From an uncultured Alphaproteobacteria bacterium (lineage in GTDB: Bacteria; Pseudomonadota; Alphaproteobacteria; CAAHEQ01; UBA3637), in assembly GCA_947586835.1 (NCBI GenBank), contig CANPXT010000001.1, positions 44,543 through 108,542 of the forward strand: a stretch of 64,000 nucleotides of DNA, given 5' to 3'. The notes under the pieces were generated by a model. That model ran no database searches. It was not told the DNA's origin and saw only the letters and a program-made list of their open reading frames with translations. Position 1 is the first letter of the stretch, and each line of letters starts with the position of its first letter. The translations under genes were made by a program, and so were the position numbers. Positions 1-64,000 of this stretch are shown piece after piece.

Positions 1-1078
1 TCAACAACTTGTTTCAAAACCGATTCCTCAAAAAAGACAAGATATTCACCTTGTTTTGGCTTTGGGTATCGCCCAGCTTTATTATTTAAAAACACCTCCG
101 CATGCGGCGGTCGATACAAGTGTTTGCTTGGTGCGCGAAATAAATCACTCTTCTTTTGCAGGGTTTATAAACGGAGTATTACGTTCTTTCGTTCGAAAAT
201 TACCGCAATTAACGGAGCCCTCTGTTTTACTGAATTTGCCACAATGGGTTTATGAAAACTGGTCACAAACTTATTCAAAAGAATACATAAAAAGTTTTGT
301 TGAAACCTTTATGCAAGAAGCACCGCTCGATATTTTCGTTAAAACCAATGCCAATCAATGGGCTGACAAATTAAACGGAACACTTTTACCGACAGGCGGC
401 ATTCGGTGTATTTGCTCGGGCGCCGTAACGCAATTACCGGGATACCCGGAAGGAGCTTGGTGGGTTCAGGAAGCTTCCGCCTCGGTTCCGGCGCAGCTTT
501 TTCCGGATGTGCATGAAAAAAAAGTTGCCGATTTATGTGCCGCGCCGGGCGGAAAAACGGCGCAATTAATTAATCGGGGCGCCGTTGTGGACGCGTTCGA
601 TATTTCAGCTCATCGGCTGGAGCGCTTACGTGAAAATATGAAGCGATTAGGGTTTGAAAAGCGGGTTTCAATTCAATGCACCGATATTTTAACCTTACCT
701 GATGCAGAAATATATGATTGTGTGTTATTAGATGCCCCCTGCTCGGCAACCGGTACCGTTCGTCGCCATCCCGACTTATGGTTTCATTTGTCAAAAGAAG
801 ATATTGTTCGCCTCTCTCGAATGCAGAAAAAATTATTGCAAAAAGCCATCTGTTTAACTCAAAAGGGAGGATATATCGTTTATTCCACCTGTTCGTTGGA
901 AAAAGAAGAAAATGAAGCTGTTATTGAAGCCGTTTTGACAGAAAACAAAAATGTTGTACGCGTTCCTTTGCCGGAAAAATGGCATTCTTTTTTAAACAAG
1001 CAAGGGGCCATACAAATTTTACCAACCCAAAATCAAGACGGATTTTATGCCGTTCTTCTGGAAAAAAGAATCTCTTGA
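1..1078 (+). CDS. rsmB: 16S rRNA m5C967 methyltransferase RsmB/Sun, 5'-truncated at window edge
   Basis: Frame is open from position 2. NusB-like region, then SAM-MTase motifs DLCAAPGGKT and DAPCSATGT and the catalytic TCS. ORF-track start at 56 is an internal TTG. Confidence 0.85.
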   Translation, partial: QQLVSKPIPQKRQDIHLVLALGIAQLYYLKTPPHAAVDTSVCLVREINHSSFAGFINGVLRSFVRKLPQLTEPSVLLNLPQWVYENWSQTYSKEYIKSFVETFMQEAPLDIFVKTNANQWADKLNGTLLPTGGIRCICSGAVTQLPGYPEGAWWVQEASASVPAQLFPDVHEKKVADLCAAPGGKTAQLINRGAVVDAFDISAHRLERLRENMKRLGFEKRVSIQCTDILTLPDAEIYDCVLLDAPCSATGTVRRHPDLWFHLSKEDIVRLSRMQKKLLQKAICLTQKGGYIVYSTCSLEKEENEAVIEAVLTENKNVVRVPLPEKWHSFLNKQGAIQILPTQNQDGFYAVLLEKRIS

Positions 1079-1119
1079 TTAACTGTTTTTTCTGCCTATT
1101 TTTTTAAAAGAGGCAAAAA

Positions 1120-1479
1120 ATGACGCAGATTTTGGTTGTTGAAGATAATGAAATGAATATGCGACTCTTTTCTGATTTACTGAAATCACAAGGGTATGAT
1201 GTGTTACAATGCAATCAGGCTGTTTATGTAATGGATATGATTTTAAAACATCATCCCGATGTTGTTTTAATGGATATTCAACTGCCGTTTATTTCCGGAT
1301 TGGAATTAACACAACGTATTCGTTCCGATCATCGCTTAAAAGAAACAAAAATTATTGCCATATCGGCCTTCGCAATGGATGAAGATAAAAAACGTATTCT
1401 GAAAGCCGGTTGTAACGATTATATATCAAAACCGATTGAATTAAAATCTTTTTTTAAAACAATCCGAAAATGGATATAA
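1120..1479 (+). CDS. divK: single-domain CheY-like response regulator, DivK-like
   Basis: 119-aa receiver domain with the acceptor Asp in VVLMDIQLP. Close resemblance to alphaproteobacterial DivK (VEDNEMNMRLF..., AISAFAM..D, GC.DYISKPI). RBS AGAGG upstream. Confidence 0.75.
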   Translation: MTQILVVEDNEMNMRLFSDLLKSQGYDVLQCNQAVYVMDMILKHHPDVVLMDIQLPFISGLELTQRIRSDHRLKETKIIAISAFAMDEDKKRILKAGCNDYISKPIELKSFFKTIRKWI

Positions 1480-1508
1480 AAAAACCTTTCTTTCGAAAGG
1501 CTTTTTTA
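1478..1508. terminator. bidirectional rho-independent terminator between divK and adhE
   Basis: CCTTTC-tttc-GAAAGG hairpin flanked by an A-run and a T-run. Confidence 0.55.
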
Positions 1509-1529
1509 TTGTTCGCGAAAAACAATTTT

Positions 1530-4142
1530 TTATAAAACGGGTTTACCGTAATAAGCTTCCAAGAACAAGTCTTTAATTTCGCTGATTAACGGATACCGTG
1601 CATTGCATCCCGTGCATTGATCGTCAAACGCTTTCACGGATAAGGCATCAAGCGAAGCCAAGAAAGCCTTTTCATCAACATTCACTTCTTGAATGGACAT
1701 TGGAATATTTACAGCTTTTTTCAAATCTTGAATGGCTTGAATTAAACGCGCGACTTTTTCATCAACCTGCGAATCGGTTAAACCAGTTGTTAAGCCCATG
1801 GCATCGGCAAATTCGGCATATCTCTCTTTAACAAACGGATACCGATATTGCGGAAATGTTCCTTGTTTTGTCGGCGCATCCGTTGCATTATATTTTACCA
1901 CATAGGGCAGTAACAATGCATTTGCCAACCCGTGCGCCACATGAAATTCACCACCGAGTTTGTGCGCCATTGAATGACACAAACCCAAAAAGGCATTTGC
2001 AAACGCTTGCCCGGCCAATGTTGCGGCATAGTGCATTTTTTCCCGCGCTTCGGGGTCTTTGGCACCGTGTTCGTAAGAACGAGGCAAATACTTAAAGACA
2101 AGACGTGCTGCTTCCAACGCCTGCCCGTCGGACAAGTTGTTTGCCATCACGGATGTATAAGCTTCCAACGCGTGTGTTAATACGTCAACGCCCGAAAATG
2201 CCGTTAATCCTTTCGGCATACTCATAGCCAAATCGGGATCAACAATGGCCATATTCGGCAAAATAGCATAGTCGGTAATGGGATATTTTTGGTTGGTTTT
2301 ATCATCGGTAATCACAGTAAACGGTGTGACTTCCGATCCCGTTCCGGATGTGGTCGGAATGGCAACCATTAACGCTTTTGTACCTAATCGCGGAAATTCC
2401 ACAATCCGTTTTCTAATATCCAAAAAGCGCATGGCAATATCTTCAAACGCCAATTCGGGATGTTCATACATAAGCCACACGATTTTAGCGGCATCCATCG
2501 GTGAACCACCGCCGACGGCAATAAACACATCGGGTTCAAACCGTTTGACTTGTTCCAAAATTAAACCGATGGTTGATAAATCAGGATCGGGCTTGACGCT
2601 GTCAAAAACCTGATAACTCATACCGTTCTTTTCCAAAATACCGCCGATACGACCCGTAATACCGATTTGCGTCATCGTTCTATCGGTTACGATAAATGCT
2701 TTTTTACGTCCTTGTAATTCAGCCAACGCAAAATCAAGGCTGCCCCGTTTAAAATAAATTTTTTCAGGTGTTTTAAACCAGAGCATGTTTTCACGGCGTT
2801 CCGCCACGGATTTGATATTCATCAGATGTTTCACTCCTATATTTTCACTGACGGAATTACCGCCCCAAGAACCGCACCCCAATGTTAACGACGGCGGCAG
2901 TCTGAAATTGTATAAATCACCGATAGCACCCTGCGATGAAGGCATATTAATTAATGTTCTGCCGGTAGTCAATGTCTCGCGGAACAATTTAATTCGATCT
3001 TGATTCGACTCGGCCGTATATAAGACCGACGTATGCCCGGCACCGCCGATGACAATAAGCTTTTGAGCATCTTGCACAGCCTCTTCAAATGTTTTGGCTT
3101 TAAAAAAGCCTAAAATCGGCGACAACTTTTCATGTGCAAACGGATTGGCTTCATCAATTTCTTTGGATTCCACCAATAACACTTTGGTTGTAAACGGAAC
3201 TTTAATACCGGCCATTTCCGCGATTTTGGCTGCCGGTTGTCCGACAATGGCAGAATTGAGTTTTCCGTCCTTAAAAATTAATCCTTTTAATTTTTTCTTT
3301 TCCGATTCATTCAAAAAGACGCATCCGCGTTTAATGAATTCGGCTTTAATGTCATCATAAACGGATTCTAACGCCACAACCGCCTGCTCGGAAGCACAAA
3401 TCATGCCGTTATCAAACGTTTTACTCATAATCACGCTGCTGACAGCCATTTGCAAATCGGCCGTTTCGTCAATCACAACCGGCGTATTTCCGGCACCGAC
3501 ACCGATAGCCGGTGTACCGGACGAATAAGCCGCCTTTACCATTCCCGGTCCGCCGGTTGCCAAAATTAAAGAAATATCTTTATGCCCCATTAAATAACCT
3601 GTAACGGCCGGTGTTATTTCTTCCAATCCGGCAATAATATCTTTCGGAGCACCGGCTTTAACGGCTGCATCCAAAACAATTTTAGCCGCTGCATTCGTAC
3701 AATTAATCGCACGAGGATGTGGGGCAAAAATAATACCGTTTCTGGTTTTTAAAGCAAGCAATGATTTAAAAATAGCGGTTGATGTGGGGTTTGTTGTCGG
3801 AACAATACCGGCAATCAAGCCGACCGGTTCTGCAATTTGCGTATAACCGTGTTCCACATCTTGGCAAACAACACCGCACGTTTTTGTATTTTTATATGCA
3901 TTATAAATATATTCCGCCGCAAAATGATTTTTAATAACTTTATCTTCCGTAACGCCCATACCGGTTTCCTGAACCGCTGCCTGCGCCAAAGGAATACGTT
4001 GAGACGCTGCCGCCAATGCTGCAGCTTTAAAAATAACGTCAACCTGCTCTTGGGAATAAGTCGCATAAACGGCTTGTGCTTTTTTGACTCGTTCGACAAG
4101 CAAATCAACTTTCTTTTTTTGTTCTTCTGTTAAATCAGCCAT
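1530..4142 (-). CDS. adhE: bifunctional acetaldehyde-CoA/alcohol dehydrogenase AdhE
   Basis: 870 aa. N-terminal ALDH domain and C-terminal Fe-ADH domain with a GGGSPMD-like motif. Typical AdhE length and start (MADLTEEQ...). Confidence 0.9.
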   Translation of the reverse strand: MADLTEEQKKKVDLLVERVKKAQAVYATYSQEQVDVIFKAAALAAASQRIPLAQAAVQETGMGVTEDKVIKNHFAAEYIYNAYKNTKTCGVVCQDVEHGYTQIAEPVGLIAGIVPTTNPTSTAIFKSLLALKTRNGIIFAPHPRAINCTNAAAKIVLDAAVKAGAPKDIIAGLEEITPAVTGYLMGHKDISLILATGGPGMVKAAYSSGTPAIGVGAGNTPVVIDETADLQMAVSSVIMSKTFDNGMICASEQAVVALESVYDDIKAEFIKRGCVFLNESEKKKLKGLIFKDGKLNSAIVGQPAAKIAEMAGIKVPFTTKVLLVESKEIDEANPFAHEKLSPILGFFKAKTFEEAVQDAQKLIVIGGAGHTSVLYTAESNQDRIKLFRETLTTGRTLINMPSSQGAIGDLYNFRLPPSLTLGCGSWGGNSVSENIGVKHLMNIKSVAERRENMLWFKTPEKIYFKRGSLDFALAELQGRKKAFIVTDRTMTQIGITGRIGGILEKNGMSYQVFDSVKPDPDLSTIGLILEQVKRFEPDVFIAVGGGSPMDAAKIVWLMYEHPELAFEDIAMRFLDIRKRIVEFPRLGTKALMVAIPTTSGTGSEVTPFTVITDDKTNQKYPITDYAILPNMAIVDPDLAMSMPKGLTAFSGVDVLTHALEAYTSVMANNLSDGQALEAARLVFKYLPRSYEHGAKDPEAREKMHYAATLAGQAFANAFLGLCHSMAHKLGGEFHVAHGLANALLLPYVVKYNATDAPTKQGTFPQYRYPFVKERYAEFADAMGLTTGLTDSQVDEKVARLIQAIQDLKKAVNIPMSIQEVNVDEKAFLASLDALSVKAFDDQCTGCNARYPLISEIKDLFLEAYYGKPVL

Positions 4143-4287
4143 AGAATTCTCCTCACAAAAATAAACATTTTTCGCGTTTAGTATATTTGTTTTTGAAAAA
4201 TAAGCAAGTTATTTTAACAAAATTTTGAAAATTCTTTTTGTGCTGCGTTAACAAATATTTTATCCGATACAAAAAAATTCAGATAAG

Positions 4288-4896
4288 TTATTGTTTTGTA
4301 ACAATAACCATTGCTTCTCTCAACACACGGTCACCTCCGATGGTATAACCGCTTTGCAATTCTTGCACAATGGTACCCGGCTCTTTTTCATTATTTTCCA
4401 CTTCTTGAATTACTTTATGTAAATTAGGATCAAAAATTGTGCCGAGAGCTTCCATTTTTCGAATCTGATGTTGTTCAAAAACGGTTTGAAGCTGTTTTTG
4501 CGTCATTTCCACACCTTTAAGCAGATTAATTAAAAACGAATCACAATCGGTGTGTGCTTCCTTTGCTTTTTCAATTTCTTTTTGAGCATAGTCTATGGCG
4601 TTGGATAAATAATCGGCAACCGGCAACAAATCACGCGCAAAAGAGGCATTGGCATAGCGATTGGCTTTTTCAATATCGAGTTGAGTCCGTTTGCGCAAAT
4701 TTTCCATTTCCGCCTGCGCCCGCATGGCTAAATCTTTCCATTTTTCCAACTCTTCGTTTTGAGATGATGAATCGGCTGTTTCTTTCGGTGTTATTTCAGC
4801 CGAATCCGTTGCGTTTTTTTCCGTTTCTTTTTCCTGTGTTGTCTCAATGGATTCCGGTGATGCGTTTTGTTGTTTATGATGATGTTTATGACTCAT
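4288..4896 (-). CDS. grpE: nucleotide exchange factor GrpE (His-rich N-terminus)
   Basis: GrpE coiled-coil and C-terminal beta domain (…GTIVQELQSGY…). Start moved to the ATG at 4896 (MSHKHHHK), which has an AAGGA RBS. The ORF-track extension to 4947 is AT-rich with no RBS. Confidence 0.85.
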   Translation of the reverse strand: MSHKHHHKQQNASPESIETTQEKETEKNATDSAEITPKETADSSSQNEELEKWKDLAMRAQAEMENLRKRTQLDIEKANRYANASFARDLLPVADYLSNAIDYAQKEIEKAKEAHTDCDSFLINLLKGVEMTQKQLQTVFEQHQIRKMEALGTIFDPNLHKVIQEVENNEKEPGTIVQELQSGYTIGGDRVLREAMVIVTKQ

Positions 4897-5012
4897 AATA
4901 ATCCTTTCCGAATAAAATAATATGAATATGCTTATATGTAGAAGCAAGTCATATAAAAATCAAGAGAAAAATTAAAAAAAATTTAATTTCAAGACAGAAT
5001 TATGAAAAAAAC

Positions 5013-5041
5013 TTGCATAAATCAATGAAACGGCATAATAT
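5013..5041 (+). promoter_or_regulatory. putative sigma70 promoter of rph (TTGCAT-17-TAATAT)
   Basis: -35/-10 hexamers with a 17-nt spacer, about 30 nt upstream of the RBS AAAGGAG. Confidence 0.3.
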
Positions 5042-5071
5042 ACGTTAAATTCATATTAAAAGGAGAAAAAA

Positions 5072-5800
5072 ATGACAAGATCCGCCAATCGACAACCCAA
5101 TGAACTGCGTCACGTTGAATTGATTATCAACGCAAACAAACATGCGGAAGGCTCCTGCTTAATCAAATGCGGTGACACACATGTTTTGTGTACGGCAACA
5201 GTGGAAGACAAAGTGCCGGTATGGGTTAAAAATACCGGTCAAGGTTGGATTACCGCCGAATACGGTATGTTGCCGCGTGCAACGGGTGTTCGAACGGACA
5301 GAGAAGCCAAAAAAGGACAATCTGGTCGCACGCAAGAAATTCAACGTCTCATCGGTCGGGCTTTAAGAGCCGGTGTAGATTTACGCGCACTGGATGGTTT
5401 TTGCATTAAAATTGATTGCGATGTATTACAAGCGGACGGCGGCACGCGAACAGCTTCCGTTACGGGTGGCTTTGTTGCGCTTTACTTAGCCTGTCAATAT
5501 TTAAAAAAAGCCGAAAAAATTAAAAAATTTCCGATTAAACAAATGATTGCCGCGGTTTCCTGCGGAATTGTGCAAGGCATTCCCGTTTTAGATTTAGATT
5601 ATATGGAAGATTCAAACGCCGGAACCGATTCGAATTTTGTTATGACAGATCATAATGAGTTGATTGAAATTCAAGGAACAGCTGAACATGGCACATTTAC
5701 GCCGCAAGAATTAACTGAATTATTGACACTGGCACAAAAAGGCATTCACGAATTAATTGAAAAGCAAAAAGCCGTTTTAAATATAGAAAATAAGGAATAA
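5072..5800 (+). CDS. rph: ribonuclease PH
   Basis: 242 aa. Matches RNase PH throughout ([26 protein letters not shown]). Confidence 0.95.
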
Positions 5801-5802
5801 AA

Positions 5803-6390
5803 ATGAAAACTTTTGTTTTAGCGTCACATAATACGCATAAATTAGAAGAAATACAACGTATTTTATTACCGCTGAACATTCAAATTATCGATTCCAAAAC
5901 GGCGCATTTGCCCGATGTAATCGAAACGGGTGAAACTTTTAAGGAAAATGCCGTTTTAAAAGCAACGGAAGGATTTAAACAAACAAAAATGCCCGTTTTG
6001 GCAGATGATTCGGGCTTGTGTATTTCGGCTCTCAATGATGCGCCGGGTGTTTATTCGGCACGGTTTGCAGCCAAACACGGCGGTTTTCCTGCCGTTTTTG
6101 ATGTTTTAAACGAGCAGTTAAAAGAAAAGCCGAATCGCAAAGCGCATTATGTATGCGTGATTGCTTTAGCCATGAGCGAAACCCAAGTTTACACATTTGA
6201 GGGAGAAATGCACGGGACTTTGGCTTTATCGCCCGAAGGAACAAACGGTTTCGGTTATGATCCGCTTTTTATTCCCGACGGATACCGTAAAACGCTGGGG
6301 TGTATTTCGGCGGAAGAAAAAAATAAAATTTCTCATCGAGCCAAGGCATTGGAAAAGTTATTTGAATTTTTGAAAACGCAACACTTATAA
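5803..6390 (+). CDS. rdgB: non-canonical purine NTP pyrophosphatase RdgB/HAM1
   Basis: 195 aa. Ham1 motifs (SHNxHK, FxENAxLKA, GFGYDPLF). Conserved rph-rdgB pairing. Confidence 0.9.
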   Translation: MKTFVLASHNTHKLEEIQRILLPLNIQIIDSKTAHLPDVIETGETFKENAVLKATEGFKQTKMPVLADDSGLCISALNDAPGVYSARFAAKHGGFPAVFDVLNEQLKEKPNRKAHYVCVIALAMSETQVYTFEGEMHGTLALSPEGTNGFGYDPLFIPDGYRKTLGCISAEEKNKISHRAKALEKLFEFLKTQHL

Positions 6391-6415
6391 AATAAAAATC
6401 CATTAATTGTAAAAA

Positions 6416-7708
6416 TTATTGATCATAAATTGCACTGTCATATTCGGAAAAATATTTATTAACGGCTCTTACCAACGCTTCGCTTAATTTTTGCCGATAC
6501 GATGCTTTTTGTAATTGTGATTCTTCCGTACGATTGGACAAATAGCCCATTTCCAGTAAAACTGCCGGAACACTCGGTGATTTTAACACGGCAAACCCGG
6601 CATGTCGATGCGGTTGCGGTAACGTATGAACGGCTTTACGCATTTCGGTTGCCAGCAAATCGGCATATCGACGGGATTGCTTCATGGTTTCGCCTTGTGC
6701 CAAATCAATTAAAACCATACTGGCATCTTGTTTCACATCCCCCAAATCCATTTCAAACAAAATATCCGATTTATTTTCCCGTTCCGCCAAAGCCGCAGCC
6801 TCTTTATCCGATGATGTTTCGGAAAGCGTGTAAACCGATAAACCTTTGGCAGAAGAATTGGTGGAACTGTCGGCATGAATGGATATAAACAAATCTGCTT
6901 GAGCCTGATGCGCTTTCTTAACACGACCGCGTAAAGAAATATACACGTCGGAATCGCGAGTCAAAACCACTTTATAACCGGCTTTTTCCAATAATTTTCT
7001 GGTTTCGCGCCCCATTTTAAGCGTTAAATCTTTTTCATAATGACCCGTTTTTGAAATGGCTCCCGGATCTTTCCCACCATGTCCGGGATCAAGCATCACG
7101 ATATGTTTTTTCATTTTATTAAACGGTTGCAAGCCTACCTTCACGTCGGTTGATTTTTTGGCTGGCGGCGTTTTTTGAGGCTTATTCACGGCTTTAATAC
7201 CGGAAGAATTCTCTTTTGTTTTCATCAGCGGCACACGCGAAGAAGTTGGGTTTGTCGGAGCGGTTAACGATTTAATACCGACCGATGAAGCCCCTTTTTC
7301 ATCGCCGCGCAAATCAACGACATAGCGCCAAATACCCCCTGTTTGACCAACTTGCGGCGGCAAAATAAACTCTCGGGTAACACTTACTTTTTTTTGTAAA
7401 TCAAAAACCAACCGCGACACATTTCCCGTGTGTGTTCCGAATCGCACGCTTTTAACCAATGTGTTGGTGGGATAATTTTTTTGCTTTATGTTATCGGGTA
7501 CGGTTAATTTTTCCACATCAAACACCAATCTGTCGGGATTTGATAAAAATTGATGCTTAAAATCTGTTCGATCATCCGTTTCGACAACAATTCGCACATC
7601 ACCCGTTTCAAAATTGGCAAAACGAATGTCTTTCACTGTTGCCGCGAATGTTTGAATACAATACAAACAGCCTATTAAAGCAAAAATCCATACTTTTTTC
7701 AGTGTCAT
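6416..7708 (-). CDS. amiC: N-acetylmuramoyl-L-alanine amidase with N-terminal AMIN domain (AmiC type)
   Basis: Signal peptide, AMIN domain, then Amidase_3 motifs (DPGHGG, HADS). Confidence 0.8.
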   Translation of the reverse strand: MTLKKVWIFALIGCLYCIQTFAATVKDIRFANFETGDVRIVVETDDRTDFKHQFLSNPDRLVFDVEKLTVPDNIKQKNYPTNTLVKSVRFGTHTGNVSRLVFDLQKKVSVTREFILPPQVGQTGGIWRYVVDLRGDEKGASSVGIKSLTAPTNPTSSRVPLMKTKENSSGIKAVNKPQKTPPAKKSTDVKVGLQPFNKMKKHIVMLDPGHGGKDPGAISKTGHYEKDLTLKMGRETRKLLEKAGYKVVLTRDSDVYISLRGRVKKAHQAQADLFISIHADSSTNSSAKGLSVYTLSETSSDKEAAALAERENKSDILFEMDLGDVKQDASMVLIDLAQGETMKQSRRYADLLATEMRKAVHTLPQPHRHAGFAVLKSPSVPAVLLEMGYLSNRTEESQLQKASYRQKLSEALVRAVNKYFSEYDSAIYDQ

Positions 7709-7741
7709 TTCTTTAAATAATAAAAAAGGTGTAAAAAAAAC

Positions 7742-7770
7742 TTGCTTATTTATTCATATACCGATATAAT
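7742..7770 (+). promoter_or_regulatory. putative sigma70 promoter of rne (TTGCTT-17-TATAAT) giving a ~180-nt leader
   Basis: Consensus -10, good -35 and a 17-nt spacer. A long 5' UTR is typical of autoregulated rne. Confidence 0.4.
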
Positions 7771-7959
7771 AAAAAAAGCAATCAAAAATATGATTGTCCA
7801 AACTATTTTTTAAACAAACCGAAACGGATGAACAATGCAATCATTTATTCTTTCGCCTTATTTTTGGAAATTTCCGATTAGAATCGGTTTGTTTTCTGAT
7901 TTTTCGTTGCTTTTCCACAAAGCAATGACTTCACCTATTATTTTAAAGGATTATTATTT

Positions 7960-10194
7960 ATGTCAAAAAAAATGCTTATTGATGCCACGCATCCCGAAGA
8001 GACGCGTGTCGTTGTTGTTGAAAACGGGAGGGTTGAAGAATTAGATGTTGATACCTCCACCAAAAAACAAATTAAAGGAAATATTTATTTAGCCAAAATC
8101 ATTCGTGTTGAACCTTCTTTGCAAGCGGCGTTTGTCGATTACGGCGGAAACAAACACGGTTTTTTGGCTTTCGGCGAAATTCATCCCGATTATTATCAAA
8201 TTCCCGTTGCGGACAGAGAAGCTTTAAAAGCCATGATTGCCGCCAAACAGGAAGAAGAGGAAATTGATCCGGTTTCTGATAAAAGCGATGATGTGGAAGT
8301 CATCAGTGAATCGGAAGAAACGCCGCGGCAACGTATGTATTTTTACAAAAAATACAAAATCCAAGAAGTTATTCGTCAAGGGCAGGTTATGCTGGTTCAG
8401 GTTGTGAAAGAAGAACGCGGCAATAAAGGGGCCGCTTTAACAACTTATTTGTCGCTGGCCGGACGATACAGCGTTTTAATGCCGAATAACGGAAAAGGCG
8501 GTGGTGTCTCTCGTAAAATTACAAATATCAAAGACAGAAAATCGCTGCGAACCATTGTTGATAAATTACCCATTCCGCAAGGAATGAGCGTGATTATTCG
8601 CACGGCCGGACAAGGTAAAACGAAAACGGAAATTAAACGCGATTATGACTATTTAATTAAAACATGGATGAAAATTCGGGAAAATACACTTGAATCATTG
8701 GCACCGAAGCTTATTCATGAAGAAGGCGATATTATTAAACGTTCTTTACGCGATGTTTTTTCACCGGATATTGATGAAGTATGGGTGGAAGGCGAAAGTG
8801 TCTTTAAGTCTATTAAAGATTTCATGAAAATGTTAATGCCGGGGCAAGCTAAAAAAGTCAAACAATACAAAGGAGAAGATCCGCTCTTTTTGGTTAATCA
8901 GGTTGAATCGCAGTTAGAGGCCATTCACAGCAACATCGTTCAATTAAAATCGGGCGGTTATTTGGTGATTGATCAAACGGAAGCTTTGGTTGCGGTTGAT
9001 GTAAACTCCGGTCGAGCAACCAGAGAACATGATATAGAAGAAACGGCATTGCGCACGAATTTGGAAACGTGTGACGAACTTGCGCGTCAATTACGGTTAC
9101 GCGATTTGGCAGGCTTAATCGTGATTGACTTTATCGATATGGATGAAGCCAAAAACAATGCGACCGTGGAACGTCATTTAAAAGAAGCTTTAAAACGTGA
9201 CCGCGCCCGTATACAAGTCGGGAAAATGTCGGGTTTCGGGTTAATGGAAATGTCCCGCCAACGCCTGCATTCCAGCTTTTTGGAAAGCAGTTATCATTTA
9301 TGCCCGCATTGCGCCGGTAAAGGAATGATTCGTTCGGTTGAATCCTGTGCCATGCACGCTTTACATATTTTGGAAGAGGCCTGTTTGAAAAACAGAGAAA
9401 CAAATATTGTTTTATCCTTACCGCAAGCGGTGGCCACATATGTGTTAAATAACAAGCGTAAAAATTTGGTGGATATGGAAAAGCGATATGCCTGTTCCGT
9501 AACCATTTCGGTAGATGACACCATTGAAAAAATATCCGATTATAAATTAGAGCGTATAAGAGAAGACGGCGAATGTGTCAATTTATCTTTAACGGCACAT
9601 TATTCCAAAACAAACGATAAAAAACAAAGCGATTTTGCCAAACGCAATAAAGGAATCGCGGAAGAAGTGTCAACGGAAAAATCAACGCAATCGAACGAAA
9701 CTGATGACGATAACTCTTTCTTCGGAAATCGGAAAGGGAAAAATCGGCGGCGGTACGAATGGCGCAAAAAACGGCGCGAACGACGCGAACATTTTACCGA
9801 ATCCGAATTGAGCGATGAAAGTATCATTGAAACACCGACAACTGAAGAACATTTTACGGTTGTGGAACAACAATCACTTGATACTTTTAATGAAACTCCT
9901 CTGCCGGTTGAATCATCCGAAGCAAGCACTCCGATTACCAATGAGGAAGGGGTTCGCAACAATCGGTTTAATAAAAAAGCACCGAAAAAATATCGCTCGT
10001 TTAAGAGTCGACATGCGGCCAAAATGCAAAGAGAAGCCGAAAATGCTCAAATGACAGCCGAACCGTCCGTTTCAATGCAAAACACTCATCCGTCCGTGAC
10101 GGAAGCATTAGAAACCGTTGCAACGCCGATAACGGAACCGAAAAAGAAAAAACGGGGTTGGTGGAATAAATTGGTTAACTCCGATGAAGCTTAA
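7960..10194 (+). CDS. rne: ribonuclease E
   Basis: 744 aa. S1/RNase E catalytic N-terminal half (VDVNSGR…, CPHCAGKG zinc link) plus an Arg/Glu-rich unstructured C-terminal tail. Confidence 0.9.
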   Translation: MSKKMLIDATHPEETRVVVVENGRVEELDVDTSTKKQIKGNIYLAKIIRVEPSLQAAFVDYGGNKHGFLAFGEIHPDYYQIPVADREALKAMIAAKQEEEEIDPVSDKSDDVEVISESEETPRQRMYFYKKYKIQEVIRQGQVMLVQVVKEERGNKGAALTTYLSLAGRYSVLMPNNGKGGGVSRKITNIKDRKSLRTIVDKLPIPQGMSVIIRTAGQGKTKTEIKRDYDYLIKTWMKIRENTLESLAPKLIHEEGDIIKRSLRDVFSPDIDEVWVEGESVFKSIKDFMKMLMPGQAKKVKQYKGEDPLFLVNQVESQLEAIHSNIVQLKSGGYLVIDQTEALVAVDVNSGRATREHDIEETALRTNLETCDELARQLRLRDLAGLIVIDFIDMDEAKNNATVERHLKEALKRDRARIQVGKMSGFGLMEMSRQRLHSSFLESSYHLCPHCAGKGMIRSVESCAMHALHILEEACLKNRETNIVLSLPQAVATYVLNNKRKNLVDMEKRYACSVTISVDDTIEKISDYKLERIREDGECVNLSLTAHYSKTNDKKQSDFAKRNKGIAEEVSTEKSTQSNETDDDNSFFGNRKGKNRRRYEWRKKRRERREHFTESELSDESIIETPTTEEHFTVVEQQSLDTFNETPLPVESSEASTPITNEEGVRNNRFNKKAPKKYRSFKSRHAAKMQREAENAQMTAEPSVSMQNTHPSVTEALETVATPITEPKKKKRGWWNKLVNSDEA

Positions 10195-10217
10195 GACCTA
10201 AACGAAAAGCTCAAAAA

Positions 10218-10248
10218 AACGGCAGAAATAACACTGCCGTTTTTTTTA
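10218..10248. terminator. bidirectional rho-independent terminator (rne / RND pump, convergent)
   Basis: AACGGCAG-loop-CTGCCGTT with an A-run before and T8 after. Confidence 0.65.
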
Positions 10249-10250
10249 TA

Positions 10251-13200
10251 TCATTTTTTCCCGTGTATTTTTTCATAGATTGATTGTACCAAAACGTACA
10301 TTAAAGGAATCATCAATAAACCGCCAACGGTACCGATAAGCATGCCCCAAAAAACGGGCACACCGATTGCCTGTCGTCCGGCAGCAGCTGCTCCCGATGA
10401 GACCACCATCGGCCAAATACCTAAAATAAAAGCGGAAGCCGTCATTAAAACGGCTCTGAACCGTTCTTTCAATCCCTTTAATGCCGCATTGGTAATTGTG
10501 GCGCCTTTTTGACGTTCTTCTTTGGCAAACTCCACAATCAAAATGGCATTTTTACTGGCCAATCCGATCAGCAAAATAAGCCCCAATTGCGCGTAAATGC
10601 TTAAAGACAATCCCGAGAAAAACAATCCGATTAAGGCACCGTTAACAGCAACAATCAAGGAAAGCAAAACCGGTAAAGGCACTACAAAACTTTCATATTG
10701 CGCCACCAAAAAGAGATAAGCGAATAAAACGGCTAAAATAAGCAGATAACCAATTTGTCCGTGTGCCTGTTTTTCCTGAAAACTGGTAGTTGACCATTCA
10801 ATACCGAATCCTTTGGGTAATTGAGTCGTTAATTTTTCAACGGCTTTCATGGCTTCACCCGTACTAATACCCGGTTTTTGAACGGCAGTTATAGCGGCAG
10901 ACGGATATTGATTATACCGATTTACCACACGGGGAGCCAATACTTTATGCAACTCAACCAAACCGCGCATAGGAACCATTGCCCCGTTCTGATTCATAAC
11001 ATATAAGTTATTAATGCTGTCAATATCTTTACGATACGGCCAAGCCGATTGTAACATCACCTTATTGACTTGTGTGCCTAAATTAATATCATTCACATAA
11101 GCCGAACCCAAATAGCTTTCCAAAGTGGAAAAAATATTGCCGATCGGCACATTCATACTTTCGGCTTTTTCGCGATTAATATCTAAAAACACGTTGGGTG
11201 TTTTTGCATTAAACGTGGAATAAGCATAAGCAATTTCCGGCAACTGATTAATCTTACTTAAAAAGCTTTGCAAGGCAGCATCTAATTGTTGATAATCCAT
11301 TGATTGACGCGATTCTAAACGAATATCCAAACCATTTGCCATACCCAGCCCCGGAATGTCCGGCATTTCAAACATTTGAAATTCAGCTTCGGGAAATGAA
11401 GAAATTTTACCTCTCAAACGATTTAAAATCGTGGTGGAATATTCCGAATCGGCTTTTCTTTCATTCCACGGCTTTAATACAATAAACGACATGGCAACAT
11501 TCTCGCCGCGACCGGAAAGCAAACTGTATCCGACCACATCGGAAATACCTGCAACGCTTTTTTCCGATGCCACCACTTCATTGACTTTTTTTAAAAGCGT
11601 TTGCGTTCGTTTTTTGGAAGCCCCTTCCGGCAATTGCATATTTAAAACCATTACTCCTTGATCTTCATCGGGAATAAAAGAACTTTGCGTTACGGAAAAT
11701 AAACCGTATGCCAAAAGAATCAATAAACAAAAAAGTGTTGCAATCACACGTGGTTTTTTGGCAATAACGGAAACCGAAACACTGTATCCGTGAATACTTC
11801 TCGCAATGGTGTGATTTACTTTACCCCAAAACCCTTTTTTACGCGGTTTGATTTTCTTAATCAATAACGCACACAAGGCAGGCGATAATGTTAAAGCGTT
11901 TAACAGCGAGAACAAAATAGCCGTGGCAATTGTCACGGAAAATTGTTGATAAATCATTCCGACAATACCGTCCAAAAAGCCGACCGGAATAAAAATAGCC
12001 AACAGCACTAATGACGTTGCTACCAACGCTCCCGTAATTTCTTTCATAGCCTGATAGGTTGCTTCACGCGCCGTCATTTGCTCATTTTGCATTAAATGAA
12101 CTACTCGTTCCACCACCACAATGGCATCATCAACCACCAAACCGATAGCCAATAATAAAGCAAATAATGTAAACATATTAATACTGTATCCGAGTGCCAA
12201 AATCACGCAGAATGTTCCTAAAATGGAAACGGGAATCGTCAACGACGGAATGAGGGTAGAATAAAAATCCTGCAAGAAGAAATAACAAACGCCAATCACC
12301 AACGCCAACGTTAAAAAGAGCGTAAAAATCACTTCTTCAACCGAAGCATCAATATACTTTGTGGCATCATATCCGAAATCATATGTAATATCTTCAGGGA
12401 AAGTTTGAGATAACTCTTTGAGTGTGCTTGAAATGTTTTTAAATGTTTCCAACGCATTGGCACCTGATGAGAGGTTAATGGCCAACGTGACAGCCGTTTG
12501 TCCGTTATAAAGCCCGGAAATGGCATAAGATTCCTGTCCGATTTCAACGGTTGCCAAATCTTTTAAACGTGTTAAACCACCCTGCTCCGCCGTCCGAACA
12601 ATAATGTTTTCAAATTCTTCGGGCGTACTCATTCTTCCTTTGGTTTGTAAAGAATAAATCATCGGCGTATCGGAAGCCGTTGGCGACGCCCCTACACTGC
12701 CCAATGTCGGCTGATAGTTTTGTCCGGAAATGGCCGCATGAATATCCTTAACCGTAATATGCAAAGCAGCCATTTTATCGGCATTTAACCAAACGCGCAT
12801 ACTGAGTTTCGAGCCGTAAACATTCACGTTTCCGACACCGCTTACCCGAGCAATCGTTCTTTCAACGTTATTATAAATGTAATCGCTTAATTCTTTTTCG
12901 TTATATGTTCCTTTCGGCGAAGAAAACACAATGAATGCCAAAATGTTAGATGATTGCCGTTTTACGGAAAGCCCTTGCCGCGTCACTTCTTCGGGCAATT
13001 TTGCCATTGCCTGTTGCACGCGGTTTTGTACTTTAACTTGGGCAATATCCGGATCAATACCGGCTTTAAACGTGACCGTTAACGTATAACTGGAATCTTC
13101 GGAAGTGGAATCCATATAAAGCATATCTTCCACCCCGTTAATTTCATCTTCCAACGGAATACCGACCGTTTTGGCAATCACATCGGCATTGGCCCCGGGA

Positions 13201-13349
13201 TATGTTGCTCGCACGGCAATTTGCGGTGGCGTAACTTCCGGATACAGCGCAACCGGAAGTTTAAAAAGCGAAATCAGTCCCGCCAAAACAATCACAATGG
13301 AAATCACAAACGAAAAACGCGGTCTGCGAATAAAAAATCCGGAAAACAT
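10251..13349 (-). CDS. RND multidrug efflux permease (AcrB/MexB family)
   Basis: 1032 aa, 12-TM RND architecture with a typical N-terminus ([12 protein letters not shown]…). Confidence 0.9.
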
Positions 13350-13358
13350 AAGTACCTC

Positions 13359-14456
13359 CTATTCGCCGACCAAAGTCGGATTGACTTGCGAACCGTTTTT
13401 CACACGCTGTAATCCCTGTACAATCACGCGATCCGATTCGTTTAAACCTGATAATACAACTTGATTGTCTTCTACAACATCACCTAATTTCACATATTTT
13501 TGTTCAACAGTGTTCTCGTTATTCACCGTCATGACATATGTGCCGTTCACATCAGCGGATAAAGCAACCTGCGGCACTAAAAGCGATTCGTTTTTTTCAC
13601 CGAATCGAATGTAAATATCGACATAATTTCCGGGAATCAGTTGCATATCGGCATTTTCCAAATCAATATAAACGGGAATGGTTGCCGTATCTGGATTTAC
13701 TTCGTTATCGGAAAACATTTTCGAAGCGCTGACACTTTTAATGTTGCCGTCCGGCAAACGAATATCCGCAAAAACTTCATCTTCTTTTGCTTTTTTTAAA
13801 AAATTTGCCCGTTCTTTATCGGTAACGGAAAAAGCAATTCGAATCGGATCTGTTTGCACAATGCGCGCCAACTTTTGTGCATTCGGACTGACTAAATTTC
13901 CTTCTGTTACCAATGCTTTACCGATTCGACCGGTAATCGGTGCCTTAATTTCCGAATATTCCAAATTTAAGCGCGCCAAATCAAGCTGTGCTTCCGCTTG
14001 TTGCAAAGCACTTTGAGCAATATCAAGTTGTTTATCGGGAATATCACCGCTTTTATGCAATTTTTCCATCCGTTCATAATCTCTTTTAAGCTGAAAAACC
14101 GCCGCTTCTGCCGATTTTAAATCTGCTTTATACTTTCGTTGCTCAATCAGAAAAATATTATCTCCCTTCTGCACGAGCGATCCGTTTTGAAACAACACTT
14201 TTTCCAAATAACCCGAAACCTGCGGAATAATATCAACGCTGTTAATGGCTTCGACTTGGGCAATAAATTTTTTCTTGGGCGAAACATCTTGTTTTTTAAG
14301 ACCGGAAATTAAAACAAACGGCGTTTGATTCCAACCGTCAGCACCGGAAAAAGCGGGCATCATTTTTCCGTGTAAATACCATCCGAACGCACAAGCAACA
14401 ATAAAAAACGCAACTCTTTTTAAAATACGACTGCTTTTAATTTTTTTGATTTTCAT
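13359..14456 (-). CDS. RND efflux periplasmic adaptor (membrane fusion protein)
   Basis: 365 aa. Signal anchor, coiled-coil hairpin, and biotinyl-lipoyl-like and beta-barrel regions. Sits 10 bp upstream of the RND pump with a GGAGG RBS. Confidence 0.85.
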   Translation of the reverse strand: MKIKKIKSSRILKRVAFFIVACAFGWYLHGKMMPAFSGADGWNQTPFVLISGLKKQDVSPKKKFIAQVEAINSVDIIPQVSGYLEKVLFQNGSLVQKGDNIFLIEQRKYKADLKSAEAAVFQLKRDYERMEKLHKSGDIPDKQLDIAQSALQQAEAQLDLARLNLEYSEIKAPITGRIGKALVTEGNLVSPNAQKLARIVQTDPIRIAFSVTDKERANFLKKAKEDEVFADIRLPDGNIKSVSASKMFSDNEVNPDTATIPVYIDLENADMQLIPGNYVDIYIRFGEKNESLLVPQVALSADVNGTYVMTVNNENTVEQKYVKLGDVVEDNQVVLSGLNESDRVIVQGLQRVKNGSQVNPTLVGE

Positions 14457-14543
14457 TTTTATCCTCTCTTTTTTTTTAAATAATTATTCCGTATATGCCG
14501 AAAAAAACAGAAAATCAAGCAGAAAAAAACAAATGTAACTTTT

Positions 14544-14972
14544 CTAATGATATTTATTTTTTTCTTTCGGCCATTGAATAATTGTGTGAAAAAACGCGCG
14601 CGAAGGCAAAGGTGTCGTCATTAAAAGCACTTGTTCTTCCGGAGCGATTTTTAAAAATTGTTTTAACTGATTTCCCTGAATGGCATTAATTTTTGTTTTG
14701 GATCCGATTTCATTCATATAAGCAGGATGCCATTTTCGAATCCAACGCGAAACGGATTGCGCCGTCACACCCGTTAATGTTGCAATTTCCCGCATGGATA
14801 AACCGGAAAGATAAAGGGAATGAACGGCTAATTTTAAAAACATGGGTTTTCCGGCCGGTGTCATTTTTGTAAATTGATAACAACATTTTTTACATTGAAA
14901 TCGTTGTTTTCCAAATACTTTACCGTTTTTAACAATTTTTGTGAAACCACATTTCGGACATTTATATTGCAT
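14544..14972 (-). CDS. IS1-family InsA-like zinc-ribbon/HTH protein (solo; probable IS remnant or domesticated)
   Basis: CPKCG…NGK…RFQCKKC zinc ribbon plus an HTH (LSMREIATLTGV…SVSRW), as in IS1 InsA. No DDE/InsB partner. Start moved to the ATG at 14972 (GGAGG RBS); the ORF-track N-terminal extension is a poly-A/T artefact. Confidence 0.5.
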   Translation of the reverse strand: MQYKCPKCGFTKIVKNGKVFGKQRFQCKKCCYQFTKMTPAGKPMFLKLAVHSLYLSGLSMREIATLTGVTAQSVSRWIRKWHPAYMNEIGSKTKINAIQGNQLKQFLKIAPEEQVLLMTTPLPSRAFFHTIIQWPKEKNKYH

Positions 14973-15094
14973 TTTTTCCTCCGTTTCTTTAATATCATTA
15001 AAAAAGTTACAATTCAAGAAAAAAATAAAAAGAAAAACAGATAAAAAAATTTTTTTATTGCAAAAAAAAAAGAAATATAGTAAAAGCAATGTGT

Positions 15095-15169
15095 GACCCT
15101 ATCATCTAGCGGTTAGGATACGGCCCTCTCAAGGCCGGTACACGAGTTCAAATCTCGTTAGGGTCGCCA
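15095..15169 (+). tRNA. tRNA-Glu (anticodon CUC)
   Basis: Manual cloverleaf: acceptor GACCCTA/TAGGGTC, D-stem ATCT/GGAT, anticodon stem CGGCC/GGCCG with loop CTCTCAA, T-arm ACGAG-TTCAAAT-CTCGT, encoded CCA. Close to the E. coli tRNA-Glu scaffold. Confidence 0.8.
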
Positions 15170-15177
15170 TAACGAAC

Positions 15178-15204
15178 AGCAGGCTATTAAACGCCTGCTT
15201 TTTC
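15178..15204 (+). terminator. terminator after tRNA-Glu
   Basis: AGCAGGC-tattaaac-GCCTGCT followed by TTTTT. Confidence 0.55.
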
Positions 15205-15328
15205 TTTTATTTTCAAGCCTTTCAACTGGTTTGAAAGTTTGATTCTTTAAAAATGTCATTGATAATTATTAAAAATTAAACTTTGGAATCAATTAAATTT
15301 TACCACCTATCCATTTACCTTTTCATAA

Positions 15329-15360
15329 TAAAAAAAGCGGACATGTTCGCCCGCTTTTTA
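15329..15360 (-). terminator. terminator after gatB
   Basis: AAAGCGG…CCGCTTT hairpin with a T-run on the minus strand. Confidence 0.5.
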
Positions 15361-15381
15361 TCAGTTGTGTTTTTTTCAATA

Positions 15382-16833
15382 TTATTCTGCCAATTTTTTA
15401 TCCAGTAATTGATTGGCTAACGCCGGATTGACTTTGCCTTGCGAAGCTTTCATGATCTGTCCGACAAACCAACCTTTCAGCTTATCTTTGCCGGCCTTAA
15501 TTTCTGCCACTTTATCAGCATTTTGTGCCAAAATATCAGCAATCAACGCTTCAATGGCGCCGGTATCGGAAACTTGCTTCAACCCCTTTTCTTCAACGAT
15601 AACCGCCGGCGCTTTACCGGTTTCAGCCATCAGCTCAAACACTTCTTTGGCAATTTTACCGGAAATGGTACCGTCGGAAATCAACCCGACCAAAGCCCCG
15701 AGATTTTCCGCACTGATAGGGCTTTCCGTAACGGTTTTTCCCGATTTATTCAAATAAGCAAACAAATCGCCCATAATCCAGTTTGCCACTTTTTTGGCAT
15801 CTTGACCAATAATGGCAGTTTCGAAATAATGTGCCGTTTCGGTATCAGCCGTTAAAATACCGGCATCATAAGGCGTTAACCCCAATGTTTCAATATACCG
15901 TTTTTTCTTGGCTTCGGGCAATTCCGGCAAGTTACGCCGAATGTTTTCGATATATTCATCGGTTAAGATCACGGGCAACAAATCCGGATCGGGAAAATAC
16001 CGATAATCGTTAGCATTTTCTTTGGAACGCATCAGCCGTGTTTCCAAGTTAACCGAATCAAATAAACGCGTTTCCTGATCAAAAGATTCACCCGATTCAT
16101 ATAAATCAATTTGTCGCTGAGCTTCAATTTCAATGGCCTGCATGACAAAACGAACGGAATTCACGTTTTTCACTTCCGCCCGCGGACGCAAACCTGTTTC
16201 ACCTGTTTTCCGTACCGAGACATTAACGTCGCAACGCATGGAGCCTTCGTCCATATTCCCGTCACATGTGCCTAATGCCCGCACAATCGCGCGCAATTGC
16301 CGTAAATATTCGCCGGCTTCTTCAGGCGAACGCATATCGGGCTTAGAGACAATTTCCATTAAGCCGACACCGCAACGATTTAAATCAATAAACGATTGCG
16401 TGGGACTCATATCATGAATGGATTTACCGGCATCTTGCTCTAAATGCAATCGCTCGACACCGATTTTGCGCGTGCCTTCCGACGTCGTAACTTCAATATA
16501 GCCTTCTCCGACAATCGGATGATATAATTGACTGATTTGATAGCCTTGCGGTAAATCGGCATAAAAATAATTCTTACGATCAAACCGCGAATATTTATTG
16601 ATAACGGCATTTAACCCCATACCGGTTTTTACGCATTGTTCTATGCATTTTTCGTTCACCGACGGCAACATACCCGGAAAAGCCGCATCAATAAATGAAA
16701 CATGCGTATTTTGTTCAGCGCCGAATGCGGTATCGGACGGTGAAAACACCTTGGATTTAGAAATAATTTGACAATGAACTTCCAACCCGATGACCAATTC
16801 CCATGTACCTGTTTTTCCTTGAATTGTATACAT
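15382..16833 (-). CDS. gatB: Asp/Glu-tRNA(Asn/Gln) amidotransferase subunit B
   Basis: 483 aa. GatB N-terminal (GLEVHCQI) and YqeY-like C-terminal domain. Confidence 0.95.
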
Positions 16834-16836
16834 AAC

Positions 16837-18321
16837 TTATCCTTTCACATAATGCGGTGTTTTCACGAAACGTGCCTCATCTTCCAAAGCTTGCGCTACT
16901 TGAAAGACCGTTTGTTCATCAAAATGACGACCGATCACTTGCAATCCGACCGGCAAACCGTTTTTCGCCAAAGCAATCGGCAAAGCAATAGACGGCACTC
17001 CCGCTAACGAACTCGGTGTTGTGAAAACATCACCCAGATAAGTATCAACGGGACTCATGGTTTTCATGGCTTCATAGGAAAGAGCCGTTGTCGGCGCGGC
17101 AGGTGCCAAAATGGCATCCACTTTTTGAAACGCATCGATAAAGTCGTTATAGATGAGCCGCCGCACGCGTTGTGCCCGAATATAATAAGCATCATAAAAA
17201 CCGGCCGACAATACAAATGTTCCGAGTAAAATACGACGAATTACTTCGGCGCCGAATCCGTCCGTACGCGTGTTTTCATACATTTCATCCAATGTTTTAC
17301 CCGGCACCCGAGTCGTATAACGCACACCGTCATAACGCGACAGATTTGACGAAGCTTCCGCACAGGCAATAATATAATAAACCGGCAAGGCGTATTTCGT
17401 ATGCGGTAAGGAAATTTCAACCGTTTCGGCACCGGCATTTTGAATCATTTGAACGCCTTTATCCCATACTTCGGCTACCATCGGATTTAAATCTTTGGAA
17501 CGATATTCTTTCGGAATACCGATTTTTTTGCCTTTTAAATCACGTCCCAAAAATTGCGTAAAATCAGGAACGGGCAAATCGGCCACCGTTGAATCATGCG
17601 AATCCATACCCGCCATTTCCCGCAGCATTAATGCACAATCTTTAACCGTACGCGCCATGGGACCGGCCTGATCCAAAGAAGACGCAAACGCTACGATACC
17701 GTATCTTGAACATCTGCCATACGTCGGTTTCATTCCCGTAATGCCGCAAAAAGACGCCGGTTGCCGAATAGATCCGCCGGTATCCGATCCGGTCGCTCCT
17801 AAACATAACCCGGCAGCGACCGCGGCAGCCGATCCGCCGGAAGAACCGCCCGGAACCAAAGAATAAGCACCGGTTTCATCTGCCCACGGATTTTTAGTTA
17901 CACCGAAATAGCTGGTCATGGTCGATCCCCCCATGGCAAACTGATCGGTATTGACTTTTCCCAACATAACCGTACCGGCATTTTTTAAGTTTTGCGTGAC
18001 CGTTGATTCATAAGGCGGCACAAACTCGGACAAAATTTTTGAAGCCGCCGTCGTGCGAACACCTTTGGTACAATATAAATCTTTATTGGCAATGGGAATA
18101 CCTTCCAATCGACCGATTTTTTCACCCGATGACCGTTTTTTGTCGCTTTCCGCCGCTTGTCTTAAAGCCAATTCCGGTGTTTCGGTAATGAACACGTTTA
18201 AAAAGCGCGCTTTTTCCATTTCCGCCAAATGCGCTCGGGTTAATTCCACTGAGGAAATTTCTTTTTTATTCAATAAATCCAACGCTTCGGTTATTGTTAA
18301 ATCTGTCAAACGTTCAACCAT
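16837..18321 (-). CDS. gatA: Glu-tRNA(Gln) amidotransferase subunit A
   Basis: 494 aa. Amidase signature ([12 protein letters not shown]). Confidence 0.95.
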
Positions 18322-18326
18322 TTTTC

Positions 18327-18614
18327 TTACTCCACCATTTTGGGTACGACATAAAAACCTTGTATCGATTCGGGGGCATTTGCCATCAATTCCTCTTGAA
18401 TACCACCGACCAACACTTCATCTTTGCGTACGGCATTCGTACGCGGGGTAACGGAAACCAACGGTTCCACATTTGTAATATCAACTTCTTTTAAATCTTC
18501 CACCCACTGTAATATGCCGTTAATATCATTCATAAACTTTTCTTCTTGCTCTGCCGGAAAACGTAACCGCGCCAGCTTGGCAATATTTTTAATTGTTTTT
18601 TCATTAAAGCTCAT
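18327..18614 (-). CDS. gatC: Glu-tRNA(Gln) amidotransferase subunit C
   Basis: 95 aa GatC; gatC-gatA-gatB operon order. Confidence 0.9.
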   Translation of the reverse strand: MSFNEKTIKNIAKLARLRFPAEQEEKFMNDINGILQWVEDLKEVDITNVEPLVSVTPRTNAVRKDEVLVGGIQEELMANAPESIQGFYVVPKMVE

Positions 18615-18935
18615 TTTATTCTCTCACTTTATATTATTTCGAAAAAAAATATCGGATGTGTTCTTCTTCACACGTTTTTACAATACCTTTTTTCACTAAA
18701 AAGTCAATCATTTTTTCATATTTCAAAAACCGTTCTACTCAAAATCAAACACAAAAATGTGTTTCTGTTCGCATTCCCGATGTGTGACCAATAGCTTTCA
18801 GATTCTTTGTATCAAAATAATATCAAAGGATAAGTCAACAATCTTTTGGGTTGTTTTAAAAGCTTTTTTAGGGGTTTTAAATTTTCCCGAAAGTTATTTT
18901 TTCAAAAAAAGATGCTTTTTTTTCATTTTTTTCTG

Positions 18936-18962
18936 TTCATTTATTTTTTTATCTGTTATAAT
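18936..18962 (+). promoter_or_regulatory. putative extended -10 promoter for virB3-virB4 (TTCATT-15-TGtTATAAT)
   Basis: TGnTATAAT motif 33 nt upstream of the virB3 ATG. Confidence 0.35.
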
Positions 18963-18994
18963 ATAATGAAGCTGGTTTTAAAAGGAAAAAAATA

Positions 18995-19285
18995 ATGCGT
19001 GAACCGATTTTGAAAGCCGTGGCCATGCCACCTAAAATCTTTTGGGCACCGTTTGTGCCGGCAGTTGTTAATTTTTCCATGCAAATGGGCATTATGGTCA
19101 TGTGTTTAGCTGTGTTTAACACAAACCCGTTGTGGTTTATTTTACCGTTGGGAATCGGCCATTTTATTATTGCCGGTTATGCGTGGAACGAACCGCATAT
19201 GTCCCGTATGATGATGACTTACGGTCCCATGTCTTCTCCCACAAAAAACATTTACCCCGCTAAAGGGCATAAGTTAGCGCCTTAA
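18995..19285 (+). CDS. virB3: type IV secretion system protein VirB3
   Basis: 96 aa, two TM helices, VirB3/TrbD-like. Directly upstream of virB4. Confidence 0.7.
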   Translation: MREPILKAVAMPPKIFWAPFVPAVVNFSMQMGIMVMCLAVFNTNPLWFILPLGIGHFIIAGYAWNEPHMSRMMMTYGPMSSPTKNIYPAKGHKLAP

Positions 19286-19305
19286 AATAAGGATAATAAA
19301 AATCA

Positions 19306-21750
19306 ATGAACAGTATACCGATGGATCTAAACGTTTTTGGCATGTTGGCGCAGGGTGCTTCCTCGTTTTCAACGTGGATGGCCGTTATCGGCATTATCGG
19401 CACAATGATGATTATGTCCGTGTTCGTAACCAAGCTCGGCGATATTATTCTACCGAAACCAAAAGAAACACGCGTATCTGACTTTTTACCGTTCAGCAAG
19501 TTAGATGAAGACGGCGCAACCATTCATTTACGCAACGGTTCTTTGGCACGCGTGTATGAAGTTAAAGGCGTTGATACCACCTTATTAACCGGATCCGAGC
19601 GTGTTGCTTTAACGGGTGCCCGCAAACAATGGATTGATTCCATGGCGCAGTTGGAAATTGTTTCACGGGTAATTACCATTCGGGAAAAAGTTTCTTTATC
19701 CGATTTGGGGCAACATAAAGACAGTAAATTATTGCGTACGATTTCCGATAAATGGATGGAAAGTTTGCATCGGGTATTTCGAAATAAACATTATATTGTT
19801 ATCTCCGTTAATGATCGCAAAAACGCTATGGAAGATTTGCAACAAGCCTCTCTGGCCTTAACTTCTATTTTGGATATGTATGAACCGCGGCTTATTTCCG
19901 AAAAGCCGCCGTTTAAAACAAATGATCAAAGTCCGTTTTGGCTGTTTGCCCAATTGGCAAGCCCTTTATCGGTTCCAAAACCGCGCGTCGGCGGTGAACA
20001 AGGAGAATACTTAAATGCACTTTTAACGGCAGATTATATTCATTTTACCCGAGACGAAGGAATTATTAAATTTATTTCTGGTGATATGGAAAAACTCGGC
20101 ATTTGTATCGGCATTCGTAAGCCCGGTGACTTTATGGACGAACAAATGATTGCCGATATTTTAAGTATTGATTGCGAAGTTACGCTTTTACATAATATTA
20201 AAGCCATTCCGATGATTAAAGCCAATATGTTGTTGATGCAACAACGACGTATGGCCTTTTTAACCACTTTTTCAACAAACGTGATGGCTCAATATTCAAC
20301 GGCTTTGGAATGGTTGGATCAATCCGATGCCGACGGGCAAACGTTAAACGAATATGCCATGACGGTGTTTATTTTCGGAGAAACGAAAGATGAAGTAAAA
20401 TTCGGGCAGGAAGAAGTTGAAAAAATATGCCGTATTTACAACGTAACACCCGTTCGAGACGGTTGGGCGGCACAAGCTTCATTCTTTGCGCAATTTCCGA
20501 CATATGAAATTTACCCGCGCACGTTCTTGTACTTATCTCGCGTGGTAGCATGCAGTATTTGTATTGATAAAACAGCTGAAGGTCGACGGAAATCCGACTG
20601 GGGTCCGATGCCGCTTTCTTATTTCCGCACCATTACCGGTACGGCTTATGCTTTCCAATTCCATGTTTCGGAAGAAGCTTATGCCGTGGCACATACGGCT
20701 TTAATCGGTCCGACGGGACAAGGTAAAACAACATTCTTCTCCTTTATGGCCGGACAATCAATGCGCATTCCCGATTTGCATACCTATTTCTTTGATCGCA
20801 ACAACGGTGCCAAAGTGTTTGCTTTAATGCTGAATGCACCGTATGTTCGGTTTGACGGCGGTGAAGAATCGGTATCATTAAATCCGTTTGCCGTGCCTGA
20901 CACACCTGATAATCGCGCCTTTTTGCGCACATGGATGCGAGATATTACGGGGGGAACAGACGCCGTTTCCGAACAGGAAATTGCACGTGCCGTTACAACG
21001 GCGTTTGAATATTTGCGTCCCGATGAGCGATTAATGAAAAATCTTTATAAAAGCTGTTTTGCGCCGAACGGGTTTATGCGTCGGGAATTATTCCGCTGGG
21101 TAAATGATGATCAATACGGACGTATTTTTAACTCTTTAACCGATAATTTGGATTTATCCAGTCGTTACATGGCTTTTGATTTCACAACCATTTTCCAAGA
21201 CGGCGTGTTGGCACCTGCCGTTATCAGCTATGTGATGCATCGTATTCATACATTGGCAACGGCTACCGGTGCGCCGAGTTTAATTATGATTGATGAAACC
21301 GCACCGATGCTGGAACATCCTATGTTTAAAGACAGTTTTATTGTCGGTTTACGGGAAGGTCGTAAAAAACGGCAAGCATTTTTGTGCGCCTTCCAGCAAC
21401 CGCGCTTTTTGGATGATAACGGGTTAGGCGATGTGATTCGCGGTCAATGTCAAACGGTTATTTTCTTCCGCAACCCGCAGGCCAATCCATCAGATTATGC
21501 CACATGGAACTTAACACCGCGCGAAATGAATTTTATTATGGGTAAAGAGTTTGCCGATAGAAAATATGCGATTTTGGTTTCCCGTCCCGCTATTCACGAA
21601 TCGGTTATTTTAGATGTTGATTTAAGCGGATTAGGCCCGTATTTAAAAGTTTATTCTTCCGGTAATAAAAATGTGTTATTGGCTGAACAGCTGTCAAAAC
21701 AATTACAAGATACCGACGCGTTGGTTCAAGCTTATTTGGATAAGGCATAA
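19306..21750 (+). CDS. virB4: type IV secretion system ATPase VirB4
   Basis: 814 aa CagE/TrbE/VirB4 family with Walker A GPTGQGKT. Confidence 0.85.
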   Translation: MNSIPMDLNVFGMLAQGASSFSTWMAVIGIIGTMMIMSVFVTKLGDIILPKPKETRVSDFLPFSKLDEDGATIHLRNGSLARVYEVKGVDTTLLTGSERVALTGARKQWIDSMAQLEIVSRVITIREKVSLSDLGQHKDSKLLRTISDKWMESLHRVFRNKHYIVISVNDRKNAMEDLQQASLALTSILDMYEPRLISEKPPFKTNDQSPFWLFAQLASPLSVPKPRVGGEQGEYLNALLTADYIHFTRDEGIIKFISGDMEKLGICIGIRKPGDFMDEQMIADILSIDCEVTLLHNIKAIPMIKANMLLMQQRRMAFLTTFSTNVMAQYSTALEWLDQSDADGQTLNEYAMTVFIFGETKDEVKFGQEEVEKICRIYNVTPVRDGWAAQASFFAQFPTYEIYPRTFLYLSRVVACSICIDKTAEGRRKSDWGPMPLSYFRTITGTAYAFQFHVSEEAYAVAHTALIGPTGQGKTTFFSFMAGQSMRIPDLHTYFFDRNNGAKVFALMLNAPYVRFDGGEESVSLNPFAVPDTPDNRAFLRTWMRDITGGTDAVSEQEIARAVTTAFEYLRPDERLMKNLYKSCFAPNGFMRRELFRWVNDDQYGRIFNSLTDNLDLSSRYMAFDFTTIFQDGVLAPAVISYVMHRIHTLATATGAPSLIMIDETAPMLEHPMFKDSFIVGLREGRKKRQAFLCAFQQPRFLDDNGLGDVIRGQCQTVIFFRNPQANPSDYATWNLTPREMNFIMGKEFADRKYAILVSRPAIHESVILDVDLSGLGPYLKVYSSGNKNVLLAEQLSKQLQDTDALVQAYLDKA

Positions 21751-21771
21751 AGAAAAAAGAAAAAGAAAAAA

Positions 21772-21802
21772 AACATCTCCCGAAACAGGAGATGTTTTTT
21801 TG
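21772..21802. terminator. bidirectional terminator after virB4
   Basis: AACATCTCC-cgaaaca-GGAGATGTT followed by T-run. Confidence 0.65.
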
Positions 21803-22000
21803 TTATTCGACATGGTTTCGAATGGCAAGCACAACCAACACCACTGCCCCTATTCCGATTAAGGAATAAATAACACGAGAAAGAATACTCATTGTGCCAA
21901 ATAAAAATGCAACCAAATCAAAACCGAATAATCCGACCAGTCCCCAGTTCAAAGCACCGATCAGACATAACACCGAGAGTGTTTTCATTAATATATCCAT
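21803..22000 (-). CDS. DUF378-family small membrane protein
   Basis: 65 aa, two TM helices, GALNWGLVGLF motif typical of DUF378. Confidence 0.55.
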   Translation of the reverse strand: MDILMKTLSVLCLIGALNWGLVGLFGFDLVAFLFGTMSILSRVIYSLIGIGAVVLVVLAIRNHVE

Positions 22001-22131
22001 TATAGTCTCCTTTCGTTGCCTGTTATATATAGGGTTTCAAATAAAAATTACAATATTTTGACTAAAAATAATCGACATTCTCTTGTTTTTTGTGATTTTC
22101 AAATCCATAAAAAAGAAAAAAAGGGAAAAAA

Positions 22132-22857
22132 ATGACGCAATCAGAAACATCAGCCGAACCGGTCACTGTCACTGTCACACCGAACGGCCCGTATCTTGTA
22201 AAAGGGAAAGTGCCGATTAAAGAAGCACTGTTAATGCCTGATGAAAACGGTGTTATTATAAAATATCAGGTGGGAGAAGATAAAAATGTCGGGAAAAAGC
22301 AGGTAACACTTTGCCGCTGTGGAAAAAGTCGCAATAAACCCTTTTGCGACGGACAACATATTCACGGCTTTCACAGTACTTGCACGGCACCGCATTTACC
22401 GATTTTATCCGGTGCCGAAACATTTACGGGACCGAATTTAACACTGCATGACAACGAAAAATATTGTGCGTTTGCACGTTTTTGTGACGGCTTCGGACGT
22501 ATTTGGAATTTAGTGCGACAAGGACAACCGATCACGGATCAACTGACCGTTCAGGAAGCACATCTGTGCCCTGCCGGTCGCTTGATTATTACGAATAATC
22601 AAACAGGGGCTGTGATTGAATCAGAAGCCAATCCTTTGATTTTGGTAATTGAAGATCCGCAATTAAAAGTATCGGGACCGTTGGGTCTGCGTGGCGATAT
22701 TACCGTGATAGATGACAACTCAAAACCTTATGAAAAACGTCGTTTGCAAGCACTTTGTCGGTGCGGGAAAAGCAAAAATACGCCTTTTTGCGACGGTTCA
22801 CATGCAGCAAACAGTCCGGCACTTCACGAATCGGAGGAATCGTTTAACAGGCAATAA
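22132..22857 (+). CDS. CDGSH iron-sulfur domain protein (two CDGSH-type zinc-finger repeats)
   Basis: Two CRCGKS(R/K)N(K/T)PFCDG(Q/S)H motifs in a 241-aa protein. Confidence 0.8.
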   Translation: MTQSETSAEPVTVTVTPNGPYLVKGKVPIKEALLMPDENGVIIKYQVGEDKNVGKKQVTLCRCGKSRNKPFCDGQHIHGFHSTCTAPHLPILSGAETFTGPNLTLHDNEKYCAFARFCDGFGRIWNLVRQGQPITDQLTVQEAHLCPAGRLIITNNQTGAVIESEANPLILVIEDPQLKVSGPLGLRGDITVIDDNSKPYEKRRLQALCRCGKSKNTPFCDGSHAANSPALHESEESFNRQ

Positions 22858-23618
22858 ACAGGGGCATGATCGGAAGGTTTTTCGCTTTTTCTGTATTCAC
22901 GATAAACACCTGATTGAATGAGATTTTTATGCCAAGCGTTCGGAATAAAAATAAAATCAAGCAAAATGCCGCAATTGCGCTGAAAAGCCAACATTTGAAA
23001 ATCCCAATAAGAATAAAGCGGTTTTTGATACGGAAATGCTTTTATTGTGTTAATAAACGGTAGATTTGTAATTTGTTGAAAAGCTTTTCGAACCGGCGGG
23101 ACCATAAGCGGACCGAAACGAAACACATCGGGATCATAAACATCTTCATCGGATTCAATCACGTTAAAATCACCACCCAAAACAACGGAAAAACCTTGAT
23201 TAAAATAACCTTCCAATGTTTGTTTTAGTCCTTTATACCAAGAAAGCTTATAAAGCAAACGACTGTTATCGGCAGGATTATTCATCGGCGGAGCACCGTT
23301 CGGTGCATAAACACAAACAAAAAGTGTTTTTTGAAAGCGAGTTGCAATAAAACGCGCTTGCGTATTTTCTTCTTCCGCACAATTCGTTTGTACCACTTCC
23401 AATGACTTTTTACTTAACACGGCAACCCCGTTAAAACCTTTCTGACCGTGAATATAAGCAAAATATCCCGCAGATTTTACGGCTTCAAACGGAAAAGTTT
23501 CTTCGGTTGCTTTAATTTCCTGCAAAAACACAATATCGGGCTGTTTCTCGGCTAACAAACGAAGCAATAAGGGCAATCGCGCCCGAATTGATGCCACATT
23601 CCAAGAAATAATTTGCAT
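22824..23618 (-). CDS. xth: exodeoxyribonuclease III
   Basis: 264 aa. ExoIII/APE1 fold motifs (SWNV, LQE, SDHAPV). The 3' end overlaps the CDGSH gene by 34 nt. Confidence 0.9.
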   Translation of the reverse strand: MQIISWNVASIRARLPLLLRLLAEKQPDIVFLQEIKATEETFPFEAVKSAGYFAYIHGQKGFNGVAVLSKKSLEVVQTNCAEEENTQARFIATRFQKTLFVCVYAPNGAPPMNNPADNSRLLYKLSWYKGLKQTLEGYFNQGFSVVLGGDFNVIESDEDVYDPDVFRFGPLMVPPVRKAFQQITNLPFINTIKAFPYQKPLYSYWDFQMLAFQRNCGILLDFIFIPNAWHKNLIQSGVYREYRKSEKPSDHAPVYCLLNDSSDS

Positions 23619-23641
23619 TTTATTTTCCTTTTTGTTATATT

Positions 23642-24292
23642 ATGAAAAGTATGAAAAAAAGCTTTTTATTTTTTTTATTATATTTTCTTTATGCGCAAAA
23701 TGCAAATGCTTTATGTGCCAAAAACAGAATAAAAATCAACATTACGGCCCCCAATCCGGTTGTTATCTATGATTCATCACATACACATGAAGAGTTTGCC
23801 CATCTGACAAAAGCGAATGTTCAGGCAAATACATTAGGATTAACCACCGCTACCATGCAAGTTGGCATGAATGGAAAAACATATGCTCAACAGGAAGGGA
23901 ATCGCGTTTGCATCGGATTAAAAACCATTAATTTTACGTTGGGTTATCAAAGTTTAAAAGTGTATATTGATAAAAAATATCCGAAAAATTCCTGCAATTA
24001 TAAAGTCATTAAAGATCATGAAGATTATCATGTTGCCGTTTTTCAACAAGCTTTAACGTTTTTCCGTCCCGATATTGAAAGAGAATTAAGAGAAGCTGTC
24101 AAAAATCTGCGGCCGGAGTACGCTTATACCGAAACGCGCGCCAATCAAATTATGCAAAAACAATTTAATCAAATACAAAAAAAAATAAAACCGCTGTTAG
24201 ATCATATCAACAGGAAAATTGCCGAAAAAAATTATGCCATCGATACGCCCGAGTCCTATCGAAAAACAACAAAATTGTGTCCGAAATGGTAA
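23642..24292 (+). CDS. secreted hypothetical protein with HExxH motif (DUF922-like putative zinc peptidase)
   Basis: Signal peptide (…AQNANA) and an HEDYH motif. Confidence 0.5.
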   Translation: MKSMKKSFLFFLLYFLYAQNANALCAKNRIKINITAPNPVVIYDSSHTHEEFAHLTKANVQANTLGLTTATMQVGMNGKTYAQQEGNRVCIGLKTINFTLGYQSLKVYIDKKYPKNSCNYKVIKDHEDYHVAVFQQALTFFRPDIERELREAVKNLRPEYAYTETRANQIMQKQFNQIQKKIKPLLDHINRKIAEKNYAIDTPESYRKTTKLCPKW

Positions 24293-24296
24293 AAAA

Positions 24297-25268
24297 TTAA
24301 AACCAGCGCATTTTCTTTAAAACAGATAATTGCAAAACGGCAATTAAAAACAAAAATAAAGCAATAATACTAAATCCGTGACTGTCTTGCCCGAAAGGAA
24401 TACCACCGATATTGGCGCCCAATAAACCGGTAATAAACGTGAGCGGTGTAAAAATAACAATCACAATCGACATAATATACATTGTTTGGTTTAAGCTCAC
24501 ATTTGTCTTGGAATCCAATTCTTCCTGAGTGACGGTGGAGTGATCACGCGCTGAATTTAAATCTTCCACAGCTTTAGATAAGTCCAGATAGATTTCTCGG
24601 AGCTGGTTTGTATTTTCTTCCGTTAACACCGGATGAGAAACACTTCTCAACACCTTGGCCACGTCTCGTTGCGGCACCAAATAGCGTCGTAATCCCACAA
24701 TTTTATGTCGCAATTGGCTTAAATTTTCCCGAATTGATTTGTTGCGAAAACTATCCGGTTCAATCACTTTTTCTTCCAATTCATCAACTTCATCACCGAT
24801 TTGCACAATGGTGTTTTCAATGTGTTCCGTCATCACTTTCAGCAACGCAATAAAACAATCGGACGGCGTTTGAGGACCCATACCTTTCCGCAAAAGAGAT
24901 CGTACACGACGAACAGCCGGAACCGGACGGTGTGAAAGGGTTAAAATTCTGTTTTTTTCAAGCCAGATATGCAACGCAACCATATCATCAATTTCGGCGG
25001 ATTTTTGCATATTTATGCCGCGCATTACCACCAAAATGCCCTTCTTTTTCGGGAAATACCGCGGAGATGTATCTTCATCAACCAAGTTTTCAATCACACG
25101 TTCATCCAAACGCATTTCTTTAAGCCATTCCTGATTTTCGGCATCTTTATAGTCGATGTGAATCCACATCGGTTTTTCGGACGTGTTGGGGATACGTTCC
25201 AAATCAAGCAGTTTAGCGCCACCTTTTCCGTCAAACGTAATGCCGAATTCCGGTGTAATCGTTGTCAT
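24297..25268 (-). CDS. CorA/ZntB-family divalent cation transporter
   Basis: 323 aa. Cytoplasmic domain plus two C-terminal TM helices with a G-A-N loop in the GMN position. Confidence 0.75.
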   Translation of the reverse strand: MTTITPEFGITFDGKGGAKLLDLERIPNTSEKPMWIHIDYKDAENQEWLKEMRLDERVIENLVDEDTSPRYFPKKKGILVVMRGINMQKSAEIDDMVALHIWLEKNRILTLSHRPVPAVRRVRSLLRKGMGPQTPSDCFIALLKVMTEHIENTIVQIGDEVDELEEKVIEPDSFRNKSIRENLSQLRHKIVGLRRYLVPQRDVAKVLRSVSHPVLTEENTNQLREIYLDLSKAVEDLNSARDHSTVTQEELDSKTNVSLNQTMYIMSIVIVIFTPLTFITGLLGANIGGIPFGQDSHGFSIIALFLFLIAVLQLSVLKKMRWF

Positions 25269-25316
25269 TTTTCATCCCCCTTTTATTTTGTTTTATAAAA
25301 ACAATGGGTTCAAGTT

Positions 25317-25898
25317 TTATTCGATGCAACAGTCAACCGCTTTACGCACAACTGATTTTAATTTGCCGAATAAAGAATCCGGTTGCGCTTCAACAACGGG
25401 CGCGGCTGTTTTTTGTTCCGGTTTAATCAAAGCGGATGCTTCTTTTTTCACGTCTTCAAGCGAATCGGGTTTCCATGAAATTTCTTTGGCATCAACAAGA
25501 TTCATATTTAAGCCCCAAAACAGGCAATATAAATCGTATGCCTGATTAAATAATTGATAAGCTTCTTCTTTATTTCCCATGGATTGCTGTTTGGTTCCCA
25601 CTTCCATCAGTCGCATGGCGGTTGCCAATAAATGCTTTGAAATGCACCACACTTCTCCCTCATAAGAAGGAATAACTTTTAACATTAAATTTTTGCGCAT
25701 TTCCCGAATATCTTGTACCATATCATAAAAAGAGTTTTTTCCCGTTTTGGCCCCGGAAAAAATTAAATGCTCTTCAATGGAAATTAAATTCATAATTCCG
25801 ATGGTTAAATCTTGATCGGAAGAAAGATCTTTCGGATTTTTCTTTTTCATATTGTCAATGCGTTCGACAAATTCTTTAACGTTTTTTGCTTTTTCCAT
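25317..25898 (-). CDS. hypothetical cytoplasmic protein
   Basis: Start moved to the ATG at 25898 (MEKAKNV), which has a GGAGGG RBS. No recognisable domain. Confidence 0.5.
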   Translation of the reverse strand: MEKAKNVKEFVERIDNMKKKNPKDLSSDQDLTIGIMNLISIEEHLIFSGAKTGKNSFYDMVQDIREMRKNLMLKVIPSYEGEVWCISKHLLATAMRLMEVGTKQQSMGNKEEAYQLFNQAYDLYCLFWGLNMNLVDAKEISWKPDSLEDVKKEASALIKPEQKTAAPVVEAQPDSLFGKLKSVVRKAVDCCIE

Positions 25899-25908
25899 TT
25901 TTCCCTCC

Positions 25909-26469
25909 TTATTCTGATAAAATGGGCAAGTTATCTGCGGCTCGTTGGGCACAATCACACAACGGATGATAATAAAATAATAAACTGATTAACGCAACCG
26001 TTAAAACGGGAACAAGTACTTTTTCAAACGGAAAATGGGCATGTCCGCCGTTTCTAGCTTTCATCCATTCATAAAAATGAATACCGCCGATAAAAGCTGC
26101 CGCACCGATTAAATTACTGAACAAAAACGAATCAATATATAAAAAACCAATAATAATCGGGTGATAATCAATGCCCCCGGGCATATCGGGAATATACATA
26201 AATCCGATAGAACCGACGGATAAGGCCATTAAAATCAAATCGCGCGCAGGGAATTGCCAATTTTTTTTGTTAAACCACCGAATAAGAAAATAACCGACAA
26301 TAGCCAAAAGCGCACCCGACCAAACACCGATGACACATTTATCCACACCGGATTTTTCCGCCAGATATAAAGAGGCACCGACCGTAACCATACACACGGG
26401 GCAAGCCGGGTTCGCCCAAGATTTTAAAGTCACTGATAACGCTGCCAAAAAAGCATAAATTTTTATCAT
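25909..26469 (-). CDS. hypothetical polytopic membrane protein with CPVC motif
   Basis: About 5 TM helices and an ACPVCMV motif. Start at 26469 (MIKIY) preferred over 26505. The gene is 11 bp upstream of the next gene, same strand. Confidence 0.45.
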   Translation of the reverse strand: MIKIYAFLAALSVTLKSWANPACPVCMVTVGASLYLAEKSGVDKCVIGVWSGALLAIVGYFLIRWFNKKNWQFPARDLILMALSVGSIGFMYIPDMPGGIDYHPIIIGFLYIDSFLFSNLIGAAAFIGGIHFYEWMKARNGGHAHFPFEKVLVPVLTVALISLLFYYHPLCDCAQRAADNLPILSE

Positions 26470-26652
26470 TTTTCCATCCGTTTTTACTTTGACATTATTT
26501 AACAAGTGTTATACCTTTTTTTGTTTAAAAAAGCAATATGAAAAAACCGTTTTCGGGAAAAAATAATAATTTTTGTTATGTGTTCCTGAAAAAAAATCAA
26601 TCGCCGTTTTATTTTACGGTTTTAAAACAGTTAATTATCTTTTTAAAAAAAG

Positions 26653-27603
26653 CTAAAAGTGCCAAGCCAAATTAAGTTTTCCCGTTTGAGACGTATGACT
26701 GACGCGCCAATTTAATCCGTATCCGACGGAAAGCTCGGCTTGTTTATAAGTTACACCGAACCGTACACCCGTTTCTAAACCCAATCGATGTAACCGCCGT
26801 CCTTCAAAAGCATAAATAAATGCGGAATCGGGAACGTCAATTACGGTTTGTCGGCTGTTTGATTTTAAATCATATTGTCCCGATAACCAAAATAACGGTG
26901 TTAACGAAAGATTTTCGGTCGGTTGATACAAACGTTTATAGGAAGTTCCGATTATGGCGGTAATCACTTCTCCGTTTTGAAGCGGCGCACCGAAGGCAAC
27001 GTTATTTTTATCTTTTCCGTGCAAATATGTATATTTTAAACCCGAATAATTATGAACATTACCCATTTCATACCCGGAAAAAAGAGCTCCGCGATAAATA
27101 TCGGCATCGGACTGATTAATATCAGGATTTTTGTCTTTATATTGGCTGTGATTATAGGTCAAATCAGCCGAAACATACCATTTTTCAGGTTGATATTTAC
27201 CGAAAATAAAATAAGTATCGCCGTCAATGCGATTTTTAGCGCCGTCTTTTTTTAAATCGGTTGTTGAATAGCCGTATCCGATTCCGGCAGAAAATGAATC
27301 ACTCATTTGCGCCGTTATATCGGCACCCGTTCCTTTTAAATAAGATTTAAAGCCTTCACGCTGCGTGTTTCGAGTCATATTATAATCACCGAAAACATGC
27401 AAATGAATGTTTTTTGAAAACGAATCGTTTTTTAAAGAAGTGTTTTTAGTTTTTAATTGAAAAATATGAATATTTTCAGCTCCATGAGCCAATGTCGAAA
27501 ACAAAGAAACTTCAAAAAACAAACCGATTGACAAAGAAGCCGTCAGAAAAAGAGGTAATGATAAATATTTACATTTTTCATTGATTTTTATCATAATTTT
27601 CAC
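26653..27603 (-). CDS. outer-membrane beta-barrel protein (porin/autotransporter-beta like)
   Basis: Signal peptide, alternating amphipathic beta-strands, and a C-terminal aromatic residue (…LNLAWHF). Confidence 0.5.
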   Translation of the reverse strand: MKIMIKINEKCKYLSLPLFLTASLSIGLFFEVSLFSTLAHGAENIHIFQLKTKNTSLKNDSFSKNIHLHVFGDYNMTRNTQREGFKSYLKGTGADITAQMSDSFSAGIGYGYSTTDLKKDGAKNRIDGDTYFIFGKYQPEKWYVSADLTYNHSQYKDKNPDINQSDADIYRGALFSGYEMGNVHNYSGLKYTYLHGKDKNNVAFGAPLQNGEVITAIIGTSYKRLYQPTENLSLTPLFWLSGQYDLKSNSRQTVIDVPDSAFIYAFEGRRLHRLGLETGVRFGVTYKQAELSVGYGLNWRVSHTSQTGKLNLAWHF

Positions 27604-27855
27604 TCTCCCAATAAAGAATTATAAATTAATATTTAAAAAATAACCGTTGTAATTACTTTATTATTTATTCTAAAAGATGTCAAGAGATGTAACTTAAATG
27701 ATATAAACAAAATAAAAATTTAAATTATAATTCTATAAAATGCCAAAATAAACAAAAATATTGAATTATGAATTCATTGAAAAAAGAATAATAAAAATTA
27801 TAATTATAATAAAGCATGTATAATTTTAAAATAAATTTAATGTAAGGGAAAAATT

Positions 27856-28200
27856 ATGAATGATGAATTACGTGTTATTATCTCGGCAAATATTAAAAAA
27901 TACCGTAAAAAAATGAAAATAACACAGTCTCAACTTGCGGAACAAATCGGTAAAACAGTTGAAATGGTTTGTCAATTGGAAAATAATATTGCCAGTACAA
28001 AATTATCCACCTTGGAAACCATTGCTCATGTTTTCGGTATTGAACCGTATCAATTATTATTACCGCATGAATATCCTGATTTTGAAACTCTGCCTCCGGA
28101 ATTAACGGATTTAATGTTAGAAATTCAAGAGCAACCCAAAGAGTTTTTAGAAGCTTTAACACAGCTGCTGAAATATTGCAACAATAATCACAACATATAA
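27856..28200 (+). CDS. XRE-family HTH transcriptional regulator
   Basis: HTH_XRE motif (ITQSQLAEQIGKTVEMVCQLENN…). Sits at the head of the ABC-2 cluster. Confidence 0.75.
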   Translation: MNDELRVIISANIKKYRKKMKITQSQLAEQIGKTVEMVCQLENNIASTKLSTLETIAHVFGIEPYQLLLPHEYPDFETLPPELTDLMLEIQEQPKEFLEALTQLLKYCNNNHNI

Positions 28201-28267
28201 TATTAATTGACAAGGCATACATTTTAAATTATACTCGCTCATATTAATATAAAACGGGAGATTAAAG

Positions 28268-29161
28268 TTGCCTGAAACAGTTATCATTGCCGATCATTTA
28301 ACTAAAATTTTTAAATATAAAAAAGGGGTTTTAGGAAAAATTATCGAAAATACTGCAGTGTCCGCGCTTTCATTTGAAGTTAAAGCGGGTGAAATCATTG
28401 CTTTTATCGGTCCGAACGGGGGCGGAAAATCAACAACCATTAAAATGTTAACATCTATTTTGTATCCCTCGTCGGGTCATGCCTCCGTTTTAGGTCTGAC
28501 ACCTTGGAAAAATCGAGAAAAGTTGGTGCGACAAATCGGCGTGGTCTTCGGGCAAAAATCACAGTTGTATTATCATCTTTCGCCAACAGACAGTTATACG
28601 TTATCGGCAGCTGCTTATAATCTTTCATCTCGTGAAGCCAAGGCACGTGTTCATGAACTGGCAAAGCAGTTTGAAATTGAAGATTGTTTGAATTTACCGG
28701 TTAAAAATTTATCATTGGGGCAACGCATGCGTTGTGAATTGATTGCATCACTGTTACATCGACCGTCCGTGTTGTTTTTAGACGAACCGACATTAGGTCT
28801 GGATATTGAAGCAAAATATTTATTTCGTTCTTTTTTGTTAAAACAGGCTCAAAAAGAAGGGACAACCGTTTTTTTAACTTCTCATGACGTGGGAGATATT
28901 GAATCGCTGTGTCACCGCATTTTGCTGATCAATCACGGAAAATTATTACTGGATTCCGATATTCAAAATCTAAAAGAAAAATACGGCGCCGGTCAGGTTT
29001 TGTGTGTGGAACGTCCCTCCGGAAAAATTGAAGAAATATCACTGCAAACCACAACGAAATTATCCCAATTAAAAAAGTTTTTTTCGTCTCAACCGTTTTC
29101 TAATGTTTTTGTGCGTTCAACAGATTTAGAAACCATTATTGCTTCTATTTACAGAAAATGA
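28268..29161 (+). CDS. ABC transporter ATP-binding protein (ABC-2 exporter type, C-terminal DUF4162-like extension)
   Basis: TTG start with GGGAG RBS. Walker A GPNGGGKST, signature LSLGQRMR, Walker B LFLDEPT. Confidence 0.9.
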   Translation: MPETVIIADHLTKIFKYKKGVLGKIIENTAVSALSFEVKAGEIIAFIGPNGGGKSTTIKMLTSILYPSSGHASVLGLTPWKNREKLVRQIGVVFGQKSQLYYHLSPTDSYTLSAAAYNLSSREAKARVHELAKQFEIEDCLNLPVKNLSLGQRMRCELIASLLHRPSVLFLDEPTLGLDIEAKYLFRSFLLKQAQKEGTTVFLTSHDVGDIESLCHRILLINHGKLLLDSDIQNLKEKYGAGQVLCVERPSGKIEEISLQTTTKLSQLKKFFSSQPFSNVFVRSTDLETIIASIYRK

Positions 29162-29949
29162 AACCATATCTCCTTGCCGTTTTAATGAATATGAGAGACC
29201 AGCTTCAGCGATCGCGCGAATGGGGCATATTTTTAATTCGAATTATTTTTTTATGCTTTATGATTTTAATTTTTCATAAATTTTGGCTTGTGTTGAAAGC
29301 GGGCGAAACACACATGGTAATTGATCCCGTTTCTTTTTTAAGCTATTTAACCGTCGGTGCCGGTTTGCAATTTTCGCGGCCGGAAGGCAGAGTCAAAGAA
29401 ATTGAAGAAGAAGTGCGAACGGGAAACATTGCTTATCGGTTTATTCGACCGATACATTTTGTTTTATTGAATTTTTGCGAATGTTTAGGTGTTTATTTTG
29501 CTCGATTACCAATCTTGTTTTGTGTCGGCACGGGAATGATTTATCTTTTAACCGGTTCATTTCCGCCGATTAATCCGCTTTATTTGCCGATTGTTCTCGG
29601 ATTGCTTATATTAAGCGCTTGTTTTGCTTCGCTTTGCATGGTGTTTATCGGATTATCGGCTTTATATTTTTATGATCCGTTACCGTTTTTCTGGATTGTA
29701 CAAAAATGTGAATACGTTTTGGGCGGGTTGTTTTTTCCGATTATTTTTTATCCCGAATGGTTTCAAAAAATTTGTTTAATGACGCCTTTCGGATGGACAG
29801 GATACGGTGTTTCTTCTCTGATTTATGATTTTTCTTTTGATAATGCTTTAACGGTATTTCTTCATTTAATTGCTTGGAATGCCCTTTTGTTGGGCGCGTT
29901 ACTTGCTTTATATAAAACGGTTCAAAAAAAGGTGTGTGTTTATGGATAA
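29158..29949 (+). CDS. ABC-2 family transporter permease
   Basis: 263 aa, 6 TM. Start overlaps the ATPase stop. Confidence 0.75.
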   Translation: MKPYLLAVLMNMRDQLQRSREWGIFLIRIIFLCFMILIFHKFWLVLKAGETHMVIDPVSFLSYLTVGAGLQFSRPEGRVKEIEEEVRTGNIAYRFIRPIHFVLLNFCECLGVYFARLPILFCVGTGMIYLLTGSFPPINPLYLPIVLGLLILSACFASLCMVFIGLSALYFYDPLPFFWIVQKCEYVLGGLFFPIIFYPEWFQKICLMTPFGWTGYGVSSLIYDFSFDNALTVFLHLIAWNALLLGALLALYKTVQKKVCVYG

Positions 29950-30727
29950 ATTGATTTACTATCAACAGCTTATAAAAACCGGTTATAAACAAGCGTTTGC
30001 TTTGAAAAAAGTGTTTATCCTGCGTGTGTTGTTTATGATTTTAAATAATCTCATGTTATTATATGCTTGGCATTTAATGTTTTTAAATTTTTCGACCATT
30101 CATTCATGGACATTCAACGATTTTATGTTTATGACGGGACTGGTTGTTCTTACGTTTTCGATTTGGCCTATTTTCTTTCGCGGTATCGGCATTCATTTAA
30201 TGCGTTTAATTGAAAACGGCGAGTTGGATTCTTTTTTGGTGATTCCGCGACATGTTTTGTTCAGCGTGGGATGTTCTGTTTGTGATCCGTCCGGAATCGG
30301 CGATTTTATTACGGGCATCTTGTTGATTTTCTTTTCCGGTTTGGTTTCACTCTCAAACTTACCGATGGTATTTTGTTTTATCTTTTCGGGAATTTGCGTC
30401 TTTTTGACCATTAACATTTTGATCAGTACCTTACCGTTTTTCATTAAAAATTCTTCGGATATAGGCGAACGCCTTTTTTATATGTTTTTCAATATTGCCG
30501 GCTATCCCGGAAGTATTTACAGCGGATATTTAAAACTGATTTTCTGTACCCTTTTACCTGTCGGATTCATTTCCATTCTGCCGGTTGAATTGATGCATAA
30601 TTTTTCAGGTACGGTATTCATGTTTTTAATTGTGGCAAGTATTTGCTTCTTAAGTTTAAGTATTTTTATTTTTTCGTACGGATTAAAAAAATATGAAAGC
30701 GGCAACAGGTTTAATATTCACCATTAA
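29942..30727 (+). CDS. ABC-2 family transporter permease (second subunit)
   Basis: Start moved to the ATG at 29942 (MDKLIYY), which overlaps the upstream stop. 6 TM. LnrLMN-like ATPase+2 permease layout. Confidence 0.75.
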   Translation: MDKLIYYQQLIKTGYKQAFALKKVFILRVLFMILNNLMLLYAWHLMFLNFSTIHSWTFNDFMFMTGLVVLTFSIWPIFFRGIGIHLMRLIENGELDSFLVIPRHVLFSVGCSVCDPSGIGDFITGILLIFFSGLVSLSNLPMVFCFIFSGICVFLTINILISTLPFFIKNSSDIGERLFYMFFNIAGYPGSIYSGYLKLIFCTLLPVGFISILPVELMHNFSGTVFMFLIVASICFLSLSIFIFSYGLKKYESGNRFNIHH

Positions 30728-32054
30728 AAAAGCATTGATTGTAATCAGTATTTTTTTGTTGGCTGTTTTTTCCGATAATTTAAATGAAAAACCACATGCC
30801 TGCATTTGGTTAAAACCCGGCAATTTATTTGAAACCCGCTTTGTATTGTCTTTTATGCAAAAATTAACGGATGAAAATATTTATCCGATTTATTCACCGT
30901 TTTGTGACAAAAACGGTGCTTTTATCATTGCAAATGAAATGCTTCAAACGCCTTTAGTACAAACAATGCCTGTCTTTTTGGTGGATTTCGGTCGATTAAA
31001 ATTTTTCCCGACAAATAACAATCCCCAATATACACATCTTTTTTATTTTAACAAAAAAAATGCTCCTGTATTGCCTGACTTTCTGCAACCATCCCTTTCC
31101 GTTACTTATGTTTCTCCCGATTCTCCCGAAACGGCGGCAAATGAAATTTCCTCATTTATTTTAAAGGATAAATGGTTAAATTTTTACATTTTGGAAAGTA
31201 TGTCAGGTTCCGGATTAGGTAATCAACTGTTTCTTTATGCTGCCGGATTAAGCTACGCCAACCGCTTCCACAAAAAATTTCTGTGGCGTAATCCGGAAAT
31301 TATAACAACTTTTGAGTTGGGTTCACAAGAATTTATCTTATATTATACTCCTTTTACAATGGCGTTGAAAAAAAGATTATCAAACTTATCTAACCGAGCA
31401 AGCTATTCACACAATTATAACCAAAGTTTATATCAACGTTCCGATATTGTTTTAATCGACGGATATCATCAGGCTTATAAAAACATTGAAAACAATGTGG
31501 CTTATCTTCAAAAAAAGCTCAAATTTAAACCGTTGACAGAAAAAGAAAATATAATGTTAGCCCAAAAACTGCAATCACAAAACAGTGTTTGTCTGCATGT
31601 GCGATTGGGCGATTATGTTTCAAACGGGTATCCTAATTTAGTTCGTTCAAACTATTACCAAAATTCAGTCGATTACATTTTAAAACGAATACCTGATCCC
31701 ACGTTTTATGTTTTTTCAAATAATCCGGAAGAAGCCGAAAAGCAATTAAAGTTATCCGTTTCGTTTGAAGTTGTTCGCGTTAATCAACAGAAGGCAGATT
31801 TTAGAGATATGCAGTTGATGAGCTTATGCAAACATAATATAATTGCTAATTCCTCTTTTTCATGGTGGGCTGCACTGTTGAATAAAAATCCCGATAAAAT
31901 TGTCATGTATCCGGATATATGGGATTGGGCAGATGAAAATTGGATAAATTATATGCGCGTGCCGGGGTGGATTGAAATTGACAGCGGTATTATGTATAAT
32001 AAGCAGTTACAAAAATTTATTTATCCGTCATATAAAAAGGAAAAATCTGAATGA
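30693..32054 (+). CDS. GT11-family alpha-1,2-fucosyltransferase-like protein with N-terminal TM anchor plus ~160-aa extension
   Basis: GT11 motifs GLGNQLFLYAAG, HVRLGDY and SSFSWWAALLN in the C-terminal 280 aa. N-terminal hydrophobic helix (ALIVISIFLLAVF). Overlaps the permease end by 35 nt. Confidence 0.75.
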   Translation: MKAATGLIFTIKKALIVISIFLLAVFSDNLNEKPHACIWLKPGNLFETRFVLSFMQKLTDENIYPIYSPFCDKNGAFIIANEMLQTPLVQTMPVFLVDFGRLKFFPTNNNPQYTHLFYFNKKNAPVLPDFLQPSLSVTYVSPDSPETAANEISSFILKDKWLNFYILESMSGSGLGNQLFLYAAGLSYANRFHKKFLWRNPEIITTFELGSQEFILYYTPFTMALKKRLSNLSNRASYSHNYNQSLYQRSDIVLIDGYHQAYKNIENNVAYLQKKLKFKPLTEKENIMLAQKLQSQNSVCLHVRLGDYVSNGYPNLVRSNYYQNSVDYILKRIPDPTFYVFSNNPEEAEKQLKLSVSFEVVRVNQQKADFRDMQLMSLCKHNIIANSSFSWWAALLNKNPDKIVMYPDIWDWADENWINYMRVPGWIEIDSGIMYNKQLQKFIYPSYKKEKSE

Positions 32055-32626
32055 AATATAATAATAAAAAGAAAAAAGAAGAACCGTTTCGTCCGTGTGA
32101 TTATCCCGGCTGTCCGGAAAACGGGCAGTTTCGGGCACCAAAAGACAGAAATTTAAACACTTATTATTGGTTTTGTTTAAAGCATGTGACCGAATATAAT
32201 AAAAATTGGGATTTTTATCAAGGGTTATCCGGTGATGAAATTGAACAGCATATTCAAAATGATATGACTTGGCAACGTCCGACATGGAAACTCGGGCACA
32301 ATCAAACTTTTCGACGTATGACAAATAATTTGCACGATTCATTCGGCTTTTTTAATGAAGAAGAACTCGGCATGAGCGGAAAATATAATCCGCCGCGCAC
32401 TCAAGATACAACAGATAAAAAATTAATTGCCGCCGTTAAATTTTTGGAACTTTCATTTCCGCTTGATTCGACGGAGATGAAAAAACAATTTAAAAAATTG
32501 GCAAAAAAATATCATCCCGATACCAACGGCGGTGATAATAAAAATGAAGCATTGTTTAAAGAGTTACTTGATCATTATCGATATTTAACGGCTTATTTAT
32601 CTTTACATAACAAGGTTAACAAGTAA
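32051..32626 (+). CDS. J-domain (DnaJ-like) protein with N-terminal Cys-rich motif
   Basis: C-terminal J domain (KKYHPDTNGGD…). N-terminal CDYPGC…YYWFCLKHVTEYNKNW motif, a family conserved in alphaproteobacteria. ATGA overlap with the upstream stop. Confidence 0.7.
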   Translation: MKYNNKKKKEEPFRPCDYPGCPENGQFRAPKDRNLNTYYWFCLKHVTEYNKNWDFYQGLSGDEIEQHIQNDMTWQRPTWKLGHNQTFRRMTNNLHDSFGFFNEEELGMSGKYNPPRTQDTTDKKLIAAVKFLELSFPLDSTEMKKQFKKLAKKYHPDTNGGDNKNEALFKELLDHYRYLTAYLSLHNKVNK

Positions 32627-33992
32627 AAGCATTTTTTGCCAACCCTGCCAGTGACGTTTCTTTATAGCCGCTGGACAGATTTTGCCCCGTTTCCAGCATG
32701 GTTTTAATCACGCTATCTAATGTAACTAAATGATTACCGTTGCCGCGAATGGCCAACCGTGCCGCATTAACAGCTTTAACAGCGCTGATGGCATTTCGCT
32801 CGATACAGGGAACTTGCACCAAGCCGCATACGGGATCACACGTCAGCCCCAAGTGATGCTCCATGGCAATTTCTGCCGCATTTTCAATTTGTGCCGTTGA
32901 TCCGCCCATGGCTGCCGTCAATCCCGCAGCTGCCATTGAAGCCGCTACACCGATTTCACCCTGACAACCGACTTCCGCACCCGAAATGGAAGCGTTTGTG
33001 CGATATAAACTGCAAACAGCAGATGCCGTTAAGAGAAATAATCCTTGTCCGATGGCAATATCAAACGGTGATTTTTTTGAGGCAAACCGAGAAAAATAAC
33101 GCAAAACGGCAGGAATAACACCGGCAGATCCCATGGTCGGCGCAGTAACAATTTGTCCGCCACAGGCATTTTCTTCGGCAACGGCAAATGCCCACAAGTT
33201 AATCCAATCAACAATCATTAAAGGATCTTCATCGTTTTGATGAAATTTTTCTTCCAATCGACGATAAATTGTCGGTGCTCGTCGTGATAAATTTAATTCT
33301 CCCGGCAGTTTCCCTTCCGTAACAATGCCTTTTTCAATACAATTATTCATCACATGCAGCAACCGTTCCGTATAACTTTTAACCGCTTTAAACGAATGCA
33401 ATGCTTCCTCGTTTCTGAAAACAACATCGGCAATGCTCATTCTGTTTTCACGGCAAATTTTTAATAATTCAGCACCGGTATTAAAGGGATACGGCACATT
33501 TTTTTGAACGATTTTCGGCTGTTCTTCACCATCACGAATAATAGTCCCGCCACCGATGGAATAATAAACATCTTCATACAAAATCTCTCCGTCAGAATTA
33601 AATACCTGAAACTTTAATCCGTTGGAATGGCGCGGTAAAAATGTTTGTTTTTCCAAAACAATATCGGTATTTTTACGAAAATCAATTTCTTTGACACCGG
33701 CTAATAAAAGCTTATGTGTTTCTTCAATTTTAGCAATATAATTTTGGGATAAATCAATCGTATCAGCCTTTAAGCCCATTAATCCGTAAATGACGGCATT
33801 CGGTGTACCATGACCAATTCCCGTTAACGCCAAAGAACCGTATAAAGTGACTTGAATACGCGTTATATTTTGAAGGCATTTTTTTTCTTTCAGAGAAGTG
33901 ATAAAAGCAAGCGCCGCCCGCATCGGTCCGACCGTATGCGAGCTGGATGGGCCGATTCCGATTGAAAAAACATCAAAATAACTGTAATACAT
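32616..33992 (-). CDS. sdaA: L-serine dehydratase (4Fe-4S, single-chain)
   Basis: 458 aa. Beta domain ([13 protein letters not shown]) and alpha domain with conserved cysteines. Confidence 0.9.
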
Positions 33993-34024
33993 TGTTTATC
34001 CCCAATCAAAATTTTATCTTATGA

Positions 34025-34055
34025 AAAAAAGCACCCGTAAAAAAGTGCTTTTTTA
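34025..34055 (-). terminator. terminator after rpsT
   Basis: AAGCAC-loop-GTGCTT hairpin with T-run on the minus strand. Confidence 0.5.
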
Positions 34056-34079
34056 AATATAATAAAGAACACGTCCGTT

Positions 34080-34340
34080 TTACATTTTTTTAACGGCATT
34101 AGCCAAACGCGAAACTTTTCGAGAAGCATTTTTCTTGTGAATCACTTTTTTACCGGCAGCACGCATTAAAGCCGATTCAGCGGATTTAAAGCTGGATTCG
34201 GCAGCTTCTTTATCACCCGCAGCAATAGCGGCTCTTGTTTTTTTGACGGCTGTTCTGACGGCATTTAAGCGGTCGGAATTAATTTTTGCTCTCTTTGCGT
34301 TGCGTTTGACACGTGTTTTTGCAGATGCAATATTAGCCAT
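34080..34340 (-). CDS. rpsT: 30S ribosomal protein S20
   Basis: 86 aa, MANIASAKTRVKRN… typical of S20. Confidence 0.9.
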   Translation of the reverse strand: MANIASAKTRVKRNAKRAKINSDRLNAVRTAVKKTRAAIAAGDKEAAESSFKSAESALMRAAGKKVIHKKNASRKVSRLANAVKKM

Positions 34341-34437
34341 ATTTTTTTCCTCAACAAAAAATAATTAATTTACAGGATATAATTTATACACCAAAAAAAA
34401 AGAAAAGTCAACCGTTTTTCGAACGAAATATTCATTT

Positions 34438-34797
34438 TTATTCAGACGGATTGCTCATCGTTGTTTCAAACCGCACAACAGCCGGTTTTGATTCTTTTAA
34501 AACAGTAATGACAAGAGAATCTTTTTCTCGGACGAATCGATTATCTTTTTCAACACGCCATCCGAGTGCCGATAAGGCTTGCCGATAATAGGCAGTAATT
34601 TTTCGACCGGTTAATGATTGTCCCGTGGCATTCACGGTTCGAATTTGTCCCGCAGGAGTATCAAAATCAATATTAGCCGTCGGATTCACACTTAACCCCT
34701 CCATTAAAGGTACATCTTCCGTACCGGGCAAAAAAGCATCGTCCGCACACGCGAGAGAAGATAGGAATAAAAAGCTTAAAAAGAGTGCTTTTTTCAT
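34438..34797 (-). CDS. secreted/lipoprotein hypothetical
   Basis: Signal peptide ending in LAC; 119 aa; no known domain. Confidence 0.45.
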   Translation of the reverse strand: MKKALFLSFLFLSSLACADDAFLPGTEDVPLMEGLSVNPTANIDFDTPAGQIRTVNATGQSLTGRKITAYYRQALSALGWRVEKDNRFVREKDSLVITVLKESKPAVVRFETTMSNPSE

Positions 34798-35600
34798 TTT
34801 TTCATTCGATCACTTTCGTTAAAAATATTGTCAACCGCCGGTTTGGAATTAGCTTTTTCCTGATTACCGCCAATTCTTGACTTATCTTGTGTTTTATTAT
34901 CCGATTGTTCCTTTTTTCGGGTTTGTTCCGACTTTTTCGTTTGATCCGTCTGTTCCCCGGCTTTTTCCGCATTCACATTTTGCTCGCCGGGTTGAATCAA
35001 TTCGGGCGGCTCAAAATGCACACCTAATATTTCATCAATTTCTTTATTGATATTTTCCAATATCTCTTTTTTCTCTTTCAATAACTCTTCTTGAGCAGCC
35101 AGATTTCCATTTTTTGTTTGATTCATTTCCGGCAACATCGGTTCAATCGTTTGAGTTGCCAACTTAATTTCATCGGCAGACAGCACCTGCTCTAACGTTA
35201 AAGCTAATTGTTCGGCTTCTTTACTGCCGTTCAATGATGCCAAAAAAGCCCAGCGATAAGCGACAATATCATTTTGCGGTAAGATTAAGCCTTTATTATA
35301 AAGCTGGGCAACACGATATTGTGCTTTAACATGTCCCTGAATAGCGGCAGACAAAAGACAATAACCGGCATTGTTCCGTGTTTCTCCTTTTTCCAGCAAA
35401 AACAATTCGCCTTGATCATATAACTCATCGGGTGACGGCATAAACACACCGCCGTGCGCTTCATCGAATTGACCGTCACACTGAGCGGGAATCATTGTTT
35501 CATTATTATTATCGTCATAACTCCAAAAGACATTTTGTGCCTGAGCCGATGCAATCGGCAATATAGAGAGTGCCATTACTGTTAAAATTATCCGACGCAT
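34794..35600 (-). CDS. secreted Sel1-repeat protein with K/E/Q-rich disordered tail
   Basis: Signal peptide and Sel1-like repeats (…AQYRVAQLYNKG…AYRWAFLA…). Confidence 0.55.
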   Translation of the reverse strand: MRRIILTVMALSILPIASAQAQNVFWSYDDNNNETMIPAQCDGQFDEAHGGVFMPSPDELYDQGELFLLEKGETRNNAGYCLLSAAIQGHVKAQYRVAQLYNKGLILPQNDIVAYRWAFLASLNGSKEAEQLALTLEQVLSADEIKLATQTIEPMLPEMNQTKNGNLAAQEELLKEKKEILENINKEIDEILGVHFEPPELIQPGEQNVNAEKAGEQTDQTKKSEQTRKKEQSDNKTQDKSRIGGNQEKANSKPAVDNIFNESDRMKK

Positions 35601-35682
35601 AAATCCTCCTATTCTTTCTCTTTATTATTCATACATTTTTTTTTAAATTGTGCAAGAATAAAATTCATTTTTCCTTAAAAAA

Positions 35683-37467
35683 CTATTCTTTCCACCATGT
35701 GGAAATATCAGGACCCTTCAATGGTGAAACATTCGGAAAATGTATTTTATCCCAAATCAGAAAACGCAATTCGGGCGAATACCAATGGGGCACGACAAAT
35801 TTTTGTGACAATAAGATTCTGTCTAATGCTTGGGTAGCTGTTATTAATTCTTCCTGCGAATGCGCTTGAATTAACGTTTCGATGACCGAATCGATTAAAT
35901 TGTTTTGAATACCGCTGTAATTCATTGATCCTTCACTGACAGCTGCCTGCGATCCCCAAAAATATCGTTGCTCATTACCGGGCGAAAGAGATTGTCCCCA
36001 AACAGAGACAATCATATCATAATCATACGAATCTAATCGATTTTTGTATTGAATGGCATCAACGCTTCTAACGCGCGCTTGAATTCCCAATCGTCTTAAT
36101 AAGCCGATATACGGTAAAACTACACGTTCCCAAACACCGCTGCTTCCCGATTCGAGTAAAATTTCAAACGTAAACGGTTGCCCGTATTGATTTTGCAAAA
36201 CACCGTTCTTTACATACCATCCGGCTGTATTGAGCAAATTGAGAGCCGTTTGCAGCTTTTGCCGCAATGACTTTGATTTGACAAAAGGCGTTGTGCTTAT
36301 GTCGGGAATGTCATTTTCCGTTACTCCCAATTTTTGCCATAATTTTTTTTCGTTCTCCGTCGGTATTAAGGGCGCTTTCAAATCGGAATTATCAAAAAAG
36401 CTTTCCGTTTGATGATATAAACCGTAAAATAAATTTTGATTCATCCAATGAAAATCAAACACACCGATTAAAGCTTCCCGCACAAAAATATTTTGGAAAA
36501 TTTTACGTCGTAAATTAAAGACAAACCCTTGCATACCGCTCGGAAGGCGGTGTGAAAAAGAAACAGCCTTAATTCGAGGAAATTTATCGGCATCTTTTTG
36601 GAATTGAACCCATTTTTTGGCTTCATTTTCTTGGCGAATATCAAACAAACCGGATTTAAAAGCTTCCATAGCCACGGTGGTATCTCTGAAATATTCATAA
36701 CTGATTTTATCAAAGTTATAAAAACCGCGATTAACATTTAAATCTGATGCCCAATAGTCAGGATTTCGCCGATAAACAATTTTTCTACCGGGTTGAAACG
36801 AATCAATCAAGTACGGACCACTGCCGATCGGAACGGTTAAATCGGTGCGATCAAAATTTTTCGATTGCCAATCTTTTTTGGGAAATATCGGTAATTCACC
36901 CAAAATAAACGGTAATTCCCGATTTTGCGAATCGGCTCGGAAATGAAACACAACCGTTTGCGAATCGGGCGCCGTTACCGATTCCACATCTTGATAATAA
37001 TAGCGATATGTCGGAACACCCTTGGCTTTTAAAGTTTCAAAAGAAAAAATAACATCCTGTGCCAAAATGGGTGAGCCGTCCTGAAAGCGAGCCTTAGGAT
37101 TAATATGAAACACAACGCCTTTCTTATCGGGCAAAATAAAAATACCGTCGGCAATTAAACCGTAAAGCGAAAACGCTTCATCGGCACTTGACTTCATCAA
37201 AGTGTCAAACAAAAGCCCGATACCGGCCGGCGCCATACCGTTAACGGAAAACGGATTAAACGTATCAAAAGAGCCGAACGCACTTTGCCGAAGCGTCCCT
37301 GTTTTAGGCGCTTGAACATTGACATAATCAAATGCTTGAAAATCATCGGCATATTTCGGCTTTCCATGCATGGAAACGGCCGATTGAAACGAATAAGGTT
37401 CAACAGCTCGTGCGGCAAATCCAATCAAAAGAAAAACGAAAGTGAAAAAAATTTTCATTTGACACAC
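35683..37467 (-). CDS. ABC transporter substrate-binding protein, family 5 (peptide/YejA-like), orphan
   Basis: 594 aa, signal peptide, SBP_bac_5 architecture. No permease or ATPase genes adjacent. Confidence 0.8.
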   Translation of the reverse strand: MCQMKIFFTFVFLLIGFAARAVEPYSFQSAVSMHGKPKYADDFQAFDYVNVQAPKTGTLRQSAFGSFDTFNPFSVNGMAPAGIGLLFDTLMKSSADEAFSLYGLIADGIFILPDKKGVVFHINPKARFQDGSPILAQDVIFSFETLKAKGVPTYRYYYQDVESVTAPDSQTVVFHFRADSQNRELPFILGELPIFPKKDWQSKNFDRTDLTVPIGSGPYLIDSFQPGRKIVYRRNPDYWASDLNVNRGFYNFDKISYEYFRDTTVAMEAFKSGLFDIRQENEAKKWVQFQKDADKFPRIKAVSFSHRLPSGMQGFVFNLRRKIFQNIFVREALIGVFDFHWMNQNLFYGLYHQTESFFDNSDLKAPLIPTENEKKLWQKLGVTENDIPDISTTPFVKSKSLRQKLQTALNLLNTAGWYVKNGVLQNQYGQPFTFEILLESGSSGVWERVVLPYIGLLRRLGIQARVRSVDAIQYKNRLDSYDYDMIVSVWGQSLSPGNEQRYFWGSQAAVSEGSMNYSGIQNNLIDSVIETLIQAHSQEELITATQALDRILLSQKFVVPHWYSPELRFLIWDKIHFPNVSPLKGPDISTWWKE

Positions 37468-37469
37468 AT

Positions 37470-37688
37470 TTATTTATTGTCACCGAGTTCAACCGCGTCG
37501 ACGGATATTGAACGGGTGGCGGAGGATAATTTTAACATTTTTTCCATTTGCATTAATTGCGCCGTCATATATTGAAAACCTTGTTTTTGGCGTTTTAAAA
37601 ACAAAATCAAAAGCACAACAACGGTCGTGGCAACACACATATTCCCGAAAATAAGCAAATAAATACCGAGTAAAAATAAGTTTGACAT
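37470..37688 (-). CDS. small single-TM membrane protein
   Basis: 72 aa with one hydrophobic helix, immediately upstream of the SBP gene. Confidence 0.35.
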   Translation of the reverse strand: MSNLFLLGIYLLIFGNMCVATTVVVLLILFLKRQKQGFQYMTAQLMQMEKMLKLSSATRSISVDAVELGDNK

Positions 37689-37777
37689 TTTTTTCCTTTT
37701 GATGGTGAATAAATAACTTTACTTTTTTTTTCGTCTTTACTATACTACAAAAAAATAGTTAAGTAAAGGAAAACAGA

Positions 37778-38731
37778 ATGCAATATTTGGATTTTGAACA
37801 AACAATTGCCGAAATTGATAATCGTATTGAAGAAATTAAACTCAAACTGATTAATGACGAAAAAGGCGCTTCGGAACTGGACAGATTACACGCAAAAAAA
37901 GAAAAAGCTTTAACGGGATTATATAAAAACTTAACGGCTTGGCAAAAATCAGCCGTGGCACGTCATGAAAATCGCCCGCATACCACTGATTATTTAAATG
38001 AAATTTTCACAAATTTTTGTCCGTTAAGCGGCGATCGTAATTTTGCCGACGATCAAGCCATTATCGGCGGGTTTGCCAAACTCGGCAATCGAACGGTTAT
38101 GGTAATCGGCCACGAAAAAGGACACGATACCGAAAGTCGTTTATTACATAACTTCGGTATGGCAAAACCGGAAGGATATCGTAAAGCCATTCGGTTAATG
38201 AAATTGGCTGAACAATTTAATGTACCCGTTATCACGTTGGTTGATACCGCCGGCGCTTTTCCGGGTATGGAAGGAGAAGAACGCGGACAAGGGCAAGCTA
38301 TTGCCGCCGGCACGGAAACGTGTTTAGATTTAAAGGTTCCGCTTATCTCTTGCATTATCGGTGAAGGCGGTTCGGGCGGTGCTATCGCATTGGCTGCCGG
38401 TAACATTGTTTTAATGCTTGAAAACTCAATTTATTCCGTTATCTCTCCCGAAGGGTGTGCTTCTATTTTGTGGAAAGATGCCAAAATGGCGCCCAAAGCG
38501 GCTGAAATTTTGCATTTAACGGCGCAAGATTTACTCAAACTCGGCATTATTGATTCCATTATTACCGAACCGATCGGCGGAGCGCAACGGCATCCCAAAG
38601 AAACCATGGAAAATGTGCGGTTTGCTTTGGAAAAATATTTGACTCAATTGGAAAAATTATCGCCTGATGAATTAAAAACACATCGACATGAGAAATTTTT
38701 AACCATGACGCGGTTAAATGAGGCGGGATAA
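37778..38731 (+). CDS. accA: acetyl-CoA carboxylase carboxyltransferase alpha subunit
   Basis: 317 aa. Classic AccA throughout (…GHEKG…, FGMAKPEGYRKA, GEGGSGGA). Confidence 0.95.
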   Translation: MQYLDFEQTIAEIDNRIEEIKLKLINDEKGASELDRLHAKKEKALTGLYKNLTAWQKSAVARHENRPHTTDYLNEIFTNFCPLSGDRNFADDQAIIGGFAKLGNRTVMVIGHEKGHDTESRLLHNFGMAKPEGYRKAIRLMKLAEQFNVPVITLVDTAGAFPGMEGEERGQGQAIAAGTETCLDLKVPLISCIIGEGGSGGAIALAAGNIVLMLENSIYSVISPEGCASILWKDAKMAPKAAEILHLTAQDLLKLGIIDSIITEPIGGAQRHPKETMENVRFALEKYLTQLEKLSPDELKTHRHEKFLTMTRLNEAG

Positions 38732-38790
38732 TGGAAAAAGTCAAAAGAAAAAAATTAAAGCGTCATAAAAAATTTTTAACGTTTTCTTGC
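38495..38790. repeat. direct repeat copy 1 (accA 3' end + start of fucosyltransferase), ~296 bp
   Basis: Near-identical to 40217-40512 with about 3 mismatches. Confidence 0.85.
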
Positions 38791-39855
38791 TTACTATTCT
38801 TCTTTGCTTGCTTTCTTTCTTCCGCAATTCTCACGATTTTTCTTCTTTTTTATATTTATCCCGCCACACCGGAACAAGCTGCTTTAATTCGGTGGGAACA
38901 GCTGGTTTTGCCGCCGACGAGTGACTATATTTCGGTGTTTGAGGAATTGAAAAACGTGATGAAAAAACACGGGATGACTTTTCGTTTAAAGAACCGCCCG
39001 AAATTGACGGATAATTTAATTTTTGTGGCGCGAGCCGATTATCATGTGCCTTCCCATATAAAAGCACCGGCTTATTTATGGAATGTTGAATCACCGATAA
39101 CCATTCGATTTCCGGCCATCAAGAAAGATGAAGAGCGATATTCTAAAATTTTTACTTATTCCAAGAGATTTACGGATAATAAAAAATATTTTTATGCACC
39201 CGTTCCGTTCCGATATGATAACGCTTTTCCGTATTGTCCTAATCCCGCGCGAAAAACAGTGCTGGTTTCGCAAATTGCCGGATTATATAAATACGGTAAA
39301 AAAAACGAGTTATATTTTTTGCGACAAAAATCAACCGAATGGTATGTACGCAATCATCCCGAAGATTATTTTTTATATGGTAAAGATTGGAAAGATTTCA
39401 AAAAAACATTATCATCGAAAGAGCAAGAAGCTTTTGATCGGGTTTATCATGGATATATTCCTCGAAAATCCGATGCCGTTATAAAAGCAAAATTTATATT
39501 GGCTTATGAAAACGGTATTTTTGACGGATACGTCAGCGAAAAAATTTTTGATGTTATGGCATACGGGGCTGTTCCCGTCTATATCGGCGCACCAGATATT
39601 AAAAATTATGTGCCGGAAAACTGTTTTATTGATAAAAACAAATTTCAAACGGAAGAAGCGCTATATAACTATTTAAAAAATATGACCGATGAGCAATATT
39701 ATGACTATTTGATTTGCGGATCGGAGTATATGTCACGTCCCGTTCATTATAACGATCCGCTGACGGTTTTTCACTTATTGGAAAAAGAGCTTTTTGCGCC
39801 GCGTGAAATTTTCCATCGGTTTTTTCAAAAAATAGAGCACTTGTTTTTTGTTTAG
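38731..39855 (+). CDS. GT10-family alpha-1,3/4-fucosyltransferase-like protein with basic N-terminus and TM anchor
   Basis: C-terminal FucT motif KFILAYENGIFDGYVSEKIFDVMAYGAVPVYIGAP matches H. pylori FutA and eukaryotic FUT. N-terminal MEKVKRKKLKRHKK then a TM helix. ATG overlaps the accA stop. Confidence 0.8.
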   Translation: MEKVKRKKLKRHKKFLTFSCLLFFFACFLSSAILTIFLLFYIYPATPEQAALIRWEQLVLPPTSDYISVFEELKNVMKKHGMTFRLKNRPKLTDNLIFVARADYHVPSHIKAPAYLWNVESPITIRFPAIKKDEERYSKIFTYSKRFTDNKKYFYAPVPFRYDNAFPYCPNPARKTVLVSQIAGLYKYGKKNELYFLRQKSTEWYVRNHPEDYFLYGKDWKDFKKTLSSKEQEAFDRVYHGYIPRKSDAVIKAKFILAYENGIFDGYVSEKIFDVMAYGAVPVYIGAPDIKNYVPENCFIDKNKFQTEEALYNYLKNMTDEQYYDYLICGSEYMSRPVHYNDPLTVFHLLEKELFAPREIFHRFFQKIEHLFFV

Positions 39856-39879
39856 CGAATAATGACCGGTCTGTTTCCC

Positions 39880-39956
39880 CCTATCGGCGGGTGTGGAGCG
39901 GCTTAAACAATGCCGCTCCGCTGTGGGCCGATAGGAGGAAAGTAACGGTTTTTTTT
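39880..39956 (+). terminator. GC-rich nested palindrome plus T8 (terminator-like element after the fucosyltransferase)
   Basis: Outer stem CCTATCGGC/GCCGATAGG, inner stem GGAGCGGC/GCCGCTCC, then TTTTTTTT 13 nt downstream. Confidence 0.4.
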
Positions 39957-39958
39957 AG

Positions 39959-40003
39959 AGTGTTGCACAAATTAAACGTACGATTTTTGCAACACTTTTT
40001 TTA
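39959..40003 (+). terminator. second hairpin terminator
   Basis: AGTGTTGCA-21 nt loop-TGCAACACT followed by T7. Confidence 0.45.
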
Positions 40004-40216
40004 AAATTTGTAAAAAATTTTTATTTTGCCCAAAATAATTGATTTTTCGGCTGTTTTTGGAGGGTGAATTTTGGCATTTTAAGAGCAAAAATCACCCCCG
40101 AATCAGCATTGCATTAAAGGTACGTTTAATTGTATACTGTTTTTATTAACAGCGGAAGTCGAAAAATGACAAAATATGCAAAAAACTAGCAATTAAAACA
40201 AATGGAAAATCAATTG

Positions 40217-40512
40217 CAAAGCGGCTGCAATTTTACATTTAACGGCGCAAGATTTACTCAAACTCGGCATTATTGATTCCATTATTACCGAACCGATCGG
40301 CGGAGCGCAACGGCATCCCAAAGAAACCATGGAAAATGTGCGGTTTGCTTTGGAAAAATATTTGACTCAATTGGAAAAATTATCGCCTGATGAATTAAAA
40401 ACACATCGACATGAGAAATTTTTAACCATGACGCGGTTAAATGAGGCGGGATAATGGAAAAAGCCAAAAGAAAAAAATTAAAGCGTCATAAAAAATTTTT
40501 AACGTTTTCTTG
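40217..40512. repeat. direct repeat copy 2 (duplicated accA 3' fragment + fucT 5' fragment)
   Basis: See copy 1. Followed by a degenerate match (40514-40554) to 39048-39078. Confidence 0.85.
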
Positions 40513-40557
40513 TTTATCATGTGCCTTTCGGTATAAATGCACCGGCTTATTTTTTTA
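40453..40557 (+). pseudogene. truncated, scrambled remnant of the GT10 fucosyltransferase 5' end (34-codon ORF)
   Basis: Begins MEKAKRKKLKRHKKFLTFSC, identical to the intact gene start. Continues in a different frame to a stop. Confidence 0.7.
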
Positions 40558-40576
40558 AGATAACATAAAACGTGCG

Positions 40577-40858
40577 TTAAAAAATGTCTTCAAAATCATC
40601 ATTAAAACAGTTTTTTTTCGGAAATACTACCAGTTCTTTTTCATATTCACTGAGTTTTTTTCGAAAATACGCCAAAATAAAAAACCGAACGGCGGCTGAT
40701 AATTGCATTTTTCCTCGAATATCATCTATTTTCGAACATATTTGATTTAAACTTGCCTTTTCTTTTAAACATATTTTATCCAATGCCCACCACATTTCTT
40801 TTTGTAATCGTATACTGGTTCGGCGATTGTTTACAACAATATTTTTATTTAACAGCAT
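40577..40858 (-). CDS. ribbon-helix-helix (RHH_4-like) DNA-binding protein
   Basis: RRTSIRLQKEMWWALDKIC…ASLNQICSKID…LSAAVRFFILAYF matches the RHH_4 family pattern. Confidence 0.6.
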   Translation of the reverse strand: MLLNKNIVVNNRRTSIRLQKEMWWALDKICLKEKASLNQICSKIDDIRGKMQLSAAVRFFILAYFRKKLSEYEKELVVFPKKNCFNDDFEDIF

Positions 40859-40991
40859 TATTCATCCTTCCGATTTAAATTTACTCACAAAAACCAACTT
40901 TTCTCCCATCAAAATGTTTAACGTTAATCAAACCACATATCAAGCAAAAAATGTTTATATTTAAATTAATTTATTAAAATTGTAATTTATT

Positions 40992-41759
40992 TTAAAACGA
41001 GATGGCGGTAATTTTGGCCGAGTGATTTAAAACAAGAGTAATTTCTTGTGAAAATTTATCATATTGATACAAACTGTTGCGTCCGCTTTTACATGTTGAA
41101 AAAAACAAGCTGTCCCCCGTTTCGTTAAAGCCGATTGCCGTCACATCAAAAGCAATAAATTGTCGCAATTGTCCGATTTTAAAATCTACCCAACGAATCA
41201 TATCATTCGTGTAAACGGCATATTCCGTTTCGTTCGGTGATAAAGCAAAATAAGTAACATTTTCACACACCACTTGACTTTCTTTCATTAATCGCTTTGC
41301 AAAATGTTTTTGCGTATCAATGTAATAAAGTGCACCGCTTTTGGCAAAAAACATCGGCAACAAAGCACCGGAAAACGAATCGCTTAAATGAAACTTTGTG
41401 CGGGCTTTTTTATAAATTAAAATATCTGCCGTTCCTTTCGGATTTAATAAATCGGCACGTAAAAAGGCCAGTTGCGCATGCGGCGTGTTCCAAAGTGCCG
41501 GATAATAGCAATATCCTGATTGCATCATTATCGGCAAAGATTTTTGTTGTTGAAAGTTGGCAAGCGTCCATAAAAAATGCGTTTGCTCACCATCTAACTC
41601 AACGCCCGTAATAACCGTATGATCCGATGAAAATGTTGCAAATGGCGGAATATCTTTCATTAAAACCAAACGTCCGTTTCGCATAACCGCCCAAAGTTGA
41701 TGATTATCATCCGTAAAAAATATGCGATAAAGGGATAAAATTGAATTTGTCATTTGCAA
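40992..41759 (-). CDS. hypothetical protein, possibly beta-propeller-like
   Basis: 255 aa, no signal peptide, no recognised motif. Divergently transcribed from moxR. Confidence 0.45.
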   Translation of the reverse strand: MQMTNSILSLYRIFFTDDNHQLWAVMRNGRLVLMKDIPPFATFSSDHTVITGVELDGEQTHFLWTLANFQQQKSLPIMMQSGYCYYPALWNTPHAQLAFLRADLLNPKGTADILIYKKARTKFHLSDSFSGALLPMFFAKSGALYYIDTQKHFAKRLMKESQVVCENVTYFALSPNETEYAVYTNDMIRWVDFKIGQLRQFIAFDVTAIGFNETGDSLFFSTCKSGRNSLYQYDKFSQEITLVLNHSAKITAISF

Positions 41760-41823
41760 TCCTTATAAAAACAGTATATATTATTTTACATAACATTGCA
41801 ACTTGAAAAACGGAGTATAAAAA

Positions 41824-42783
41824 ATGACTTTATATGAAAGCTTTAAACAACTTGAAAAATATATGAATTCTTGCATTGTCGGACAATCAGATCTTGTAAA
41901 GAAACTCATTATTTCTTTATTGGCAAACGGTAACCTTTTGGTTGAAGGTGCGCCGGGATTAGCTAAAACGAAAGCCATTAAAACATTGGCACATGCCATT
42001 GATGCTAAAGAACAACGTATTCAATTTACGCCTGATTTATTGCCTTCCGATGTCACGGGCAGCGATGTTTTTCGTCCGGAAACAAATCAATTTTATTTTC
42101 AAAAGGGTCCTATTTTCAGCAATCTTGTTTTAGCCGATGAAATCAATCGGGCGCCGGCAAAAGTACAATCCGCCCTGCTCGAAGCCATGGGCGAACGACA
42201 AGTGACCGTAGGGGCAACAACTTATCGTCTGCCTGATTTGTTTATGGTAATGGCCACGCAAAACCCGATTGACAATGAGGGAACATATGTGTTGCCGGAA
42301 GCACAACTTGATCGCTTTTTGCTTTATATAAAAATCGGTTATCCTGATATTGAATCGGAACGAAAAATTTTAAAAATCATTCGTAAAGAAGAGAAAAAAG
42401 AGCCTTTGCCCGAAATTGAAAAAATTACCGAACGAATGATTTTTGCCGCACGTCGGGAAGTATCAAACATTTATATGTCACCCGAAATTGAAGAATATCT
42501 CCTTCAATTGGTAATGGCAACTCGTTTCCCGGCAGCTTACGGCGAAGATTTGGCAAAATATATTGCATTCGGTGTTTCACCACGCGGTACCATTGCTCTT
42601 GATATATGTACGCGTGCCAACGCTTGGCTTAACAATCGCGATTACGTCATGCCTGAGGATATTAAAACTATTGTGTATGATGTGCTCCGTCACCGTGTTT
42701 TGCCCACATTTGAAGCCAAAAGCACCGGCATTACGTCCGATAAGATTTTAGAGTTGCTATTATCTCGAATTCCCATATTGTAA
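41824..42783 (+). CDS. MoxR-family AAA+ ATPase
   Basis: Walker A GAPGLAKT, Walker B LADEINR, sensor motifs. 319 aa. Confidence 0.9.
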   Translation: MTLYESFKQLEKYMNSCIVGQSDLVKKLIISLLANGNLLVEGAPGLAKTKAIKTLAHAIDAKEQRIQFTPDLLPSDVTGSDVFRPETNQFYFQKGPIFSNLVLADEINRAPAKVQSALLEAMGERQVTVGATTYRLPDLFMVMATQNPIDNEGTYVLPEAQLDRFLLYIKIGYPDIESERKILKIIRKEEKKEPLPEIEKITERMIFAARREVSNIYMSPEIEEYLLQLVMATRFPAAYGEDLAKYIAFGVSPRGTIALDICTRANAWLNNRDYVMPEDIKTIVYDVLRHRVLPTFEAKSTGITSDKILELLLSRIPIL

Positions 42784-42792
42784 AGGAAAAAA

Positions 42793-43713
42793 ATGCATTT
42801 TGATTCCCCTACCGTTTCCGCCACTCTTGATGATTTACTGCGTTTAAAAAAACAAGCGCAGCGTTTTGAGTTGAAAGAAACAAATCGACAAGCATATCTC
42901 GGATGGGGACAAACAAAATCACCTTTTAAATCAAAAGGTCTCGACTTTCAAGAAGTGCGAACCTATCAACCCGGCGATGATATTCGTCAGATTGATTGGC
43001 GGGTCACGGCAAAATACGGTAAACCGTTTACCAAACTATATACCGATGAAAAAGAAAGACAAGTTTTTCTCATTTGCGATATGCGAACACGAATGAAGTT
43101 TGCCTCGCGCGGTCGATTTAAATCGATTGTATGCGCATATGCAACAACATTACTCGCATACTTAGCCGCAAATAAATCAGATCGGCTGGGTTTTACGATT
43201 TTAACACCCGAAACGATTGAAACCGCACGTGCTTACGGTTCTCATGAAGTAACGGACGGTTTATTAAAGTTGTTGGTTACGTCATCTGATCCGACAAAAA
43301 TCGAATCGGATCAAATAACATTGCAACAGGCGTTACAAAAGTCAAAACCGCTTATTCGAGCCGGTTCGTTGATATTTATATTAAGCGATTTTTCGGATTG
43401 GTCACCGGCTTGTGAAACAATTGTCCGACAATGGACACAAAAAAGCATTTGCGGGCTGATTCATATTTACGATGAATTGGAAAAACAATTGCCGCGCGGC
43501 ATATTTTCGGTTTCGGACGGAAAAGAAATAAGCGCAATCGATACCAGGAGTCATCATTTTCAAGTCGATTATGCCGACATATTTTTAAAACGCACGGAAG
43601 CCCTTCAAAATTTAGCACGGAATTTTGAAATCGGTTATTTGCCGATTCGTACCGATGAAAATATTATTCCCAAAATCCTGGCTTATTGCATTGGAGAAAA
43701 AAATAATGCCTGA
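42793..43713 (+). CDS. DUF58 (VWA-fold) protein, MoxR partner
   Basis: GLDFQEVRTYQPGDDIRQIDWRVTAKYGKPFTKLY hallmark of DUF58. Confidence 0.85.
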   Translation: MHFDSPTVSATLDDLLRLKKQAQRFELKETNRQAYLGWGQTKSPFKSKGLDFQEVRTYQPGDDIRQIDWRVTAKYGKPFTKLYTDEKERQVFLICDMRTRMKFASRGRFKSIVCAYATTLLAYLAANKSDRLGFTILTPETIETARAYGSHEVTDGLLKLLVTSSDPTKIESDQITLQQALQKSKPLIRAGSLIFILSDFSDWSPACETIVRQWTQKSICGLIHIYDELEKQLPRGIFSVSDGKEISAIDTRSHHFQVDYADIFLKRTEALQNLARNFEIGYLPIRTDENIIPKILAYCIGEKNNA

Positions 43714-44176
43714 TATTGATTTAACACCTTTAAAAGATGTTCATTTGCCGACAGAGCCTTCCCTGTTTCCGCCGGCAACGGGTTGGTGGATTGTTGCAGG
43801 TGTTTTATGTATATTGATAATCGGCAGTTTCTTGTTTCTTTATTTTCTCAAGCGCTCTCCCAAAAGATATGCCTTACGTATTTTAAAATCCATTGAACGA
43901 AACCAAAGTGATTTACCTACCATCGGCGTTGAATTGGGTATATTGCTAAAACGCGTTGCATTGGTGGCTTTTCCGCGGGAAGAAGTTGCCTCGTTAAGCG
44001 ATAAAGAATGGGCCGATTTTTTACTGCAACACGGAAACGGTGCCTTATCTCCGGAACAGGCAAAATTTATTGTATCGGCAGCTTACTTACCGAAACAAAA
44101 AGCAGTTGCAATCGAAACAGAAAAATTATATACTGCTGTTAAAGATTGGATTTACTATGTTTTGAAAAAAGGATAA
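43706..44176 (+). CDS. DUF4381-like membrane protein
   Basis: Start at the ATG at 43706 overlaps the DUF58 stop. N-terminal PDIDLTPL…P…GWW then one TM helix, as in Bat-type operons downstream of DUF58. Confidence 0.55.
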   Translation: MPDIDLTPLKDVHLPTEPSLFPPATGWWIVAGVLCILIIGSFLFLYFLKRSPKRYALRILKSIERNQSDLPTIGVELGILLKRVALVAFPREEVASLSDKEWADFLLQHGNGALSPEQAKFIVSAAYLPKQKAVAIETEKLYTAVKDWIYYVLKKG

Positions 44177-44179
44177 TTT

Positions 44180-44929
44180 ATGGAAAATAATGCGCAAACC
44201 ACAACGGATAATCAAGACACTCAAACCGTTTTACCTTCCCTGGTTGAAGAAACACTTTCTTCCTCAACGGAAAGTCGAGCGGGCGTATCTTTTCTGGTAA
44301 CGGTTAATTATCAATCGTTAAGCGGTAATTTAAAAAGTCGTGATTTTTTAATTCGGCGCATTATTAAGCATCAAAATGAATATTATCTGGACGGTTTGGC
44401 AATGGATGTTAAATCTCCGCGTTTGATTCGTGTCGCACAAATATCGTTTATCAAAGATAAAGCCGCCACAAACGGTTACAGTAATCCTTATCGTTTTTTG
44501 CAAGATGTTTTGGGTGTTGAAATCGATAACAGTCTTTTACCCGAAGATATGTCTGATTTTTCAAAAGCCATTAAAGAAACCGGTGATGAATTAACGGTTT
44601 TAATGTATTTAATTGCCGTTGACGGCATTCGCAGCAGTTCCGAAAGAGAAAAAGTGTTGACCTATGTTAAACGACGCGTTCCTTATTTAAATTATGATGA
44701 ATTGCAAATGAATGATTATTTAATTTCCATGGCACCCGATGAAGATAGTTTCTCCATGGCATTACATCGTGTTATTCGAAAAGGTATTATCGTTATTCAG
44801 CCGCTTATGGAAACAATTTTAGCCGTAATTATGGCAGACGGACAAATACACGAAAAAGAACGAGCCTTATTAGCGCGCATTATTGATACTTTAAAACAAG
44901 CCGGCTATGAGTTTCAATTACCGGAATAA
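44180..44929 (+). CDS. TerB-like domain protein with N-terminal WYL-like region
   Basis: C-terminal duplicated ADG-x-I…E…L motifs (IAVDGIRSSSEREKVL; IMADGQIHEKERALL) typical of TerB. N-terminal RDFLIRRI…EYYLDGLAMD…RLIRVAQISFI resembles the WYL beta-barrel. Confidence 0.45.
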   Translation: MENNAQTTTDNQDTQTVLPSLVEETLSSSTESRAGVSFLVTVNYQSLSGNLKSRDFLIRRIIKHQNEYYLDGLAMDVKSPRLIRVAQISFIKDKAATNGYSNPYRFLQDVLGVEIDNSLLPEDMSDFSKAIKETGDELTVLMYLIAVDGIRSSSEREKVLTYVKRRVPYLNYDELQMNDYLISMAPDEDSFSMALHRVIRKGIIVIQPLMETILAVIMADGQIHEKERALLARIIDTLKQAGYEFQLPE

Positions 44930-45105
44930 GTAATTTTTTATTACTTTCACTAAAACAGAGTTAATCAAGCGGTACAGCTGAACATGTTATACTTTCTTTA
45001 TTTTTCATTTACTTAAATAATTTTTTCATCTCATTTGATTTTTCTGTCGGAACAAACTTTTAAAGCAAAAGAAAAATGTTTTTTTATGCATTTACCATTT
45101 AATGC

Positions 45106-45134
45106 TTGACTTATGCTAAATTTTTTGTTATATT
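45106..45134 (+). promoter_or_regulatory. putative sigma70 promoter of rpmG (TTGACT-17-TATATT)
   Basis: Near-consensus hexamers 43 nt upstream of the ATG. Confidence 0.4.
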
Positions 45135-45176
45135 TTCTTTCCGTAGTTCAATTTTTTTATAAAGTGGTGATTAACA

Positions 45177-45344
45177 ATGGCAAAACCAACAACTGTTGAA
45201 ATTAAATTAGAAAGCACAGCCGGTACGGGTACTTTCTATGTTACAAAAAAGAATCCGCGGACGAAAACCGAAAAGATGAAAGTTCGCAAATATGATAAAA
45301 AAGCCAGAAAGCATGTTGATTTCGTTGAAAAGAAAATCAAGTAA
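45177..45344 (+). CDS. rpmG: 50S ribosomal protein L33 (frame disrupted at an A5 tract 45297-45301 as sequenced; intact with A6)
   Basis: N-terminal 41 codons read [41 protein letters not shown]. The conserved C-terminus [14 protein letters not shown] appears only in the -1 frame after the A-run. Confidence 0.7.
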
Positions 45345-45365
45345 GTTTTCGGGTTATTTTTCAAA

Positions 45366-45398
45366 GTTAAAAAAGCCGCTTGTTAAAGGCGGTTTTTT
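45366..45398 (+). terminator. terminator after rpmG
   Basis: AAAAAAGCCGC…GCGGTTTTTTT hairpin with U-tract. Confidence 0.4.
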
Positions 45399-45476
45399 TA
45401 TGAGTAAAATTTTTTGTTGTATAAAAGAATTTTTTTTGCTATAATATAAGTGAGGAAGTGTTTATCAGGAGGGAAA

Positions 45477-45608
45477 AATGAAAAAAATTCTTTTACTTAT
45501 CTTAATGGCTGTTTTTTTGGCGGCACCTGCCATCTCTTATGCTAAAATTAACTTTGAAGACGCCGATAAGGAAAGCAGTTCAAATCCGTACAATAAGACA
45601 AAATGTGA
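45477..45608 (+). CDS. small secreted peptide (43 aa, signal peptide + ~21-aa mature part)
   Basis: Strong RBS AGGAGGG 6 nt upstream, TGcTATAAT-like -10 at 45436-45444, signal peptide MKKILLLILMAVFLAAPAISYA, terminator downstream. Confidence 0.3.
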
Positions 45609-45671
45609 TGGTATGACAACCTTAACAAAATGTGTGGGAAGCTGAAAAATTGTTTTTCCATAAAAGTCGGT

Positions 45672-45697
45672 AAGTCAAAAGTTTTTGACTTTTTTAT
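45672..45697 (+). terminator. terminator after small peptide gene
   Basis: AAGTCAAAA/TTTTGACTT hairpin followed by TTTTT. Confidence 0.5.
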
Positions 45698-45756
45698 CCG
45701 TGTCGAAGTGGTCAGACACATCGAATAATGAATGGTGCTTTACCGTTTTATATGTT

Positions 45757-47313
45757 TTAATTACCCGACAACAATGCGTCAATTAATTCTTGCACAGTCG
45801 GAATGTATCCGTTTTTATACATCGGATCCGTTCCGAATCGATAGGCCAAATGTCCGGCAAACATTAAATTATTGTCAATGCTTTCACCATGCGCAATGGC
45901 AGTTAAGGTTTTTGTAATACAAAACGAACGCGAATCGGGTAGTCTGTCTAAATGTCCATTGGTCTGTGACCACCCTGAAAACGCACAAGCCGATAAACAC
46001 CCGACACAATTGGCTCTATCCTCTTTTATTTGCGCGTCTTCCTCACGTGACAAGAAAATTAAAGATTTATCGGGCGTACGAACGGCAATCGGTTTATCAC
46101 CCGCCTGATAAGCTTTAGCACGCCTAAAATCGTGTTCCGTTAAATAAACGGTATGCGCAACCGAAACAACAAACGGCTTGACAAAAATACCTTCCGGCTT
46201 TTCCGTGTAGGGCATTTCCGTATCTTTTCGATCAATTAAACTTTGCAAAAACTTGTTTTTGACGGCTGATGAATAAAACCCTGTCGGAGAAAATTGTTGT
46301 AAAATCACATCACCTTTCTTCAAAGCCCGCAGGCATCCTTGCCAAGCTTTTGCCACCGGACTTTCAACCGTTAACAACGGACGAGTACCCAATTGAAATG
46401 CAATCGGACCGATTTCCGGATTGTCGATAAAATCTTCAAATTCGCTTAAATTCCAAACACCACCGGCCATAATAATCGGCACGTTTTCCAAATGATATTC
46501 ATTCATCTGCTTGCGTAAAGTAACCAATCGCGGATACGGATTTTCGGGCTGTTCGGGATTTTCGGAATTGGATAAGCCGTTATGACCGCCCGCCAACCAC
46601 GGATCTTCATAAACAACACCGCCTAAATATTCGGGACAATTTTTATAACTTCTGAGCCATAAAGCCCGAAACGCCCGAGCCGAAGAAACAATCGGATAAT
46701 AATAAAGACCGTATTTTGACGCAATTTCCGCGAGTTTATACGGCATTCCGGCACCGCAGGTAATTCCGTGAATCAACTTATGCACTTCCCCTAAAATATC
46801 ATTTACGACGGGAACGGCATCTTTCACACGTTTTTGGTATTGAAATCGAAGTGTTCCGAGCGTTTGTTGTACCAATTCGCCGACGGCTTCCAACTTTTCC
46901 TGATATTTCTCAGGTGCTTTTTGCATTAAATTTTTCATGACGGTTTCACATGAGTTCATCACACCTTCCAAAATGGGAATACTTCCCCCCATTTCCCAAA
47001 GCACGTTCATGTGAATTCGCCCTTTATCTCCGGCAATTTCATGAGCAATTTTTGCTTGTGAAATACCGCCTTTAATAGACATTTCAATCAATTCGTTATG
47101 TCTTTCCGGACGCGTTTTACGCGTATAAACTTTGGGAACAATGCGCCCTTTTTCATCAACCGTATCGGCAAACACGCCGGAAATGGTACCGACAGCACCG
47201 GCTTTTGCCCAAGCACCCGATGAATGTCCGTCGGATACGGCAATACCTTTACCGCCCTCAATTAACGGAATAACTTCTTTACCGGAAATAATAATCGGAT
47301 TTAATTGTTTCAT
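45757..47313 (-). CDS. FMN-dependent oxidoreductase, nitronate monooxygenase/FabK-like (NMO) family, long form
   Basis: 518 aa. TIM-barrel NMO-like motifs (GGKGIAVS, IIMAGGVWN) with a long C-terminal extension. Confidence 0.6.
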   Translation of the reverse strand: MKQLNPIIISGKEVIPLIEGGKGIAVSDGHSSGAWAKAGAVGTISGVFADTVDEKGRIVPKVYTRKTRPERHNELIEMSIKGGISQAKIAHEIAGDKGRIHMNVLWEMGGSIPILEGVMNSCETVMKNLMQKAPEKYQEKLEAVGELVQQTLGTLRFQYQKRVKDAVPVVNDILGEVHKLIHGITCGAGMPYKLAEIASKYGLYYYPIVSSARAFRALWLRSYKNCPEYLGGVVYEDPWLAGGHNGLSNSENPEQPENPYPRLVTLRKQMNEYHLENVPIIMAGGVWNLSEFEDFIDNPEIGPIAFQLGTRPLLTVESPVAKAWQGCLRALKKGDVILQQFSPTGFYSSAVKNKFLQSLIDRKDTEMPYTEKPEGIFVKPFVVSVAHTVYLTEHDFRRAKAYQAGDKPIAVRTPDKSLIFLSREEDAQIKEDRANCVGCLSACAFSGWSQTNGHLDRLPDSRSFCITKTLTAIAHGESIDNNLMFAGHLAYRFGTDPMYKNGYIPTVQELIDALLSGN

Positions 47314-47487
47314 ACCTGACCCTCATTCTTAATTAAACGAAGATATTTTAAACGGATTTTTAAAAAAAAGCAATGAAAATCCATTATTTTGACAATTTTA
47401 TTTTATAAGAACATATTTTTCTTGAATTTTATAAAAAAAAACAGATATAATTTCGTTAAAACAAAACAACTTCTTCCGGGAGGCAGA

Positions 47488-49467
47488 ATGTATTTAACAG
47501 GCGATCATGTTTCCAAAGAAAAACTTTTAAAAATTGCCGATAAATGCAAATTATCGGTGTGGCCGAATGCCGAAAATCCCTTTCTGCACCAAGGCAGTCT
47601 CTCCGAACTGCCCGAGTCTTTGTGCGTTATTTCCGATGAATTAACCGAAACACGTCTGGAAACATTGTTTCAATTACCCGTCACCGTTTTAATTGACGCA
47701 CAAGCTTCATTTAAAAGTATTGTCGATTTCATCAATCAACAAAAAAATCATACCTGGTCGGACGGATTGGGCTTTTTGTTGACCGGTCCCGTTATTTATC
47801 ATTATGACGTGGCACTCATTTTTTCCAAAGCTTTACAAAAACGACAGAGATTTTCCGACAGACGATTTGAATCCATTCATTTAGCTTTACACGAATCATT
47901 AGTCAACGGTTTAATTCACGGCAATTTGCGTTTATCCGGGAAATTGCGTCAAAACGCCGCTGAATACACATCATACAGTGATTTGGTTCGCGAACGCTTA
48001 AATACACCCGCCTATGCGCGAAAAGCCATCAGCATTGCGGCACAATGGAATCGTTCCAAAATGAAAATTACGGTGCGTGATGAGGGGATGGGTTATTCCC
48101 TCGCAGAAATTTTAAAACAAACACCAAGCCTTCGCGCCACATCCGGACGGGGATTACGAATTATTGCCGGAGCAGCCGATTCGTGTACCATTGATAATTA
48201 CGGCAAAGAAATTTCTCTTTCGTTTTTGCGTGAAAAATCTCAAACTCCCGATGCCTTGCCCGCCATCGAGACGGTTTCATCCGCAGAAACAATTCGGCAC
48301 GAAGATTTATCCCAAGCCAAAGTATTAATTATTGAAGATGATAAAAGCAATCAGGCTCTGCTCGGCGGATTGTTATCACAACTGGGCATTAAGCAAATTG
48401 AAATTGCCGAAGACGGCGTTTTGGGACTGAACAAAGTTTTAACGTTTGAACCCGACTTGATTATTTTAGATATCGGTATGCCGAAACTTAACGGATACGA
48501 AGTATTAAAACGATTGAAATCAACGCCTGTTACGCATGCCATACCCGTTTTAATTCAAACCGCATCCGATACGCGCGAAGCCAGAGATAAAACTTTTAAA
48601 TCAGGTGCTTCCGATTTTATTACCAAACCGATTAATCCGCTGGAATTTTTTGCACGCGTGCGCATTCATTTGGAAAATAAAATGCTGGTTAATCGATTAC
48701 AAAAACGATTAAAGCAAATTCATCAAGAACTTTCAACGGCACAAAGTATGCAAATGGGTCTTTTACCCCATGCCGAACGTATGCAAAACATTCATCGGCG
48801 ATACGGATTGGATATAGCCTCCTATTTTGAACCATCCGATAAATTAGGCGGTGATTTTTGGCAGATTATTGAATTAGATCGCTATCGAATCGGTTTTTAT
48901 TTATGTGATTTTTCGGGACACGGATTGGCTTCGGCCTTAAACACATTCCGTCTGCATACGCTCATTTTTCAAATGCATGAAAAAATTAAACAACCGTCCG
49001 ATTTTTTAACAATCTTAAATCATCATCTCTATGCGTTATTGCAACGCGGACAATTTGCCACCTTCTTTTTCGGTATTTATAATCTGTCAAATAAAACATT
49101 AACCTATTCGGGTGCTGCCGCTCCGGCACCGTTTCACTGGGACGGTAAAAAATGGCATATTTTAACTACACGCGGACTTCCGCTCGGCATTTCTCAATCA
49201 GCGGTTTATGAAGATAAAACCATTTCGTTTAAACCCGGTAATCGTTTGTTTATTTACAGTGATGCTTTAACAGAAACCGTTAACACTCAAAACGAACAAA
49301 TGAGCGTGAAAGAATTAATGCGCTTTGTTAAAGAATTATCCGTACAAATGCCCGTTCGGGAAGGATTAACCGGCATTATGAATCGCTTTTTCAGCTTTGC
49401 TCCGCCCCCCATTAATGATGATATTACCGCTGTGTTAATTGAATCTCAAAGAAAGGATACGAAGTGA
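47488..49467 (+). CDS. tri-domain regulator: anti-sigma-factor-like kinase domain (HATPase_c_2) + REC receiver + PP2C/SpoIIE phosphatase
   Basis: Start at the ATG at 47488 (GGAGG RBS). Residues ~130-260 are RsbW-like (LALHESLVNGLIHGN…VRDEGMG…GRGLRII). REC domain (VLIIEDD…ILDIGMP…KP). C-terminal SpoIIE (GGDFWQII…CDFSGHG…). Confidence 0.8.
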   Translation: MYLTGDHVSKEKLLKIADKCKLSVWPNAENPFLHQGSLSELPESLCVISDELTETRLETLFQLPVTVLIDAQASFKSIVDFINQQKNHTWSDGLGFLLTGPVIYHYDVALIFSKALQKRQRFSDRRFESIHLALHESLVNGLIHGNLRLSGKLRQNAAEYTSYSDLVRERLNTPAYARKAISIAAQWNRSKMKITVRDEGMGYSLAEILKQTPSLRATSGRGLRIIAGAADSCTIDNYGKEISLSFLREKSQTPDALPAIETVSSAETIRHEDLSQAKVLIIEDDKSNQALLGGLLSQLGIKQIEIAEDGVLGLNKVLTFEPDLIILDIGMPKLNGYEVLKRLKSTPVTHAIPVLIQTASDTREARDKTFKSGASDFITKPINPLEFFARVRIHLENKMLVNRLQKRLKQIHQELSTAQSMQMGLLPHAERMQNIHRRYGLDIASYFEPSDKLGGDFWQIIELDRYRIGFYLCDFSGHGLASALNTFRLHTLIFQMHEKIKQPSDFLTILNHHLYALLQRGQFATFFFGIYNLSNKTLTYSGAAAPAPFHWDGKKWHILTTRGLPLGISQSAVYEDKTISFKPGNRLFIYSDALTETVNTQNEQMSVKELMRFVKELSVQMPVREGLTGIMNRFFSFAPPPINDDITAVLIESQRKDTK

Positions 49468-50159
49468 TCAGATTATATGTAAACAATTTATTACAACCAT
49501 CATTGAAAATTTTGTTGTCGGAAAAACAGGCGCATTATTTAAAACATGTCATGCGTGTGAAAGACAATGAAGAAATAACTGTATTTAACGGACAAGATGG
49601 TGTATTTTTATCGCAAGTTACCTATCAGGGGAAAAAGGATATTTACTTAATTATTCGCGAACAACTGCATATGCAAAAAAATTTACCCCCTTGCGGATTA
49701 GCTTTTGCATTAATTAAAAAAGAAAATATCGATTTAATTTTGCAAAAAGCAACCGAATTGGGTGTTACGGATATTTTTCCGCTTTTAACGGAAAGAACAA
49801 TCATCCGACAATTCAATCAAACTCGTGCCGAATCAATTGTAATTGAAGCTGCCGAGCAATGTGAGCGATCCGATATACCGACGATTCATCAAATAACGAA
49901 TCTCAAAACATTTTTGGCACACTTTCCCGAACGGTTCACGCCTGTTTACTTGGCGGAACGAATTTTAACAAGCGAAAAACTGTCTGCGCAAATCAATCCG
50001 TTATTTATCATCGGACCCGAAGGCGGATTTACCAATTCGGAGAGTCAACTGCTTCAAAAAACACCCGACATAAAAACACTTCATTTGGGAGAAACGATTT
50101 TACGAGCGGAAACAGCGGCTATTGCCGTTTTAAGCGCTTGGAATTTCCGCCTGTTTTAA
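49464..50159 (+). CDS. rsmE: 16S rRNA m3U1498 methyltransferase RsmE
   Basis: 231 aa RsmE fold. GTG start overlaps the upstream stop. Confidence 0.85.
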   Translation: MIRLYVNNLLQPSLKILLSEKQAHYLKHVMRVKDNEEITVFNGQDGVFLSQVTYQGKKDIYLIIREQLHMQKNLPPCGLAFALIKKENIDLILQKATELGVTDIFPLLTERTIIRQFNQTRAESIVIEAAEQCERSDIPTIHQITNLKTFLAHFPERFTPVYLAERILTSEKLSAQINPLFIIGPEGGFTNSESQLLQKTPDIKTLHLGETILRAETAAIAVLSAWNFRLF

Positions 50160-51048
50160 GGCCTCTTTTCGAATAAGGTTCCGGGTGAATAATGACCTTT
50201 AAAGACGGATATTTTTGACAAATTATTTTTTCAATTTCATGCACTTTTTCATGCGCTTGCGGCAAACTTAACTGATCATTTAAGGCAACGGAAAATTGGG
50301 CATACATTTCATTACCCGATAAACGAGTTTTCAAGTCAAAACAATCATAAACACCATCAACAGACCGAACGATTTTTTTTAAATTTTGACGAATATCTTT
50401 TGATAATTCTTTATCCATTAACATATTCAATGATTCTCTTAAAACACAAGCAACACTGCAAAACAAATAGGCTGAAACCAAAATACCAAACACAGAATCC
50501 ACAAAATACCATTGTAAATAATAAGCACAAAGAATGGATACGGCAATGCCGATATTCATAAACAAATCGCCGGTATAATGCGCTAAATCGGCTTTAATGG
50601 ATAAAGAATGCGTGCGCTTGACAACCGCTTTTTGAAAACACACCAAACAAAATGATAAAATAAAAGCTAACGCCGTAACACCCAAACCGAAACCAACTTC
50701 TTGCAATCCGCTCGGATGAAATAATCGCATCACTGATTCTTTAAGTAACACAAATGCAGCGGATAAAATAATAAACGATTGAACCAATCCCCCGATAGCT
50801 TGTGCTTTTCCGTGCCCGTAACGATGATCGGAATCAGCCGGTGTTGTCGCCTCTTTAACGGCAACTAAATTAACCAGCGAAGTTAAAACATCTTGCGCCG
50901 AATCAAATAAGCCGGATAAAATAGCGACTGAACCCGTCAGGTAAAAGGCAACGGCTTTGGTTATAACCAACGTACCGGCCGTCAAAACGGAAAAAATGCT
51001 GGCAAGCCGCATTAACCGATTGTTTTTTTGTGTAAAATCCATCATCAT
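50119..51048 (-). CDS. cation diffusion facilitator (CDF) family metal efflux protein
   Basis: 6 TM plus a C-terminal cytoplasmic domain, HxxxD motifs. 41-nt convergent overlap with rsmE. Confidence 0.85.
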   Translation of the reverse strand: MMMDFTQKNNRLMRLASIFSVLTAGTLVITKAVAFYLTGSVAILSGLFDSAQDVLTSLVNLVAVKEATTPADSDHRYGHGKAQAIGGLVQSFIILSAAFVLLKESVMRLFHPSGLQEVGFGLGVTALAFILSFCLVCFQKAVVKRTHSLSIKADLAHYTGDLFMNIGIAVSILCAYYLQWYFVDSVFGILVSAYLFCSVACVLRESLNMLMDKELSKDIRQNLKKIVRSVDGVYDCFDLKTRLSGNEMYAQFSVALNDQLSLPQAHEKVHEIEKIICQKYPSLKVIIHPEPYSKRGLKTGGNSKRLKRQ

Positions 51049-51186
51049 TTGTTTATAACCGAATTTTTGATAAATTTCAATAACTTTAATAAATAAGGTG
51101 TTTTTTTATTTTTGCAACAGGTATATTGACAAAGGAATCATTGTATGATATAAATAATTATTGACAAAAACCGAACGGGTAAAAAA

Positions 51187-52248
51187 ATGACGGATCGTAA
51201 CAAAAAAAATACTATAATTGAAAATCATTTGGGGCGTTTTTCTTTAAAGCAACTCAAGGAAAGGATCTATCAAACGAGTGCTTTTGATAAAATTGAAAAG
51301 TGGACGAATGAATTGACTTTGTGTTTTCCCGAATTTCAATCGGAAATAAAAACTTATATGCCGCTTTTATTGCAATCGCAAGATAAGTATGTGTTGGAAT
51401 CGCTTCTTTATGCCGATGTCAATTTATTTTTCAGTGAAAATAAAGATCATGACGGGTATGGAATGAAATACAAATATAATATGAACTGCATTCAAATTTC
51501 ACGCTCGTTTTTAAAAGAAATATTCGGACAGGAATCAAAGTTATACGGTGCCGCTTTGTTTTTGGGTAAAACAATACACGAACTCACGCATGCCGCACAA
51601 GATATGCGGGGTGTTGCGCCGTTACGGGTTTCAAAAATGAATTTGGCAAATGTCGTTACGATGGAATTGATGACGGAAGTTGATGCGACAATTGTGGAAA
51701 TGCGGTTGCAATATGAATTGACCGCCAATCAGTTACACCATGCACCCGAGCAGATTAAAAATACCGATTTGGGATTTTATGCCGATTTAATGCAACAATG
51801 CGAAACGTATCAGGATCTGAAATTAATGCCGACACAACAACATTCGTTAGCAGATATGACTTTAATGCATCTTTGTTTGGATTATAAAGAAAATGCTCAA
51901 CAAAATAACGATTGGCAGGAAACTTATTTTCGACAAATGGTGCAACATGTATTATGTCGGCCGGTGCATTCTTTAACAATCGATGACACGCCCGGCGAAT
52001 CGGAACGGTATTTAATAACTTATTATCAAAAACGGTATCCTTTATTGCCGGAAATTCAAAAAAAATTGATGACGGTACTGCCGATTTATCCGATTGAGCA
52101 GGCAGTTTTAATCGGCAATTCATTTCCGAAGTCGACGCTTGCCATTTACAGAGATGTTCATCAAGCGAAAATAAAATTGTTGTCTCATCGGCAAAACGTC
52201 AATGCTCATAACATTTATAAGTTGATTAAGAAACAAAATCAAAGATAA
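51187..52248 (+). CDS. hypothetical cytoplasmic protein with HExxH motif
   Basis: 353 aa with a TIHELTHAAQD motif, no signal peptide, no other recognisable domain. Confidence 0.5.
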   Translation: MTDRNKKNTIIENHLGRFSLKQLKERIYQTSAFDKIEKWTNELTLCFPEFQSEIKTYMPLLLQSQDKYVLESLLYADVNLFFSENKDHDGYGMKYKYNMNCIQISRSFLKEIFGQESKLYGAALFLGKTIHELTHAAQDMRGVAPLRVSKMNLANVVTMELMTEVDATIVEMRLQYELTANQLHHAPEQIKNTDLGFYADLMQQCETYQDLKLMPTQQHSLADMTLMHLCLDYKENAQQNNDWQETYFRQMVQHVLCRPVHSLTIDDTPGESERYLITYYQKRYPLLPEIQKKLMTVLPIYPIEQAVLIGNSFPKSTLAIYRDVHQAKIKLLSHRQNVNAHNIYKLIKKQNQR

Positions 52249-52326
52249 TTGTTAAAACCATATTTTTTTCTTGATATTCTTTTTAAAAAAACATAATCTC
52301 TTTGTATATAAAATAAGGAGATTAAT

Positions 52327-53289
52327 GTGCAAAACTTTCAGTTCAAAAGATTTTTGAAAAAAGCTGTTTCATGGGCAGGACTGTTTTTCTTTTTAATTGC
52401 CGCCGTTATGTTATATATGCAGTTATCAAAATATCACCTTTCCGATATTCACAAAGCGTTAACAGATATTCCGCTGATGAATATTTTAGGTGCCTGTGCC
52501 GCTTCTTTTTTCGGTTATGTAGCCTTATCCTCTTACGATTTTTTGGCCATTAAATATATCAATCGAACATTAGCCGCTTGGAAATGGATATTTGTCGGGT
52601 TTGTCGGTTTTTCCGTCAGTAATAATGCCGGACATGCCATTTTATCGGGCGGAACGGTTCGCTATCGGTTTTATACACGTTGGCGTTTCAGAGCCAATGA
52701 AATTGTGCGAATGATTACCTTTTCGGGATTTACCTATTTAATCGCCTGCTTCTTTTTAAGTGATTTAGGATGGCTTTTAACACCGTCTCACACGTTTGCA
52801 GATCTTTCGGCATCTCAATTAACAACAAACATTGTGGCATTTATTTCATTCATCGGACTTATCGTTTATTTCGGGCTTTGCCGATTTTATAAAAAAACCG
52901 TTACCATTCGGGAAGTGCCTTTTACTATGCCGAGCGTTAAAATGGCATTGGCACAGGTTGTTATCGGCAGCGCCGATATTTTAATGGCATCCTTTGTTTT
53001 ATACTTTTGTTTAATTCCCTTTGTTTCCATCCCGTTTGATGTGTTTATCGGCGTTTTTATCATCGCACAGGTTTTGGGGGTATTCAGTCAGGTTCCCGGA
53101 GGATTGGGAGTATTTGAAGGACTGTTTTTAGCTATTTTACCTTCCGATGCTAATCCTGCTATTTTATTCGGCGCATTAATTGCATATCGAATCATCTATT
53201 ATTTATTGCCGTTACTGCTGTCCGGTCTTGCCTTAATTTCATATGAAGCCTTTTTAAATTACCGGTATCGTAAGTTATTACGAAAATAA
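52327..53289 (+). CDS. polytopic membrane protein, UPF0104/YbhN (lysyl-PG synthase TM-like) family candidate
   Basis: GTG start with AAGGAG RBS, about 8 TM helices. The family assignment is tentative. Confidence 0.5.
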   Translation: MQNFQFKRFLKKAVSWAGLFFFLIAAVMLYMQLSKYHLSDIHKALTDIPLMNILGACAASFFGYVALSSYDFLAIKYINRTLAAWKWIFVGFVGFSVSNNAGHAILSGGTVRYRFYTRWRFRANEIVRMITFSGFTYLIACFFLSDLGWLLTPSHTFADLSASQLTTNIVAFISFIGLIVYFGLCRFYKKTVTIREVPFTMPSVKMALAQVVIGSADILMASFVLYFCLIPFVSIPFDVFIGVFIIAQVLGVFSQVPGGLGVFEGLFLAILPSDANPAILFGALIAYRIIYYLLPLLLSGLALISYEAFLNYRYRKLLRK

Positions 53290-53350
53290 TTTATCCCTCC
53301 CGTTCAAAGGTTTTATACGAAATTATTTTTTAAAAAATAACGGATTACAC

Positions 53351-53379
53351 TTGCTTTTTTCCCAAAAGCGCCCTATACT
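53351..53379 (+). promoter_or_regulatory. putative sigma70 promoter of cspA (TTGCTT-17-TATACT) with ~105-nt 5' UTR
   Basis: Good hexamers and spacing. A long leader is typical of cspA. Confidence 0.45.
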
Positions 53380-53490
53380 AAATGTGTCTTCGATTTTCTT
53401 AATTGAGGGGGGTAGGGGTTAAAAAATACCGCGTTCGACTAAGCTATCGAATTTTGTGCCGATGATAAGGTTTTTTTATGGAGTACTAAA

Positions 53491-53697
53491 ATGCAATCAG
53501 GTAAAGTCAAATGGTTTAATTATCGAAAAGGCTATGGATTTATAACGCCGGATGAAGGAGATAAGGATGTTTTCGTGCATATTACCGCCGTTCATGAAGC
53601 AAAATTGCACGGATTGGAAGATAATCAGCCAATCTCTTATGACTTAAAAGAAGAAAACGGCAAAATTTGCGCGACAAATTTGACTTTGAAAAGTTAA
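53491..53697 (+). CDS. cspA: cold-shock protein CspA family
   Basis: 68 aa with RNP1/RNP2 motifs (KWFNYRKGYGFI, VFVHI). Confidence 0.95.
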   Translation: MQSGKVKWFNYRKGYGFITPDEGDKDVFVHITAVHEAKLHGLEDNQPISYDLKEENGKICATNLTLKS

Positions 53698-53721
53698 ACG
53701 CGGGTTTCTTAAATTCAAAAA

Positions 53722-53756
53722 AACGCACGGATAATCATTATCAGTGCGTTTTTATT
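53722..53756. terminator. bidirectional terminator after cspA
   Basis: AACGCAC-15 nt-GTGCGTT followed by T-run. Confidence 0.6.
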
Positions 53757-54577
53757 TAAGAACAGCGCGTGTGCTGATGTTGAGAACGATAAACCGGCCC
53801 ACGGGATTCAAGACACATACATGCCGCTGCCGAACCGAGCTCTTTAAATTTTGCTTTCGGAACATATGCCGCTGCCATTCGATTTATATATTTCCGAAAT
53901 GTCGGATTCTTTGTTGCATACATCATCACCCACTGCGTAAATTGTTTTTTCTGCGCATTCGTAAAACGATGAAAATCAAAAGAACCTTCCGCTGTTCGCG
54001 GTAAGCGAGAAACAAATAAATATTTTTTATAATGTGCTTTTTGATAAGGCGTTAATTGATTTTTTTCTATTTTTCCATTGGAATCAAACGGCAACATACT
54101 GTAATCATTTAAAAATTTTTGTACATCTCGCGCAATAAGAACAGTTAAAGATAACTTGGAATGTTTATTTTCTTTTAAAGACTCTTTTATGGCTTTTTCT
54201 TTTTCTTCAAGATTCTTTTTCCGAGCTTCCTTCAGTGCTTTGTTTTTACGTTTTAAATATTCATATACAATCATAAACGGTATCATGATAACGGCAAAAA
54301 AAACTTCACGAACCAAATCTTCCGGTTTTTTGTTGCCGCGAAAGGCTTTTTCTATCTGCTTAAAAATAGCTTCATCTAAAACGGCATCCCAATCAATATC
54401 GGCACTGTGTTTTTTAAAATCACTATCCGCGCGAATACCATAAAGGGTTGCTTTTTCTAAAACATCGGCGGCTTTTTGTGCTTTTTTGATAACTTCGTCT
54501 TTCGACACGGGTTTATTGTCGATTGCCGAAGCTTGACTATTCGATTTTGGCGTTTCTAACGGTTTTTTTTGTTGCAT
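53756..54577 (-). CDS. hypothetical K/E-rich coiled-coil protein with one TM helix
   Basis: Start at the ATG at 54577 (MQQKKP); the ORF-track start at 54607 is TTG and lies inside a hairpin. A TM helix at FFAVIMIPFMIVYEYL. Confidence 0.4.
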   Translation of the reverse strand: MQQKKPLETPKSNSQASAIDNKPVSKDEVIKKAQKAADVLEKATLYGIRADSDFKKHSADIDWDAVLDEAIFKQIEKAFRGNKKPEDLVREVFFAVIMIPFMIVYEYLKRKNKALKEARKKNLEEKEKAIKESLKENKHSKLSLTVLIARDVQKFLNDYSMLPFDSNGKIEKNQLTPYQKAHYKKYLFVSRLPRTAEGSFDFHRFTNAQKKQFTQWVMMYATKNPTFRKYINRMAAAYVPKAKFKELGSAAACMCLESRGPVYRSQHQHTRCS

Positions 54578-54606
54578 ATTTTTTTCCGAATCATAAAAGG
54601 CAGTCA

Positions 54607-54640
54607 ACGCGTCTCCGTTCTATTTAAACGGAGACGCTTG
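54607..54640. other. perfect 11-bp stem hairpin (GCGTCTCCGTT / AACGGAGACGC) between eno and the downstream gene
   Basis: Seen directly. T-run on the + strand, weak A-run on the other side. Confidence 0.4.
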
Positions 54641-54649
54641 ATTATTTTT

Positions 54650-55966
<1,317 letters not shown>

Positions 55967-55973
55967 TTAAACA

Positions 55974-56798
55974 TTATCCTTGTTTCGCCAGCGCATCAAA
56001 CGCTTTCAGGCGCGTTAAAACCGATTCCATCTCTTTCAGCGGAATCATATTCGGACCATCACTCGGCGCGGTATCAGGCGTTTCATGTGTTTCAATGAAA
56101 ATGCCGGCAATGCCCGTCGTGACGGCACAATTGGCCAAAACGGGTGCAAACTCGCGTTGCCCGCCGCTCGATGTGCCCTGCCCGCCCGGTTGTTGGACGG
56201 AATGTGTAGCATCAAACACGACGGGATAACCCGTTTGTTTCATAATCGGCAAGGAACGCATATCAACCACAAGCGTATTGTAGCCGAATGAAACACCGCG
56301 TTCCGTTAAAAGAATTTTATGATTGCCCGTGCTTTCAATTTTCGCTGCAACGTTTTTCATATCCCACGGAGCCAAAAACTGTCCTTTTTTAATGTTAATT
56401 ACCCGATTTGTTTTGCCGGCAGCAAGCAACAAATCCGTTTGCCGACATAAAAAAGCCGGTATTTGAAGCACATCAATTACTTCAGCCGCAATCGGGCATT
56501 GATAAGGCTCATGCACATCGGTAAGCACCGCACAATGATATTTCTCTTTAATATCGGCAAAAGCGGTTAAGGCTTTTTCCAACCCCATACCGCGAATACC
56601 ATTAACACTGGTACGATTAGCTTTATCGAAAGAGGCTTTAAATACAAACGGGATGTGCAATTTATCGGTTAACGTTACCAACGCATGCGCCATCTCCATG
56701 CCATGGGAAGCACTTTCCATTTGGCAAGGACCCGCAATTAAAACAAACGGCGATTCGTTTGAAAATCGAATATCATTCACTTGCACAATTTGTTGCAT
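55974..56798 (-). CDS. kdsA: 2-dehydro-3-deoxyphosphooctonate aldolase (KDO8P synthase)
   Basis: Start moved to the ATG at 56798 (MQQIVQV…, AAGAGGA RBS). PFVLIAGPC…FKASFDKANRTS motif. Confidence 0.9.
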   Translation of the reverse strand: MQQIVQVNDIRFSNESPFVLIAGPCQMESASHGMEMAHALVTLTDKLHIPFVFKASFDKANRTSVNGIRGMGLEKALTAFADIKEKYHCAVLTDVHEPYQCPIAAEVIDVLQIPAFLCRQTDLLLAAGKTNRVINIKKGQFLAPWDMKNVAAKIESTGNHKILLTERGVSFGYNTLVVDMRSLPIMKQTGYPVVFDATHSVQQPGGQGTSSGGQREFAPVLANCAVTTGIAGIFIETHETPDTAPSDGPNMIPLKEMESVLTRLKAFDALAKQG

Positions 56799-56808
56799 GC
56801 CATCCTCT

Positions 56809-57114
56809 TTATTCCGTTGGTGAAACAGGGACGCTTTGTTCAACGGGTGTTGTCGGCAAAATAGATATTTTTTCGGGCGTACCGGCTTTTTGTGCCAAAA
56901 TAACCAACGTTAAACTGGTAGCAATAAAACCGATGAATAAATAAACGGTCATACGAGAAAGAAAGTTTCCCGTTTGACGTCCCGTAAACAACCCGGAAGC
57001 GCCTTGTGAACCGCCGAGTGAGCCGAGTGCACCGCCTTCAGAGCGTTGCAATAAAACAAAAACAGTAATACAAATTGCTAAGATAATATGAACGGTTAAA
57101 ATAATTGTTTGCAT
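56809..57114 (-). CDS. secG: preprotein translocase subunit SecG
   Basis: 101 aa, two TM helices, Gly-rich C-terminus. Confidence 0.8.
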   Translation of the reverse strand: MQTIILTVHIILAICITVFVLLQRSEGGALGSLGGSQGASGLFTGRQTGNFLSRMTVYLFIGFIATSLTLVILAQKAGTPEKISILPTTPVEQSVPVSPTE

Positions 57115-57195
57115 TTTCTTTCCTTTTTTTAATATATCAAATAATGCAAAATATTACTCCGTTTTTTAATTTTTTGCAAGCATAAAAGCAATTTT

Positions 57196-57789
57196 TCAAT
57201 TGTTTTTACCGAATAAATCAGATTGAATTAAGCAAAAAGTGATTTTTTTAAGAGATTTTTGAATAACTTTTGTCAAAAACGATTCGGCTAAACGAAAATT
57301 TGCCGCTTGATCTAATCCGTTCATCTGTCGACAAGAGGCGCGATATTTTAAAAACTGATTTCCAACATCTGTTAATGCCAAAAATTGAGTTTGCTCATCC
57401 GTATTATCTTTTGATTGAACAAAACCATCTGCAAAGGAAAACTGAACTCCGTCAATTTCTTTTTGAAAAGAATGAACAAACTCAAACCCGTCAAAATCGG
57501 TCAATTCATCTTGAACATCCGATTCGATAATCTTTTTTTTCCCGTGCGTATAAAGATAAATAACGATTTCACAGACACTGTTTTGATATTTCACGGAATA
57601 CCCCCACCCCGCACCGCCGACTTCTTCTTCATAATTTCTGATACCGTTTAAAGCACGTTTAAATTGAAAAGATGCCGGTACATCGCTTTCCGAAAATGTT
57701 TCAGGCAATTGTTTGATGCATGTAAATGCCGTATCAGCCAAAACATTAATCGGCAAAAAGCAAAAAACAAAAAAGAAAAGCCGACGCAT
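57196..57789 (-). CDS. secreted hypothetical protein (tandem paralog A)
   Basis: Signal peptide. Shares Y(Q/K)NSVC…I…Y and R(A/E)(S/T)C motifs with the adjacent paralog. Confidence 0.5.
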   Translation of the reverse strand: MRRLFFFVFCFLPINVLADTAFTCIKQLPETFSESDVPASFQFKRALNGIRNYEEEVGGAGWGYSVKYQNSVCEIVIYLYTHGKKKIIESDVQDELTDFDGFEFVHSFQKEIDGVQFSFADGFVQSKDNTDEQTQFLALTDVGNQFLKYRASCRQMNGLDQAANFRLAESFLTKVIQKSLKKITFCLIQSDLFGKNN

Positions 57790-58376
57790 TATTCACCTTT
57801 AACGGCTGAAAATTTTTCGGCAATAACTTTTGCCCAATCCAACGATAAGCGCCGATTTTCTTTTTGTGATAATGCCGGAAGTGTTTGACAGGTTTCCCGA
57901 ATTTGAATCATATTATTTTCTACTCGCGAGATTAACAAAACATCGGTTTGATCCGCATGAGAACTGATAATATAATGATACCGTTTTTTGTTGATTTCGA
58001 CACTGTTTTGATGCGTAATTTGAAACGGTGCTTTTTCTTTGAGGTATCTTCTGAGCTTTGTATTGGAAAGACGCCCCATATTCGGATAAAAATAACTAAT
58101 TCGGACAAAACAGACGCTGTTTTTATAATCTTGCGCTACGCCGATTGTATTTTCTTCATTTTTTAAAACTTGAAACGCATCGGCACGCGCATTTTTCTCA
58201 AATCGAAAAGAGGAATCGGGAAAAGGTGTTTCAAAAGCATTCGGAAACAGTGTTGTTTGCCATTTTGCAATTTCATCGGCCGAAAAATCGGTATTGACCG
58301 CACGGACAACAAACGAAACAGCAATCATCGACAAAAACAAACATAAACCGAGTCCCAAGCTTTTATAACGCATCAT
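57789..58376 (-). CDS. secreted hypothetical protein (tandem paralog B)
   Basis: Signal peptide; paralogous to 57196-57789. Confidence 0.5.
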   Translation of the reverse strand: MMRYKSLGLGLCLFLSMIAVSFVVRAVNTDFSADEIAKWQTTLFPNAFETPFPDSSFRFEKNARADAFQVLKNEENTIGVAQDYKNSVCFVRISYFYPNMGRLSNTKLRRYLKEKAPFQITHQNSVEINKKRYHYIISSHADQTDVLLISRVENNMIQIRETCQTLPALSQKENRRLSLDWAKVIAEKFSAVKGE

Positions 58377-58388
58377 TTTCCCCTTTTT

Positions 58389-59141
58389 CTATAATTGTGT
58401 TGAAGCAATTCCCCAAAAATCATCGATTTTTAAACTGGCACCGCCGATTAAAGCACCGTCAACGTTTTCAACCGCCAATAACTCTTTGGCGTTAGTCGGT
58501 TTCACGGATCCGCCGTATAAAATACGCATGTTATCGGCTGTTTGTGAGCCTAATAAAGTTGCCAATTCATGACGAATCGCGGCATGCATTTGCGCCACAT
58601 CATTTGTGGTCGGCGTTTTGCCCGTTCCGATAGCCCAAACAGGCTCATAAGCGATTACGCAATTTTCGGCTGTTGCATTTGTAGGCACGGATTCTTTAAT
58701 TTGTCGTGCCACCACTTCCAATGCTTGATTGTTATCACGTTCGGCTTCCGTTTCACCGATGCAGATAACGGCCGTTAAACCGGCTTGAATGGCATTTTGT
58801 GCTTTTTGACACACAACGGCATTCGTTTCATGATGCAACGTACGGCGCTCCGAATGACCGACAATAGCACAAGCAGCTCCTAAATCTTTAACCATTTCCG
58901 CGGAAACATCACCGGTAAAAGCGCCGGCAGTTTTTGTCGTTTCGGCTACATCTTGCGCACCCAACAAAACGTTTGTATGTTCCTGATTACCGATCAATCC
59001 CAATAAATTCATCGGCGGACAAATTAACACATCGAATGATAAGTTACCCCGACATTTTTCAGCCACGGCTTTTGCCAACTTCAGCCCTTCTTCTTTTAAA
59101 CCGTTCATTTTCCAATTTCCTGCTATAAGTTTACGACGCAT
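58389..59141 (-). CDS. tpiA: triosephosphate isomerase
   Basis: 250 aa with AGNWKMN, IVGHSERR and YEPVWAIGTG motifs. Confidence 0.95.
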   Translation of the reverse strand: MRRKLIAGNWKMNGLKEEGLKLAKAVAEKCRGNLSFDVLICPPMNLLGLIGNQEHTNVLLGAQDVAETTKTAGAFTGDVSAEMVKDLGAACAIVGHSERRTLHHETNAVVCQKAQNAIQAGLTAVICIGETEAERDNNQALEVVARQIKESVPTNATAENCVIAYEPVWAIGTGKTPTTNDVAQMHAAIRHELATLLGSQTADNMRILYGGSVKPTNAKELLAVENVDGALIGGASLKIDDFWGIASTQL

Positions 59142-59230
59142 TTTTCTTCTCCTTTTCTAAATTATCGTCAAATGTTTTTTTTAATGAATAACATACTTTT
59201 TTTTCGTTTGCAAGAGGGCAAAGCATTTCC

Positions 59231-59259
59231 TTGACAAAAAAAATTTTTTCAGATATTAT
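59231..59259 (+). promoter_or_regulatory. putative sigma70 promoter (TTGACA-17-TATTAT) for the 59286 gene
   Basis: Consensus -35, 17-nt spacer, then RBS AAGGAGAG. Confidence 0.45.
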
Positions 59260-59285
59260 TAATGGAGTCTTTTTAAGGAGAGATC

Positions 59286-60200
59286 ATGCCGAAACATGCA
59301 CAAATGAGTCAACTGATTCACAACGCTTTTCCTGATTTGCCTGAAACAGATTTTTCGGCGATTCTAAAAGATTCCGTTCTATGTGCTCAGGCCGCCGAAC
59401 TGGCCTTAAAAAACGCTTGGACACATAAAATTATTTTAGCTTTAAACGGTTACGGATTTCAAGATATTCTCTTTGCATTTGAAGAAGATAATCAAATTTT
59501 TTGTTCCAAGCTAAATCCTTTTTATAAAACAACCTTACCCCTTGACCCGACCAAACGCATCACCTATGGCGACGTATGTCTGCATGCACATGATTATCAA
59601 CTATTTGTCACCGCTTTAAAACCGTATGAAAATTGCATTCTGCCTTTTAAAACGAATACATTGTTTCATATGGAAACATTGGCACCCGTTTTTCGAAGAG
59701 ATATTTTTTCCGTCCCGAAAAATACGTCTGACAAGGAAGTTTTAAATCGAAAAAAAGAATTAGATGTTTTTTTAAGCAAAATGGGAAAAATATTCGGCAC
59801 GCAAAAATTTTGGCAAGAGCTTTTTTCCGATCGCATTCAGCAGTTGGACAGTTTGGAAGGAGAATATCCGTTTCGTAAAAAGAGTGAGAGTTTGTATACA
59901 ATTATGGATGTGTGTTTGGAAAATAATTTACCGAACACCGCTATTCAAATGATTGATGAAGTTTACGGAAAAAATAAAGATTATAATGCGGTTGTCAGGT
60001 TGTTAAAAGGATCGACAACTTTAAATTTATTCCAAAAAAATATGCGATTAAACTATAATAAACAACCTAAAAACAGCGTGACAAAAGTGATGGATCATTT
60101 AAGAAAAATTTTACCGATTCATCTTTATCATTCGCAAGTAGAAGGACGACGCATGTGGAATGATACGGGATATCAACGAGGAGAATTACAATTAGAATGA
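59286..60200 (+). CDS. hypothetical cytoplasmic protein
   Basis: 304 aa, no signal peptide, no recognisable domain. Stop overlaps the next gene start (ATGA). Confidence 0.5.
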   Translation: MPKHAQMSQLIHNAFPDLPETDFSAILKDSVLCAQAAELALKNAWTHKIILALNGYGFQDILFAFEEDNQIFCSKLNPFYKTTLPLDPTKRITYGDVCLHAHDYQLFVTALKPYENCILPFKTNTLFHMETLAPVFRRDIFSVPKNTSDKEVLNRKKELDVFLSKMGKIFGTQKFWQELFSDRIQQLDSLEGEYPFRKKSESLYTIMDVCLENNLPNTAIQMIDEVYGKNKDYNAVVRLLKGSTTLNLFQKNMRLNYNKQPKNSVTKVMDHLRKILPIHLYHSQVEGRRMWNDTGYQRGELQLE

Positions 60201-60994
60201 AAATATTTTTCTTTTTATTTTTCGGTTTACTCAGCTTGGGATTGAATGCGCAAGCAGCATCAGATTCGCAATTGGATAATCTTGCGCGTACTTTACCCGT
60301 TGAACAAGGAACAAGTGTTGAAGACGTTGTGAAAAATTTAATTCACCCTGATTATACCGATCAAGAAAAAGCACGCATATTGGCGGCATTTGTTACTTAT
60401 CAGATTCAAAAAAACGGGTATGCTTTGCGAGAAGCGAAAAAAGCATCCATGAACAATCGGGAAGCTAAAATCGTACCGACCGGCGATATATTAAAAACAC
60501 GTTTGGGCACAGCTTTCGATTATGCCGAACTGTATCAGCAATTATGTACGGCTGCCGGTTTAAAAGCTGTTGTCATTCACGGATATGCCGGTGCAAACGT
60601 CCGTCAACCGAATCGGAGAAATCCGAAATTGGAAATTGTCAAGCACGCTTTACAACAAAACGGAGTAATTCCGAATTATGATATGCAAAAATATGAATCG
60701 GCATGGAATGCCGTTCAAATCAACAATCAATGGATTTTAGTCGATACTTATTGGATGAGCGGACGCGATAAAGCTTTTGTCGGACGTGATATGAAAGATG
60801 CCCGCGATATGAATCGCTTTTTAAAACAACGGGAACGGCATCAACCCAATTTAAGAGAATTAACACGCAACAAATCAATCGATAACGACTTTTTTAACGC
60901 TAACCCGCGTACTTTCGTTAAAACGCATTATCCCTTCGACGATGCCTGGCAATTATTGCCTGTACCGGTTACGCTTTCCTCTTTTTTAAAATAA
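60197..60994 (+). CDS. secreted transglutaminase-like superfamily protein with non-canonical catalytic positions
   Basis: Signal peptide. LGTAFDYAELYQQLCTAAGLKAVVIHGYAG resembles the TGase-like core (G-x-C-x-DFA…GIPAR.V.GY) but has Ala in place of the nucleophile Cys. The downstream H…D region reads QWILVDTYW. Confidence 0.4.
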   Translation: MKIFFFLFFGLLSLGLNAQAASDSQLDNLARTLPVEQGTSVEDVVKNLIHPDYTDQEKARILAAFVTYQIQKNGYALREAKKASMNNREAKIVPTGDILKTRLGTAFDYAELYQQLCTAAGLKAVVIHGYAGANVRQPNRRNPKLEIVKHALQQNGVIPNYDMQKYESAWNAVQINNQWILVDTYWMSGRDKAFVGRDMKDARDMNRFLKQRERHQPNLRELTRNKSIDNDFFNANPRTFVKTHYPFDDAWQLLPVPVTLSSFLK

Positions 60995-62353
60995 TTAAAA
61001 AGCTTTAATAATCGGCGCCGTCGGTCTTAAATGGCACAGCAATCGAACAGTCGGCGCAAGCTTGCTTTGAGGAACGGTATGTTGCGTTTGTTTTTCCATT
61101 TCTTTTAAAACAACCGTTTGTGTTTCTACTTCGTTTTCACCTAAAATCACCACATAAGGTATTTGCATTTTATTAGCATAGGCCATTTTATTTTTAAATT
61201 TTATATCCGTACTGAACACATCGACTTTAATACCTTCCGAACGCAATTCCTGACCGATTTTCAAAGCTTGATTCACTTCATTTTCACTCATGGGGATCAC
61301 AAGAACGGTTGTGGTTGTCTTCCCGAGAGAATTCAGTAAATCTTTTTCACGCAACAAGTCAAAAAAGCGCGTAAGACCGATACTGATACCGACGCCGGGT
61401 AATTTTCTGTCCGTATAATACTCCGCCAGATTTTCATATCGTCCGCCCGAACAAACAGAACCCCAATTCGGAAAATCGGGGACAAAAGTCTCATAAACCG
61501 TGCCGGTATAATAATCCAACCCGCGCGTGATTTTTAAATCAATCACAAAGTGTGATTCGGGCAACCCCAAAGATTTCATGGCTTCAACAACCATTTCAAG
61601 CGCCTCTAATCCTTCTGAAAACAAAGCGTTGTCAACGGAGAGTTTTTTAAGCTGACTGAACACATTTTCACTGCTTCCTTGAATGGCACAGAATGATAAG
61701 ACAGCATTTATATCCGTTTCTTTTAATCCTAAATCTTGTAAACAAAGGCGCACATTTTCCGTGCCGATTTTATCGGTTTTATCGATAATTCTTAAAATAT
61801 CGGTGGTTTGTTGAGCCAAACCGAGCGATTCGTAAAAACCTTGTAAGAGTTTACGATTGTTAATGTGTATTTGAAACCGCTTTAAACCCAACTTTGTAAA
61901 AATGCGATAAATAATGCACGGAATTTCAGCATCATAAGCCAAAGATAACTTTTCACTTCCGATAATATCAATATCAGCCTGATAAAACTCCCGAAAACGT
62001 CCGTGCTGCGGTCGTTCTCCACGATAAACCTTGGCAATTTGATACCGCTTAAAGGGAAATGTTAATTCATTTTGATGTTGTGCCACATAGCGCGCCAAAG
62101 GAACGGTTAAATCAAACCGCATGCATAAATCGGCATCACCTTTATTGAAGCGATAAATTTGTTTTTCCGTTTCACCGCCGGCTTTGGCCAATAAAATTTC
62201 CGATAATTCCAGCGTCGGAGTATCCAATTCCGTAAAGCCGAAAGATTCATATGAATCAGCAATAATTTGTTTCATTTGATTAAAAATTAATTGTTCATGC
62301 GGGGGTAATTCCATAAATCCAGATAAAATCCGAGGTGTAATTTTATGTGCCAT
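60995..62353 (-). CDS. hisS: histidine--tRNA ligase
   Basis: 452 aa, class II aaRS motifs and a C-terminal anticodon-binding domain. Confidence 0.95.
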   Translation of the reverse strand: MAHKITPRILSGFMELPPHEQLIFNQMKQIIADSYESFGFTELDTPTLELSEILLAKAGGETEKQIYRFNKGDADLCMRFDLTVPLARYVAQHQNELTFPFKRYQIAKVYRGERPQHGRFREFYQADIDIIGSEKLSLAYDAEIPCIIYRIFTKLGLKRFQIHINNRKLLQGFYESLGLAQQTTDILRIIDKTDKIGTENVRLCLQDLGLKETDINAVLSFCAIQGSSENVFSQLKKLSVDNALFSEGLEALEMVVEAMKSLGLPESHFVIDLKITRGLDYYTGTVYETFVPDFPNWGSVCSGGRYENLAEYYTDRKLPGVGISIGLTRFFDLLREKDLLNSLGKTTTTVLVIPMSENEVNQALKIGQELRSEGIKVDVFSTDIKFKNKMAYANKMQIPYVVILGENEVETQTVVLKEMEKQTQHTVPQSKLAPTVRLLCHLRPTAPIIKAF

Positions 62354-62387
62354 TTAAACTCCTTAATATTTTTATTCTTTGATATTT

Positions 62388-62684
62388 CTATTTTTTCATA
62401 GCGGGACAAACTCCGCGTGCTTCGGCATAAGCAACTTTTTTATTTTCATTGAAATAAACCAACGTGGTACAATTTCCGTGATGATACGTCCATAAATAAT
62501 TCGGCTCTTCATTACGCTCCATTAACGGTGTCCCCAATATTTTTTTAACGGATTCCATATCAAGTCCGGTTAAAAAATTTTCACGGTGCACTGCCATATG
62601 CGTCCGTCCTTGAAACACATCGTCCTGAAGGGCACATCCGGTTAAAAGCAACAAAAAAAACAAACATTTTAATTTCATGGGCAT
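62388..62684 (-). CDS. small lipoprotein
   Basis: Start at 62684 or 62678 (MPMKLKCLFFLLLLTGC with lipobox LTGC). The ORF-track N-terminal extension is rejected. Confidence 0.5.
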   Translation of the reverse strand: MPMKLKCLFFLLLLTGCALQDDVFQGRTHMAVHRENFLTGLDMESVKKILGTPLMERNEEPNYLWTYHHGNCTTLVYFNENKKVAYAEARGVCPAMKK

Positions 62685-62721
62685 TATTGTAACGATGATT
62701 AAAATAAAAATCAAGTGAAAA

Positions 62722-64000
62722 TCATTTGAAAAGATAAAAATACGGTTTTTCGGGGCAACTGACACGCCACGGACGATATTTATCCGTCTCACAAGCACGG
62801 CGTATGGAATACGCGTGATTCTTTTCGAAAACAGAAAGGGTCTGCCATGCATAAATCTGATAAGGATAAATCAAATGCGGACACGCGCGCATTGTATCAT
62901 CCGCAAAAACGGATAATAACGCCTTATTGCAATTTTGCTCATTTAATCCGATGAGTGGTGAGTGTTGCGGCAATAACAATTTTAAGTGATGCTTTTCGGG
63001 ATTCAATCCGGCATAAGTCATCCATGCCCGATTTAATGCTTTAAAATAATAACTTTCCGTTTCATAATAGGTGTTATGGTTGCGATATCCGATAAACTGT
63101 CCGCCGGCACCGATAAATGCAACGGGTTTTTCAATACCGAAAAATGCCGTGAACGCTAAAATAAAAAACAGACAGAAAATATACCGAATACGCGACTGAA
63201 ACAAAGCTAATCCGACAAGACCCGTTGTCCACAAAACAAGCCCGTAAGCATAAAAATACGGCGCATAAAAAGTTGCATGCGTCCAATCGGATAACGGCAA
63301 ACCGATCCATGAAACAAATGAAAGAAGCCTATCGGCAGTTTGCAACAAAAAATCGGAAACGGGAGATAAAGATAAAGTAATCACGCTTAAAAATAATAAA
63401 GGAATAACGGCAAAAGCAAAAAGAGAACTTAATAATATGTTTCCCAAAACGGTAAAAACGGATATTTGATGAAAAACATACAACACAAACGGGCTTGTGG
63501 CCAGCGTAACCAATAAATTAAACAACAGATAATTTACAATAAAGGCGCGTGTTTTATGAAAAGAGGTATATTCTTTCAATTGATTTTGAAAGCGAACATA
63601 AACACCTGTAATACATAACACGGCAATAAACGACAGCTGAAAACGAATATGCATTAACAATACGGGCTTAAAACATAAAATCAAAAAAGCGGCGAACAAT
63701 AAATTTCTGATTGATATAGCTCGTTTATCAAGCAAAAGAGCAACCATAACGGCACACACCATTAAATAAGAACGTACGGCCGGCGGATGCGCACCCGAAA
63801 GAAGCACATAAAAAAAGCAAACGCCGAGTGCCATCAACAGAGCAATTCGCTTTATTAAAATCCCGGAACTTTTCTGAAAAATCAAATTCAACAAAAAGCG
63901 AACGAAACAAAACACAAAAAAAGCAATTAACCCGATATGAAAGCCTGACACGGAAAGAATGTGCGAAATACCCAAATCCCGATACAAAAGGCGCGATGAC
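62722..64000 (-). CDS. comEC: ComEC/Rec2-family competence membrane protein, N-terminus beyond window
   Basis: Polytopic membrane protein with the ComEC signature region (GISHILSVSGFHIG). Confidence 0.7.
   Translation of the reverse strand, partial: SSRLLYRDLGISHILSVSGFHIGLIAFFVFCFVRFLLNLIFQKSSGILIKRIALLMALGVCFFYVLLSGAHPPAVRSYLMVCAVMVALLLDKRAISIRNLLFAAFLILCFKPVLLMHIRFQLSFIAVLCITGVYVRFQNQLKEYTSFHKTRAFIVNYLLFNLLVTLATSPFVLYVFHQISVFTVLGNILLSSLFAFAVIPLLFLSVITLSLSPVSDFLLQTADRLLSFVSWIGLPLSDWTHATFYAPYFYAYGLVLWTTGLVGLALFQSRIRYIFCLFFILAFTAFFGIEKPVAFIGAGGQFIGYRNHNTYYETESYYFKALNRAWMTYAGLNPEKHHLKLLLPQHSPLIGLNEQNCNKALLSVFADDTMRACPHLIYPYQIYAWQTLSVFEKNHAYSIRRACETDKYRPWRVSCPEKPYFYLFK

What the first reader, a model, noticed from the sequence alone, without database searches (positions are those of the whole stretch)
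41824..44929. MoxR-DUF58-DUF4381 operon terminated by a WYL-like/TerB-like protein instead of BatA-type VWA membrane proteins
moxR (Walker A/B clear), the DUF58 gene (hallmark RTYQPGDDIRQIDWR) and a DUF4381-like single-TM protein are tightly packed, with the DUF58 stop overlapping the next start. This is the front half of a Bat-type (Bacteroides aerotolerance) operon. Where BatA/BatB VWA membrane proteins would normally follow, there is a soluble 249-aa protein. Its C-terminal half shows the twin ADG…E repeats of TerB. Its N-terminal half resembles a WYL ligand-sensing beta-barrel (RDFLIRRI…EYYLDGLAMD…RLIRVAQI). WYL domains are best known as regulators or sensors in defence islands, and TerB domains as membrane-proximal stress or defence modules. 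I do not recognise this combination as a described system.
Basis: partly seen in the sequence, partly recalled or inferred. Interest (0 to 1): 0.55.

Follow-up and report, generated by a model that had tools for sequence, protein, structure and literature searches.

The report
MoxR chaperone operon ending in WYL–TerB
A lineage of uncultured gut Alphaproteobacteria carries a shortened MoxR chaperone operon in which the usual membrane proteins are replaced by a small soluble protein with a nucleic-acid-sensor-type domain (WYL) joined to a TerB domain; the pairing is real and conserved but looks like a chromosomal stress or housekeeping module, not a mobile defence system.

Summary
Four tightly packed + strand genes encode MoxR (AAA_3, 8e-62), DUF58 (1e-30), a single-pass DUF4381 protein (3e-33) and a soluble 249-aa protein. 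Its C-terminal half is TerB (26.9 bits, above Pfam's cutoff). Its N-terminal half is a WYL fold: Pfam's WYL model misses it, but the AlphaFold model (pLDDT 84) hits PafBC, BrxR, CapW and DriD first (RMSD 1.3-1.7 Å), and distant family members reach the WYL threshold.

The gene order holds in all 39 related loci that carry the operon genes, all labelled uncultured Alphaproteobacteria (one Lactobacillales), gut-sourced where stated. The DUF4381-to-gene-4 spacing has a median of -4 bp, and gene-4 and MoxR divergence correlate (r = 0.94). Canonical relatives (Sagittula, Sinorhizobium) have VWA-VWA-BatD there instead. One sister lineage has only the three-gene core.

The WYL–TerB family is broader (276 clusters) and is stand-alone elsewhere, so the MoxR linkage is a derived capture. 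A WYL+TerB combination was already listed in 2014. I found no defence signal: no PADLOC hits, housekeeping neighbours, vertical inheritance.

Best reading: a ligand-sensing adaptor or regulator added to a membrane-tethered MoxR module. That mechanism is inferred, not shown. It is a new variant of a known kind, of moderate interest.

The parts
40992..41753 (-). Divergently transcribed 253-aa cytoplasmic six-bladed (TolB-like) beta-propeller. It is a conserved neighbour in the main clade and an optional partner.
   Evidence: AF2 pLDDT 90.4, pTM 0.87, 22 strands. Foldseek top hits are TolB propellers at 2e-8. No Pfam family. 29 homologues, named only as uncultured Alphaproteobacteria MAGs. Present in 31 loci; absent from L025, L026, L031, L041, L045 and L046. 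No hydrophobic N-terminus.
41754..41823 (.). 70-bp divergent intergenic region, the presumed promoter region for both transcription units.
   Evidence: Sequence. Promoter-like hexamer matches on both strands at 41753-41809; these are consensus matches only.
41824..42783 (+). MoxR-family AAA+ ATPase, 319 aa, with ordinary Walker A GAPGLAKT.
   Evidence: AAA_3 8.3e-62, AAA_lid_2 2e-18, bpMoxR 2.4e-16 as an overlapping weaker hit. 60-92% identical across related loci.
42793..43713 (+). DUF58 protein (vWA-like partner of MoxR), 306 aa, no TM segment.
   Evidence: PF01882 1.4e-30. The PGDD.R.IDW block is invariant. The MIDAS position reads D-x-R, as in canonical Bat-type operons.
43706..44176 (+). 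DUF4381 single-pass membrane protein, 156 aa. TM at aa 27-48, predicted N-out / C-in. Its start overlaps the DUF58 stop.
   Evidence: PF14316 2.8e-33. The ATG at 43706 overlaps the stop at 43711-13. KD19 maximum 2.71; N-flank net charge -3, C-flank +6.
44180..44929 (+). Gene 4: soluble 249-aa WYL-TerB protein. Disordered tail aa 1-18, helix 20-28, WYL barrel 30-93, linker, TerB bundle 126-240.
   Evidence: AF2 pLDDT 83.9, pTM 0.80. Foldseek hits WYL proteins and TerB-like PG1108. Pfam TerB above the cutoff. The family profile hits PafBC at 1.7e-7 and PG_1108 at 1.7e-5.
44267..44458 (+). WYL (Sm-like five-stranded barrel) domain, aa 30-93. Y44, R54, R59, R60 and R81 are invariant in the clade.
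   Evidence: Essential WYL positions defined in PafBC (PMC6789036) map to Y44, Y68-Y69-L70 and R81/R84.
44555..44899 (+). TerB domain, aa 126-240, a six-helix bundle with two DG.....E motifs (D148/E155, D220/E227).
   Evidence: PF05099 26.9 bits. D220 and E227 are invariant and D148 and E155 nearly so across the 50-sequence broad family. 2h5n and 2ou3 hits.

Best explanation
This is a chromosomal, vertically inherited four-gene operon of an uncultured Alphaproteobacteria lineage (gut-sourced where the record names a source).

The first three genes form a self-sufficient membrane-tethered chaperone core: a MoxR AAA+ ATPase, its vWA-like DUF58 partner, and the single-pass DUF4381 anchor, whose C-terminal domain faces the cytoplasm. 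The usual downstream BatA/BatB/BatD genes are missing.

A soluble WYL-TerB protein occupies their place. It comes from a family that is normally stand-alone, and here it has been captured and translationally coupled to the core.

I propose it works as a ligand-gated adaptor or regulator. The WYL barrel senses an anionic nucleic-acid-type ligand; its solved relatives bind single-stranded DNA. The TerB bundle provides the membrane-proximal or metal-dependent interface. Together they would direct or gate MoxR-driven remodelling at the inner membrane during stress.

Shown: gene content, domain identities, conservation, co-inheritance, tight coupling, and absence of defence hallmarks.
Inferred: co-transcription, any physical interaction, the ligand, and the output.
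For: Domains:
- Pfam AAA_3, DUF58, DUF4381 and TerB.
- WYL fold: Foldseek top hits PafBC, BrxR, CapW and DriD at probability 1.00, RMSD 1.3-1.7 Å over about 56 aa.
- Distant family members pass Pfam's WYL cutoff: P0136 32.6 bits, P0118 22.3 bits.
- The family profile hits PafBC at 1.7e-7, PafC at 3e-4 and CapW at 2.6e-3.
- Several of those structures are complexes with ssDNA (titles; PMC11804915, PMC9186387 and PMC11662680).

Coupling:
- Colinear in 39/39 loci that carry the operon genes.
- DUF4381 stop to gene-4 ATG: median -4 bp, maximum +10 bp.
- Kept in a second, more divergent clade with different flanks on both sides (L041, L042, L046).
- Pairwise divergence of gene 4 against MoxR gives r = 0.935.
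- No usable internal promoter or terminator.

Accessory, not core:
- L045 has MoxR-DUF58-DUF4381 followed directly by rpmG.
- Stand-alone homologues elsewhere.

Membrane theme:
- A TM2-WYL-TerB fusion exists (L057).
- DUF4381 is predicted N-out / C-in.
- The TerB region weakly matches DjlA, a membrane co-chaperone.
- TerB is reported as membrane-associated.
Against: - No direct evidence of co-transcription or of protein-protein contact.
- Gene order is generally conserved in this clade. Even the unrelated rpmG keeps its place downstream, so synteny alone overstates functional linkage.
- Most family members are stand-alone, so the protein can work without MoxR.
- One sister lineage lacks gene 4, so MoxR-DUF58-DUF4381 can work without it.
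- The WYL domain here is a derived version: the family-typical 'CHER' motif and the WYL triplet are altered. Pfam's WYL model does not reach it, so ssDNA binding may not be retained.
- The DUF58 MIDAS site is non-canonical.
Confidence: 0.45

Rival explanations
1. Passenger gene. The WYL-TerB protein keeps the autonomous function it has in other Alphaproteobacteria, for example a DNA-damage or nucleic-acid-related stress role. It merely shares a transcript with the MoxR core in compact genomes, with no functional interplay.
For: Stand-alone homologues dominate outside the clade. Some sit near RadC, AlkZ-like, TfoX or helicase genes, and RadC follows gene 4 in L003. L045 lacks gene 4. The unrelated rpmG is also syntenic.
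Against: Start and stop codons overlap or lie within 10 bp in all 39 loci. The linkage persists in clades whose flanks differ on both sides. Gene 4 divergence tracks MoxR at least as closely as DUF58 does.
Confidence: 0.28
2. Structural replacement. The WYL-TerB protein is the client or scaffold that DUF58 and MoxR act on, taking the place of the BatA/BatB VWA proteins rather than sensing anything.
For: It occupies exactly the position of the VWA-VWA-BatD genes in canonical operons. MoxR-vWA pairs are thought to capture and remodel a partner protein (PMC7159879). Gene 4 has a conserved, partly disordered N-terminal tail with invariant P19 and E31.
Against: It shares no domain with BatA/B and has no TM segment. 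The three-gene core exists without it. The N-terminal tail motif also occurs in stand-alone members.
Confidence: 0.15
3. Anti-phage or conflict system. It would be a WYL/TerB-based defence module of the Shango/Bunzi or MoxR-vWA ternary type, with MoxR as the NTPase.
For: WYL and TerB domains recur in defence contexts (PMC4012209; Bunzi and Shango). A beta-propeller gene lies next to MoxR, and MoxR cross-hits PF20030 bpMoxR. Some distant family members sit beside an AbiEii-like ATPase or at the edge of an integrated element.
Against: No PADLOC model matches any of the five proteins. Neighbours are housekeeping genes: accA, rpmG, rsmE, enolase. The locus is single-copy, in a fixed chromosomal position, and vertically inherited. 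There is no effector domain and no architectural variability. The defining features of the beta-propeller ternary system are not met.
Confidence: 0.08

Closest known systems
Bat-type (aerotolerance-like) MoxR operon: MoxR-DUF58-DUF4381-VWA(BatA)-VWA(BatB)-BatD
   Same: The first three genes, in the same order and equally compact. The window's DUF58 is 27-30% identical to the DUF58 of Sagittula and Sinorhizobium in the alignment (31-32% by tblastn), and it has the same D-x-R at the MIDAS position.
   Different: There are no BatA/BatB VWA membrane proteins and no BatD in the operon. A soluble WYL-TerB protein follows DUF4381, or nothing does in one sister lineage.
Stand-alone WYL-TerB two-domain proteins (combination listed by Makarova et al. 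2014, citing Anantharaman et al. 2012)
   Same: Same two-domain architecture and length of about 250-270 aa. They are detected by the family profile across both domains (276 clusters). They share invariant R81, D220 and E227.
   Different: Those genes are stand-alone, or fused to TM2 or to disordered tails, and none of those examined is MoxR-linked. The window's WYL domain is a derived version that lacks the family-typical AYCHER motif.
wHTH-WYL-WCX transcription regulators (PafBC, DriD, CapW, BrxR)
   Same: WYL Sm-like barrel, RMSD 1.3-1.7 Å. The β1 Tyr and the β4/β5 basic residues shown to be essential in PafBC are conserved.
   Different: There is no HTH domain and no WCX domain, so it cannot be a DNA-binding transcription factor of that type. 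The C-terminal partner is TerB.
DjlA (TM + TerB-like domain + J domain, membrane co-chaperone of DnaK)
   Same: A TerB-type domain associated with a chaperone system at the inner membrane. There is a weak NCBIfam match to DjlA over aa 198-245 (E = 0.008).
   Different: DjlA links TerB to its chaperone by gene fusion (a J domain) and has its own TM segment. Here the link is operonic, the chaperone is MoxR, and the anchor would be DUF4381. This is an analogy from general knowledge and was not tested.
MoxR-vWA-beta-propeller ternary conflict systems (Kaur et al. 2020, PMC7159879)
   Same: A MoxR, a vWA-like protein and a beta-propeller are encoded together. MoxR scores 59.9 bits on PF20030.
   Different: The propeller is a separate, divergently transcribed six-bladed protein and is not fused to the vWA. 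There is no TPR+propeller third component. The P-loop is ordinary. AAA_3 is by far the better MoxR match.

Membership tests
MoxR AAA+ ATPase (Pfam AAA_3 / MRP-type) | AAA_3 core with Walker A/B, plus the AAA_lid_2 domain | tested here: met
   AAA_3 207 bits, AAA_lid_2 66 bits. GAPGLAKT and LVLADE are in the translation.
Bat-type MoxR operon | MoxR-DUF58-DUF4381 in this order, as a compact operon | tested here: met
   The same order is seen in Sagittula and Sinorhizobium.
Bat-type MoxR operon | Downstream BatA/BatB VWA membrane proteins and BatD | tested here: not met
   Gene 4 is WYL-TerB and is followed by rpmG. None of the 39 related loci has VWA or BatD genes there. Whether such genes occur elsewhere in the genome could not be tested.
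TerB domain (PF05099) | Pfam score above the gathering threshold, helical bundle, paired acidic DG.....E motifs | tested here: met
   26.9 bits against 24.4. Six-helix bundle. 2h5n and 2ou3 matches. D148/E155 and D220/E227 conserved.
WYL domain (PF13280) | Direct match of this protein to the Pfam WYL model at the gathering threshold | tested here: not met
   No WYL hit at E <= 1 for the window protein.
WYL domain (PF13280) | Sm-like five-stranded barrel superposing on solved WYL domains; homology through intermediate sequences; conserved β1 Tyr and β4/β5 basic patch | tested here: met
   Foldseek top 16 hits are all WYL proteins. P0136 and P0118 pass the WYL threshold and are family members at 1e-13 to 1e-21. 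The profile hits PafBC at 1.7e-7. Y44, R81 and R84 map to essential PafBC positions.
WYL domain: ligand binding | Binds ssDNA, RNA or a nucleotide ligand | not testable with these tools
   Needs biochemistry (EMSA, ITC) on purified protein.
wHTH-WYL-WCX regulators | N-terminal winged HTH and C-terminal WCX domain | tested here: not met
   The model shows only a short helix before the WYL barrel and a TerB bundle after it. No HTH family in Pfam.
MoxR-vWA-beta-propeller ternary system (Kaur 2020) | Propeller fused C-terminal to the vWA; third component with TPR + propeller; GxxxTAKS P-loop (described as often, not always, present) | tested here: not met
   DUF58 is 306 aa with no propeller. The propeller is a separate 253-aa protein. 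Walker A is GAPGLAKT. Definition taken.
Known anti-phage defence systems (PADLOC v2, includes Shango and Bunzi) | Match to a defence-system protein model | tested here: not met
   No hit for DUF58, DUF4381, gene 4 or the propeller. MoxR has only marginal hits of 16.8 and 13.8 bits.

The most novel reading that the evidence does not exclude
The WYL-TerB protein is a ligand-gated switch that couples detection of cytoplasmic single-stranded nucleic acid (from DNA damage or phage or plasmid entry) to MoxR-driven remodelling of an inner-membrane complex. That would be a post-translational, chaperone-based output for a WYL sensor, in contrast to the transcriptional outputs known so far. It would also give the first defined input signal for a Bat-type MoxR-DUF58 system.
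Probability: 0.2. Interest if true: 0.65.

Novelty: new variant of a known kind. Interest (0 to 1): 0.42.

Why it matters
MoxR-DUF58(-Bat) operons are widespread, but their biochemical role and their triggering signal are unknown. All well-studied WYL domains act through an attached DNA-binding domain. A lineage in which a WYL-TerB sensor-like protein is translationally coupled to a minimal MoxR-DUF58-DUF4381 core offers two things.

First, it suggests a testable input for this class of chaperone modules.

Second, it gives a natural comparison for dissecting what each part contributes: the core alone (L045), the core plus WYL-TerB (this window), and the core plus BatA/B/D (Sagittula, Sinorhizobium).

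The practical limitation is that all carriers are uncultured, so tests would need heterologous expression.

Tried and rejected
- The Pfam WYL model on the window protein gave no hit. This was resolved through structure and intermediate sequences.
- The narrow-clade profile (A1) against PDB sequences gave no hits. The broader profile (A3) was needed.
- The defence reading was rejected: PADLOC was negative and the context is housekeeping.
- Membership in the Kaur et al. beta-propeller ternary system was considered because of the adjacent propeller and the PF20030 cross-hit. It was rejected on the defining features.
- The idea that loss of BatA/B went with a degenerate DUF58 MIDAS site was rejected: canonical operons have the same D-x-R.
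- The idea that the conserved N-terminal tail (P19, E31) is a MoxR-clade-specific docking peptide was not supported: a similar tail occurs in stand-alone members.
- P0049, an apparent WYL-SGNH hydrolase fusion, was judged a probable chimera on a single short contig.
- Anantharaman et al. 2012 could not be read because it is not held.
- The broad alignment was too diverse for locus scans, so a subset was used.
- A literature search for MoxR/DUF58/TerB and for DUF4381 found no paper describing this arrangement.
Full report
**1. Observation**

| Gene | Coordinates | Pfam result |
|---|---|---|
| MoxR | 41824-42783 | AAA_3, 8.3e-62, plus AAA_lid_2 |
| DUF58 | 42793-43713 | DUF58, 1.4e-30 |
| DUF4381 | 43706-44176 | DUF4381, 2.8e-33 |
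| Gene 4 | 44180-44929 | TerB over aa 140-245, 26.9 bits (cutoff 24.4) |

The DUF4381 gene most likely starts at the ATG at 43706, which overlaps the DUF58 stop at 43711-43713. The other gaps are 9 bp and 3 bp. A hydropathy scan finds a membrane segment only in DUF4381 (aa 27-48). The charge bias (-3 before, +6 after) predicts an N-out / C-in topology. rpmG lies downstream at 45178-45345 and has its own strong promoter-like site.

**2. Is the N-terminal half a WYL domain?**

Pfam's WYL model does not reach the window protein, even at E = 1. Three other lines support WYL.

- An AlphaFold2 model built on 32 homologues is confident (pLDDT 83.9, pTM 0.80). It shows a five-stranded barrel (aa 30-93) followed by a six-helix bundle (aa 126-240).
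- A Foldseek search of the PDB returns WYL proteins in the top 16 places: PafBC, BrxR, CapW and DriD, at probability 1.00 and RMSD 1.3-1.7 Å over about 56 residues. The TerB-like PG1108 (2h5n) matches the C-terminal half.
- A profile search of 1.84 billion cluster representatives found 276 clusters at E <= 1e-3. Most are 250-270 aa and match across both domains. Members such as P0136 (32.6 bits) and P0118 (22.3 bits) pass Pfam's WYL threshold of 21.8 bits and also hit TerB.

A profile of 50 diverse members hits solved structures by sequence alone. On the WYL side: PafBC 1.7e-7, PafC 3e-4, CapW 2.6e-3. On the TerB side: PG_1108 1.7e-5, 2ou3 4e-3.

The broad family consensus is a textbook WYL signature: I.Y.D..G..S.RRITIRR...AYCHER.A.R.FR.DRI..D..TGEV. 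The window's clade carries a derived version, Y.SLSGN.K.RDFLIRRI...EYY.DG.A.D..PRLIRV.QI. That explains why Pfam missed it.

Positions shown to be essential in PafBC are the β1 Tyr, the WYL triplet and the β4/β5 arginines (PMC6789036). They map to Y44 (invariant), Y68-Y69-L70, and R81 (invariant) with R84 (R or K).

**3. Is the arrangement conserved?**

Homologues of gene 4 found by word-indexed search number only 49. The only names given are uncultured Alphaproteobacteria MAGs. A scan of GTDB species genomes found 31 loci. Source hosts named in the record titles are rabbit, roe deer, sheep, yak and water buffalo, and two are Hadza and Nepal samples that I take to be human.

- tblastn shows MoxR-DUF58-DUF4381-gene 4 colinear in every locus that carries the operon genes: 36 of 36 in the first set, and 39 in all.
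- The distance from the DUF4381 stop to the nearest gene-4 ATG has a median of -4 bp and never exceeds +10 bp.
- Pairwise divergence of gene 4 correlates with that of MoxR at r = 0.935, which is higher than MoxR against DUF58 at 0.894.
- The linkage also holds in more divergent clades whose flanks differ on both sides (L041, L042, L046).
- The only 10/12 promoter-like match near gene 4 has its -10 element ending downstream of the ATG. No + strand terminator separates the genes, apart from a weak match inside the DUF58 coding sequence.

One caveat: gene order is generally stable in this clade. The unrelated rpmG is also syntenic, so synteny alone overstates the functional link.

**4. What normally sits there, and is gene 4 essential to the core?**

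Annotated alphaproteobacterial replicons show the canonical order. A Sagittula stellata plasmid has MoxR-DUF58-DUF4381-VWA-VWA-BatD. In the S. meliloti pSymA gene table, one VWA gene and BatD are listed after DUF4381, with an unannotated stretch between them.

A sister lineage (L045) has the three-gene core followed directly by rpmG. Its MoxR and DUF58 are 66% and 44% identical to the window's. It has no gene 4 and no Bat genes anywhere in 12 kb. The core can therefore exist alone, which marks gene 4 as an accessory.

The DUF58 MIDAS position reads D-x-R in both canonical and truncated operons. It is a subfamily trait and is unrelated to the loss of BatA/B.

**5. The wider WYL-TerB family**

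Outside the clades above, the gene is stand-alone.

- P0118 lies near TfoX_N, AlkZ-like and RadC genes. P0104 and P0109 lie next to DsbA. P0229 follows pyrG and kdsA.
- None of 21 environmental loci has MoxR, DUF58 or DUF4381 nearby.
- Variants include a TM2-WYL-TerB membrane fusion beside an AbiEii-like ATPase (L057), a copy at the edge of an integrated element (L050, L051), and forms with long disordered N-terminal tails.

The domain combination is not new: Makarova et al. 2014 list WYL combined with TerB (PMC4012209). I found no paper linking it to MoxR, DUF58 or DUF4381.

**6. The upstream neighbour**

The divergently transcribed 253-aa gene (40992-41753, - strand) has no Pfam family. It is confidently modelled (pLDDT 90.4) as a six-bladed TolB-like propeller with no signal peptide. 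It accompanies the operon in 31 loci and is absent from six.

With MoxR's cross-hit to PF20030, this prompted a check against the MoxR-vWA-beta-propeller ternary systems of Kaur et al. 2020. Their features are a propeller fused to the vWA, a TPR+propeller third component and, often, a GxxxTAKS P-loop. None is present here.

**7. Defence or housekeeping?**

No PADLOC model matches DUF58, DUF4381, gene 4 or the propeller, and MoxR gives only marginal hits. The surrounding genes are accA, serine dehydratase, rsmE, a cation efflux protein, enolase and rpmG. The locus is single-copy, keeps the same upstream propeller and downstream rpmG neighbours in most loci of the main clade, and is vertically inherited. 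TerB domains do occur in the Bunzi and Shango defence systems, and WYL domains in defence regulators. That keeps a conflict role possible, but it is unlikely here.

**8. Mechanism**

Shown: a conserved, translationally coupled operon of a MoxR ATPase, a vWA-like DUF58, a single-pass anchor with a cytoplasmic C-terminal domain, and a soluble WYL-TerB protein.

Inferred: the first three form a membrane-tethered remodelling unit. This follows the general MoxR-vWA chaperone and co-chaperone model summarised in PMC7159879. The WYL-TerB protein would act as a ligand-sensing adaptor or regulator, with WYL binding an anionic nucleic-acid-type ligand as in PafBC, DriD and CapW. TerB would supply a membrane-proximal or metal-dependent interface. 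DjlA, a TerB-like domain tied to the DnaK chaperone at the membrane, is an analogy from general knowledge, backed only by a weak match.

I put this at about 0.45. The rivals are a functionally independent passenger (0.28), a client or scaffold replacing BatA/B (0.15), and a defence system (0.08).

**9. Verdict**

The domain calls are right, including the WYL guess. The "undescribed system" claim needs narrowing. The parts and the WYL+TerB fusion are known. What is new is their operonic coupling to a minimal Bat-type MoxR core in one uncultured alphaproteobacterial lineage. This is a new variant of a known kind, of moderate interest.

Noticed in passing
window 38494-38793 and 40217-40516 (also 39039-39077 / 40514-40552): A 300-bp direct repeat at 99% identity duplicates the last ~240 nt of accA plus the first ~63 nt of the adjacent GT10-type glycosyltransferase gene (38731-39855). 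The second copy continues into a short, internally deleted remnant of that gene. It is either a segmental duplication around the glycosyltransferase or an assembly artefact.
   Followed up: partly
window 45178-45345 and 45479-45646: The apparently ORF-poor gap after gene 4 holds rpmG (ribosomal protein L33), with a strong promoter-like site at 45106-45134. It also holds a 55-aa ORF with a signal-peptide-like N-terminus and two cysteines (MKKILLLILMAVFLAAPAISYA...), a possible small secreted peptide.
   Followed up: no
window 47389-49467 (+): A 692-aa protein combines an HATPase_c_2 (anti-sigma-type kinase) domain, a response-regulator receiver and a SpoIIE/PP2C phosphatase. This looks like an all-in-one partner-switching signalling protein.
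   Followed up: no
window 45757-47313 (-): A 518-aa protein has only a weak nitronate monooxygenase / FabK-like match (PF03060, 35 bits). It is much longer than typical NMO proteins.
   Followed up: no
L057 4605-5687 (metagenome contig Ga0256845_1004813): A TM2-WYL-TerB fusion protein (360 aa), a membrane-anchored version of the two-domain module. It lies next to an AAA_21 (AbiEii-like) ATPase gene, a possible defence-type context for this branch of the family.
   Followed up: partly
L050 / L051 2614-5597: A stand-alone WYL-TerB gene lies immediately downstream of DUF2924, a large serine recombinase and a terminase large subunit, at the edge of an integrated phage-like element and next to rpoD.
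   Followed up: no
P0104, P0109, P0110, P0121 (loci L039, L040): A subfamily of WYL-TerB proteins carries 170-310-aa N-terminal tails that are charged and rich in Pro and Tyr, and probably disordered. They always sit next to DsbA and an SNF-family transporter and are followed by an unannotated 323-345-aa protein.
   Followed up: no
P0049 (206 aa, 3.7-kb ENA contig): The N-terminal tail and WYL half of the gene-4 family (61% identical) switch abruptly into a partial SGNH/GDSL hydrolase. It is a singleton, and probably an assembly chimera or rearrangement rather than a real alternative fusion.
   Followed up: partly
L027 (CAYPVK010000019.1): A MAG labelled 'uncultured Lactobacillales' carries the complete alphaproteobacterial-type block of propeller, MoxR, DUF58, DUF4381 and WYL-TerB. 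The label is probably a binning or taxonomic-labelling error.
   Followed up: no
L001 11340-16792 and L003 9551-15922: Related loci encode giant proteins (2213 aa with a TrbI domain next to a T2SSE ATPase; 2123 aa with only a weak M48 peptidase hit) a few kb from the operon. They are not conserved with the operon.
   Followed up: no
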